A stretch of DNA of 64,000 bases, from assembly GCA_964016885.1 (NCBI GenBank), contig OZ024742.1, forward strand, positions 334,056,001 through 334,120,000, read 5' to 3'. The number at the start of each line of letters is the position of its first letter. The stretch's first letter is position 1. The DNA is from Eledone cirrhosa. Taxonomy: Eukaryota. Of the stretch, positions 1 through 64,000 are shown in pieces. A program made the translations under genes and the position numbers. Under the pieces are notes generated by a model that was given only the letters and a program-made list of their open reading frames with translations, was not told the DNA's origin and ran no database searches.

Positions 1-689
1 GATGCTCTGCTTTACACACACATACAATCACTTAGAAATAATTGTATATGTACAAAATGTATATAATAATCGCCCCTCTTGCCGCATATTAATTTTTCAA
101 ATATTTCCCCACACTACTATTTCAATTTAGCTCCGGCGAAATTTTATTTTAAGTGGTAACATTCCTGTGACAATTAATTTCCTTTATAACATAGGAAACA
201 TTATACGAGGAAAAATATGACCTGACTAGAAATTCCATACGTTATAAAATGAATGTTATAAAATAATATGGGTACTAAATATGTAAAGTAAACGACTAAT
301 TCTGGTTTTTAAAAAAATCAACGGATACAACCTAAAAAATCGCCTATGTTCCACCGTCAGCCCCCACTTATTCCACGACACCCCGCTTATTCCAACTCAC
401 TCGCTCATTCCAAACACCGCTTATTTCAAAACCTCTATTATTTGGGACCCGAAAGTAGGTATTTTACTAAATCTGTAATCGTCTCGTTTTTTTATATTTG
501 TGCACGATCACCATGAGTGTCCTTTGAAGGGACGAAACGGCTTAGTTTCCGAAATCATATCTGGCCACAAAAGGCACGTAATATATATATTTGAGGTAAA
601 AGAATACATCATTTCCTCAGCCATACGAAATGTAACTTATTAAAGTCACCTATGAAGCTATACCATATGACAACATATTTATGCGGAAA

Positions 690-1060
690 ACCTAGTAAAC
701 TTGGAGTATATCAATATATTGCCAATACTAATCTAATCCAAGCTGGATAATGTTTTTAGTAAATTTTCTGTCATCACGTTAAGTAAGATTCCACTATGAC
801 TCAAGTGAATAGTTTGACCAGTGTATTATACTAGGAATATATTATGGATTTGAGAGAGACATACTCGATGACTAAATACACGGAACAAATGTTCAGAACA
901 ATACTAAATCATATGGAATGCTGCATGGTAAAAATCATAATGAAGGACAAAATAAACTGTCAACGAATAAGAGATTTATCAATTTCATAAGACATCATAA
1001 AATATATGATGAAAATTCAGGACATGTAGCGGGGAGTTGACAGGAGTTGATATGTTTACA
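690..1060 (+). mobile_element. Highly decayed RTE-clade LINE fragment (C-terminal part of RT ORF)
   Basis: Frameshifted translation gives KIPL*LK..FDQCIILGIYYG..ETYSMTK..ME..M.....KDKI....IR....DII......GHVA, matching the RTE pattern KIP..LK.KVFNQCVLP.MTYG.ETW.LTK...MER.MLG....DRIRN..IR....DII......WAGH.AR. Confidence 0.65.
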
Positions 1061-1187
1061 GAGTCGAGGGAGAAAGATGTTAAAATGGACAGGTAAGATC
1101 GATTGGTTTATAGCATCTTCCCTAAAGAGCGTGATTTAAGAGTGTTTTGTCGTGATATTTACTTTGAAGTGGGCAAATTTCTAAGAA

Positions 1188-1244
<57 letters not shown>

Positions 1245-1300
1245 TGTATCTATATGAATATATATACACGCACACACACACACACGCACATACACACACT

Positions 1301-1384
<84 letters not shown>

Positions 1385-1403
1385 TACACACACATATATA
1401 TAT

Positions 1404-1600
1404 ATTAAAATAACAGATTAAAGTTTAAGCAAAGAATCGCTGCTTTCATCCTCTTCACGGATCTTCTGAAAGCACCGATTCTTTGCTTAAACTTTAATCT
1501 GTTATTTTAATAAATTTTGCACTATGGTTTTATATATTGATATATATATTATCCTTATCGAGCCCTCTTCGTATTTTAGTCTTCACATTTATTATTATTA
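1404..1600. repeat. Dispersed repeat family A; this copy is a foldback palindrome (1404-1511)
   Basis: AAAATAACAGATTAAAGTTTAAGCAAAGAATCG is followed by its reverse complement. The family recurs at about 16534-16655, 16945-17400, 17695-17840, 28860-29145, 30797-30910 and 54104-54220. Confidence 0.85.
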
Positions 1601-1602
1601 CA

Positions 1603-1674
<72 letters not shown>

Positions 1675-2517
1675 CTATACACGTGTGTGTGTATAACAGC
1701 GTCCGAAGTGAGGCCAGAATTAGAACGGCTCATCCCGTACAGAGTGGGGGCCTAAACTGGAACCCAAAACCTAATGTCACGCATACATATTAAACGTATA
1801 AAATTTCAATTATGATATAATTCGCCCACTTATTCCTGAGGTGGACGTGGCGTAAGTGTTCTAAAACACTCCTTCTAGCGGGTCCTGTCAGAAGCAACCA
1901 TTTCCAACTGATCCGTCTGGATCTCCAAATCAGACCAGCCAAGCTCTTGGATGTTATCCAACCATCTTGGTCGGGATCTACATCTGGGTCTCCTGGGAGT
2001 TGGTTTTCCCCGTAAAATGTGTCCTTAAACATCTGTCAATTCGGAGAAGTAGCGGCTCTGCCAAGAGGTGCTCTCTGAATCTCCGACCAACTCACTTAAT
2101 CGAGTAAGGATACTCCCAAGTTCTTTCGGAAAAATCACATTACGGCCGCTTGTATTCGCGATCGTATTATTTCGGTAATTACCCAAGATCCATGTCCCTA
2201 AGAGTTGATACGAGTAGCGAATTAAAGATAGCGAGGTTGGCTTATAGGCCTGCCTCCCTTCTGCTGAATGCGGAATGTTGAATGCTGAAGGGTGAATATA
2301 TATATATAGTGACGGACTGGGTATAAAAATATGCAGTAGATGCAGGGGGGCCCACTTACATATAGAATGCTATCATTTAATTTTTATAATGAATAAATAA
2401 CATTTTCTAAAAATACTTAAGTGGAAACAAAACAGTGCAATCAAATGTTTGCGGAAAAATATGTTACCTTCTCTGATAAAAAATATTATGTATTTTGTGA
2501 AATCCAGAGACTTTTAA

Positions 2518-2708
2518 TAATTGTTTCTACTTTTGTCACAAGGCCAGCAATTATCCCAGTGCATTACTGGTGTTTTATTTTATCGACCCTGTAAGGATGA
2601 AAGCAAAAGTTAACCTCGGTGGTATTTGAACTCAGGGCGTAAAAGGGCGTAACTCTATGCTACAAAGCATGGCGTCCGACCCTCTACCGATACTGCCAAT
2701 CCACCGCC
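2518..2708 (-). mobile_element. tRNA-derived SINE, family 1
   Basis: Minus strand has an A-box-like TGGCAGTATCGG, B-box GAGTTCAAAT, central GCTTTCATCCTTACAGGGTCGATAAAAT and an AGTAGAAACAATTATT tail; ACTTTTAATAAT flanks both ends as a likely TSD. Confidence 0.85.
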
Positions 2709-3061
2709 CTAGGAACTTTTAATAATGACCAGAAGTCGACCCTAAATATTACTAATAGCTCTTGGAAAGCCATGAGCGACACCACATCTGTTTAACTTTG
2801 ATTTTGAAAGTAGGTTTATAATTATCAATTTTCATTACATTATTGTAGCTGTCTCGGTGACCTAGCTGGAGGAATCATAAACGGTGGTGATTCTGGTCTG
2901 AAGTTCGATCCTGGTCGGAAGTAGGGATCCCGGTAAACCTTTCCATTTTTTTTTCTATCGGTTGAAAAAGAAAACTAAAAAGGTTACATGTATATTGCGG
3001 AAAAATATGTTACCTTCTCCAATAAAGCATATTGTGTATTTTGCGAAATCCAGAGACTTTC

Positions 3062-3250
3062 AATAATTGTTTCTACTTTTGGCACATGGCCAGCAATTAC
3101 CCAGTTTATTACTGGTACTTTATTTTATCGACCCCATAAGGATGAAAGGCAAATTTAACCTCGGTGGGATTTGAACTCAGAATGGCAAGGGCAGTAACTC
3201 TATGCATCAAAGCATGGCGTCCGACCCTCTACCGATACGGCCAATCCACC
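3062..3250 (-). mobile_element. tRNA-derived SINE, family 1
   Basis: Same consensus as 2518-2708. Confidence 0.85.
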
Positions 3251-3280
3251 AATAATGACCTTTGGTCTTTCACACTCACT

Positions 3281-3456
3281 GGTACTATCGGTAGAGGGTG
3301 GGGCACCATGCTTTCTAGCATAGTTACGTCCCTTTACAGTCTGAGTTCAAATCCCGCCGAGGTTAACTTTGCCTTTCATCCTTACAGGGTCGATAAAATA
3401 AAGTACCAGTAATGTACTGGTTTATTGCTGGCCTTGTGCCTAAAGTAGAAACAACT
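3281..3456 (+). mobile_element. tRNA-derived SINE, family 1
   Basis: GAGTTCAAATCCCGCCGAGG B-box region, GCCTTTCATCCTTACAGGGTCGATAAAATAAAGTACCAG body and GTAGAAACAA tail. Confidence 0.85.
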
Positions 3457-3470
3457 ATATATGTATATAC

Positions 3471-3537
<67 letters not shown>

Positions 3538-3539
3538 CG

Positions 3540-4235
3540 AGTATATGTTCCTACATGCACAAGGCGCTAAGGGACACATGTATTGTCCAACCATATGTCA
3601 ATGTGGTTCAATGGCAGGTTAATAAATTAACGAGCCAGAACATATGTAATCAAGGTTTAGCAAATAAGAAAAAGTTTCAAAATAAATTTTTAAAAATTAA
3701 CTTTACTTACTATGGTTACCTTTACCGAATCGGTATTTGCTAAACCTTGATTATATATGTTCTGGCTTGTTAATTTATTAACCTGCCATTGAACCACATT
3801 GGCATATGGTTGGACAATACATGTGTCCCTTAGCGCCTTGTGCGTGTAGGAACATATACTCTATTATTACTACCTCCTCTTGGTTGAGAAAAAAATTTGC
3901 TCGCTCTGACTGCTGCTAGTTATAGCGGGAGCCAATTGACCTCCCTGCCTCTGCTTCTATCTTTACACACGGCACTTGAAAGAATTGATTCCACTTCATT
4001 TTCTCTCATCTCGGGAACAATTTTGAATAGCGCCAGTTCGTAATTTGAACTCGGGAATTTTATATTCTCCGAGTGAAAAGATCCTTCTGACGAGAGTTTA
4101 TCTTTGCAACGGATGCCGTATGGACTCCGTTTATTTTTGAGACTCGAAACCAATTCGGTAAAGTAACCATAGTAAGTAAAGTTAATTTTTTAAAATTTAT
4201 TTTGAAACTTTTTCTTATTTGCTAAACCTTGATTA
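3540..4235 (+). mobile_element. Non-coding HHR-bearing element (retrozyme-like / non-autonomous Penelope-type) with an inverted upstream copy
   Basis: Unit 3734-4235 has the terminal direct repeat TATTTGCTAAACCTTGATTA (3734 and 4216); 3540-3732 is an inverted copy spanning the unit's end-to-start junction; (TA)n on both flanks. Confidence 0.7.
4084..4163 (+). ncRNA. Type I hammerhead ribozyme
   Basis: CTT-CTGACGA-GAGTTT...AGACTC-GAAA-CCAATTCGG-TA-AAG: stem I CTT/AAG, stem II GAGTTT/AGACTC plus inner AACGGA/TCCGTT, stem III ACC/GGT, GUA triplet. Confidence 0.8.
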
Positions 4236-4246
4236 TATATATATAT

Positions 4247-4304
<58 letters not shown>

Positions 4305-4755
4305 CTCTATATATATACACACCACCCTCACCACTAATTGATTTGATAGATGTCTTTAACCCATTGATACCAAATATGATTTGGTTAGTAGTTCGTGTGT
4401 AAGTATACAAATATATATATATATGCTTGTGTGCCTGTTTCTATATATGTATGTTTGCATGCATGAATGAATAAACTAAGCTTTAGATTTAGTAGAATGT
4501 ACAACAACTAATTCCAGCTTTTGCACTATCATATCTTTTGGTTTCTATTAATTCCATGGGGAATTGGTCGACCAAATACTTTGCTTAATTGTTTTATTTA
4601 TTTTTTTTTAATGTTATTCTTTCTCTTAGAATTCAGGTATTTTTTGCAAAGTATTGCATTGGCCCCTAAAATACTACAGGCTATTGCAATGCTAGCGTGG
4701 GCCCATTGGGACCCACTTGCCAATTGGTCAACCTCACAACCTGGTCTGCCAACCA

Positions 4756-4822
<67 letters not shown>

Positions 4823-5096
4823 AAGTATATATAATTATAGTGGGAGAATATTTATTCGTTTACAATTGTTTCAAAGGACAAATCACAATTTGATACATAA
4901 GGACGAGACCTATCAAAATATGAATCAGTAGGCCTAGGTGATATACAAATGACTTCTACAGGACTAGAACTGTTATTTATACATATATAATATATATATA
5001 TCTAACTTGACCACTGCCACGTCACGATTCTTAGCCATTTTTGCATCTATTTTTGGCGCGATCACTTTGGAAAATTACATGTCTAATTTTGAGTTT

Positions 5097-5171
5097 TCTC
5101 CTGATGAGTTTGTTACTCTGGATATCCTGATAATTGGATGTCTAAAAATACGGACGAAACCATGGTAGAGA
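5097..5171 (+). ncRNA. Type I hammerhead ribozyme
   Basis: TCTC-CTGATGA-GTTTGT...ACGGAC-GAAA-CCATGG-TA-GAGA: canonical core, palindromic stem III ACCATGGT, inner stem GGATATCC/GGATGTCT, GUA triplet. Confidence 0.8.
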
Positions 5172-5453
5172 TATAATTACGGTATGTACACATTTCTTCT
5201 AAGTTTGAATTTACACCTAATTGTGTATGGTTGACGGTATATTTAGTCAGTTTCTACATGCTGTTGAAATGTTGGATAAATACTCTATTGGGGCCACCGC
5301 GAAGAGGCCGCTTTCGGTTATTTGTCGCAAATTTCTTCATAGGAGCCTTTATTCTTATAGCCTGGTCTAATTGATTTTTTTATATGGTTAATTATGCTAA
5401 TTGGGTGAGGAAATGGTATATATTTTATCTAATAATTCTAAGGACATGATTTA

Positions 5454-5518
<65 letters not shown>

Positions 5519-5764
5519 AAAACAATGAAATAAAAATTCAAGTAATTAGAAATATACTTCACTGCTTTACGATTGTTTCTAGCTGATAGTGACTTGAATT
5601 TTTATTTCATTGTTTTAACTTATATCATGACTCTGTTTTCCCTTTGATGTTTTATTTTTTTCCGGTATTTATTTTAACCTACATTTTCAGCATATGGATT
5701 ACATTGAGTTCTTCATGCAGACTAGATCCCAAAACTAACCCTGGATATGTCTGTGTATATATAT

Positions 5765-5808
<44 letters not shown>

Positions 5809-5810
<2 letters not shown>

Positions 5811-7386
5811 GAGAGGTATCTTCCAGGGAGATAGCCTGTCCCCTCTGTTGTTTGTCCTTGCCCTGATGCCCTTGACCATTATGCTGCGAAAAGTGAGAGC
5901 AGGATACAAGTTGGGAAGGGGAGAGCTTACCATCAATCACCTCCTCTTCATGGACGATCTTAAGCTCTTCGGGAAAAGTGAGAAGGAGTTGGATGTGCTT
6001 GTTGACACTGTCCGTATTTTCAGCAGTGATATATGTATGCAGTTTGGTATTGGTAAATGTGGAGTCATTGTGATGAAGAGGGGTAGGTTGAGCAGAAGTA
6101 ACGGGATCCAGATACCAACAGGTGAGATGATAAAGGAAATTGACTCTGAGGAAGGATACAAGTATTTGGGCGTTCTGGAGGCTGATGGCATAAAGAACAA
6201 AAAAATGAAGGAATTGTTAAGAACTGAATACATTCGGAGAGTAAGGAGCGTATTGAAGTCACATCTGAACAGCAGAAATGCCATAAGCGCAGTAAATTCC
6301 CGAGCTGTGTCTATTATTAGGTACAGTGCGGGAATTCTGAGATGGAATGTTGCTGAACAAAAAGAAATGGATAGGAAGACTAGGAAGCTATTGACTATCT
6401 ACAACATGTTCCACAAGAGGAGTGATGTCGATAGACTCTACCTAAGGAGATCTGAGGGTGGAAGAGGTCTTATCAGCATAGAGGACTGTGTTCAGATGGA
6501 GAAAAACAACCTATACAAATACGTGACCTATAGTAAGGAGCCAATGCTCAGAACTGTACTGAAGGAGGGGACAGTAGGCCAGGGGATGTCCAAGGAGGAA
6601 ATAACATCAAGGAGGAAGAGCAGCCTTAAGGGAAAATCCCTTCATAGTACCTTCTTTGAGAAAACTGAATTTAGAGATCCACAGACATGGAACTGGTTGA
6701 GAAGAGGAGACCTCAAAAAGGCTACAGAAGGAATGCTAATGGCTGCGCAGGAGCAGGCCCTCAAAACGAAGTGGTTGAAGCACCATATCTACAAGGAGGA
6801 GGCTAGCCCACTGTGCAGGATCTGTGGAGAGAGAGAGGAGACTGTGGCTCACATTGTGTCCGAGTGTAAGCACCTAGCCCAGACCCACTATAAGGGCTGG
6901 AGACACGATGTGATGGGCAGGGTGATCCACTGGCACCTGTGCAAAGTAAACAATCTACCACATTCTGAGAAATGGTATGAGCATAGGCCAGAGGCGGTGA
7001 TGGAGAACAGTCAGGTGAAGGTGCTGTGGGATTTTAGGATACAGACGGACAAAAAACTGGAACACAATAGACCTGACCTGGTGGTTATGGACAAAGAAAA
7101 AAGATCGTGCCTGATTGTGGATGTGGCCTGCCCGTTCGACACGAGAGTGCAAGAGAAGGAGAGGGAGAAAATTAACCGATACCAGGACCTAAAGTGGGAG
7201 GTGAAAAGGATTTGGAACTGCCATGAAGTCAAAGTGATCCCGATTGTCATAGGCGCACTGGGGACTATCTCCAAAGGTTTCCAGGGATGGTTAAAGAAAA
7301 TCGGCCCCTTCACGCTTTTTGGAACGCTTCAAAAGGCATGCTTGCTTGGAACAGCAAGAACCCTCCGATACGTCCTGAATATCTGA
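5809..7386 (+). CDS. C-terminal RT, CCHC zinc knuckle and RLE endonuclease (partial ORF, no true start)
   Basis: RGIFQGDSLSP and HLLFMDDLKL (RT), YKYLG, GGRGL, CRICGEREETVAHIVSEC (CCHC), RHD, RPDLVV...IVDVACP and KINRY (PD-D/ExK RLE); no stops over about 525 codons. Confidence 0.92.
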
Positions 7387-7490
7387 GGCTGCAGGTAGTG
7401 GCTTGATATTCAATCCAACGGACTTTCCAGTTAACCAACATCAATGACTGAGATTCAAGGAATAACAATAACAATAATAATAATAATAAT
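5809..7490 (+). mobile_element. 5'-truncated non-LTR retrotransposon with restriction-like endonuclease (R4/Dong-like), inserted in (TAA)n
   Basis: (TAA)n at 5769-5810 and a (TAA/CAA)n tail at 7461-7490 flank a GC-richer coding block; about 75 nt 3' UTR. Confidence 0.9.
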
Positions 7491-7724
7491 AGAAAACCCC
7501 GTGACCAAGAAATACCCGGATGGCGGCCGGCGGGGAATAGCCGTGTGTCTAGGGGAGAACGACCCCTCTAGTCTTGGTTGACACTCGTTCTAGAAGTGGT
7601 AACACGAAATGATTACCCCTTGGCCGATAAGGGGTAATCATTTCGAATGATGACGTTTTTCGTATTCGTATTATTCGGGGCAACCTCTGGTAATGAGGTA
7701 ATTATATTGTATTGTTTATTATAC

Positions 7725-7768
<44 letters not shown>

Positions 7769-7783
7769 ACTAAAAAGCGAATC

Positions 7784-8035
7784 AGTATTGCGATAAAGGG
7801 AGTTTATTGAACATATTACAAATGTTTCTCGGGCGACCAGCTCGAGGCACGATCGATATGTTGATCATACCTGACTCTGAAATTTCCTATAGGAAAATAT
7901 GCTTCGTAGAATCGAGACGTATCCGACGACCGAGATATTTCAGAGTCAGGTATGTTCAACATATCGATCGTACCTCGAGCTGGTCGCCCGAGAAACAATT
8001 GTAATATTTCCAATAAATTCCTTTCGTCGCAACAC
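7784..8035. repeat. Inverted repeat containing an HHR-like motif with variant core (7919-8007, +)
   Basis: About 7790-7883 is the reverse complement of about 7937-8030; GTAT-CCGACGA-C...A-GAAA-CAATTG-TA-ATAT. Confidence 0.7.
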
Positions 8036-8179
8036 AAGTTATCTTTTTTCTGTGATATCATACTCTGCTCCACGAGGGCATCAATTGCTCATACGGACGC
8101 TTTAAGCATCCAACACCAATTATATATATAAATATATATATTAGATATATTAAATATATTATAATAGATATATTAGATA

Positions 8180-8337
8180 TATCTCATATGAAATAATACA
8201 GCCAATTTTCCACGCAATACTTTTAGTTAGCACCCCGAACGCATAATTGGGAATATAATCACTTATTTCCTAATGTTTGTTGAGTGAGTTGGAATTTGGC
8301 AGGAGTATCGCTAAAAAGCTTTCTCCGATATTGTATT

Positions 8338-8340
<3 letters not shown>
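8180..8340 (+). repeat. Dispersed ~155 bp repeat; near-identical inverted copy at about 45533-45690
   Basis: GAAATAATACAGCCAATTTTCCACGCAATACTTTTAGTTAGCACCCCGAAC...CTCCGATATTGTATTTA; both copies lie in (TA)n. Confidence 0.85.
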
Positions 8341-8378
<38 letters not shown>

Positions 8379-8431
8379 TATATGTATAAATATTATGTGT
8401 GTATAAATATATATATCGTTTAGTCTTATCT

Positions 8432-8800
8432 AGTTTCAGTCATTCGAACTTCGCCATGTTGTGACACCAGCCTAAAGGGATATAAACAAACATACCTACC
8501 CCACTAGTTATTCTTAAGTCTGACAATTATATTATCAATCCCTTCTTGACAACCGCTCCATATACGTGATAAACACAATCATAGACACAGACATAACGGC
8601 AAATATGCACGTTACCGAATGCACCGGCGCATGTTTATGTATAGAAGGAACATCTGCAATATTTGTGTAGAATATTTCCCTCGAACGTTATTAATTAAAC
8701 TGGGGCTATAGTAAAAGATAATAGCCCAATGTATCGCGCAATGGGAGTAAACCCGAACCCACAAGTTTTCGAAGTTAACCTTTCTTTCCACAGCCTTGCC
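8432..8800 (-). mobile_element. Decayed SINE, family 2 (CORE-like)
   Basis: GGGGCTATAGTAAAAGAT..GCCCAA..GCAATGGGAGTAAACCCG resembles the reverse complement of the tRNA head and core at 22416-22560; assignment partly from recalled octopus SINE consensus. Confidence 0.5.
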
Positions 8801-8822
8801 TCTACCCGTATATATGCATGCA

Positions 8823-8890
<68 letters not shown>

Positions 8891-10178
8891 AGGGGGGGGG
8901 GCGTTATTTATATATATAAGCTCATTTTATGCTTATTTAGAATGATGTTCATATGTTATATATTATGTTATGTAATTTTGCTATTGCCAGATCTACGACT
9001 TGATATAATTGTTCATATTGCCTGATATTAAAACAGACTTGCTTCCTGTTTCTAAACAGACCGAATTGATACTAGCCGACTTGATTAAAATCAGAATTGT
9101 CTTATTGATCCATTGCCGTTCGCGTTATATCTCTAAAATTGTTTTGGGCTAAAGATTGAATGTATTAATTACGTATATTTTGTTTACGCTAATCTTTTAC
9201 AATTACACACACACACGTGCTTCTATATTATCACTATTTATCGAATGGTAAATGGAAAAATCGTTTGAGCAATACACACACTACCCTGTGTCTAAATAAT
9301 TTCAAACACTAATGTCGACCTTATTTTCCATATTTTCTGTGTTGATATATTACAAACCTTTCAGAACCGGTAGTCAATCAAATCGTTTACAAACTTTCCC
9401 AAAATGTTTGGCTTGGTACGAAGGTTAAAAATTATCATTAATTCGTTACAAAAGACACCGCTCATACTTGCTTGGAACTTTTGAAGCATCGCACTAATAG
9501 TAACATATTTAGTTTCGTGATTTAGTATTTGATTTCCAAGCACTGAAACGTGTGATTTCACATTTTATTTCTCTAAAACTAGTAAGTTCTGTCGTAAAAC
9601 TTCATATTAATCTAACAAATATTTCGCTGTGTTGTGACTAATCAAAATAAATTAATTGTTTATTCTTGACGCAATGAATGGCACTATTTATTGAGCTATG
9701 AAACATGAAAGATAGTTCGCTTAGGTGGGAGTATAATTGGTGATGAAAATATTCGAAAGTAAATGTTAAGCTATATTTGCTACTTCTCTCCCTACTCATG
9801 AATAGATTGCCATTGATTTGTTTGTGTTATGCGCTTTAGACAAAGACGAATGTTTTTAGCAACCCAAATTCCCAAACGGCTATTCTTTCACAGTAAAGCA
9901 CAGTTCATTTCACTTAATTTGTTAAAATCTATAGATTTCTGGTCTTTCCCCAATTTCAGAAAACACTATTAAATTCTCTGCACAATGAAAGAGAAACTTA
10001 CCATGAAAGAGAAACTTAGACTAATCTTCATAAGATTGCCTCGCGTTCTTAATTCCAGACTTTGAGATAGTTGTTGATTAGAACCAATTTATTTCTGTCC
10101 AACCGTAACCACCCTGTCTTGTTTTCAAGCATTGTATATACAATCCCATTACCCAAAGTGACCTTCATTATTAAGATA

Positions 10179-10367
10179 GGTGGATTGGCAGTATCGGTAG
10201 ATGGTCGGACGCCATGCTTTCCAGCATAGTTACGTCCCTTTACGATCTGAGTTCAAATCCAGCCGAGGTTGACTTTGCCTTTCATCCTTATGGGGTCGAT
10301 AAAATAAAATACCGGTAATACACTGGCATAATTACTGGCCTTGTGGGAAAAGTTGAAACAATTATTA
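10179..10367 (+). mobile_element. tRNA-derived SINE, family 1
   Basis: Full consensus; TSD ATTATTAAGAT at 10167-10177 and 10361-10371. Confidence 0.9.
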
Positions 10368-11659
10368 AGATTATCGGATGTTATTTATGGGAAATTCGGT
10401 TGTTTTTTCTAGCAGGTTAAACTATTATGTAAATGTACCGTGTTTGAATGAACCTATAATATTCTCCAGAATGTGTAATACTTTGGAAGGTAGTTTAAAA
10501 TGAAGTTATGATTCATGTGTTATCTATACGCCTCATGCAATGTTGTGTGATTTCCTGTTAGATCCTCGCCTCAAGTCATCTATGGTAAGATTGTCTACCA
10601 TTTTACTCAGGTCTACCTACCTTCAGTTGAATTGGACAGATGGAAACATTGTAGAACCATGTCAGATAGAGAGCTTGGTGAGTAGACTTAATTCATGTTC
10701 CAGTTTAATACTGTCACCTGGCTCATGTATGCCCTTAGTGAAGTCTATTCTGTTACAAGTATTCTGATCAGGTCTCGAGTGTGTGTGTGTTTTTTTTTGG
10801 GGGGGGGGGGGCTTTACTTTTCATTTTATTTCTTTATCAAATAACCGACGATCAAGGTAAGAAGTTATCGTCTCTGTTCTTGTTTCTCTTTCTGTTTAAT
10901 AACCAAACATCACGATGTTTTCATAAGACTCCAGGAGAAGAAATATGAAGAATGTCAATATGTTCTTAGTAATATGAACTACAGAGGGACAATATCGTTG
11001 AGATTTTCCACATAACAACAAACATCATCATTATAGTAACGATACGATAAAATAATTAAAGAGTAATTGCTTTCTCAACACGGCACAATTCAAAGAAGAA
11101 TGAATTTTCAAGTGAATTGGTTCAATCAAAGACAAACACACATGCAAAAATGAATACATGATAAACATTAAAAGAAAGAAAATGTGAAACATGCAGCTCA
11201 TATCTAGATCTTATCCATTCTCCAATATCATTGTGTGGTCAAAAACTACCAGTGAAGTACTTGGGTTCATGTAATCGACTCTCTTCTCCATTAAATTTGA
11301 AGTCCACCAAGAAGCGGATTGTCAGAAAAGGTAGAATCGGTGGGGGGGGGGGGGGGGCGTTGTTATAATTAGTTCTGTCACTTGAGTATTTAGCTACATC
11401 CATTCAAATTTTAGATAAACTACGGTTGAGATGAATTTAGTTTTCTAATTTAGTCCTCGGGCTTTGTCTTCACCCCTGGATGTACAACATAAAAATAAAA
11501 TGTCAGCAACCAGTGTTGGGAGTCTCAAATAAATATATTATAACACTATATAATAATTAGAGCCAATTATTGTTGGTATTAGTGTTGTTGGCGATGGTGA
11601 TGTTGTTGATCGTGATGTTGCTGTAGGGGATGTTGAGGTGGCGGTAATGGTGGCACTAG

Positions 11660-11673
11660 CAGTAGTAGTAGTG

Positions 11674-11724
<51 letters not shown>

Positions 11725-11877
11725 ACAGCAGTAGTAGTAGTAGTAGTATCAGCAGTAATAGTAGTAGTAGTAGTAGTAGTAGCAGTAGCAGTAGTAGTAG
11801 TAGTAGCAGTAGCAGTAGTAGTAGTAGTAGTAGTAGTGGTAACTGTAGCAGCAGCAGTAGTAGCAGCAGCAGTAGGC

Positions 11878-11924
<47 letters not shown>

Positions 11925-11925
11925 C
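11660..11925. repeat. (GTA)n/(GCA)n microsatellite
   Basis: Directly visible; explains the poly-V, poly-T and poly-S ORFs. Confidence 0.95.
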
Positions 11926-12114
11926 AACTCTAGCAGCTACGATCAAGAAAGAATATTCAATTTTACGGATCCTTTTTTAGCCTGTTTTCCCCTAACATTC
12001 CCCTCTACAACAATCGTATCTAAATTCCATCCATTATTCCCTGACAGGCAAACGCAAACACCGAAACTCTCGCGCGTACAGAGACATACATACATACATA
12101 CATACATACATACA

Positions 12115-12145
<31 letters not shown>

Positions 12146-13212
12146 GTGTGTGTGTGTGTGTATGTGTGTGTGTGTGTGTATTGGGAGGGCTGTTTGTGCG
12201 TGTGTATGCATATGCATATCTAAATGTAAGTATACATATGTGTGTACAACGAATCCAATCCAACAATCCACTGGCAGATACACACAGTTCTTGATTTATC
12301 GATATCTATTCTTGGTAAATACTTTAATGATTCCAAACCACATACAGTGTGTTCAGTTTTCATTCTCAAACCTATTTGCGCTTTCATTTTCCACCCGTTT
12401 ATTGTAAGTTTTCTGTAGACTTATACATTCTTTCTGCTCTTCTCTTCTTTCTTCAACAAAAATTCAAACTTTATCCACCTCTATACTTCTATGTTCTATC
12501 ATTTATTTCCTTCTTAATTCTCTCCCAACCACAATCTCTCAACCTTATTCTTCCTTTTATTTTCATATTCTTAATGGTTTTACAGACATTGAAACGCGAC
12601 CATACTGCAGCACAATCTTAAAGGGAATTCATCTACCACGGTGATACCCGTATTTCAATATTAAAGTCTACTACACCTTTATATTTCAACAAACGTTTTC
12701 ACAAGAACCGCTAAGTTGTGGGATAGAAATGAATAGTAAACTTAGGCACGGTCATATACACAGAAATATATATATGTATATGTATGTTTAAATACATACA
12801 TACATATATACATATATACATACATGCATATATACATATATACATTCATAAATAGACGCACACACGGGCTCACACACAACGAGCGCTCGATGAACAGGCA
12901 GAGTGTATATATTAAGAAAAGTGATGAAGTTTCGTGTATATCTATTTAGTTTGTTTATTGTGTATCGACCTGTTACGCACATTTCACAGGGGATTGGCAT
13001 CAGAATCACCCATAGAAGCCATGGTCCCGACTCCATTATTGATCTGCTCTTCAGGCGGACTTGTTGGATAACTAGACTGAAGAACAAATCGAAAATAGAG
13101 TCAGGTCTACAACTATTAAGATTGACTATGAGCCAATCCTCTGAAAAGAGCGTGTAACATGCCGATGCTCAATAAAAAACTAGATACATGTAAACGAAAT
13201 CTCATCGGTTTT

Positions 13213-13261
<49 letters not shown>

Positions 13262-13443
13262 TAAATTCAGCGAGAATCGTATTTCGGCGAGTAGAAAAAG
13301 CGAAACGAAACGCAAAATCGTATAAATGGTGGCAAGCGCTCCAATAGTTAAAAAACTACAGCTAAACAATATGTTAAAACGCCATACAAACTGTAAAAGT
13401 GGTCAAGAAGGCATTAAACACGTATATATATATATATAATAAA

Positions 13444-13556
13444 ATATGATAAAAATAGTCCTTCATCAGTGATTTGCCAACCATCATTGATATTTCATCG
13501 CGATGAAATATCAATGATGGTTGGCAATCACTGATGAAGGACTATTTTTATCATAT
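13444..13556. repeat. Spacerless 113 bp palindrome related to the 48.5-50.3 kb tandem unit
   Basis: Centre ATCG|CGAT at 13500/13501; the arms differ by a single-base indel. Confidence 0.9.
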
Positions 13557-13596
13557 GTAACCCATGTGCAACCACGCAGTATTCTTCTTTCTTCTC

Positions 13597-13877
<281 letters not shown>

Positions 13878-14175
13878 TATATATATATATAGTTATATAG
13901 TTATATTTGGGGAGGTTCATATTGTTATAATATTGTCGGAAATAATGATAAAATACACTCACTGTTCGGTTTGGATAGGTTTTCGTTTCTGTAACGTTAA
14001 TATCCTTATAGTTAATTTAGCTGGCTATCAATATTTATCATTGATTGACTAATGGTTAAACAATATATATAAATATATATATATATATATAGTCTATCAA
14101 CATTCTTTCATTTCACACCTGTGACATGATAACAATATTTGTTTCAGCACACGATTTCATATCAAAAATTTAAAC

Positions 14176-14213
<38 letters not shown>

Positions 14214-14312
14214 CCAGGGGGTGTAACTTGGGGTTACTGCAGGTTGACCCGGGAGAGCACTCGATGTTTAGGTTTACTTCTGTGATGAGGTGTAGAGCTA
14301 TACAGAGTGTAA

Positions 14313-15232
14313 TATATTGAAAGGATAACAAGGATGATTGGTTACTCCTTCATTACATTTATTGGTAGGTGACGCGCGTTTCGCCACTGATCAGCTCAGG
14401 GTTCAATCTGTATCGATCCTACTATATGATCGGCAGCTCGACGGACCCTATAAAATGCTATGAGAAAAATAAATATATGGTATGTGGTCAAGACAGAAGT
14501 TCAAGAGTTTCACAATATGAGTTGTTTTAATTGGTGGGAAGGATAAAGGGATGTGGGGGTGGATGTGATGAATAGATGGTGGTGTCGGTCGCTGACTGGG
14601 ATGGGCTGTGATGTGGGGGTAGTGGGTTTACGGTAGGTGAGTTGGCGTGCGTTGGGTGTGGTTGTGGTGTTGTTGTTTATGGTAGTGGCGTTTGTGGTGG
14701 TGTGGTGGATGTGTTGGTGGTGTCGAGTCCATGGGGAGATACATACCTAGACACTCTTAGTTTGACAAATTCGTTATATATATATATATACATGCGCATA
14801 TATATACCACACCACAGCCCATCGCAGCCAGCGACCGTCTCCAACATATTATCATCACATCCCCCACCCACATACACTACAGGCCAAAGCAAATCCGCCA
14901 CCACCACACCACAGCCCATCGCAGCCAGCGACCGTCACCAACATATTGTCATCACATCCACCCCCACATACACTACAGGCCAGTACATCCCTTTGATCCT
15001 TCCCACCAATCAAAACAACTCATATTGTCCAACTCTTGAACTTATGTCTTGACCACACAACATGTATTTCATTTTCTTATAGTATTTTAAAGTATCCGTC
15101 GAGCTGCCGATCATTGAGTGGGGTAGGATCGATACAGATCGAACCTTGAGCTGATCAGTGGCGAAGCACGCGTCACCTATCAATAAATGTAATGAAGGAG
15201 TAACCAATCGTCCTTGTTATCCTTTCAATATA
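14313..15232. repeat. Diverged inverted repeat (~300 bp arms), each arm with an HHR-like motif (14367-14448 -, 15092-15178 +)
   Basis: 14313-14615 pairs with about 14910-15232; minus copy reads GGGT-CCGTCGA-GCTGCCGATCA...TGATCAGTGGC-GAAA-CGCGCG-TC-ACCT. Confidence 0.75.
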
Positions 15233-15246
15233 CATATATATATATG

Positions 15247-15355
<109 letters not shown>

Positions 15356-15416
15356 CTGATGATTTCTAATGAATGAAACAGTTCTAGTCCTGTAGAATCT
15401 CATCTATATTAAAACT

Positions 15417-15477
<61 letters not shown>

Positions 15478-15558
15478 AATGGCGTAGACATACAAGACAA
15501 CAGGAGGAAAATATAGCACCACTGGTTATATTACACAAATATGACCCTCCCCAAGTAT

Positions 15559-15722
<164 letters not shown>

Positions 15723-15853
15723 GTGAGGTTTTTTTTACAAAATGAAAAATAACCGAGGTGTCCTACACGAGTGGAAGTATAAAGAAAAAGGGATGAAATC
15801 GAAAATGCAACTGAAGTCTTATTTTTTTTTAAAATATATATATTTATTTGGTT

Positions 15854-15891
15854 CCTTTACCGGTTTCGCAGTTCTTCTGCTTTTCAAAAGG
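15854..15891 (-). ncRNA. Minimal type I HHR with U3-A8 variant core
   Basis: CCTT-TTGAAAA-GCAG-AAGAA-CTGC-GAAA-CCGG-TA-AAGG, inside repeat 15719-15924, which recurs inverted at 44228-44465. Confidence 0.7.
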
Positions 15892-15991
15892 TGAGTTGAG
15901 ATGGAGGGTCTGTGGTTTTTCTCACATAATTTTGAGATAGAGCGCCCGTGATGTTGCTCTAGCAACATCACGGGCGCTCTATTTCAAAATT

Positions 15992-16029
15992 ATTTTTGAA
16001 AAGCATTAGAAATGCGCAACCGGTAAAAT
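15992..16029 (+). ncRNA. Diverged U3-A8 HHR paralogue, probably inactive (GCAA instead of GAAA)
   Basis: ATTT-TTGAAAA-GCAT-TAGAA-ATGC-GCAA-CCGG-TA-AAAT; stems I and II covary relative to the 15854 and 44261 copies. Confidence 0.6.
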
Positions 16030-17422
16030 CTTAAAACTAAAACTGAATACTAACCAATACTTATTACTAATTTTTACTTATTCCTAATTAAACTATTTTT
16101 CACCGGGAACAATTTGTCAGCATTTTCTTTTCCTTTTACCAATATATCACAACTCGTGTGTTACACCTCTATTCTTTTAAATATATCTATATATCTATAT
16201 ATACGTACATATATATATCTGTGCATGTATGTATATATATATACATACTACTGTACGTCTGTATACACATATGTATGTACGTGTACATCCTTATATTTAA
16301 CTAACAGACGTACTAAGAGTGGGAAATGAAATTTCGTTTCATTTTTTCCGTTTATATATATACATATATATATATATAATGAAATGACAGGAGGCTGGAT
16401 TTGTGTAAATCCTTGAAAGGTTTATTATACTATGATCATTTCAATGACCGGGTTCCTTATGAATCCGGTGATATCACCAGCTCTATCCAGTGGTGAACCT
16501 CAAACCTGACTATATATATATATATATTTATGAAAATAACAGATTAAATTTTAATCAAAGAATCGCTGCTTTCACCCTTAACGGGATCTTCTGAAACTAA
16601 AAATAATCAATATGTGAACGCAGAAGTAAATATTTCGAGAAATGTTGCAACCGAAGGTGTATATATTATATTATATATAAAGGTAGATGTGTATATAGTC
16701 ATGTGTATATGTGTATTTTGTGTTTGTGTGTGTATGCGTGTTAGCATGTATGTAAGGTGTGTATATGTGTACTTTGTGTTTTGGTTGAAGAACGTTTAGT
16801 GAATTTATGTGTATTTACCTGTAGGTATGTGTGCGTATGCGTTATTTACGTATTTATTGGTGTATATTTATATACGTTTATATAATGATATGTATACACA
16901 CATGCGTGGATGCGTGTATGTATATATTTAATTATTGTTGATTACAATAACCTCTGTCATTTTCGTTCTACTAATTTATTTACATTATTCTTAACTTTGA
17001 AGCCGAGAATCATTCGGTTTCCTAAATAGAATATTAGTCTACGACTTCATTTATACCATAAACGTGGTTTTGACTTTGCGTGTAATTGTTCTCACCGCTC
17101 CACATAATTACGTATTATCTTTGGTTTGTTTTCCGTTCATTGCCAGGGAACCTCTTCACGAACCAAAGTATCGTCTTCCTGATTTCCTTCGATTGCAACG
17201 TTTTTCGAAATATTTACTTCTGCGTCCACAGATGGATTTTTTTTAGTTTCAGAAGATCCCGGTAAGGTTGAAAGCAGCGTTTCTTTGCTTAAACTTTAAT
17301 CTGTTATTTTAATAAATATTTGCACTAGGGTTCTTATATATTTGATATATATTTTTCGTTATCGAACCCTCTTCCGATTTTAGTCTTCAAATTTGTTCTC
17401 ATTAATATATATATATATATAA

Positions 17423-17499
<77 letters not shown>

Positions 17500-17504
17500 A
17501 TATT

Positions 17505-17556
<52 letters not shown>

Positions 17557-17561
17557 ATATT

Positions 17562-17607
<46 letters not shown>

Positions 17608-17610
17608 AAT

Positions 17611-17680
17611 AGGTGGTGCTATTAAGTTAAACATGTCCTGGGCCTATACTGGCCGAAACCTATCAAAGTTATCACAGTTA
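17611..17680 (+). mobile_element. ~70 bp 3'-terminal stub of the CR1-type LINE family
   Basis: AGGTGGTG..TTAAGTTA.ACATG.CCTGGG.C.ATACTGGCCGAAACCTATCAAAGT matches 19800-19870. Confidence 0.8.
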
Positions 17681-17867
17681 TATATCTATCTATATCGTCT
17701 TCCTGTCTTCCTTCGGTTGCAACTTTTTTTGAAATATTTACTTCTGCGTTCACAGATTGATCTTTTTACTTTCAGAAGATCCCGTTAAGGGTGAAAGCAG
17801 CGGTTCTTTGCTTAAAGTTTGATCTGTTATTTTAATAATATATATATATAAATATATATATATACAT

Positions 17868-19872
17868 ACTGCCAACATCAACACACACATTCAATGGCTA
17901 TCACCCTGCTTGAGTCAAACAAATATAAACTCCAGCAATACATGATGACAATCATCAATAACTAGCAAATAGCTGAAGAGAGGTGGGCCATTGAGAAAAT
18001 CAAACTCAACCCCAAAGTGTTTTTCTCATTCGCTAAAAAACACAAGGTCACCGTTTCCACTGTTGGCCCCCTAGTTGATGAAAATGGTACACTCCAGGAC
18101 AATGCCAAAACCATGGGCGAGATACTGCAGAAACAATACTGCTCTGTTTTCAGCAACCCTGATATGGCCGATCTGGGCCGTATCAGTGATATTAACCCCC
18201 AACACACTTTATCAGACATAACGTTTGGCGCCTCTGATGTATTAGCGGCAATAAACGAAATTAAACACAATTCAGCAGTAGGCCTCGACAGGTTCCCTGC
18301 TTGTGTCCTGGAGGTGTGTCGACACCAACTTGCAACTCCTCTTGCAAATCTGTGGAGGAAATCACTGGACACTGGCTATATTCCTGAAAACCTTCTGTCC
18401 CAGTCCGTTGTCCCATTCTTCAAAAAGGGAAATAAGTTCCTTGCAGTGAACTACCGTCCGATCTCATTCACCTCTCATATTATCAAGGTATTTGAGAGGG
18501 TGTTGAGATCACGAATAACCCACTTCCTTGAAAGCATCGGCCTGCTGAACTCCAACCAAAATGGGTTCCGTAATGGAAGCGACTGCCTAAAGCAGCTCCT
18601 GCATCACTTTGGCGATGTTTTGAGAGCCTTGGGAGAGGGCTCCAACACTGATGTCATCTACCTTGATTTCAGCAAGGCCTTCGACAGGGTTGATCATAAG
18701 ATTATACTGAAAAAACTATCCAATGTTGGTGTCTCTGGAAGGTTACTACAGCGGATCAAATGTTTCCTGACAGGCAGAACCCACCATCTTGTAGTCGAAG
18801 GAGTAAAATCAAGCCCTGCCAAAGTCAGCAGTGGCGTCCCACAAGGCACTGTGTTGGGCCCACTTCTTTTCATCATCTACATTAATGACATTACTGACAT
18901 CATCAATCACAGCAACATCAGAATCTTAGCAGATGACTCCAAGCTCCAAAGGGGTCATCAATAAGGTGGGTGACCAGACTTGCCTTTAGTCAGACCTACT
19001 GGCTGTTATCCAATGGGCAAAGATGAATAATATGCTGTTGAATGAGGATAAATTTGAACTAATCCACTTTGGAAAAAAGGATGCCCTGAAACTACCATAC
19101 TCTCTTCCTTCGGGTGAAACTCTAGTGGCTTCCAATAACATCAGAGACCTGGGAGTAATTGTGGAGAACAGTATAAGCTGGGCCACTCATATAAACAACA
19201 AAGTTGATATGGCCCGCAGAATGTGGATTCTCAGAACTTTCCAGTCGAGAGATATCCACACTGTTGTCCTACTCTTCTTCACTTTTTCCCGACCTCACCT
19301 TGAATACTGTTGTCCACTGTGGTCACCCCACACGAAACAAAGTATCATGAAAGTTGAAGCACCCCAAAGGTCAATTACAAAAAAGATAGTGGCATGACAG
19401 GCCTTGACTATTGGGGTCGATTAGAAAAGCTCAAACTTTATTCTCTTCAACGTCGCCGTGAGCGCTACATTATATGTATGATGTGGGAAATATTCCATCA
19501 CCTTAGCCCAAATGATGTTGGCATCACCTTTAGTGTACACCCAAAGCTTGGGCCCCGTGCTATCCGCCCACGACAAAAATCCCACTCGCATCACATAACA
19601 ACAATACGGCACAATTATTTCAGCTCAATTGGCCCTGCACTCTTTAACATTACACCAAACACATCAAAGCAGAGACAGACCCCATCAAGTTCAGGAAGTC
19701 TTTGGATAAATTCCTTCAAGAAATCCTGGAAAAGCCTCCTACATCCGGATATGCCTCCGTAAACCATGGTGCCCAAACACTGATTTGTAAGACTTCGCCA
19801 GGTGGTGTTGTTAAGTTAGACATGGCCTGGGTCAATACTGGCCGAAACCTATCAAAGTATCAAAGTATAAAA

Positions 19873-19875
<3 letters not shown>
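17868..19875 (+). mobile_element. Decayed, 5'-truncated CR1-type LINE (RT region with frameshifts and stops)
   Basis: NYRPISFTS, NQNGFR, YLDFSKAFDRVDH, SGVPQGTVLGPLLF, ADDSK, RDLGV, RPHLEYCCPLWSP and LYSLQRRRERY spread over ORFs 18017-18964, 19023-19397 and 19394-19762; (TATCAAAG)n tail. Confidence 0.9.
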
Positions 19876-19942
<67 letters not shown>

Positions 19943-20021
19943 ATGTATGTATTTATGTATGTATGTATAATGTATTTATGTATGTATGTATTATATATGT
20001 ATATATGTATGTATATAAGTA

Positions 20022-20716
20022 CCGTATTTTGCGGCTTTTAAGAAACACCTTAAAAGAAAATATCTCAGAGAATCATGGTGTATCTTATAAACTGAAGGGT
20101 TAGTTTGCATTACCGACTCCTAGAATTCTAATGCTGGTTGGCTCTTAAATTAAACCACAATTGTACACAATGTTACGATGGCATATACACCAACAATGGC
20201 AATTCTTTTCTAAAAGAGGCTAAAATTGTAATAAATTTTATGATGAATAGATTAAATTTATTTTCACTTTCTCTTGATTTAACAATGTACCAAATGTATC
20301 AACAAAAACTACGATGTAGAGAATAAAGTATATTTATTTTCACAGTTCCTTATGCTTTCAAAATGTACTAAAATATTTGTTTCTACTTTTGGCACAAGGC
20401 CAGCATATATCTCAGTGCATTACTGGTAATCTATTTTATCGATCCCGTAAAGATAAAAAGCAAAGTTAACAGTCGGCGATATTTGAACTGAGAACGTGAA
20501 GGGCCATAACTCTATGATGCAAAGTATAGTGTCTGACGCTCTAGCGATACTACCAATCTACCGTCCTACGACTAGAATTACGATGTAGAATGATAAGAAA
20601 AAATACGATATACAAATTTTATACTCTTCACCCGACATTAATTTATATACTTTAAATGCCTGCCCAATTTGAGTTGCGTCATATAAGCATTGCGTCTTAT
20701 AAGCCGTATAATGTGT
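20022..20716. mobile_element. Possible pogo/Tigger-like MITE with a nested SINE
   Basis: TA|CCGTATTTTGCGGCTTTTAAG at the left and imperfect inverted CTTATAAGCCGTATAAT at the right; subterminal TCTTATAA motifs. Confidence 0.45.
20376..20566 (-). mobile_element. tRNA-derived SINE, family 1 (diverged)
   Basis: TTGTTTCTACTTTTGGCACAAGGCCAGC...ATTTGAACTGAGA...GATACTACCAATC. Confidence 0.8.
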
Positions 20717-21267
20717 GCGTGTCTGCATCTGCTGGAAGAATACTTTTCACTGCCATCATCATTGCATAGTTAACATATGTATAATGATGATGATAAAGTT
20801 TTTGATATTGATAGCAATTAATCTAGATGCTTCTTTAACTATTGAAGACGTTCGCGTTGTTGAAAATAATGTTGACTGTGTTGATGTAAATTATGGTGTT
20901 GATCTTGAATATTACGATGATAATGATAAAGATGGCGATGGTGATGACTAAGTTGTTTATGATGACGATAATGATGTTCATAGTGGCGATAGTAATGAAG
21001 ATGGTGATCGTTATAATCATAAGGACCAACATCAACATCAATTTTATTTCAGGATGATTATATGATAGTCTGAACACACACACACACACACATACACATA
21101 CACACTTACGTATGCATACATTTATACATAAAACTACTGTAGTCTATTATATATCTGAGTGTCTGTGTGAGTGTATATATATGTATGTGTATACACCCCT
21201 CACACACACACATATATATATATGCATATATATATATATACATATATATATATGTATATATATATTT

Positions 21268-21340
<73 letters not shown>

Positions 21341-21380
21341 TACATATATATATATATGTGTGTGTATATATATATATATA

Positions 21381-21452
<72 letters not shown>

Positions 21453-21858
21453 CGAGAGAGAGAGAGAGAGAAAGTGTGAGCGTGGCCATATGTATGAATA
21501 GAGTGTGAATATGTTTATGGGTGTGTATATGTGTGACTGCATTTGTATGTGCGTGTATCAGCTTGCCGCCCGGAAACCTTTGCTTAATCTTCAATGTTTC
21601 GCTTTCGCAATTGCTTTTGCCATATTTTTTGTCTTATTTATTCTTTATTTCCATGATCTAGATGCCACATATCTGCGATATATATTTATTCATAAATCGT
21701 ATTGGCCATGTTATAAATTGTAAATCACCCCCATTGGCTGCATACAACCAGATTTCAAATTTGCATAAATATAATATAAATTATGTATTTTCTATGTTTT
21801 TACACCATATGTACAGACACACCAACATCCATATATATATATATACACACGCACATAC

Positions 21859-21905
<47 letters not shown>

Positions 21906-22009
21906 TGTGTGTGTGTATATATATTTTCATATATGTATAAATGGATGTATATATATGTACTTATTCATATGTATATATATATACACACACACACACACAT
22001 CTATCTATC

Positions 22010-22047
<38 letters not shown>

Positions 22048-22415
22048 GATGTGTATGTGGGTGTGTATGAGTGTGTGTGTGTGTGTCTGTGTGAGCGCGT
22101 GCGTGGATGTGTGTGATTGAGTGTATATGTATGTATGCATAAATGTATGTTTGTATGTATGTATTGATGGATGGATGGATAAAATAGTATATATAATGAA
22201 TGTCAGCTTCAATTTCTTTCCGCTTTTACAAGCCATGACAGTTGTCTGGCGGCTAACATATATCACCATGAATACGTGGCCAATATAAAACAGCTACAAA
22301 TTAAAGCTATAAGTAGCAAATCATACACGTTGCATTTTCGATACAAATTTGCCGTTCAGTTCATCAGTATCTTTTAACAGCACAATATATATTATGTTAT
22401 TACCAAAGGCATACA

Positions 22416-22560
22416 TAGCATGGCCGAGTGGTGAAGAATATTAACCACCAATCTGTATGCCACGGGTTCGCTCTCTATGCTTGGTAATTTGGACACATGT
22501 CATTTATCATAGCCTCGTGTGTCAAAATGTCTTGTTAGTTAAATTGGGTAAAAGGAAGCT
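22416..22560 (+). mobile_element. Decayed SINE, family 2 (tRNA head plus CORE-like region)
   Basis: TGGCCGAGTGGTGAAG A-box, GGGTTCG B-box-like, then TTGGACA.ATGTC..T..CATAGCCTCG. Confidence 0.5.
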
Positions 22561-25500
22561 GTTTATTATATGAAGTTAAATGTCTCAGATACGGCATATA
22601 CCGATAATTATGTGATGGTTACACGTCTCTGTAGAATGCTCAACTGCATATAGATTAATTTCATGTGCAAACTATTCCATTAATTGAACAACTAGAATAC
22701 TCATATTTGAATTCGACGCAAGTCCATTCCATATTAGCAAGGAAAACTGTAATCGCTAAGTTGTTTCTAGCCATTACAGTAAGGTTTAATATATACTGGA
22801 CATATAAATCGCTCTGGATTATAAATCCTTTCTCTTTGACTTCAAACTATTAATTTAGAATTTGATATATGTATTATATATTATTTATTCACTAAGAGCG
22901 GCTCTTATTGGTTAATTTTTCCAGTCTACAGTCATTACATCACCGGTCTGCTGGGAAGACGCCTTAACTGGGATTTAGTCGCGGACAAAATCGAGAATGT
23001 GTTGCCCGGATCTCTCACTCTTCCGCTCAAATCAAATAATTATTTGTTAAATGGAAGTCGAATAAGCTTATGACAATTATGATGCTGGTAGTGATAATTA
23101 TGATTTTTGTGATGATGATTGATGTGGAAGATATGATGATAATGCTGGTTATGGGATTGATTATGAGAATTTCTGTGATGATGATTATGAGGGTGATTGT
23201 ACTGATAGGTTATTTAGCGATAATGATGATAATAAAAGGCTGAGGAAGATAATGGTTGCGGTTATAGCGATATTGATGATAACTAGGAAGAGGAGGAAGC
23301 TTTTGAAGAAGCGCAACTTCAGCGCAAGTCATTGAGACAGGGGTGGGGGGAAGATATCTGCCACGTCATCAATTCAGTTACTTAGCTGAAGGGATTTCTT
23401 TAATGTGTTCTGTTTTTTTTCATCCATGGATGATGAAGCTTTAAAAAATCGATTATTATCAAGATGAAGTAGCAGTGGTTTCTATGGCAAACACTGGGTT
23501 TAATGTTACTCTATATGTGACAGTAGTTAATAGATGTTATTTAACCTTCTTGATACCAAATCGGCCAAAACTGGTTCTAGATCTATGAAACCCATTACAA
23601 AGCTTCTTATTTGAATTGCACTCTTATAATATAATTATATATAATTACCATGTGTTGTGGTACTCACTTAGGAAGGAAATAATAATTTTAGTAACACCTT
23701 CAAAAGTCTTTATGGCTTAATTTGCATAGAGGTTATTTCATTGGAGATACCCTCTTGATGTGGATATTTTGATATTTATGAAATTGAATCCAAGCTAAAT
23801 TGAGCAGACTTAGAATCAAAACTACTATATGTAAAACTAGATTATCTAACGCTTTCTTCTCTTTCACTACATTAACGTTTGATATAAAGGCGTCGTGTGA
23901 GGTTACTATTTCTAATTGGCACAAGGCTAATCGGTGCTTCTACATAGAGTTGTAGAGGTTTTATTGGAGTGTATTGCATTAATATATTTAACATTACAGC
24001 CCACATATTTGAAAACGTAACTAACTTACTGGGAGGTGGATATTCGTAGGGTTCTTTGGCGGTTTAAGTATAGGTGCCCTCAGTCTTATAAAAAGTGTGA
24101 ATACAACATAACGCGATACTTGCTCCAGGAATCGAGACAAAGAATTTATATCCCAGACTCTATTAGGTTAAGGGAATGTACATGTGTATAGCATGGTAAT
24201 TATCTATCAGATTTTACGGGATGACTGATTTTTTTATATACAGTGAATTGGCAGAACTGTTTGAGCAACAGATAAATTAACTCAATTCTTCCTCACTGCG
24301 CTCTGAATTCCAATCATGCCGACGTCAAAGTTTCCCTTTTATCCTTTCAAGGTCAGTAAAGTGCAAGTCTTAAGAGACTGGATTAGCATTGTTAATAAAA
24401 TGTTGGAGGGGGTGCATTTCTATGCGTTCTACGTTCAAATCCCAATTCCTTCTGCCAGTGGTTGTGACCGTTAGTATTATGAACAGAAAGAAAAATGGAA
24501 AGGCTTTTTCCTCGGTCTGATCTGACGTAAGGTTGCTTCCCCTTTGTCTTATCATTTGAGCCAAAAGAAGTTTATTTGTAGTGATACTTGTAAAATGAAA
24601 TATCTTTGAGAAATGCAACTGTAGTTTTAATGATCAACAGCTCATAGAGAGCCTACTACATTTGTCAATTTCCTGTACATGACTTAACGATGATACAATA
24701 TATTCGGTTTGCTTTCTTGAACAAGCAAATTATATCGGCATTAGATTGGTTTCGGATGTGTAAAACAAATATTTCTTGAATTAAATGCAAACATATTATA
24801 TGAAGATGATTTAGTGCAAATATATTAGCACTGCGCCCATCTAAAAGACAAGATATTCGAAGAATGTGTATCTGTATATTTTTCAACACATTTCTGAAAT
24901 AATTATTGAATGAAATAATATTTCAAGGGGCAACCTTTTAATAACAAATGAGCGTTAGTCTCCTTTTCCTTGGAAATGGATCTAATAATAATGGAAACTA
25001 TCATTAACGATTTCTCGCACAGAAAAGTATTAGATTGTTGAATATGTTGACTCAGAATATAAAAATAAGATTTTTAGTAATGAAGTAATCATTCGAATTA
25101 AAGAAAATATAATGTGCCTAATGGAAAAACAGTTATGGAATAAAATGTATTGCTTTCTCTTAGTCATGGAGCCATTTCAAATAAAGAGGAAAATAATAAG
25201 ATTGATACGGCTCCAATGTGTTTCTTCTTTTATAGATCACATGGATGAAAGTAAAAGCGAGTTCCACTAGTATTTTGAATCAGAACGTAAAGCGTTAGAG
25301 AATAAAGACAATACGACATATTTAATCAAACCTTATTCTATTTCAAACAACTGGTAACATTAAGAATTTGCAGTTAACAAACATTTTGTAGGCATAGAAG
25401 TTAAAATCTAACTTACGTATATGCATATTTGTATATCTTTGGAAATATCTTTATCCATGCAATATAAACGTACATGTATTCTCAACGTGGTTAAACGATG

Positions 25501-26487
25501 GGTCCTTCTGCCGAAAAGAGTGGAGAACTCTGCAACCCAAGGTTGTTTACTTCCGCCGATCTTGAATGAGGAGACATGAGAGGTGGAGAAAACAGTTTAC
25601 TTCAACTCCTGAAAACAGTCATAATCAACAGGCTTTTGTTAATAAACTTATTTTAGTCATTCGCATGTCAATACATTCATTTACTGATGAGTAGATAATA
25701 AAACGGTGACACAGCTCGAGTCACTTATCTCTCTTTAACCTCAGAGAGTTCTCGCATGTTTATCAACGGCAGTTATTTGCATAGCGAAGTTAAATGCATG
25801 TTTGTTGAAAGAATAAATGTTAATTTACACACAATGCTTCTGTATTTTATGAATTCATGCGCTACTAACTATCCAAGGGTTCTGAGCTTCCGATAGATTC
25901 ATGGTGTATGTCGGGCATCTATACTTGACGTAGTTTATATTCCTCCAGTTATGTGTACATCCTGCTATTGACAGAGACAGAGAAGATATGAAAGTGAGAA
26001 AAAGAGGAGGATCAATAACTTTACTGTAATTGGTATTATATTTATTGATCTCGAGAGAATGACCACGAGAGAATTTTAACTTAGTGCGCTGATAACTGCA
26101 ATGAATACCGCGAAGCGTTCTGTCCAACGTTTTAAGGACTTTGTCAATTCACTTCAAATGTAATGATATGCAAAATATGAGAGTGTGGAGTATCAGATTA
26201 TTCCCTTAAGGTTAGCAATGATTTTTTGATAATTAAAACAAGGTAATCGTGTCCCCATCATCAGGCAAACATAAAACAATACCTACAAACGTGAATATAA
26301 CTCTAATATCTCCATTTTCATCAAATACTATTTTGTTGTATAACGGGTAAAGGATAACATTACAAGGCAATAGCAAAGATAGATCTCTCATAGAATATAC
26401 AGCGTTGCTCAGTTCTTTGAGGACACGTATTATAATAGCTCGAACGTTTGTCTAACTTGTTCTGATAATCATTTCCTTTCTGATAAA

Positions 26488-26680
26488 TAATTGTTTCTAC
26501 TTTTGGCACAAGGCCAGCAATTACCCAATGCATTACTGGTACTTTATTTTATCGACCCCGTAAGGATGAAAGGCAAAGTCAACCTCGGCGGGATTTGAAC
26601 TCAGATCGTAAAGGGACGTAACTATACTGGAAAGCATGGCGTCCGACCCTCTACCGATACTGCCAATCCACTGCCAATCC
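26488..26680 (-). mobile_element. tRNA-derived SINE, family 1, young copy
   Basis: Full consensus; 18 bp TSD TCCTTTCTGATAAATAAT at 26474-26491 and 26684-26701. Confidence 0.92.
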
Positions 26681-26713
26681 TTATCCTTTCTGATAAATAA
26701 TGACAGATATTAG

Positions 26714-27352
26714 CAAACTCAGGAAACGGAAAGACACGCTGTAATACTTACTTTAAAACCGGAGCATAACGGTTTAGAGATTGCTCGTTTTCTGAAGGTT
26801 GCACGTTCTTTTGTTGTCAAAGTTCGCAAAGAGATGGAATCCGCTGAAGGGGGTTCTAAAACATAGCCTGACGTAAAAAGCTTGTAAAGCTTCCTAATAG
26901 CACCAGAACATCAACATTTGTATACAATGTGCAAATAATTATTGATAAGAGCCCCATAAAGGCAAATAGCGCCGTTGCTAAGGAGCTTAGGTTTTCAAAG
27001 AGCATTATAAAGAAATTGTAATGTACATGAAGGCCTTCAATACTGGTCATATGGGATACGAAGAGGCGAATTCATGTGTGTAAAAGCGTCTGATTCAATC
27101 AAATGCTTGCTGAGCAAGTTGAAACATCAAGAGTCTGAAATGCTGAAATATTTCTGTTGAGAAAAACGTTAATCTGCACCAAAAGATCGATAGAAGGAAC
27201 GATAGATTGCTGCGCAGAGACGATAGATGTTGCCCCAGCCATGCACACAAGTTCTCCGATGGCAGCTGTGATGGTTCTGGGAGACTTGAGCAACGAAGTA
27301 GATGCCATATATACTCAACTCTTTCCTCAGCTCTTAAGGCTCAATGCTGTGA
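26714..27352 (+). pseudogene. Tc1/mariner superfamily (maT/DD37D-like) transposase relic
   Basis: QETERHAVILTLKPEHNGLEIARFLKVARSFVVKVRKE (HTH region), then SVEKN..HQK..RRNDR and MHT...AVMVLG..SNE.D.....FPQ.LRLNA, matching FSDEK...RRNDR...VMVLG..SNEG of this family; frameshifted. Confidence 0.75.
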
Positions 27353-28142
27353 ATTAACGAGTAAGTTGTTACGTGTTTCACAGAAACATACAGTGTACAT
27401 ATTTAATCTTATTTCTGTAGCAGAATCAACATGTTACAATATATTAAGAGGTTGGACCTTGATTTACAGAGGAATACACTACCCTGTGAGCTTCCATACA
27501 GTTTCCATCTACTCAAGTGTACTAACAAAATGTATGTAATCTTTGAGTAAATACACCTGAGCACGCTGACACGCGGTGATTTAAACCAAGTATTTCAAAA
27601 TTGCGAAGTGAACATCATAATCATTCAGCGATACCTGCATCTTTGGTCTGAAGAATACTTCTATATCTAATATAACGTTACACCCACAGTTCTATTAGAA
27701 AAAACATATTTTCAAAACATCTGCGCTACCGTTGATTGTAGTTTTATTTTAACATGAATTTAGCTTAAGAGAATTCTTTTTAGATCGTTAAGCTCGTATT
27801 TTGTAAGTGATATACACTGATATCCTCAGGGTATATTATAATATCTGAAATTTGATCAACAAACTTCACGCTGAGATCTTTAAAAAAAACTATTAGTTCT
27901 CAGTTACCTGAAAAGATCATTGTGCTTAGTAACTAACTGAAGCCTTCTCGCGCCCAGCTGTTCTCGCCAGGCGGAAATATCTCCAGGAAAAATGTTGAAG
28001 CATTCTCTGTTATTGTCGTTGTGTTTTTATCGTTTTATTATATTCATATTTTTTGGCATTTATTTCCATTTCATTGATAGCCATATGTTATTGATGTTAA
28101 TACCTGTTCTTATTGTCCCAAGCTCTAACAATATATACATAG

Positions 28143-28230
<88 letters not shown>

Positions 28231-28272
28231 ATATATATATAATATATATATGTATATATATATATATATATA

Positions 28273-28705
28273 CTAGCAGAGGTACCCGGCGTTGCTCGGG
28301 TATTAAATAGCAGTTGTGTATACCATTTATGTCAATACTTCAGTGCTGCTTCGAAAACTATACTTTTACAAAATCATCGGCTTTTTCCAAAAAGGGGTTC
28401 CTGCCCCCATGGGTCCCCTACTCATTATGTGCCAATTCTGAGAGTTCACATTCAGCTGTAGAACAAACGTACCTCATGTGTCAAGTTTTGTGAACATCGG
28501 TTGCGAGCTCCAGAAGGTATGACGTTTTGTTGCATTGCACTGCAGTGCTTCAGTCGACTCCAAGAAAGTGGACAAAGGGGGTTATCTGCTGGGAGGCCCT
28601 ATAGTCAATATCTGGAAAAATGAAAGTGCCCATGACCATCCGGAGTACATAAGTAACCTATGTCTTAAGTTTGGTGAAAATACTGTAGAAATGCATGAGG
28701 TTTAT
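28273..28705 (-). mobile_element. Non-autonomous Helitron-like element
   Basis: Minus-strand 3' end CCCGAGCAACGCCGGG hairpin + TACCTCTG + CTAG|T; 5' boundary approximate. Confidence 0.7.
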
Positions 28706-29419
28706 ACATACGCGAGTGTGCGTGCGTGCGCGCGCATGCGCTCGTGTGTGTATGTGTTTGTGGGTGTGTATGTTATTGTGTGTGCGTATGTATGTGTATG
28801 TCCGTCGAGGCATACGTATGTACTGGCTAAATCTTCACTATTTACTTTTACTATTTTAATAACCTCTGTCATTTTTGTTTTCAATTTTATTTACATCATT
28901 CTTAAACTCCTGGGCTGGAAATCCATCTGTTATTTTAAATAGAATATTAGTCTAACGACTCCATTTATACCATAAACTTGGTTTTGTCTTTGCATGAAAT
29001 TGTTCCTCATCGCACCACATAACGACGTATTATCCTCGCTATTTTCCCGTTCATTGTCAGGGAACGTCTTCACGAACCAAAATATCGTCTTCCTGTTTTC
29101 CTTCGGTTGCAACTTTTCTCGAAATATTTACTTCTGCGTTCACAAATTACTCTAAGTTCAATTTGAATGCGAAATTCCTGTTTCATCGATTTTCTCCGTA
29201 ACCATAGAAGCTTGTAGCTTGAAGGTCGACCCAACGCCTCCTCGGGTCATTTTGCATAACTGTTTAAATTTTAGCTGCATTCCACCAAGCCATTTCGACG
29301 ATTATCCGACTACACCTACTTACTTAAATATACAACGTCCGACCACTTCCAATTTATATAGTAGATATATATATAATATTCATATGTATATATATATATG
29401 TATATATATATATATAACA

Positions 29420-29619
29420 AATAAATTGTGGTAAGGAACCAGATGGACCATAACACACCAGAGTACTCAATACTTAGGGTAGTAGAATGGGAAATAGGAA
29501 AAAGTATGACCCCGACGGCAGAGCTCAAACCGTTTCGACGGCTATTTCTGGACTCAAATGTCCAGAAATAGCCGTCGAAACGGTTTGAGCTCTGCCGTCG
29601 GGGTCATACTTTTTCCTAT
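29420..29619. repeat. Dispersed repeat family B; this copy includes a perfect 60 bp-arm hairpin (29494-29619)
   Basis: GGAAAAAGTATGACCCCGACGGCAGAG... recurs at about 34500-34622, 55423-55570 and 58380-58552. Confidence 0.85.
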
Positions 29620-29646
29620 ATATATATATATATATATATATACATA

Positions 29647-30710
29647 CTACTGGCCCGTCCGGCTGGCTGGATAGGTATACCAACATTTTATCTTTTCAGG
29701 AATCCCCCCTATACTCTAGTGCAAAGATACCGCACGCTCTCTCAAGTAAGCGAGGGGGGGGGGGGTTAACGTGCTCTGATGTTGGGTTTGAATAGTTTTT
29801 AGGATTCCCCAGTTCAGCAGCCATTACGTTAAAGAAAATTGATAGTTACAATAATTGTTTCTACTTTTGGCACAAGTCCATCAATTACCCAGAACATGAC
29901 TGGTACTTTATTTTATCGACCCCGTAAGGATGAAAGGCAAAGTTAACCTCGGCCGGATTTGAACTCAGAATGGAAAGGGCCGTAACTCTATGCGTCAAAT
30001 CATGGCGTCCGACCCTCTACCGATACTGCCAATCCACCGATAATAAAAGCTGAACAGAGAACAATTTTTTTAACAAACAATAATTTGTACAACCATAATG
30101 GAAATTCCAAGTAACAGAAAATATTTAAATTACATTGTTAGAGCCTCAGAGTATGCAATATTTTTTGTCGGCCGTCCGGAGCAAAGATGAAGAGATTGTT
30201 TGGAGAGCTAACCCTAGAGCATCCTACATACAATTAACCATGGGAGAATCACTGATTTCGTAGCTCGTCTCGCGGAGAAGCTCTGTAGACGTTGACCTCT
30301 GGACACTCCTGTCAGGAGCAGGTAAGCTGTAGTGACTTAGAGGCCTACCACCAATTTCCAGGACACTGTTTTCAAGACAAATGAGCGCCACATTGAAAAC
30401 GACATCGTATGTTACGTTCGGATTGTGTCTTCGTGTGCAGTGGAGGATGTCCTCAGCTAGACTTTCCCGGTGGTTGTTCTACATTGCGAGAGGGTCGGCG
30501 AGATCACAGTTGTGCATCATAATACCAAAACGTTTTAGGAGCTGAGAAGGGACTGTAGCAGTTGCTGCTTCTTGCAGACTCAGGTGCCAATGGCTGTCAT
30601 CGTGTAACATACCACGCATCTGGCAAGCCAAACGGTAAGTGGAACATTGAAGGCCATTGATGGTTCTCAGATCTTGGAAAGAATGTGGTCTTCTAACCTC
30701 GAACAGTAAC
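29647..30710 (-). mobile_element. Internally deleted Helitron (RepHel fragments) with a SINE insertion
   Basis: LLLFEVRRPHSFQDLRTING..CSTYRLACQMRGMLHDDSHW..SLQEA...ESLAEDILH followed by FSHG*LYVGCSRV..TKNIAY.EAL; decayed 3' hairpin CCCGTCCGGC/GCTGGATAGG beside CTAC at 29647. Confidence 0.8.
29851..30039 (-). mobile_element. tRNA-derived SINE, family 1
   Basis: Full consensus match. Confidence 0.88.
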
Positions 30711-31754
30711 AATGATGATAAGCCGACTGTGATTTGGTGAAATAAATAGGTTTTTGTTTTTGTGTATGCAAAAATATCTGTACACAAATATATATATTAA
30801 AATAACAGATTAAAGTTTAAGCAAAGAATCGCTGCATTCACCCTTAACGGGATCTTCTGAAACTAAAAAATCAGTCTGTGAACTCAGAAGTAAATATTTC
30901 GGAAAACGTTATCTAATGCAGACAGCCATACATACAGACTAAGAAAAAGAGGGGAATGTTGTACGACGTCATAAGAAAAAGTGAGGAATTACGCGTAACA
31001 GGAAGTGTTGACATTTGAAAATTTTAAAGAAGTGAATATTTAAATAATGTCTTTTCTTTACTCTTTTAACAAAAATCAGTAGACAAAAATACCCTCACTT
31101 TTTTACTTGGAAAAACAAGAAAATATACGTACGAGAAAGTATACGTACCTTCACAAAACATACGGGTAAAGTATACTTACCTATACAAATAAGTAATGGC
31201 ATAAATATAAAATATTCTTAGCTACAACATCAAGACGTAAATTATCCGCGTATTGTTCGTACTATCCGTTAGGGTATAATGTGGGGCTGTGGGTTCGATC
31301 ATACCGTCTCTTTCGGAAATATATATATGATTAATATAGCACTTAAAAAATATTCTGAACTGTCATATCGACCGGAGTTTGCATCTCGCATACATACGCT
31401 CCCTCATTCTACAGATTACATCAGATTCCTTTCATCGTTGCACCAATACTACTGTATTTAATATAGGGAAACTTTCATGAGGCTATTCATGCACTGGGAT
31501 TGGGGATTATTACCATCCGCTTCCCAATCCAGCATACTCGTCATTGGATTTCAGTTTTAGTTAGAGGAAGAGGAAAGGAAGCCTAATTTGCATAACGAGT
31601 GGGTTAGTCGGCCGGGCGTACCGAAAGCGATACATGGAAAAAGTGAAATTTCATTTCTCACTCTTACTATGGCTGTTACTTAAATATGTGTATGTATACG
31701 TACATACATATATGTATATACTTTCAAACGTTCAATCGACTGACAGCAAGGTAT

Positions 31755-31797
31755 ACGGTGCTGATGACAGCTAATAAGCTAGAAACTAGTTCATGGT
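31755..31797 (+). ncRNA. Degenerate HHR-like motif between inverted arms (about 31634-31720 / 31965-32052)
   Basis: GTG-CTGATGA-C-AGCT-AATA-AGCT-A-GAAA-CTAG-TT-CAT. Confidence 0.5.
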
Positions 31798-32575
31798 TCC
31801 TTTGTCAGTATTGAACAAAAGGGCAATGATGGTTGCCGAACACTGTACGGCTTAATTCGTGCTGTTTGTTTATAAACAAACCGAGCATTATAATAAATGT
31901 TCGGTAAACCCATACGTACATGTATATATGTGTGCATGTATGTATATACATACTACTGTACGTCTGTATACATATATGTATGTACGTATACATACTTATA
32001 TTTAAGTATCAGCCGTACTAAGAGTGGAAAATGAAATTTCATTTTTTCCATATTTATATAAATAATGCAAAATGTTTTATATTATACCTTTGTAAACACC
32101 AGCTACACTTCTATGTAGAATCAATTTTCGAGAATTTAATTTTCGCCTCTTCGTGAAGTGTATAAGCATCTGTATGTAATTTGAGAGAGTTTTGTATTAA
32201 ATAAATAAATGTTTGAGTACAGTAATCGGAAAGAAAAATATTCTAAATACGTGGTTTCAGTCACGTTAGATGCAGCAGTAACGCTTATTCCAAAAATATC
32301 ATATTTAAAGTTGTATGTAGTATTGTGAGATATGTCGTTATGATTATTTTGGAAAGCCGGTAGAACTCAAATTAGAAATACTGAAGTGAGAACGAGAGTA
32401 GAGAGAATTATGTGATATAAAACAAGAATTTCCATGCTTACATTTAGTTTCAGGACACTCCGAGATTCGGACTTAAATTTCAAACGTAAAATGTTAATTC
32501 ATCTTAATAACGGTAATAGATGGAATTTTACTCAGCTCGAAACAACACTGAAGAGGCTCTGAAGAGGCCTTACTA

Positions 32576-32764
32576 TAATTGTTTCTACTCTTTGCACAAG
32601 GCCAGCAATTATCCCAATGTATTACTGGTACTTTACTTATCGACCCCGTAAGGATAAAAGGCAAAGTTAGCCTCGGCGGGATTTGAACTCAGACCATAAA
32701 GGGTCGTAACTCTTTGCTGCAAAGCATGGCGTCCGACCATCTACCGATACTGCCAATCCACCAC
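32576..32764 (-). mobile_element. tRNA-derived SINE, family 1
   Basis: Full consensus; ACTATAAT flanks both ends. Confidence 0.88.
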
Positions 32765-32943
32765 TATAATGTAAGTAATATGTCGCTATTCATCTGCCTT
32801 ATTCGATGTCAGATATTTGTATGAAGTTATAATGTGTTGTCTCCATAACATTGGATTGTATTGGTGGTCACTTATAATGTTTTCTTACACCAAATTTTCA
32901 TGGAGTTGTAGTTCAGCGAGGTCGATATTATGGTATATTGATC

Positions 32944-32974
<31 letters not shown>

Positions 32975-33171
32975 GGGGGGGGGGGATCTTTCCGATTACT
33001 GCTATTCTTTAGCGATTAAGGGTCTATCGGGAGACACGTGTGCTAATATAATCAATTGAATATAAGAATAAGTTGATGTAAAAACTGAAAAATAAACATT
33101 AGTTTTATCATAGTGACACATACACGCCCATATATTCAACGCACCTAAACACTTATACATATAGGGCGATT

Positions 33172-33261
<90 letters not shown>

Positions 33262-33467
33262 TTTCTGAATTTGATTAGCAAGATTCTTTATCTGAAAAGC
33301 ATAAGAATATATATATATTGTTATACTTTGGGAGGGTCATGTTGCCAATAAGAAACACACGCACCAGTAGTTTCACTTCAATTTATCATAATAAATTTAT
33401 AAATTTAGGAATTTATAAATTTCCGGTTGGTTGATTGGTTCCACAACCAGATGATTGTTCATATATT

Positions 33468-33510
33468 GTCAAAGTTGTTTCGTCACACATTCTGTGACCT
33501 CTTCAGTGAC
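33468..33510 (-). ncRNA. HHR-like motif in repeat family C
   Basis: GTCA-CTGAAGA-G-GTCAC-AGAATGT-GTGAC-GAAA-CAAC-TT-TGAC; stems I and II perfect, stem III mismatched. Confidence 0.6.
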
Positions 33511-34619
33511 TGGGGATTTTTTTCTTTGTTTTTTGCCTCTCCTTTGTTCTGTCCTACGCCATCTTGTTTCAAAAAAAAAAAAAATATATATACATAAATA
33601 GAGAAAAGATGAAGTTGGAAATAGCACGGGAGAATGTTTAAGGGTCTGTTTTTCCTTTTTGATTCGTCAAAGTGACATTATTGAGAAGATAGTGTTATTT
33701 AAAAAAGAGGGACAATTCTTTTTTGAACATTTTTTTTATGGCGTATATAAAGTGTATGAAAAAATTACCGGTTACGATGTATTAAAATGCAATTCACCCT
33801 CAATTCATTATTTTTTTCTCTCTTTCATGCTCATCTAACTTATACATATTACACTTATTCATCCACTATTCTACTTCTTTTCACAATATTACATTACTAT
33901 TGTTATATTTTTATATTTTTTTAATAATACATATCAGCAATTTCTTTCCATCGCACATATTATTAAACCCTTAAATATTATTCTTAATACATATTAACAA
34001 TTTCTTTTCATCGCACATATTATTAAACCCTTCAATATACAAACCTTAATTTAACATGATTCTAACATTTTTTCACTTCTTTTAATTTATATATTATCTT
34101 CCAACGGTTTTTTAACCTCTCTATGTAAAACAATATATTTCTCTCAGTTATCAAAGTTATCTCTCTCTCTCTATCACGCATCTCTCCTCCTATCTCATAC
34201 CTTCCTCATTATACTCCTCCCCCTCCACTTTTTACTCTCATCTCTTCCTCTTTTTCACCCCCCCTCTCAATTTTTTTCCCAATATCACACATCAATCTAA
34301 AACTACTTTTCATATGTTGATTTTAAACTGCACTATTCACTAGTGTTTTTTAACCTTCATATCATGTCTTCTTATTTTATCTGACGAAAACGCAAATGTT
34401 ATCGCATGATGATATTTTTTTATGAAAGGCGCATAATAAAATACATGGAACTCTTTTAACCATCTTTTGATCTTATATATTATATATATATATATATATA
34501 GGAACAAGTATGACCCCGACGGCAGAGTGGGTAATGTTCCTATTACCCACTCTTCTACCCAAAAGTATTGAGTATTTTGGTGCGTTATGGTCCATCTGGT
34601 TCCTTACCACATTTCCTTC

Positions 34620-34669
<50 letters not shown>

Positions 34670-35690
34670 CACAGATATATACACACACGCAGACATACAT
34701 ACGTACGTACACACCACAAACGCACAGGCACATAAGTTTATGCCCATCTCGGAATTGAATGATTGAACGATAGATAAATGTTGTTTTCAAGTGCTATCGC
34801 CTAGAATTTTCGTTCAGCTATAGGAATAGCGATGACATGAGCACAGCTTAAAATACTCATTGCGAATCATAATATATATTTATAATACATAAATATTTAT
34901 ATTCCTTTATAGTATATCATTTTATGAGGATATTTTTTATCTTGGTGAAGAGCCAACAATTTTTTCAGGTGAGTAGGAAATCGACTTACTCATGGTGAGA
35001 AGTTGACTAGTATATTCGCTTAACGACCCCGGAGTGATGAACGTTTTAGGATGCGTATACGGGATTTGAACTCAGAATATAAACATCTGTAATTAAATGA
35101 TGCAAGACATTTTGCCCGACGGTCTAACGATAGAATATGAAGAATATTAATCATTTTTATTATCCTGTTGCATTATCAGCAGCAGTGATATATTTTAGTA
35201 AAACCTTCAGTTATATACAAAGTATAAGATATGCATTAATTGCGTTCAGTTCTCAATAGAGGCCCAAGGCAGAACATAGCCCGTTGCCTAGAAGATTATT
35301 GATGCAAGATAATCAAAATACATGATATGCTTCACCACTATACGCTGTCGTACACTTTTGTTATTCTGATGAAATATATATTTTCGCATTGCTTTAGGTA
35401 AATTGTTTCCACCTTCTTCGGATTAAGTTAGATAGTTTTCTTCGTTTGTCTTTTTAGTAAGAAATACCTTATTGTCTAGTTTAATATGAAATAATATTTT
35501 CTTCTCCAGCTGAGAATATTGAATATTTTCACTTCATAATATACAGAATGTTTAAACATATATAGTAAAGTAAATTAGAAACAGTTTTTAATGTGCGAAA
35601 CCATGTGGGCAATAAAAGTTCGATTCCAGAGTGAAAATGTTCCTTCATTTCCTACATTCAACATATCGTTATTGACATAGACATTCTTTG

Positions 35691-35734
<44 letters not shown>

Positions 35735-35925
35735 CATATATATGATAACAGTTATCCTCATGCCGTTGAAACGGCAAGAACTCAGCAGCCGAGCAGTAGA
35801 TGCCTACACGACTTTTCAGAGTAACGAGTATCATCGCCATAATCACCATCAACACGGCTATCACTATCTTCATTATTATGAGTGGCAGGATATACGAGGA
35901 GGGATTAATTGGCTGTGGTTATATT

Positions 35926-36000
<75 letters not shown>

Positions 36001-37147
36001 AAAGCTAGTGGAACTTCATATAGAAAATTAATTTCATAAATTTTGTGTGGCAAAGATCTGGTGGAAATATTATTCAGTAAACATAGGCTGTTCGACGTTA
36101 TATGTATGAATAACATAATCTAGAGTATATATATATATATATATACAGGGGCGGCGTTAGAATTAATGCCAACTAGACACCCTGTAGCGTTGAATTGTAT
36201 TACCGAACCTTAAATTATATTGTTATACAATTTTGTATAATTATATCAAATATATTGCATTTTCTTGCGATCAATAAAATAAATAATAAGACATCTTTGA
36301 GGCAGTGCAAACGTATGGATATATCCAGAGAGGTCAATATTATTCGCCATATTATTTGACTTGCTTGAGTGTAGACTGTATTGTAGAAAATACATGCTTA
36401 GTAATTTTCTTAGTTGATACAGAGCAAGCATTGTCAAAAACCTCGTTTTTGATAGCTTCCTAAATGGTAAGGTAAACATATTTTATTTGTGATAATGGAG
36501 CGCATAACCTGTATAAGACTCACAGACAGTACGGGGCTAAACGCCCATGTGTCGGTTCTGCATATATGAAGTCTCAACACCTGTCTGTGTATGGTTGTGT
36601 ATTGTTTATGTGCTCGTGTTTATGTGTGTAATGATATAACCTATCTCGACCATTTAGCGAACATTCTACATAAAATACGTGTTATTTTACTCATACAACC
36701 TGAACGTCAAGCCTTTGTTTCTTCTCACGAAAATCATTTTCATTAAACAAATATTTTTTAAATTTAATTTTCTATTTTATTTGAATCTTTGATTTGACCA
36801 GATTATGAGGTGTCCTTAAGTCAATAACTTATACATCGATAGTCAAAGTGCACTTCCGTTTTCAACCGAATCCTCTCGATGCTAAATGGAAATCTGGGAT
36901 TCTTAACGGTCACTGATCGCTCGGATTTATCATCGTCGTCTTAGAGCGGTGCAATTGACCCGAGGTGGACTGAAACCCATCTTTTCGTGTTTATTAACTT
37001 GTATATGATGTCACCCCGCTAGGTCGGATGACAATCCAATTTTATATATTAATTCATTATAAAGCAGCAATCGTGTATAGACACAGAGTCGGTTAAATTC
37101 CTCGCTTCGTATATCGTATATTGGTTCTTTCATAGTAAAGCTTCTAA

Positions 37148-37455
37148 TATAATTGTTTCTACTTTCGGCACAAGGCCAGTAATTATCCCGTTGCACTACT
37201 GGTACTTATTTTATCAATCCCGTAAGGATGAAAGGCAAAATTAACCTCAGCAGGATGGCGGGATTTGAACTCAGATCATTTTAGGAGTGACGAAAATCGA
37301 GTAAAGTGACCGCAGTGCATTACTGGTGCTTTATTTTATCAACCCCGTAAGGATGGAAAGCAAAGCTAACTCCAGCGGGATTTGAATTCAGCGTCAAGAG
37401 CTGTAACACTATGCTGCGAAGCATGGTACCCGACACTCTACCGATACTGCCAATG
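37148..37455 (-). mobile_element. Two overlapping partial SINE family 1 copies
   Basis: The CTGGT..TTATTTTATCAA.CCCGTAAGGATG..AAG.CAAA body occurs twice (about 37198 and 37323). Confidence 0.8.
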
Positions 37456-38388
37456 ATTATTTTCAATAATGAATCAAAAACCCAAATCAAGTCTAAATAT
37501 TCCCTGCAACTTTTCTGAATAGGTTTCTGAAAATTATCTTTCTTCTTGAGATTGGTCTTTGCAATATTATATCATCTTTTTAAACTTCCCTATCCCCAGA
37601 ATATCGGAAACGGGAAACTCAGAATATCGTTTCGTAATTTTTTCAGCATCTAAAATATACAAATTATTATATATTTTTACATCTACATCTTCTATCTAGA
37701 ACACAATTTTACCAAATTTGTACATATGTTGTGCCAAGAAATATATCTTTATATCATTACTTTTTCTGTCCTCATCTCCCTCTTATTTACACGCATATAT
37801 CTAACGTATATCAGTCACAAATAGTACAATTACATTTGTATTTTCCTTTAATCGTACGTATTGTGTTATAGAACTTGTTAGCGATATAGTTTTTGATAGA
37901 AAGAGAGAGAGTGTGTGAGAAGGAAAGAGAGGAGGAAGTGAGGAAATATTGAGGAGGTGTGGAAGGAAAAGTGAGGGGTGAGAGAGATGGAGAATAAATC
38001 AAACGAAATATAGACGCATTGATAAAAATGTAGAAGGGTCGTTCTTAGTTAGTAATAAATCAGAAATCAAGATGGCGGTTGATCATTATGGCAGTGTCGC
38101 ATGTTAAGTGATCATTGAACGTTGCAGCCTTACTGATTGCCATACTAAGTATTTTCCACCTCATTGATTTTGCTTGTTCATCCAGCCCTGACTTTTTTAT
38201 GTGCACGAGGAAATGAATCTTAATTACTAATAAATATACAGTTCCCAGAATTTATCATCGTAATTGACATCACTATCGTTGACAATATCATCATCATCTT
38301 CATCATCATCATCATCCTCATCATCATCGTTGTCGTGGTTGCCAGTTCTATATGTGAATTTTTTCATGTACAGCATTGCAGCATTATA

Positions 38389-38479
<91 letters not shown>

Positions 38480-40079
38480 AATGTGTATGTGTGAGTGTGT
38501 ATATGTGAGTGCGTGTGTATGTGTGTATGTATATATGTATGTGTGTATGAATGTATGTATATATATATATATATATATAAAGAGAGTGAGAAAGAAAAAG
38601 AGAGAGAGATAGAGATAGAGAGAGAGAGAGATTTAGTTCCAACACAAATTAGCAAGCCATACGCAAGGACGTGCGTTTCACCGAACAGGTTTTCATCATG
38701 TATATGCTTGTGGTGAGAACGGAAATGTATATGAACTAACTGGATTCTGCTCACTAGATTGGTAACTGCGGAGACAACTCAAATTATACTTGTGCGGGGG
38801 AGACAATTTTCTTTTGGATTAGCTCTTTCCCGGTAAGTTTTATCCCGGTTTTTCCAGTTGCGTAACATATAATTCACAGTGTGGGGGCAGCGATTAAAAT
38901 TATCCCTCTTACGTTTAGGCAATTACTATTACGTAACCTCTGCAAGATATTCACTCTTTCATCAATGTACGGGACATTTTTCCATTTCCGTATGTCCAAA
39001 TACCTGCACTATTTGTCCCGGATTTTATATTCTCGATTTCAAATACCACTGAGATAACCATTGTTGTTCAACATTCTGATATTCATTTCATCAATCAGTG
39101 ACGTCAATTTAATTAACTAACCCAATCCTTCAATTTATGGCCTAATGTTTATGTTTCAAACTGTTATTGCCATTAATAGTTGTGGAACGGGTTGCGGTTG
39201 GTTCAGAGAACCCTTACAGACTCAGACAAATTGTATGATGCAATTTAACGTTTCGCCATATTCTGAGCTCTGCGCAGGTCAGTTTCCCTTTATTTTCCGA
39301 CAACTAATTCCTCATTTTAAATTTGTTGTATTATATATATATTAGAAGTTATATTTAGGAACAGAAACAATACTACAGCCATAAAAAACGGTGGCAGCAG
39401 CAGAAACAAGAAATCCCGAGTGATCATAACATGAAAACTGTCTTGCATTTCTACACTCCTCCTTCAGCAAAATATAACATGGACATGCGCATATACATCT
39501 AGCCTTCCCCCACGTCAGATTTTTGTAAGTGAGACGATCGATGAAACGAAACTGAAAAGGCTACAAGAGTGCTTTACAAGTAGGAAACGTTATAGCGGAT
39601 GGGAAAATGCCCGAACTAAAATCAGCAGTTTTCCATTTAAATAACCACACACGCAACATATCTCCCTGAATCATTACCCCAACAGGAAACCCTGTAACCA
39701 CAACGACCGGCAGCATTAACACAACACCATAAACTCTATCACCAAGAACAGCAGCAGTAATAGAAAGAGAAACAATAACAATAAACACACCAACATCAGA
39801 TAAATTTGTATTATACATTTCGTCAACTTAACGAACAATTTAATATCGTAATTAACTACAGACATTATTGCCTATTGTTGATCCCTTTTTACGATACCAC
39901 TATACGTTATAGGCTATATATGCCGTTTTAAAAATCAAGTAAATGCCCTTATTATTTTTTCAATTAAAAGGGAAATATGTATATTTAAAATGTTTACATG
40001 TCATTTACAAAAAATGTGTTAAATTATATACACATTTACATCTCTTTTATCGCTGTGCTTTATATATACATCCATACAT

Positions 40080-40191
<112 letters not shown>

Positions 40192-40259
40192 GGATGTATG
40201 GATGTATATATATACATCCATAAATATATATATGGATGTATGTTTGTATATATATACGT

Positions 40260-40308
<49 letters not shown>

Positions 40309-40375
40309 TTATATATATTTCGTTTCTGAATTTGTTTAGCAAGATTCTTTATCTGAAAACGTGTGTTGAAACTGA

Positions 40376-40580
40376 TATTGTTATACTTTGGGAGGGTCAT
40401 GTTGCCAATAAGAAACACACGCACCAGTTGTTTCACTCCAATTTATTATAAATTAATACATTTTAAAATATTAATTCAATATTAAATATTGAATTTTTTT
40501 AATTTATAATAATTTGGAGTGAAAGCAACTGGTGCGTGATTTCTTATTGGCACATGACCCTCCCGAAATATAACAATATA
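40376..40580. repeat. Family C terminal segment as an inverted repeat
   Basis: TTGTTATACTTTGGGAGGGTCATGTTGCCAATAAGAAACAC..CACCAG and its reverse complement; also at 33318, 15530-15563 and 57578-57610. Confidence 0.8.
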
Positions 40581-41921
40581 TATATATATACACAAGTAGT
40601 AAGTAGCTCAGTTGATCCAGCAATTGAATGTTCATTGTCGAGAACGACAGAGATTAGCAGGCCATCATCCAATTATACGCAAATTGTTAAAGATTCCGTC
40701 GCTGTATTCTTGAAACTTAGCTGATTAAACTGTCTGATGAACGCGATATGGTATAATTTGGGTATTTTTAATATCAAAAATTCTGATCAAATTTATATTT
40801 ATTAGCATAAGTTCCAAATAGTATTGCAAATGACATAGCCCTCTTAATATCTTTTTCTATAGATTTTCCATGCTATCAGAATATCAATTTCATAGAGAAC
40901 TTTTCCTGCATATTGAATGGATTGATCATAAATTTAAATATCCATCTTCAAACTTGCTCACCCAATTTAACACTAAACCACTCGTACATACAAACAAACA
41001 GTCAAATAATCCACTGCATATTTAGAGATTCCAGTATAAACATAGGCAAACAAAAACACACGGTGGGATATAACGCAACAAAATTTAATGTAAAGTAATT
41101 GGAAATACACTCAGTCGGCGAATTGGCAGCGTTGTTAAAGCTCCAAATAATACCCGTTTCTGATATTTGTTGCGGATTATTGCACTCAGACTTCGAAATC
41201 CACCATGATTTCGTGGTTGATAGGGGTATCAACTAGTGTTGGAATCTATTTATCCTTATTATCTTTTTCTTAGTTTCTCTCTAGTTTCCTCATGCTGTTC
41301 CTATCCTGGAAGAAATCGGCTGTGATCAATCCTGAAAAGGGATAGGATCCATCAGTTTTGAATAGCCAGAATACGCCGTATATGATAACGGTGCCTCTAC
41401 GATTGGTGATCACATTATTTTATGAGCAGTATCAAGATTATCTTATATATTCTGTTTGGAGACAGTTAAGAGTGGTATGAGGGTCAGAAATACCATTGTG
41501 GGCTCAGATAATCTTGATGTAAGGTTTCATTTGCTTCATTAAATCACAGCTTTATTTAGACCAATAATTAAATTGAGATAAATTTTCGTAGCATTTTAAG
41601 TTTAGCAGATATTAAACAGAATCACAGCCGTTAAGTATTAGGCTTTTCGTTTATTATCTTACTATAACTTTATAATAATACTAATGTTGCATTTGTTTAT
41701 GTTTTGATCAGAGAGGTCATTAATTCCAGGAATATTTTATATGGAATAAGATACTTTACAATTGAATATTAACAACTTTACATTCTTTCATAAACACAAA
41801 GATTGAGAATGAAAGAGAAAGAGGAAGACATGAATAGAATATCTAAAAGCATGTATGGGTAGATATATATATATATATATTATATATGTATATATATATA
41901 TACACATATATATATATATAT

Positions 41922-42012
<91 letters not shown>

Positions 42013-42051
42013 TATATATACAGACACACATATATATATATATATATACAC

Positions 42052-42082
<31 letters not shown>

Positions 42083-42600
42083 TATATATATAAAGAAGGG
42101 GTGAAAGAAGGAGAGATGGAGAGAGAGAAAGAGAGAGATAGTGAGAGTGTGTGAGAGGGAGAGAGAGTGGAGGGAGAGAGAGATGTTAGTTGAGTCGGTA
42201 ATATGTATCTACAATACTATATCTGATTACCAGCATACCAATTCAATTTAAACGTGTATAAGATTTATATATAATCTCCCATAAATTAGATTCTGACTAA
42301 GAATAAACACACACACATGTGTATCCTTATATTTGCTCACAGAGAAACAAAAGATCGCTGTGACTACACATACATGTTCACACTCTCTCACACACACACA
42401 TAAATACACATAGGCACACACTAAAAACTTATAATATGTATATAGGAATGTAACTTTTGTGATAATATATGTATTACTGTTACTATATATATATATATGT
42501 ATGTATGTATATATAAATATATATGTATGTATGTATATATAAATATATATTTATATATATATATACATATATACATATATATTTATATATACATACATAC

Positions 42601-42651
<51 letters not shown>

Positions 42652-42655
42652 CACA

Positions 42656-42764
<109 letters not shown>

Positions 42765-43199
42765 GTACATATATATGTATATATGTATATATATGACTGT
42801 GTGTTATTATGTATATGTTTTAATATGTATTAATGTTATTCTTATTCGATACAGTACGAATTGACTTCCCCTCTTTATTTCCCATCATTTATTCCATCAA
42901 TCATATTTTGAGTTGATTGATTTTTTTTTTACTTCATTTAATTTCATTATTGCATATATTTCTTTTTTTAAATTACACTCCTATTGTTACTTGATACAGC
43001 GGATTTCCAGTTTTCCCACAAAGTCAGTACATTATGAGCGCACACTTAATAGCATACATGCACAGACACATGGCATCCATATACTATCATACACATACAC
43101 GGACACAGGTATACAGATACACACACACATGTATAGAGAGAGAGATAATATAATATATAATATATATACAAATATATATAATTGTACATTCATATTTTT

Positions 43200-43266
<67 letters not shown>

Positions 43267-44138
43267 TATATATATATACTTGAATACGCTCGCACGTATA
43301 TGTGGAGGTACGTTAATAATTCTATTGAATTGTATGTAGAATTAAAAACATCCTAAACAAATATATATGATATCAATATATTATTTTAAGAGTTATCCTG
43401 GCAAAGTTTCAACAAAATTTGTAAATAATACAAAAATTTGAAAATTGAACAAAGAATGATAGATTTTCTTAAGCGCAATGGAAAATATCGGTTGTGCACT
43501 ATGCATATACATTCATCCATCCATGGGTACTGAAAATCTATTGCATTCACAAAGGCTTCTTCTAGATCCACAACGCGTTTGAGGTATTTAAAGCTTGAGA
43601 AACACACCCGTCTCCAAATATGAACGTCGATTTAGTTATTGTGTGAACAAAGGTGAGAAAAGGGGAAATGACACCAGTATAGGTCTGGATTAAAGGATGA
43701 AAGGTACAGTTGACATCTGCCACTTTTGAAGTGTGGGTCGGAAGAAAGGCCGGACAAAATCTTATCCTACATTCTACCAATATTGCTGATTCGCTGACTT
43801 CTGAACACATCACACCTATAAAGTGTATTTCATGAGGAAATTAACATGGAGTTGCACAGTTGACGCATAGGATTTATGTGAATCCTTTGAGCTTGCAAAG
43901 GTCAATAATAAACGTTATTTTTGGAACCTTTACTGAAAATGAAGTTGTTAGGATGGAGGTTTCTAGCATCTAAACGTAAGCAAATTACATCTGTTATTTC
44001 TGTATCAAAATGTTCTCTACAACTTAAACTTAATTTAACATTATACATATAAAAATCCAATACGAATTCTATAGTTATATTGTTACATGAATAGTAAATG
44101 TTAATATACAAAATATATATCTATATGTGTGTGTGCGC

Positions 44139-44232
<94 letters not shown>

Positions 44233-44260
44233 AAAACCACAGACCCTCCATCTCAACTCA

Positions 44261-44298
44261 CCTTTTGAAAAGCAGAAGAACTGCGAAACCGGTAAAGG
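44261..44298 (+). ncRNA. Minimal type I HHR with U3-A8 variant core
   Basis: CCTT-TTGAAAA-GCAG-AAGAA-CTGC-GAAA-CCGG-TA-AAGG; all three stems perfect. Confidence 0.72.
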
Positions 44299-44464
44299 AA
44301 CCAAATAAATATATATATTTAAAAAAAATAAATAAATAAAAAAATAAAAAAATAAAAAAAATAAGACTTCAGTTGCATTTTCGATTTCATCCCTTTTTCT
44401 TTATACTTCCACTCGTGTAGGACACCTCGGTTATTTTTCATTTTGTAAAAAAAAACCTCACTTT

Positions 44465-44581
<117 letters not shown>

Positions 44582-45496
44582 GACAGAGAGCACTGTATAT
44601 TTAGATACAGGACAAATTTATATCTCTTTATATACTGATGTATACTGTCAAATCTTATATCTATATACAGTACGGACGTAAATGAAATAAGCAAAGATGA
44701 TGTTAATATATTTTACATGATGCTCAGTTCTGGCATGAGATCTCATATGGCATTTTAGACCAGGCATTCACATTCTTTTAAAAATACGTCCACATAAATT
44801 GCACATTAATGTTGGCGTATCTTACACTCTCTGTGCTGTCTGATCTTGATAAACTTTGAAATGTCTCTTCACACGTCCTTGAAACTTTCATATCTTATGG
44901 CACCTATGACGCTGATAAGAGTGTATTGTTAGGTATTTTCTGTAATCAGTAGGAAGTTCCCTATTGGGTGCCCACATATGAGATTTAAGTCCAGCCATTG
45001 ACAGGCGGATTTTGCAAAAATCTGTACAAGTAGAAAAAGTTCCATTAAGTTCATAATTCCAAATTTTTTTAAAAATTGTTTTCCTTAAAAAAAAATATTT
45101 GCACACCATCCTATTTTTGAGAAGGATAGACAGAACGATCCGCTATCAGGCTTTCCAGGTGGGCTTATTTTTATCAATTCTTATATTCTTCAAATTCCCA
45201 GTTAATCTATCCTTTACACTTTTCCAATTGGATTACCAACCACCCCTAAAAAATGTCCACCCCAGCGTGATTGTTTTTCAAAATGATTGCCTGGATGGAA
45301 CACATACCAGATTCAGTTAGAACACCAGCGTCGCAAGTATTTTTGATGGAATCATTCCAAGTTTTAGAGGAGTACAGAATAAAGGTTAAAAAAGGATCTC
45401 TCTAGATAAATTTCTCTTTCCTTATTGATATGTCTTAGTTAACAGATTTGAGTTTCTAAACTACCACATTGCTCTCTCATAATGCTCTCTCTTTCT

Positions 45497-45537
<41 letters not shown>

Positions 45538-45687
45538 CAATATCGGAGAAAGCTTTTTAGCGATACTCCGTCCAAATTCCAACTCACTCAACAAAAATTA
45601 GGAAATAAGTGATTATATTCCCAATTATGTGTTCGGGGTGCTAACTAAAAGTATTGCGTGGAAAATTGGCTGTATTATTTCAAATGA

Positions 45688-45744
<57 letters not shown>

Positions 45745-45783
45745 GATATTAACAAATGGAAACTATATTTATAAAGCCATATT

Positions 45784-45848
45784 TATTTCATTATACATAT
45801 TTCAAGGACACCAAGTTAAATTATGGTGTGCTTTCATCAGATAAAATA
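45784..45848 (-). ncRNA. Type I HHR in the Penelope terminal repeat
   Basis: TATTTTAT-CTGATGA-AAGCACACC...GGTGTCCTT-GAAA-TATGTA-TA-ATGAAATA; AUA triplet. Confidence 0.78.
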
Positions 45849-47394
45849 TAATATAGAGCAGTTTTATAAATAAATATTGACATACCCTTAAAGAATGCAA
45901 CCATTACTGTTGGAAGCTCCCGGATAGTGGAGTTATATCTTTAATTATATTATTAGGTAAGTTAGTATTGGATATTTTAAAAATAGCCGTTGGGTTATGG
46001 AGAAAGAGAAAGAGAGAGAAAGAGCAGAACAACAGAGAGAAAAAGAGAGAGAGAGAGGAGAAAGAGAAAGGAGAGAGAGCGAAAACACTAAGTCATATCT
46101 TGTTGAGTTATCTTAACTATTGAGATGAAATGAATAAATAAAATTAGAAATGTTAATAATCATGAATGGAATATACATATATAATATGAGAAATTTAACC
46201 ATTGTTTAAATATGATTAAATGTTTAGTTAATCAGTTAAATATTGAGATCAATACATTAAAAATTGGGATCTATATATTAAGAAATCTATATATTATTAT
46301 TAAGACTATATTATTAAAAATCTATATATTATATAACACATATACACACGCAAAAAATACATACATATAAATATATATACACACGTATAAAAAGATATAT
46401 ACATATCTAACTACGTATATAATATATACATACAAAATATAAAGGATTCTTTAATTTATGATATAGGAATCGTATAAAATCAGAGAAAGTCATTTCAATG
46501 TAATATCAAAGAAGCGTGAGGAAAATTATCTAATGTAGTTATATAAATGTTAAATTGTTAAGATATTAAAGGAAATGTTGTGTTATACACACTTTATGTT
46601 ATTAAACACATTTTTTTATATAAGTTTTATAAGATTACCTGTTATGTATTTTTGACTGTTATTATATGTCTATTTGTCACGAATCTTGGGATAATCCCTA
46701 TAAATAAGTGCAATCGAATTGTATGGAAATACACATATATATACATACACAATTCCCACATATATATACATATATGTACCCACACAAATAGGTAGATACG
46801 CATCACATATATATATATATACATACAGATAGACATACACGCATAAAAACATATGTAGATGTATATCAATACACACATACACATATATATACACACATAG
46901 AGAGAGAGAAGTATATATAAATACATTACATAGTACAATTGAAGTACATAAAATACAAAATTTACGATTTGGAAATATAATTATAAGCAATATAACTTTA
47001 AAACAATATAACTTTAAAAATATTATAGAATATTTCAAGTTATAATTTCAAAATAATAATATGTTTAATAAATTTAGTATAAAAATGTTCTACGTATATT
47101 TAATTTAATTATATATCCATAAGAGAAATAAAAAGAAACTTTCAAAAGATAAACTTTCGAAAATAGTAGAAACTATCAAAAAATCTATCAAAAAATATTT
47201 TCCCCCTTTAAGAGCTTTCAGTATATTTCTCTAGAATAGTTTATTATATTTATTTATATTTAGGAAGAAAAGTTTTTTTTACTTGAGTGTATAAGCAGTA
47301 AACAAAATGAAGGAATCTAATGATTTATCGACAGGTTTAATATATTAATAGAATTAATTAATTAATTATATATTACATTTTAAATTTATATTTA

Positions 47395-48290
47395 AACGTT
47401 AAGTTCAATCTATGTCTACAGCAACTGAATAAATTGTTCCTTAGGTTCAGGGAAATGTTGGTCTTTAATATAAAGAATATTTCCTCTATACAAAGATCAC
47501 AATTTTCTGAAGGAGTAGCTTATGAAATAATATTCCCAATCAACGAATATTCAACATTCTTTCTTTTGAGGTCCCATAATAAGCTAGATAGAGAAGTTGA
47601 AGATTTTTTTGTTTGGATCTGTAAAATAATTTTTATGATTATTGAAGCGGGATTTAAACTCTGTGGAAGTGGATCCCACATAATTAAATGAATTTAAATT
47701 AGTTTTTACATTACAATTATATACTATATTTTTAGCTAAGCAATAGTTATTTAACGGACAGTTAGATTTATTTCTACAGTTACATTTATCAAATTGGATA
47801 TTGCTTGGGTTATTAGTGGTATTTTGGTTAAGTTTGATATTTCTATTATTAATTCTATTAATATTTTGCGCTAAATTTTTGGTGGAAGAATAAGTTAATT
47901 TTATAGTATGTCTATTAAAAATTGAGTAATATCTATGTGTTCTAGGGAAGCATTTGTTAAGAGCTTTAAAAAATAGTTTAGCAATAGGGGTTTTAATATT
48001 TAATGAGAAAGGAGGAGCGAACCATAATATGTTCCTAGTTCTATTTCTTTTTTTGTTTTCAGAATTATTGTAAGGTTTTCTATTATAGTTGTTAAAATTG
48101 TTAAAATAGTTAAAATTGTTACGATTATGGTTAGTTGTTATATTATTATTATTATCAATGTATTTAATTTTATTTCTATACCCATCTCTACCTAACGCTT
48201 CGTTGTAATAATGTGCTTGTTCATCAAATATATTCTTATTAGCTGAAATTCTCGAAATGTGTTCCTGTACAGAGTTCACTATAGTATTTT
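47395..48290 (-). pseudogene. Penelope RT thumb/linker plus GIY-YIG endonuclease, frameshifted
   Basis: YNEAL..GY, RNILWFAPPFS, CFP..H.YYSIFNRHTIKLTYS, CNCRNKSNCPL, NIVY...YVGSTSTEFKSRFNNH; after a frameshift STSLS..LW.LK, CDLC.EE, LN.R....CCRH. Confidence 0.88.
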
Positions 48291-48477
48291 TATGTCACGT
48301 ATGATCTCCATAATTTAACTTGGTGTCCTTGAAATATGTATAATGAAATAAATATGGTTTTATAAATATAGTTTCCATTTGTTAATATCGTATTTTTACT
48401 CCAATTATTTGTTTAGTGCTTTATATCAGTTATAAAAATATTTGCTTGTTGTATCCCAACAATTTAAATAGAACATT

Positions 48478-48540
<63 letters not shown>

Positions 48541-48546
<6 letters not shown>

Positions 48547-50273
48547 AAGTGAGTCCTTCATCAGTGACCCTCCAACCGTCCTCGGCATTTCATCGTTTTA
48601 AGGGCCATATGCCTCAGGTTGGTGCGAACAACGGCTAAAAAAAGTCGTTGGCACACGTAAATAAAGGGGGACGCTAGAGTAACAACAAAAAGGGTTTAAG
48701 CAACGGAAAGTGAGTAGAAATAGACAAGTCCCAGATCTCTATGAATATAAACTCTGTGAAATCGTGAACAAGAGACGAAAGACCATCGAACCTGGTAGAA
48801 ATGTGAGCAAGGAAAGAATTTCGCCCAAGTTTGACGGGGGGGAAAAGAGAGAGAGAGAGAGAGACAGAGAAAGGAGAGAAGAGGAAGAAGAAGAAGAAGA
48901 AGAAGAAGAAGAAGAAGAAGAAGAAGAAGAAGAAGAAGAAGAAGAAGAAGAAGAAGAAGAAGAAGATAAGGTGGTCTGGTCTGCGAATTCGGTAAACGCA
49001 AGTTTTGTGAAGTCACAGACGAAAGAGAGAGAGAAAAAAAATTCCATACCAGCTCGGTCAAGACTGCGCGAGAAAAGAATTACACACAGGTCAAACTTGA
49101 AGGAGGAGGAGGAAAGAGGAGGAGGAGAGGTAGTGACAGAGAATGAGTGAGTGAAAGTTGAGGAGAGGGTAACAGACAGAGAGGGAGACTGCTAGAAGTG
49201 GTAAAGATACAAGGAACGAAACAGACAGGCAGCATGGAAAAGTAATATGTGTAAATATGATGATAATAATGGAGCTGCGGCGTTGAAAATGGGATACATA
49301 TGAAAAAGTGAGTCCTTCATCAGTGACCCTCCAACCGTCCTCGGCATTTCATCGTTTTAAGGGCCATATGCCTCAGGTTGGTGCGAACAACGGCTAAAAA
49401 AAGTCGTTGGGACACGTAAATAAAGGGGGACGCTAGAGTAACAACAAAAAGGGTTTAAGCAACGGAAAGTGAGTAGAAATAGACAAGTCCCAGATCTCTA
49501 TGAATATAAACTCTGTGAAATCGTGAACAAGAGACGAAAGACCATCGAACCTGGTAGAAATGTGAGCAAGGAAAGAATTTCGCCCAAGTTTGACGGGGGA
49601 AAAAAGAGAGAGAGAGAGAGACAGAGAAAGGAGAGAAGAAGAAGAAGAAGAAGAAGAAGAAGAAGAAGAAGAAGAAGAAGAAGAAGAAGAAGAAGAAGAA
49701 GAAGAAGAAGAAGAAGAGAAGAAGAAGAAGAAGAAGAAGAAGAAGAAGAAGAAGAAGATAAGGTGGTCTGGTCTGCGAATTCGGTAAACGCAAGTTTTGT
49801 GAAGTCACAGACGAAAGAGAGAGAGAAAAAAAATTCCATACCAGCTCGGTCAAGACTGCGCGAGAAAAGAATTACACACAGGTCAAACTTGAAGGAGGGG
49901 GAGGAAAGAGGAGGAGGAGAGGTAGTGACAGAGAATGAGTGAGTGAAAGTTGAGGAGAGGGTAACAGACAGAGAGGGAGACTGCTAGAAGTGGTAAAGAT
50001 ACAAGGAACGAAACAGACAGGCAGCATGGAAAAGTAATATGTGTAAATATGATGATAATAATGGAGCTGCGGCGTTGCAAATGGGATACATATGAAAAAG
50101 TGAGTCCTTCATCAGTGACCCTCCAACCGTCCTCGGCATTTCATCGTTTTAAGGGCCATATGCCTCAGGTTGGTGCGAACAACGGCTAAAAAAAGTCGTT
50201 GGGACACGTAAATAAAGGGGGACGCTAGAGTAACAACAACAAGGGTTTAAGCAACGGAAAGTGAGTAGAAATA
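48541..50273. repeat. Partial tandem array (about 2.2 units of ~760-790 bp) with internal (GA)n/(GAA)n
   Basis: Unit starts ATGAAAAAGTGAGTCCTTCATCAG at 48541, 49300 and 50092; units nearly identical apart from microsatellite length. Confidence 0.95.
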
Positions 50274-52053
50274 TACATATATATGCGTGTTTGTGTGTGT
50301 GTGGGTTTGTAAATGAAAAGTAAACAGATAAACAGAGCAGGAAAACGATACAGTACAATGAATATAGATATTAGTTTAACGCTTGATATAGTATGGAATG
50401 TGTGTTAACGTGTCAGGCGTTAATCATTCATCAAAAGATAGATTGACGAACGAAAAAAGAAATAAAAATATAGATGTGAGTGAGATGAGAAGGAAACGGA
50501 AAAGATGGGAGAGGAAAGGGCGTAGGGGGCTTAGTTAATTGTTTTTGGTAAATGTATATATGTATAAAGTTCACTATATATGTATAGATGTATAAAAATC
50601 ACATGTTTATGCATATTTAGATATATATACTGTGGGTTATTCATTTCCTTCATACGTTTTATTAATTTGCTTACCATTTGTTGTACAATTTGTTGTTGGA
50701 TTGCTAGATATTTTACAACAAATGTAAAATACCTTCTTTGTTACACTATAGAAGATGTCTTCAATTAATTCATCGCTTACTTGTGAGCATCTCGATGAAT
50801 GCAATGCATACATCCGTCATTTCCCTTAAAGTAGATTGACAATGGTTGGATAGATATGTTATTGAACTACATGTGCAGATGTAAGGGTTTGAAATCTGTT
50901 GCAGGCTTCATGATATTACTCAGCCGAATATGTTCCCCTAGAGTGACTCTACTTAGCAAACGTTTTGGAGCACTTACAAACATTTTACCAAGTTGTTAGG
51001 TTTAGATATCTGTGAATCTGTTAATGGTGGAAGCACTTTCTATACAGAGAGATAGCGGGAGAGAAATAAAGGAAGATTGAGGGAGAGTTGCGATGTATTT
51101 AACAGAAAGGCAATGGGCCTTAACACCGAGGCCTCACACTTTAGTAGATATTTACCGTTTATTTATTTAATATTTTCTCTTATCGCTCTACTTATTTTCT
51201 CAGGTATGTCACGTATGATCACCAGTGATAGATTTTGAATTAAAACTCACATTGACTTGTCAGTTAGATATAATATTACTAAATAATTCTACATAGATGT
51301 TTCTCCTTCCCCATTCATTAATCCAATACAAAAAGGAAATGACAGAAAATAAAACAGAAACATTATTTTGAATGTAATGAGAATATTTGAGTATCTGACT
51401 TTGCGCAGCAGGATCTCTCACATTTTTAATGGAGTCCTTTTTTGTCTTCAGCAGTCCAAGTCATAGTGAAGTATTGATTGCCCCGAATACAAATCGATGA
51501 TGAATGGATATTTACAAAATGGTGGTGAATCTAGAAAGAACATCTTGTAGTGTTTTCTACTTTTATTGAACATCAGGAACGCAGAAAGGTCTATTTTTTT
51601 CATTATAAGACTGTTTAGTTGTGTAATTATTTGCATGGCAATTAGCAAATTTTATTCAGAAGAGTGTTTAAAATTTGATGGATTTATCGAATTTTAAAAA
51701 TACGAAAATTGTTATTATAAATAGTTATTTGAGAGTGTCGATGACTTTCACATGGAATAAACCAATAAATCATGAAATGAAATAAAAATACAAAAAATAA
51801 TAAGAGACCACCTAAATAATATTACACCGTAAAAACCAGAGTAATTTCTATGTAGAATAAATAAAAGCAACATAAATATTTTAAAGCTAAACTTAATACC
51901 AATTTGGAACAAAATTCTCTCAAGGTGATAAAACGTCCAAGTCTATGAGTTCTATTTCTATAATCAGCAAGCATTTGTTAAAATGATACCGACTACACTT
52001 AATAAACAGCCACGATCTAATTCAGAAGACTAAACTCTAATGAGCAAACAAAA

Positions 52054-52167
52054 TTAATTGTTTCTACTTTTGACACAAGGCCAGTAATTACCCCAGTACA
52101 TTGCTGGTACTTTATTTTATCTACCCCGCAAAGATGAAAGGCAAAGTTAACCTCGGCTGGATTTGAG
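52054..52167 (-). mobile_element. 5'-truncated SINE, family 1
   Basis: Tail and body up to GGATTTGA only. Confidence 0.8.
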
Positions 52168-52652
52168 CAAACGAAATTAATGGTTACAAAACAGACACGC
52201 CAGCTGTTTCTGGACACAACATATAATCGGTATAACTATATAATATAGATATTTAGAAAACTATTAGGAAAACATATTTGTATCCTTATAAACTACAAAA
52301 AATATTTATCTTACCCTGTAAGTCAATTACAATCCAACGCTATATACAATTCCATATTATATTATATAAGGAAATCCAAATATATACTTATGTAACAAGC
52401 TTTGCTGAAGAAACCACAATCTAGTTACCATTCCAGTCCATAGAGGACCTGTTCAGATTATGATCGATATAATTAACGTTAGAACAAATGCATCTATTAC
52501 TATGTACACCGACCGGTATGTATATTTATTAACGATATGTTAGATTCGAATTCCACGACAGCAGAGAAAATGCCGTATACATGCATCTCACTTCTCTCTG
52601 CGTCTTTCTCTCTTTCTCACTCTTTCTCTCTTTCTCTCTCCCTTTCGCTCAC

Positions 52653-52812
<160 letters not shown>

Positions 52813-53090
52813 AATATATATATATATAATCTTGAGCAACACATCTAATACCATATGTACAGTGTTAGTAAATTGTAGTGAAACGTAACATACCATTATG
52901 AATTCTGGTGTATATCTAGTTCGAAATGTACGAATATGAAATTAGGAAACAACCAGTCACCCTTTTATAACCACAATTTAGTTATAGTTCAGATATAACA
53001 AGAAGATACAACTAGCCAAGCTGGACTTTCACGAAATCAGATGTTTATATCACTTTCTTCATTATATTAAATACATGTACACACACACGC

Positions 53091-53140
<50 letters not shown>

Positions 53141-53483
53141 TATTGACAGATTAATTGCATAGGTTTATTTTAAAAACTACCTGGTTGAGTGCTTATTCGA
53201 TTTGTGCTATTTTTGCAATTTTTTCCTGATTTACCCAAACTGAATTCATTTGCCAAAATCTGGGGTTTTTCTCCTTGTGAGTTACACATGTGCTTTTACA
53301 AAACACTACGGCATTCACAACACTGGCTCAGAACAAAATACCTGTCGATAACGTGATATTCCTTGTTCGATCATTATACCAAAAGGTTATGGTTTTAAGC
53401 AGCCATATTGTATTATTTATTAAGGTGTCATAGAAAACCTTGTATTTGGATGTTACCATCAATTCCAATGGGTCCAGGTTTGT

Positions 53484-53558
<75 letters not shown>

Positions 53559-54344
53559 ATTTTATCATTTATTTTTTCTGACCTGATTTAGCTTGACTTG
53601 TTTTTTGGCTTAGGTGGTTAATGACTTCTTGACTGCCATTTCAGTTTGTATGGCGTTTATAACATATGTTTATAGCTCTGGTTTTTCAAACTATGGAGCG
53701 CTTGCCAGCATGAATCTGAATTTGCGTTACGTTTCGTTTTTTCTAGCCGCTGAAATGCGATTCTCGCTTAATTTATATTTATATATATATATATGTATGT
53801 ATGTATGTATGTATATTCTTCTGGTTTTATAATTTCACAGTTTTACCAATAGAGAGAGAGTCGGTCTCTAATATAGACACAAGACTCTCTCATTGGAATT
53901 TACACAACATCAACTAGGTAGATATGTATGTATGCATGCATCTGTAGATATGGATGCTATTGTATGTGTGGATGTGTATGTTTTGAGTTGTATGTGTGCA
54001 TGTGTATAGGATTTGTATCTGTACATGTGTATATGCAGTTATTAGATGCAAAATTGTCTGTGTATGTATGTATGTATGTATGTATGTGTATGTGCGGGTG
54101 TAGTAATAATAAATGTGAAGACTAAAATCCGAAGAAAGCTCGATAAGGATTATATTCAGACGAACCCGATAAGGGTGAAAGCAGAGATTCCTTGTTTAAA
54201 CATTAATCTGTTCTTATAATAAATAAATAAATATATATATGTATATATATGTATGTATATATATATTGATTTCATCTGTAACTATCCGTGTGAGCATTTG
54301 CTGGTGCTGGCTTTGCGAATCCATTGAACATTTAAAAAAATTGA

Positions 54345-54544
54345 TATAATGGTTTCTTATATAGGCCAGCAATTTTGGGGGAGGAGAAATTCGATTAAAT
54401 CGACCCGTGACTGGTACTTTATTTCATCGACCCCGTAAGGATGAAAGGCAAAGTTAACCTTGGTAGGATTTGAACTCAGATGATAAAGCGCCGTTACTCT
54501 ATGCTGCAAAGCATGGCGTCCGACCCTCTACCGAAGCTGCCAAT
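54345..54544 (-). mobile_element. tRNA-derived SINE, family 1 (tail variant)
   Basis: CTGGTACTTTATTTCATCGACCCCGTAAGGATGAAAGGCAAAG...GGCGTCCGACCCTCTACCGA. Confidence 0.82.
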
Positions 54545-55390
54545 CGAGTTATTAGTAGATTAATGTTCATGACTATTTGAAATAATGCATAACCAATTTG
54601 AAATTTAAATATATAGCAATGCTAATCTATACGGGAATAATTTAATTTCAAAGACGTTATATTCGATTACAAAATACTTATATGATTCTACAAATAAAAC
54701 TGGTCGTATCTTAGTTTTTCCCACATGGCCTTTGTTATATTGTGTACATTTACCTTTAAACAATTCTCTTACCAGTTTTGTTAAGAAATTACTAATGAGA
54801 GATATTGCCTAAGACTTTTAGATAATTCGAACACAATTACAAATTTGGAGGTATTAATAGATTAAATAACTTCATCATTATTTATCACGTGTTTGGAATA
54901 TATGTTAACATAAAATTAGGCCGGAAGATTTTATAATAAATATAAACATATACAACTTAACATCATAGGATCAAGACTTATTTTTGGCAAAATGTATTTA
55001 ACTCTGAGGCGGATAAAGGGAATATATGAATGTGTATGTGCTTTTATTTGCTGAAACGAAAGAGACTTTTTAATGTTATGGTTGACATAGAATCTGTGGT
55101 AGATGTTATTGGTTGTGTTACAGCTTCTGTGAGGTCTACTTCTGAATTTTTTGTTACAATCGTATTTGCTGATGATTTATTGTTGTTAATGATCATGGAA
55201 AATCTGCTTCTCTTTTACTTGGTTCTATTGTGGCTTTTCTTCTTTCCTTTCTGCGCTTGGTTGGTCCTATTTTTTTTCTTTTAATAAAAATTGATGATGT
55301 TGCTGATGGCAACATATATATATGGTTATAATGTTGGCAGCAGTGCAGACTTTTTCTGTTCCTGTGGAGAGAAAGAAATAAGTCTGTATA

Positions 55391-55425
<35 letters not shown>

Positions 55426-55568
55426 AAAAAGTATGACCCCGACGGCAGAGCTGAAGCCGTTTCGACGGCTATTTCTGGACTAAATTTCCTATTTCCCACT
55501 CTACTACCCTAAGTACTGAGTACTCTGGTGCGTTATGCTCCATCTGGTCCATTACCACAATTCCTTTG

Positions 55569-55613
<45 letters not shown>

Positions 55614-55614
<1 letters not shown>

Positions 55615-55993
55615 GAGGTCAATCCCAAATGTAAGGTCTCCTTCCGATATTGCAACTTTTCCCTTAAAATCCTATGGAAAGCTCAGGAACCAAAATGCAG
55701 AGAGCATCCAGAGTGATCAGCCGATCTTTACGCATGTTTTCCTCGGAAGGAGACCTTACTTTTGGGATTGCCCTCTATATAATAACTGCGCGAAATTCGC
55801 ACTTGGCGGTAGCGTTCAGCGGGAGCACTCTTCTTAACGGCTGCCAAGCCAAGATTGAGCATCCCAGCGAATCGCGCGCATGCTTATTTGGGAGTGAAGG
55901 AAGCACCATGTACAATAGTGTTGCCAACAGCCGTACGAACAGTTTCTCTGCGTCCCCATCGCTTTGGAGACCTCACTCTTGAGATTACCCTCG
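55614..55993. mobile_element. mariner-type MITE with two alternative right TIRs
   Basis: TA|CGAGGTCAATCCCAAATGTAAGGTCTCC; inverted copies at 55749-55776 and 55966-55993, each followed by TA. Confidence 0.78.
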
Positions 55994-56132
55994 TATATAT
56001 ACATACACACGCATTTACTATAGCCAAATAGTGAGCCTTGTTGCTCTGAATGCGAAGTCGCAGGAACTTCAGACATGACTAAATTTTCAATAACAGATAC
56101 AATATAAAAAGGAGAAGACTCGAGGGTGGAGG

Positions 56133-56212
<80 letters not shown>

Positions 56213-56624
56213 GGATGTATGTGTGCATGCATATGTTTATACATATATTATTATCTACAAAAGTATGCAATCATTTTGAAAGAGGAAACAAACAAGAGAG
56301 ATAGAGGGGAAAATATGCTCCACACGTCCAATCCCAGACTTATTGACGAACATGGCATCCAGCAAGCAGGTATAATTTAACAGGTATGATATAAATATTG
56401 ATATCAAATTACATTTCACCTCTATATAAACCTAACTCATCCACCACATAGGTATTTTCAAACACAGTTATTACGTCCCTAGTCAGAAAACTAGATCTCG
56501 TTCACTACGACATCATAATTTGTTTTCGCTTTCCGAAATATTATATATGTTGTCAATGTGTTACTTACTACAATATCTGTATGGTTTTATTCCAACACAC
56601 GAAAACAAACACACAGACTACAAC

Positions 56625-56706
<82 letters not shown>

Positions 56707-56904
56707 CCGTCTCTTCCCCTTCTCTCTCTCCTTATCCTGACAAGAATAATGAAGGATTTATAACTTATCATTGGCCATGTTTAGTCTAAGTGAAATATTG
56801 CTGTTACTTTGGAGATAATTTTCTACAGATTGTATCTCATTCTCCTTCTCTCTCCTTCCCTCAAATGCACACACACTCACACAATCTCACTCATTCTTTA
56901 TCGC

Positions 56905-57011
<107 letters not shown>

Positions 57012-57362
57012 CTCTCTCTCATTCTCTCTACATTTAATATATATATAACAACAACACCCAAACAAACAACACTGACCTAAGAGAAGTATAAATAAATAAA
57101 TAAATAAATAGATAAATAAATAAATAAATAAATACATACACAAGCACAATAACAACAAACACACATAAACAGACACTAGTAAACATGGAATAGATTAACC
57201 AATACACCGTCACCCAATCACGAACACACATCAAACAAAACACTATACACACACGCAAACGCATGCGCAAAAATAAACAAACAAACAAATAAATAAATAA
57301 ATATATAAACAGACTAAATAAAGATGGCGTAGACATACAATGTAACGGGAGGAAACAATAGC

Positions 57363-57404
57363 ACCACTGACGATGTTGCAGAAGTGCAACGAAAGAACTT
57401 TGAT
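57363..57404 (+). ncRNA. HHR-like motif in repeat family C
   Basis: ACCA-CTGACGA-T-GTTGCA-GAAG-TGCAAC-GAAA-GAAC-TT-TGAT; perfect 6 bp stem II. Confidence 0.65.
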
Positions 57405-57607
57405 TAACTATATATATGTGTTTGTGCCTATAATGTATCTGTATTATATTTTTGACCGTTGGTCAGTCAATGCAACATTGAGGATCGAATAAATTAGATT
57501 ACCGATATAAAAGATACAGAAACAAAAAGCGAAAACCAACCAAACAGTGGGTGTGTTCTGTTATTAATTCTGGCAATATTACACAAATATGACCCTCCCC
57601 AAGTATA

Positions 57608-57716
<109 letters not shown>

Positions 57717-58552
57717 GTATGTGGTTGACCGCTGGTAGAAAAGTGTTCTCAATACTGAAGTAGAGTTTGATATTCATTTTATAAAGGCTAAATATTGAGT
57801 TTTATTAACCTGCAGTAAAATGAATATGCAGGAAAAAATGAATATATAGATAAAATGAATATATAGGAAAACACCGATAAATTTTTAAAAGCCGGTACAA
57901 CGCGGTAGAAAATACGAAGGGCAAATGAGGACAAACAAAGTAAAGCAAAGTAATGTTTTACGTAGTATATTATAACATAATATTTCAGGTTTATAACCCT
58001 CTTTTCAGATGGAATGCTGAAACAGTCCAAGACAAAAACAAAATAGTGATTAGTGCTTTCAGAGTTTTCTTCCGTAACAGGTCTATATGTTGAAAAATTG
58101 TATGCGCATGCGCGGCATTGGTATAATAGCCATTGCGCCTCGTACATTTCTCAACTATTATTTGGTTTTATTCGGCTGATTAAAATGACTTCCCTATTTC
58201 TTATATTAGCCATATTCCTTTCAATCGCATCTATAAATACTTAATTTATTGTAAAAGAGCTAATTTAGTATATGTGAAATTTATTACACTAACCTTAAGT
58301 TTTGGGGTCCAGTTATGACAGTCAATTTATAGTGTGACATAAAAAAAACACACACACAAACACACACACACACACACACTCCGACGGCTGAGCTCCGGCC
58401 GTTTCTACAGCTAGTTCAGAATTAGCTGTCAAAACGGGCGGATCTCAGCCGTCGGGGTCCTCACTCTTTTCCAATTACCCACTCTACTGCCCATCGTATC
58501 GAGTACTCTGGTGCGTTATGGTCCACCTGGTTCCTTACCACACTTCCTTCGT

Positions 58553-58625
<73 letters not shown>

Positions 58626-58626
<1 letters not shown>

Positions 58627-59720
58627 CGTAATGAACTGTTGAGAATTTCATTGCGTCATCAGGGAGGTCATTCTCAGCCAAGTCTCCAGGCAATGCGCGG
58701 ACACTGGGGACTCATATAAAAATAATAATAATTCGGTAAATGGAACAGCTATCGAGGACTGGATTCCAGGTACTGAAAATTCTCACTGCCACTGGTCATA
58801 TGACCGATTCTAAAGAATCAATCACGTGACACAGAGGCTAGTCAGTAGGAATGGAATGGTAAGATGACAGACGCCTACTAACACCCCCCAAAAAAATTTA
58901 GAAGAGGTTTTGGCAGGTTTGCTCGACAAATCAGTGATTTGGAGATAAATATAGATAATTTAATATATCTACTAACATAAGCGCACAGATGTACGCTAAT
59001 GCCAGCAAATACACAGGTTATGTCATAGTACCTAAGTGGTTCAATGCAGGAGGATGCAGAACAATAATATAAAAGACGTAAAATAAGTTGGAGGGAAAAT
59101 TTAAGTAAGTAAATTTAAAAAAATTTTTTTTTTTTTAAATTTTCTGATTTTACGTCTCTTATTTTACGTCTTTTATATTATTGTTCTGCATCCTCCTGCA
59201 TTGAACCACCTAGGTACTATGACATAACCTGTGTATTTGCTGGCATTAGCGTACATCTGTGCGCTTATGTTAGTAGATATATTAAATTATCTATATTTAT
59301 CTCCAAATCACTGATTTGTCGAGCAAACCTGCCAAAACCACTTCTAAATTTTTTGGGTGTGTTAGTAGGCGTCTGTCATCTTACCATCCCATTCCTACTG
59401 ACTAGCCTCTGTGTCACGTGATTGATTCTTTAGAATCGGCCATATGACCAGTGGCAGTGAGAATTTTCAGTACCTGGAATCCAGTCCTCGATAGCTGTTC
59501 CATTTACCGAATTATTATTATTTTTATATGAGTCCCCAGTGTCCGCGCATTGCCTGGAGACTTGGCTGAGAATGACCTCCCTGATGACGCAATGACATTC
59601 TCAACAGTTCATTACGTAACTGTCTTTATCCCATTGCAGAAACTAATTAGTTGGAGTGAAAATTTAAGTAAGTAAGTACATTTTTTTTTATTTTTTTATT
59701 TTTTATTTTCTTATTTTACG

Positions 59721-59728
<8 letters not shown>
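58626..59728 (+). mobile_element. Non-coding HHR-delimited element (retrozyme-like) preceded by a ~460 bp inverted copy
   Basis: 58626-59087 is the reverse complement of 59158-59617; 59086-59157 repeats directly at 59649-59723; (TA)n on both sides; no long ORF. Confidence 0.78.
59577..59656 (+). ncRNA. Type I hammerhead ribozyme
   Basis: CTCC-CTGATGA-C-GCAATG...CATTGC-A-GAAA-CTAATTAG-TT-GGAG; inner stem ACAGTT/AACTGT; palindromic stem III; GUU triplet. Confidence 0.78.
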
Positions 59729-59787
<59 letters not shown>

Positions 59788-59905
59788 ATATAAAGAAATA
59801 CACACACACATGTGAACACATACATATACATGAATATATCCACATATATCTCTGAATTTGTGTGGTGTCACAATTATATCTACTGTTTCTTCTTTCTCTA
59901 TAATG

Positions 59906-59974
<69 letters not shown>

Positions 59975-60657
59975 TTAAAATATTAACAAAGCGAGATGTC
60001 AACGAACAAAAACAAGGCCAAACGATAAACAATTCTTTTTAAGGGGGAACCTTAAAAACATTATTCTTTTTAAAATTAAAATACAAACGAAAGACACAGA
60101 GCTCCAGGGTCGTCGGCCATTGTGATGAACTTTGTCAGTTTCTACTCCTACCAACGGTACTCCTGGTTCACTCGGGGCCACACCGTCTGACAAAAGTCAA
60201 CTGTCCAGTGGAGTAAGTGACGAGAGACAAAGCATTAATTGATAGCAACTAAGCTACAACATGTACACATAGAATATGGTGTTGTTTTCTCAAAGAGCTG
60301 GTGGCATATGAATATATACAAGCTTCGATGAATTGACTGGTTATAACTTTGTATTGGTGATCGAATAACGTGAAAACAAGCGGGTAGCGATCTCTAGACC
60401 TACCAGTTCAGAGAAACAATTATCAGCAATGAGATTAAAAACCTTTTTTGTATAGCAAACCGTGTCACTCTTCTTCTTTCCTGATTTATCATTACTCCAA
60501 GTGTTTACAACATAGGAATTACAGCGTACTCGCAACATCACTATGGAAACGCCTTGTTGAGTCAAATTTAACCAAGCGTTGATATCATCCACTACCCGGA
60601 GTACCATAACTCGACTACACTTAAGTGCACCTACCTATAACAATAAATTATTACCCC

Positions 60658-60727
<70 letters not shown>

Positions 60728-60749
60728 GTATATATGTATGTATGTATGT

Positions 60750-61365
60750 CAGGTCACCAGTTGGTGCTACTGGTAACATGTATCCCAGTACAACCTGTCT
60801 CATGGTCGGGTCGTTGGTGACTAAACTGGCAACCCCAGCAAGGTTTCTTGGTGAGGAGGGTGACTTTGGACATCCTGCAGGACTAAAAACAAAACCTGTC
60901 AAAGGGCAAAGGAGCTCTTAAGAGTCAATGGCCAACCAAAATCACCGGGAGAGATGACCCCTTAGCCTTTGTCAAGGCAGAATTCTAGGAGAAGGAAAAC
61001 TCTGATATAACACCTGCAACATGTATCCAATGATGTTAACTTGTTCTTCTTTTTGGTAAATATCATCTTGGTTAAGAGAGTGGGACTGGCTTTGTGCATT
61101 GCCTTTTCTCACTATAAAAGCTTCACGGCACAGGCATTGCTTTATATCTAGATATCTCTCTGCACTTGCCGTCACATGGTACCATGGGCCCAGGTCTATG
61201 TGTCAATAATTGTCACAAGTGTAGAGTTTGTACCAGAGTTTTCAAGTTGCTGGCTGGACTAAAATGTCACACTCGTTCAGCGCATCGGTAAGGGGTTCTC
61301 CTACATGGATATAATGTAGTGGCCGTACTCGAAAACGAGTTGGCAGCCACCATGTATGTATGTAT
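60750..61365 (+). mobile_element. Probable non-autonomous / internally deleted RTE-type element
   Basis: 61205-61291 encodes CRVCTRVFKLLAGLKCHTRSAH* (C2H2 spacing), followed by the hairpin ACTCG-AAAA-CGAGT and a (TATG)n tail; (TATG)n also upstream. Confidence 0.55.
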
Positions 61366-62038
61366 ATATATGTCACAATTTTGGAACACACAGCCAGTTA
61401 ATTGTATCGACACAAGTACTTAATTACTTAATAGATACGTTAAGCCATTAACCCTGTTATGGAGGAAGGAATGTTAGGCCTCAGTGGATCTGTTAATTCA
61501 TGAGAGTTAAGATATGCGTTTATGTGTATCAATAAATATTTACAAACATGGGGGGAATGTTCCCAATAGTACTATTTGATATTTACAACCCAAATTGTAA
61601 GTGAATATTTAACCATCAGTGTCCATTTTTTGTAATTTCTTTTTACATATCATGTCAGTATATCAAAGAAAGAAGCTTCAGTTTCAAATATGACTGATGT
61701 TTCTAGCTATCTTTCTAATTAGAGAGACCATAGGCCATAAAGTTTGAGTTATCAGTAAATTTTAAATAGAATTGAACTAAATATATGAGCGCGTGTGGTT
61801 TAATATATGTATGGAAACATATGATATGAACAGATATCATAGGAGAAGAGGAATGATTGATAAGGGGAGGAATAAAATCAGATAAGGGCTAGAACGTACA
61901 TTTAAATCAGACGACTTTCATCATATGTGAGAGGTCAGACGATAAGTCTTTCATCGCGTGTTATAATGTGGTGTATAAGGTATGGTGATATTAGCTGTCA
62001 AACAGGGATGAAGTGAACTTGATAAAACGATGGAAGAC

Positions 62039-62076
<38 letters not shown>

Positions 62077-62091
62077 TATATACATACATAC

Positions 62092-62201
<110 letters not shown>

Positions 62202-62239
62202 ATATATATATATATATAAATTAACACACACACACACAC

Positions 62240-62408
<169 letters not shown>

Positions 62409-63386
62409 AAGTATGTGTGTGCGCGTGTGTGTGTGTGTCAGTTTAATTTTGTTTTTTACATTAAGAACCTTCCATATTTTCCTATTAGCTTTTATGTTTG
62501 GTTTGGAGCAAAAACTCTCCAAGTCTATTTATGATCTGTGACATTCACAGCCCAATCAAAGAATATAAGAAGTGTTGATTGTGTGCTTTACACTGAGCAA
62601 ACAAATATAACCTTTTGCCATCGCCTAACCAAAGGTAGGTAGAAACAAAGGTAGATAGAAAAACATTAGTTGATAATATTTTCATTGACTATAGAATCTC
62701 ATAAAAACCGTGTAATTATGGCGGCATTACTATTATCAAAGTATACGCCAAAAATGCCAGTTCCAGAACGACGACATCAATTACATAAACTGTAAAACGT
62801 TAAGCTATAATAATTCGAAAGTTCTAGCGTTGACGATTTTACTAGCACTTGTGCAATTTTTGCGAAAGAGGTAAACCACATGTATAAGGTAATTACTGCA
62901 AAGATTCTTATTGTAAAGATTCGGCTAAACATATCTTGAAACGTTCATAGGTTTGTGGATGAATGAACACACTTCTTCTAAATTATGAGGAATTATTAAA
63001 AATACACAATTGAAAAGATCTAAAAAGGAAAAGAATTAGTCTTTGACATAATATGCCAGAAAAAAGTCTAGCCACCCTTCCACGCACATTCACAAACACA
63101 TGCGCAGGTGTTTGTGTTAAAAAGTCTCTCTGTATGCACGCCTATTGAGTAAGGTGGTACTTAGCCATGTCTACCTTCATTTTTGGGAACGGTTAAAGAA
63201 TAACATAACAAAATTTGTAGACCATCCGATATCATAGATGAATTTGAAAACCTTAAATATGTAGTATGAATGCGAAACATTCTACTGTATCATCTATTAT
63301 TTATGTCTGATTACTGGTTGCAATCAGTTATGACTTGTTTTGGAGATTTGCACTCTCTATTCAGAGCTCAGTCAACTGTGTATTTC

Positions 63387-63690
63387 GCCATCATCATCTC
63401 ATCCGGCGGCCTCAAACGAGATGGACTCAACAATTGATCTCCACGTGGGCCTGTCGTCCATTGCCGTTGCCAAGTCCTGGATTTCAATACCAGAATCTCT
63501 GGAGATGACATGAGGGTAGGAGAGCTTGTACCCCTTGTTATTAATGACTGCTTGTGGTTTCCAAAGCACTAATGGGGACACAGTCTCATAGGTGGTACGA
63601 TGGAAGAGGCCAGCAAATCTTACTCTCCTTTCACGTACAACGACAGATATGCGTGGGAGTCCGGCATATATCTCTCTCAGGGGCAGATGT
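63387..63690 (-). mobile_element. 3' end of an RTE-clade LINE
   Basis: IYAGLPRISVVVRERRVRFAG..HR..ETVSPLVLWKP...SY..VISRDSG....L..AMDDRPTWR, then a stop directly followed by a (GAT)n tail. Confidence 0.85.
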
Positions 63691-64000
63691 CGCAAGCCTG
63701 TGTTCTGAATGCGTTGAAGTAGGGGAGTGTAAGTGCCATTAGAGAATGTAATCTCGGTCTAATACTTGCCAATGAAATTGGTTACACGGGTGATACATAG
63801 TAGCCCATCCAATGGACTATAACTAATAGCCAGTCTTGTTACATATTGTGTGCACACGAATTCGCCTGAGAAGTACGTTAATAATATTCTGGTGCAATAC
63901 AATTTCAAAGGAATACAGCTGTTCATTTAATCGAACAAATGGTACATTCACCGTAGGATGTGGTGTAGGTCCATTCTGTTCCATTCATGTAGGTGTGTAT

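Follow-up and report, generated by a model that had tools for sequence, protein, structure and literature searches.

A high-copy non-coding hammerhead retrozyme of Eledone cirrhosa, probably mobilised by a Penelope-like protein, with two fixed 3' ends that pair one-to-one in head-to-head copies

Non-LTR retrozymes and their link to Penelope-like elements (PLEs) are already published. According to the accessible text of two accounts of metazoan retrozymes (Cervera and de la Pena 2020, PMC7229834; Li, Clavereau and Pollet 2026, 10.64898/2026.07.22.740005), they are low-GC, non-coding tandem units with type I hammerhead ribozymes, spread genome-wide as monomers to short multimers, with PLEs proposed to mobilise them. 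The accessible text of the first shows retrozyme circles for coral, mussel and axolotl; that of the second gives cleavage in vitro for one of nine Xenopus retrozyme dimers, and known elements with homology turned up there for no more than 24 of its 57 Xenopus families. PLEs themselves have inverted 5'-truncated copies and a tail on one end as hallmarks (10.1101/2021.04.23.441226, in its accessible part), and PLE-type hammerheads are expected, in the accessible part of PMC4209133, to work as dimers. In the anole Poseidon PLE, two internal reverse transcription starts define the tail, and both strands are cleaved and extended; in the reconstituted system the dominant substrate was uncleaved RNA, and hammerhead mutants inserted normally (PMC11167929).

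The repeat described here, from Eledone cirrhosa, shares the layout, dispersal and proposed PLE mobilisation of the metazoan retrozymes. Its unit is larger than the 170–400 nt circles of PMC7229834 and falls inside the 51–972 range of 10.64898/2026.07.22.740005. In contrast to the canonical hammerheads given in the accessible text of both papers, its ribozyme is of the PLE variant type, and its copies have fixed two-site 3' ends and head-to-head arms, which that text does not describe for retrozymes. One copy lies in the window, the 64,000-nt stretch that was analysed (contig OZ024742.1, forward strand, positions 334,056,001 to 334,120,000). Our preferred reading, held with good though not full confidence, is that the window copy is one insertion of a high-copy non-coding non-LTR retrozyme, likely mobilised in trans by a Penelope-like reverse transcriptase (RT)/GIY-YIG protein. 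The locus has the following features, in window coordinates:

58553–58625, no strand: (TA)n target tract bordering the inverted arm at its 3' end (TA array 58553–58623)
58626–59087, minus strand: inverted 5'-truncated arm, unit positions about 56–515
59086–59089, plus strand: head-to-head junction with 2-nt microhomology (AG)
59090–59652, plus strand: a complete retrozyme unit, from one cleavage site to the next (563 nt, 37% GC, non-coding)
59162–59178, plus strand: internal copy of 3'-end site A (first inferred reverse transcription start)
59183–59281, plus strand: 'tail' between A and B, candidate protein-binding element (two predicted conserved hairpins)
59285–59296, plus strand: internal copy of 3'-end site B (second inferred start; when terminal, often followed by (CT)n)
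59577–59656, plus strand: type I hammerhead of Penelope type (predicted cut after GUU at 59652)
59653–59730, plus strand: first part of the following unit, as far as terminal site A
59726–59781, no strand: (TA)n target tract bordering the plus arm at its 3' end

The plus strand from 59086–59088 to about 59730 comprises 1.15 copies of the repeat unit. Both outer ends of the two-armed copy run into (TA)n, which makes a target-site duplication unreadable at this locus. The initial annotation had delimited 59090–59652 as a non-coding unit running from cleavage site to cleavage site, and this stands: a direct repeat (59082–59112 against 59645–59675, 94% identity) has a spacing of 563, and the unit has no Pfam match and a longest stop-free frame of 100 codons. 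The length of 563 nt is that of this copy, which a poly(A/T) tract and a duplication of 14 nt have made longer. The 460 bp inverted copy was likewise recovered (58626–59087 against 59158–59617); its arms differ by six substitutions and one 2-nt indel (about 98% identity), and the recent event proposed for them is supported as a recent retrotransposition. The locus has a single complete hammerhead, the inverted arm holding the 5' half only; judging from the arm alignment, a transcript through both arms would bury the 5' half of the complete ribozyme in a 460-bp duplex. The inverted arm stops at unit position 515, an atypical end that is neither A nor B and may reflect a later deletion or a cryptic start.

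Copies of the repeat are spread over many contigs of the 3.0 Gb genome searched. Genome-wide, a junction 23-mer had 3,455 exact matches and a body 22-mer 2,188 (reversed controls, 0), and a one-end-plus-TA pattern had 3,433. The counts below come from a census of 81 loci in the first 92 Mb of contig 1, chosen by two exact patterns (junction and body) and freed of five duplicate loci before counting, together with 35 other loci; this choice under-samples very short or older copies, and the one-end-plus-TA pattern lists many that it missed. Units measured from junction to junction are mostly 541–562 nt long, and 67 of 69 such stretches could be aligned over an entire unit. Identity to the consensus varies with the subfamily, from about 80% to 97%, and the layout is the same in all. 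All 30 loci with the A-end signature belong to the window's retrozyme family, as do all loci listed in a sample of 20 from the most diverged subfamily, and the repeat was present in three organisms in the four contig runs compared. Two complete tandem hammerheads occur at 22 of the 81 census loci. Arrays reach six units, and those of four to six units are nearly homogeneous and fall in different subfamilies. Several features of a non-LTR retrozyme are found here: a type I hammerhead in each unit, a small low-GC non-coding unit, dispersed retrotransposed copies and tandem units with at least two complete hammerheads, the last present in the family and not at the window locus. One array (L301, G000:C28:36480300-36486400) has three consecutive 638-nt units beside units of 571 and 574 nt.

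The hammerhead had been annotated from its sequence parts, with cleavage between 59652 and 59653, and these parts are present: stem I (CTCC/GGAG), the core CTGATGA (59581–59587), a 6-bp stem II (GCAATG/CATTGC), GAAAC, a palindromic stem III, and GTT directly before and GGAG directly after the predicted cut. Rfam searches at the gathering score and at E ≤ 10 gave no ribozyme call at the window locus and chance hairpin matches only, and the isolated hammerhead was not more stable than its shuffles (z −0.8), single-sequence folding being uninformative. The hammerhead was therefore tested on the family. When 12 subfamily copies were aligned, 98.2% of cells paired (slid controls, 32–50%) and double-sided changes were seen in 4 of 14 pairs; the covariation score was reached by none of 500 shuffles, a value that kinship among the sequences can inflate. 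Among 253 copies with an intact helix III anchor, 221 have the core CUGAUGA (198) or CUGACGA (23). Helix II falls into five main covarying haplotypes, all fully paired (164, 20, 12, 11 and 11 copies), and in one subfamily helix I is longer in step on both sides.

The ribozyme has an extra C after A9, G10.1–C11.1, a 6-bp helix II, an extra A before G12 and a palindromic helix III. All but the extra A are shared with PLE-type hammerheads as given in the accessible text of Cervera and de la Pena (2014, PMC4209133). In contrast, the extra A, which is conserved between C11.1 and G12 (a C...A pattern in 242 of the 253 copies), the long loop II and the GUU triplet find no mention in that text. The 12-nt palindrome of helix III self-duplexes at −10.8 kcal/mol. 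The active hammerhead fold (−5.9 kcal/mol) is less stable than the minimum free energy fold (−14.4 kcal/mol). Self-cleavage is a predicted activity.

The unit was also thought to begin at its own cleavage site, for which the position of copy 5' ends relative to the ribozyme is the natural check. These ends are near random. Only two of the 144 census arms have their start within ±5 nt of the cut, where a uniform spread predicts 2.9 and a hazard model 3.6; over all loci the tally is 4 of 203, with 4.1 expected. A mild excess at +0 to +24 (16 against 8.6 expected, p 0.015, one of five windows tested) is accompanied by a similar one at −40 to −6 (18 against 10.8), and there is no sharp peak. Junction microhomology of at least 1 nt is found in 40 of 73 pairs.

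These data bear on the possibility that a self-cleaved linear monomer is reverse-transcribed to a 5' end at the cut, and that this end sets the inversion breakpoint. Besides the excess at +0 to +24, two single copies starting at +1 (L046) and +3 (L021) would fit such a template, and so would the window copy, in which the plus arm starts at 59086–59088, via the 2-nt AG microhomology. This is 2–4 nt upstream of the predicted cut position, as the breakpoint had been placed, but across the family such closeness is at chance level. Moreover, the window copy extends upstream of the scissile bond and continues across the second cleavage site, and at least one cleavage site is read through in 117 of the 144 arms. 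The scattered 5' ends, the read-through and the upstream bases of the window copy together argue that a self-cleaved linear monomer is not the usual template; we consider this explanation largely refuted and highly improbable. Of the initial proposal that a self-cleaved monomer or circle was reverse-transcribed, the circle stays plausible and the linear monomer does not.

The terminal redundancy of about 70 nt reported for the window copy is real (about 75–90 nt, up to 59730), but it reads as the distance to a fixed 3' initiation site, site A. Two sites account for the 3' ends of almost all census arms (132 of 144): A (about +75, 64 arms) and B (about +190, 68 arms). They lie about 115–120 nt apart and are both downstream of the ribozyme. 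A TA or CT run is abutted by 133 of the 144 arm ends. Among single arms, 23 of 42 have TA on the 5' side too, which fits insertion into a pre-existing tract. The tail between A and B has predicted hairpins at about 59183–59206 and 59232–59281, in which both partners change in 3 of the 31 predicted pairs, and is a candidate protein-binding element.

The inverted arm is a routine Penelope-like insertion form and no rarity: the 81 census loci hold 51 head-to-head pairs, two of which (L091) resemble a local duplicate. Of these, 45 have one A and one B end, none has two A or two B ends, and 6 have an atypical end; the window's own pair is among those with atypical ends. At the other loci, 19 of 22 pairs are A+B. 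Overall, every classifiable pair (64 of 64) combines one A with one B. An inverted arm might instead arise at the DNA level, if the first arm were copied by fold-back or snap-back either during insertion or later, and the two 5' ends are indeed no more than 8 nt apart in 8 of 73 pairs (2.3 expected), several of them at palindromes. However, copying of this kind predicts identical or random outer ends, in conflict with the A+B rule, which an autonomous PLE also follows (see below). We therefore regard it as very unlikely.

The two sites also differ in what follows them. Ahead of the TA run, (CT)3–24 is found at 30 of 88 terminal B ends, but at none of the 88 A ends and none of the 113 internal B sites; the background of (CT)n in AT tracts is 3/218 and 9/1,306. 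The run is commoner in an older subfamily (20 of 30, against 9 of 57), whose B site already has a short TC seed. We read (CT)n as RT stutter at initiation, and its confinement to terminal B ends hints that a PLE reverse transcriptase may initiate reiteratively, in a telomerase-like manner. It may alternatively come from later slippage beside the TA tract, or from the targeting of compound microsatellites.

A very young autonomous PLE in the same genome has a 1217-codon frame with RT-like and GIY-YIG-like motifs, as judged by eye. In 19 of its 20 head-to-head pairs, one short and one tailed end lie in (TA)n; in the remaining pair one arm extends past the analysed stretch. The A+B rule is thus common to the retrozyme and an autonomous PLE, and links the retrozyme to PLE machinery by mechanism rather than by co-occurrence or homology. 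This PLE (L185–L196, L281–L300) has a long Asn-rich insert and a period of about 4.13 kb, at least 150 matches are identical over a 192-aa query, and it has two alternative tail ends, 43 and 58 nt past the short end.

The retrozyme has features of a non-autonomous PLE derivative, namely a tail, an inverted 5'-truncated copy and an AT-rich target. With EN+ PLEs, as described in the accessible text of 10.1101/2021.04.23.441226, it shares 5' truncation, partial tandems, the inverted 5'-truncated copy, a tail on one end and microsatellite or AT-rich targets; it differs in having no RT or endonuclease ORF and in its longer tail (about 115–120 nt, compared to 30–40). With anole Poseidon (PMC11167929) it shares two internal reverse transcription starts downstream of the hammerhead. 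Strict A+B pairing was counted here, whereas the start site seen in vitro in that study showed no strand difference.

A partner of the retrozyme with homologous ends was not found among the PLE families sampled (a Neptune-like family with a 796-codon frame, the young 1217-codon family and an older RT/GIY-YIG family); L061 holds one more PLE type, outside that sample. In 30 GIY-YIG matches with flanks to 1.5 kb, likewise, the only homologous ends were those of nested retrozyme copies. Contig 2 has a 3.45-kb triplet that was considered as a partner PLE and rejected as a local duplication. The Neptune-like PLE (L155–L184, L227–L230) is abundant, with copies about 97% identical, and its 3' UTR is a long compound TA/TG microsatellite.

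The incompleteness of this partner search, with GIY-YIG flanks followed to 1.5 kb, leaves room for the repeat being only the truncated pseudo-LTR end of an unsampled autonomous PLE, in keeping with its PLE-type hammerhead, tail and inverted form. Against this, units of about 550 nt repeat head to tail with no ORF between them and no RT plus GIY-YIG ORF within the element, as in the 67 of 69 stretches that are full units. Among the loci listed, arms have their starts within the unit, next to (TA)n or to the opposite arm, and no long ORF adjoins the unit in the scans listed. The probability that we assign to a pseudo-LTR end is accordingly very small.

What form of RNA served as template? With seven complex loci removed, units of one locus diverge by 1.3% within an arm and 1.5% between opposite arms, compared to a between-locus median of 7.1% (nearest-neighbour median 1.1%). 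In 21 cases a locus-unique variant is common to every copy at its locus, with 13 of these variants spanning both arms, and 190 variants are private to one copy. Low divergence within loci and shared variants fit a single monomer sequence templating both arms, although a homogeneous source array would look similar. Folded as a circle, the unit of the window copy has a z of −7.3 and five others have −1.5 to −7.0 (12 shuffles each). Phasing of variants gave two informative positions for telling a circle from a linear multimer, nearly all patterns being single mutations: the L080 array alternates at one position, and L096 shares a variant by unit index across its arms. These two, and the mixed 638- and 571-nt units of L301, are unexplained by a single monomer circle.

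Those three loci would suit a variant of our reading in which the element and its Penelope two-site priming are the same, an uncleaved linear transcript reading through a genomic tandem array serves as template, and the hammerhead is a slow or regulatory leftover with no circle made. Multimer transcripts could come from the 22 census loci with two complete tandem hammerheads, and uncleaved RNA is the in vitro substrate of the anole PLE. Yet 5'-truncated arrays copied in this way would be expected to shrink with each generation unless regenerated, and arrays of four to six near-identical units exist; locus-unique variants are common to all units; and the ribozyme is kept with covariation between subfamilies about 80% identical. 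We think such a linear multimer unlikely as the template. A monomer circle is a plausible and somewhat favoured candidate.

The favoured mechanism would run as follows. A Penelope-like protein would nick both strands of a TA tract and prime two cDNAs on a single RNA, one from site A, the other from site B. The two cDNAs would be joined mid-way at short microhomologies, producing the inverted arm. Less certainly, the RNA would be a monomer circle, arising through hammerhead cleavage of the dimer type and ligation by the host, on which reverse transcription could roll past the ribozyme junction to give more than one unit; the ribozyme would then define the circle and not the 5' end of the insertion. 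We put forward more tentatively, as a possibility somewhat short of even, that a dimeric Penelope protein works on one small RNA circle, priming both nicked strands asymmetrically at the feet of the structured 115-nt tail and rolling round the circle in both reactions, with telomerase-like (CT)n stutter at B ahead of elongation. If so, each insertion would involve two cDNAs, and the genome would gain new compound microsatellites from these elements.

The thousands of young, short insertions of this family provide a natural record of Penelope integration, whose inverted and tandem products are still unexplained in print, and the A+B rule yields a direct prediction for a reconstituted system. 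A literature search of titles and abstract openings (supplements and most subscription journals lay outside its scope) found no report of strict A+B pairing or (CT)n stutter in a retrozyme.

Several other repeats surround the window copy. Another short head-to-head repeat is present in two copies (58380–58552 and 55424–55570, 88% identity over 129 nt); its 3' half is hammerhead-like, and its outer ends, which are unequal, lie in (TA)n. The window retrozyme sits in the TA tail of the copy at 58380, and similar copies flank L030, L236, L238 and L301. At 57033–57612 an older relative of the young autonomous PLE has left its 3' end, with the same 3' UTR and a hammerhead-like core near 57367; this stretch ends in (TA)n at the short end site. 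On the minus strand, 57715–58340 has a degenerate hammerhead-like core near 57990–58020 and is possibly the end of a further PLE family. A mariner-like transposon fragment (55613–55990, judged by eye from the sequence and from similar frames) is inserted after a TA run. Elsewhere, L005 has a head-to-head pair of another hammerhead repeat (2700–3090, CUGAAGA core) directly past the TA tail of a retrozyme array, and PLE-type elements nested in each other's TA tails were common at the loci examined. Within the retrozyme itself, a GTAAGT splice-donor-like motif, often duplicated, is conserved in all subfamilies about 16 nt downstream of the cut (window 59090–59115), and may be a relic of a PLE pLTR intron.
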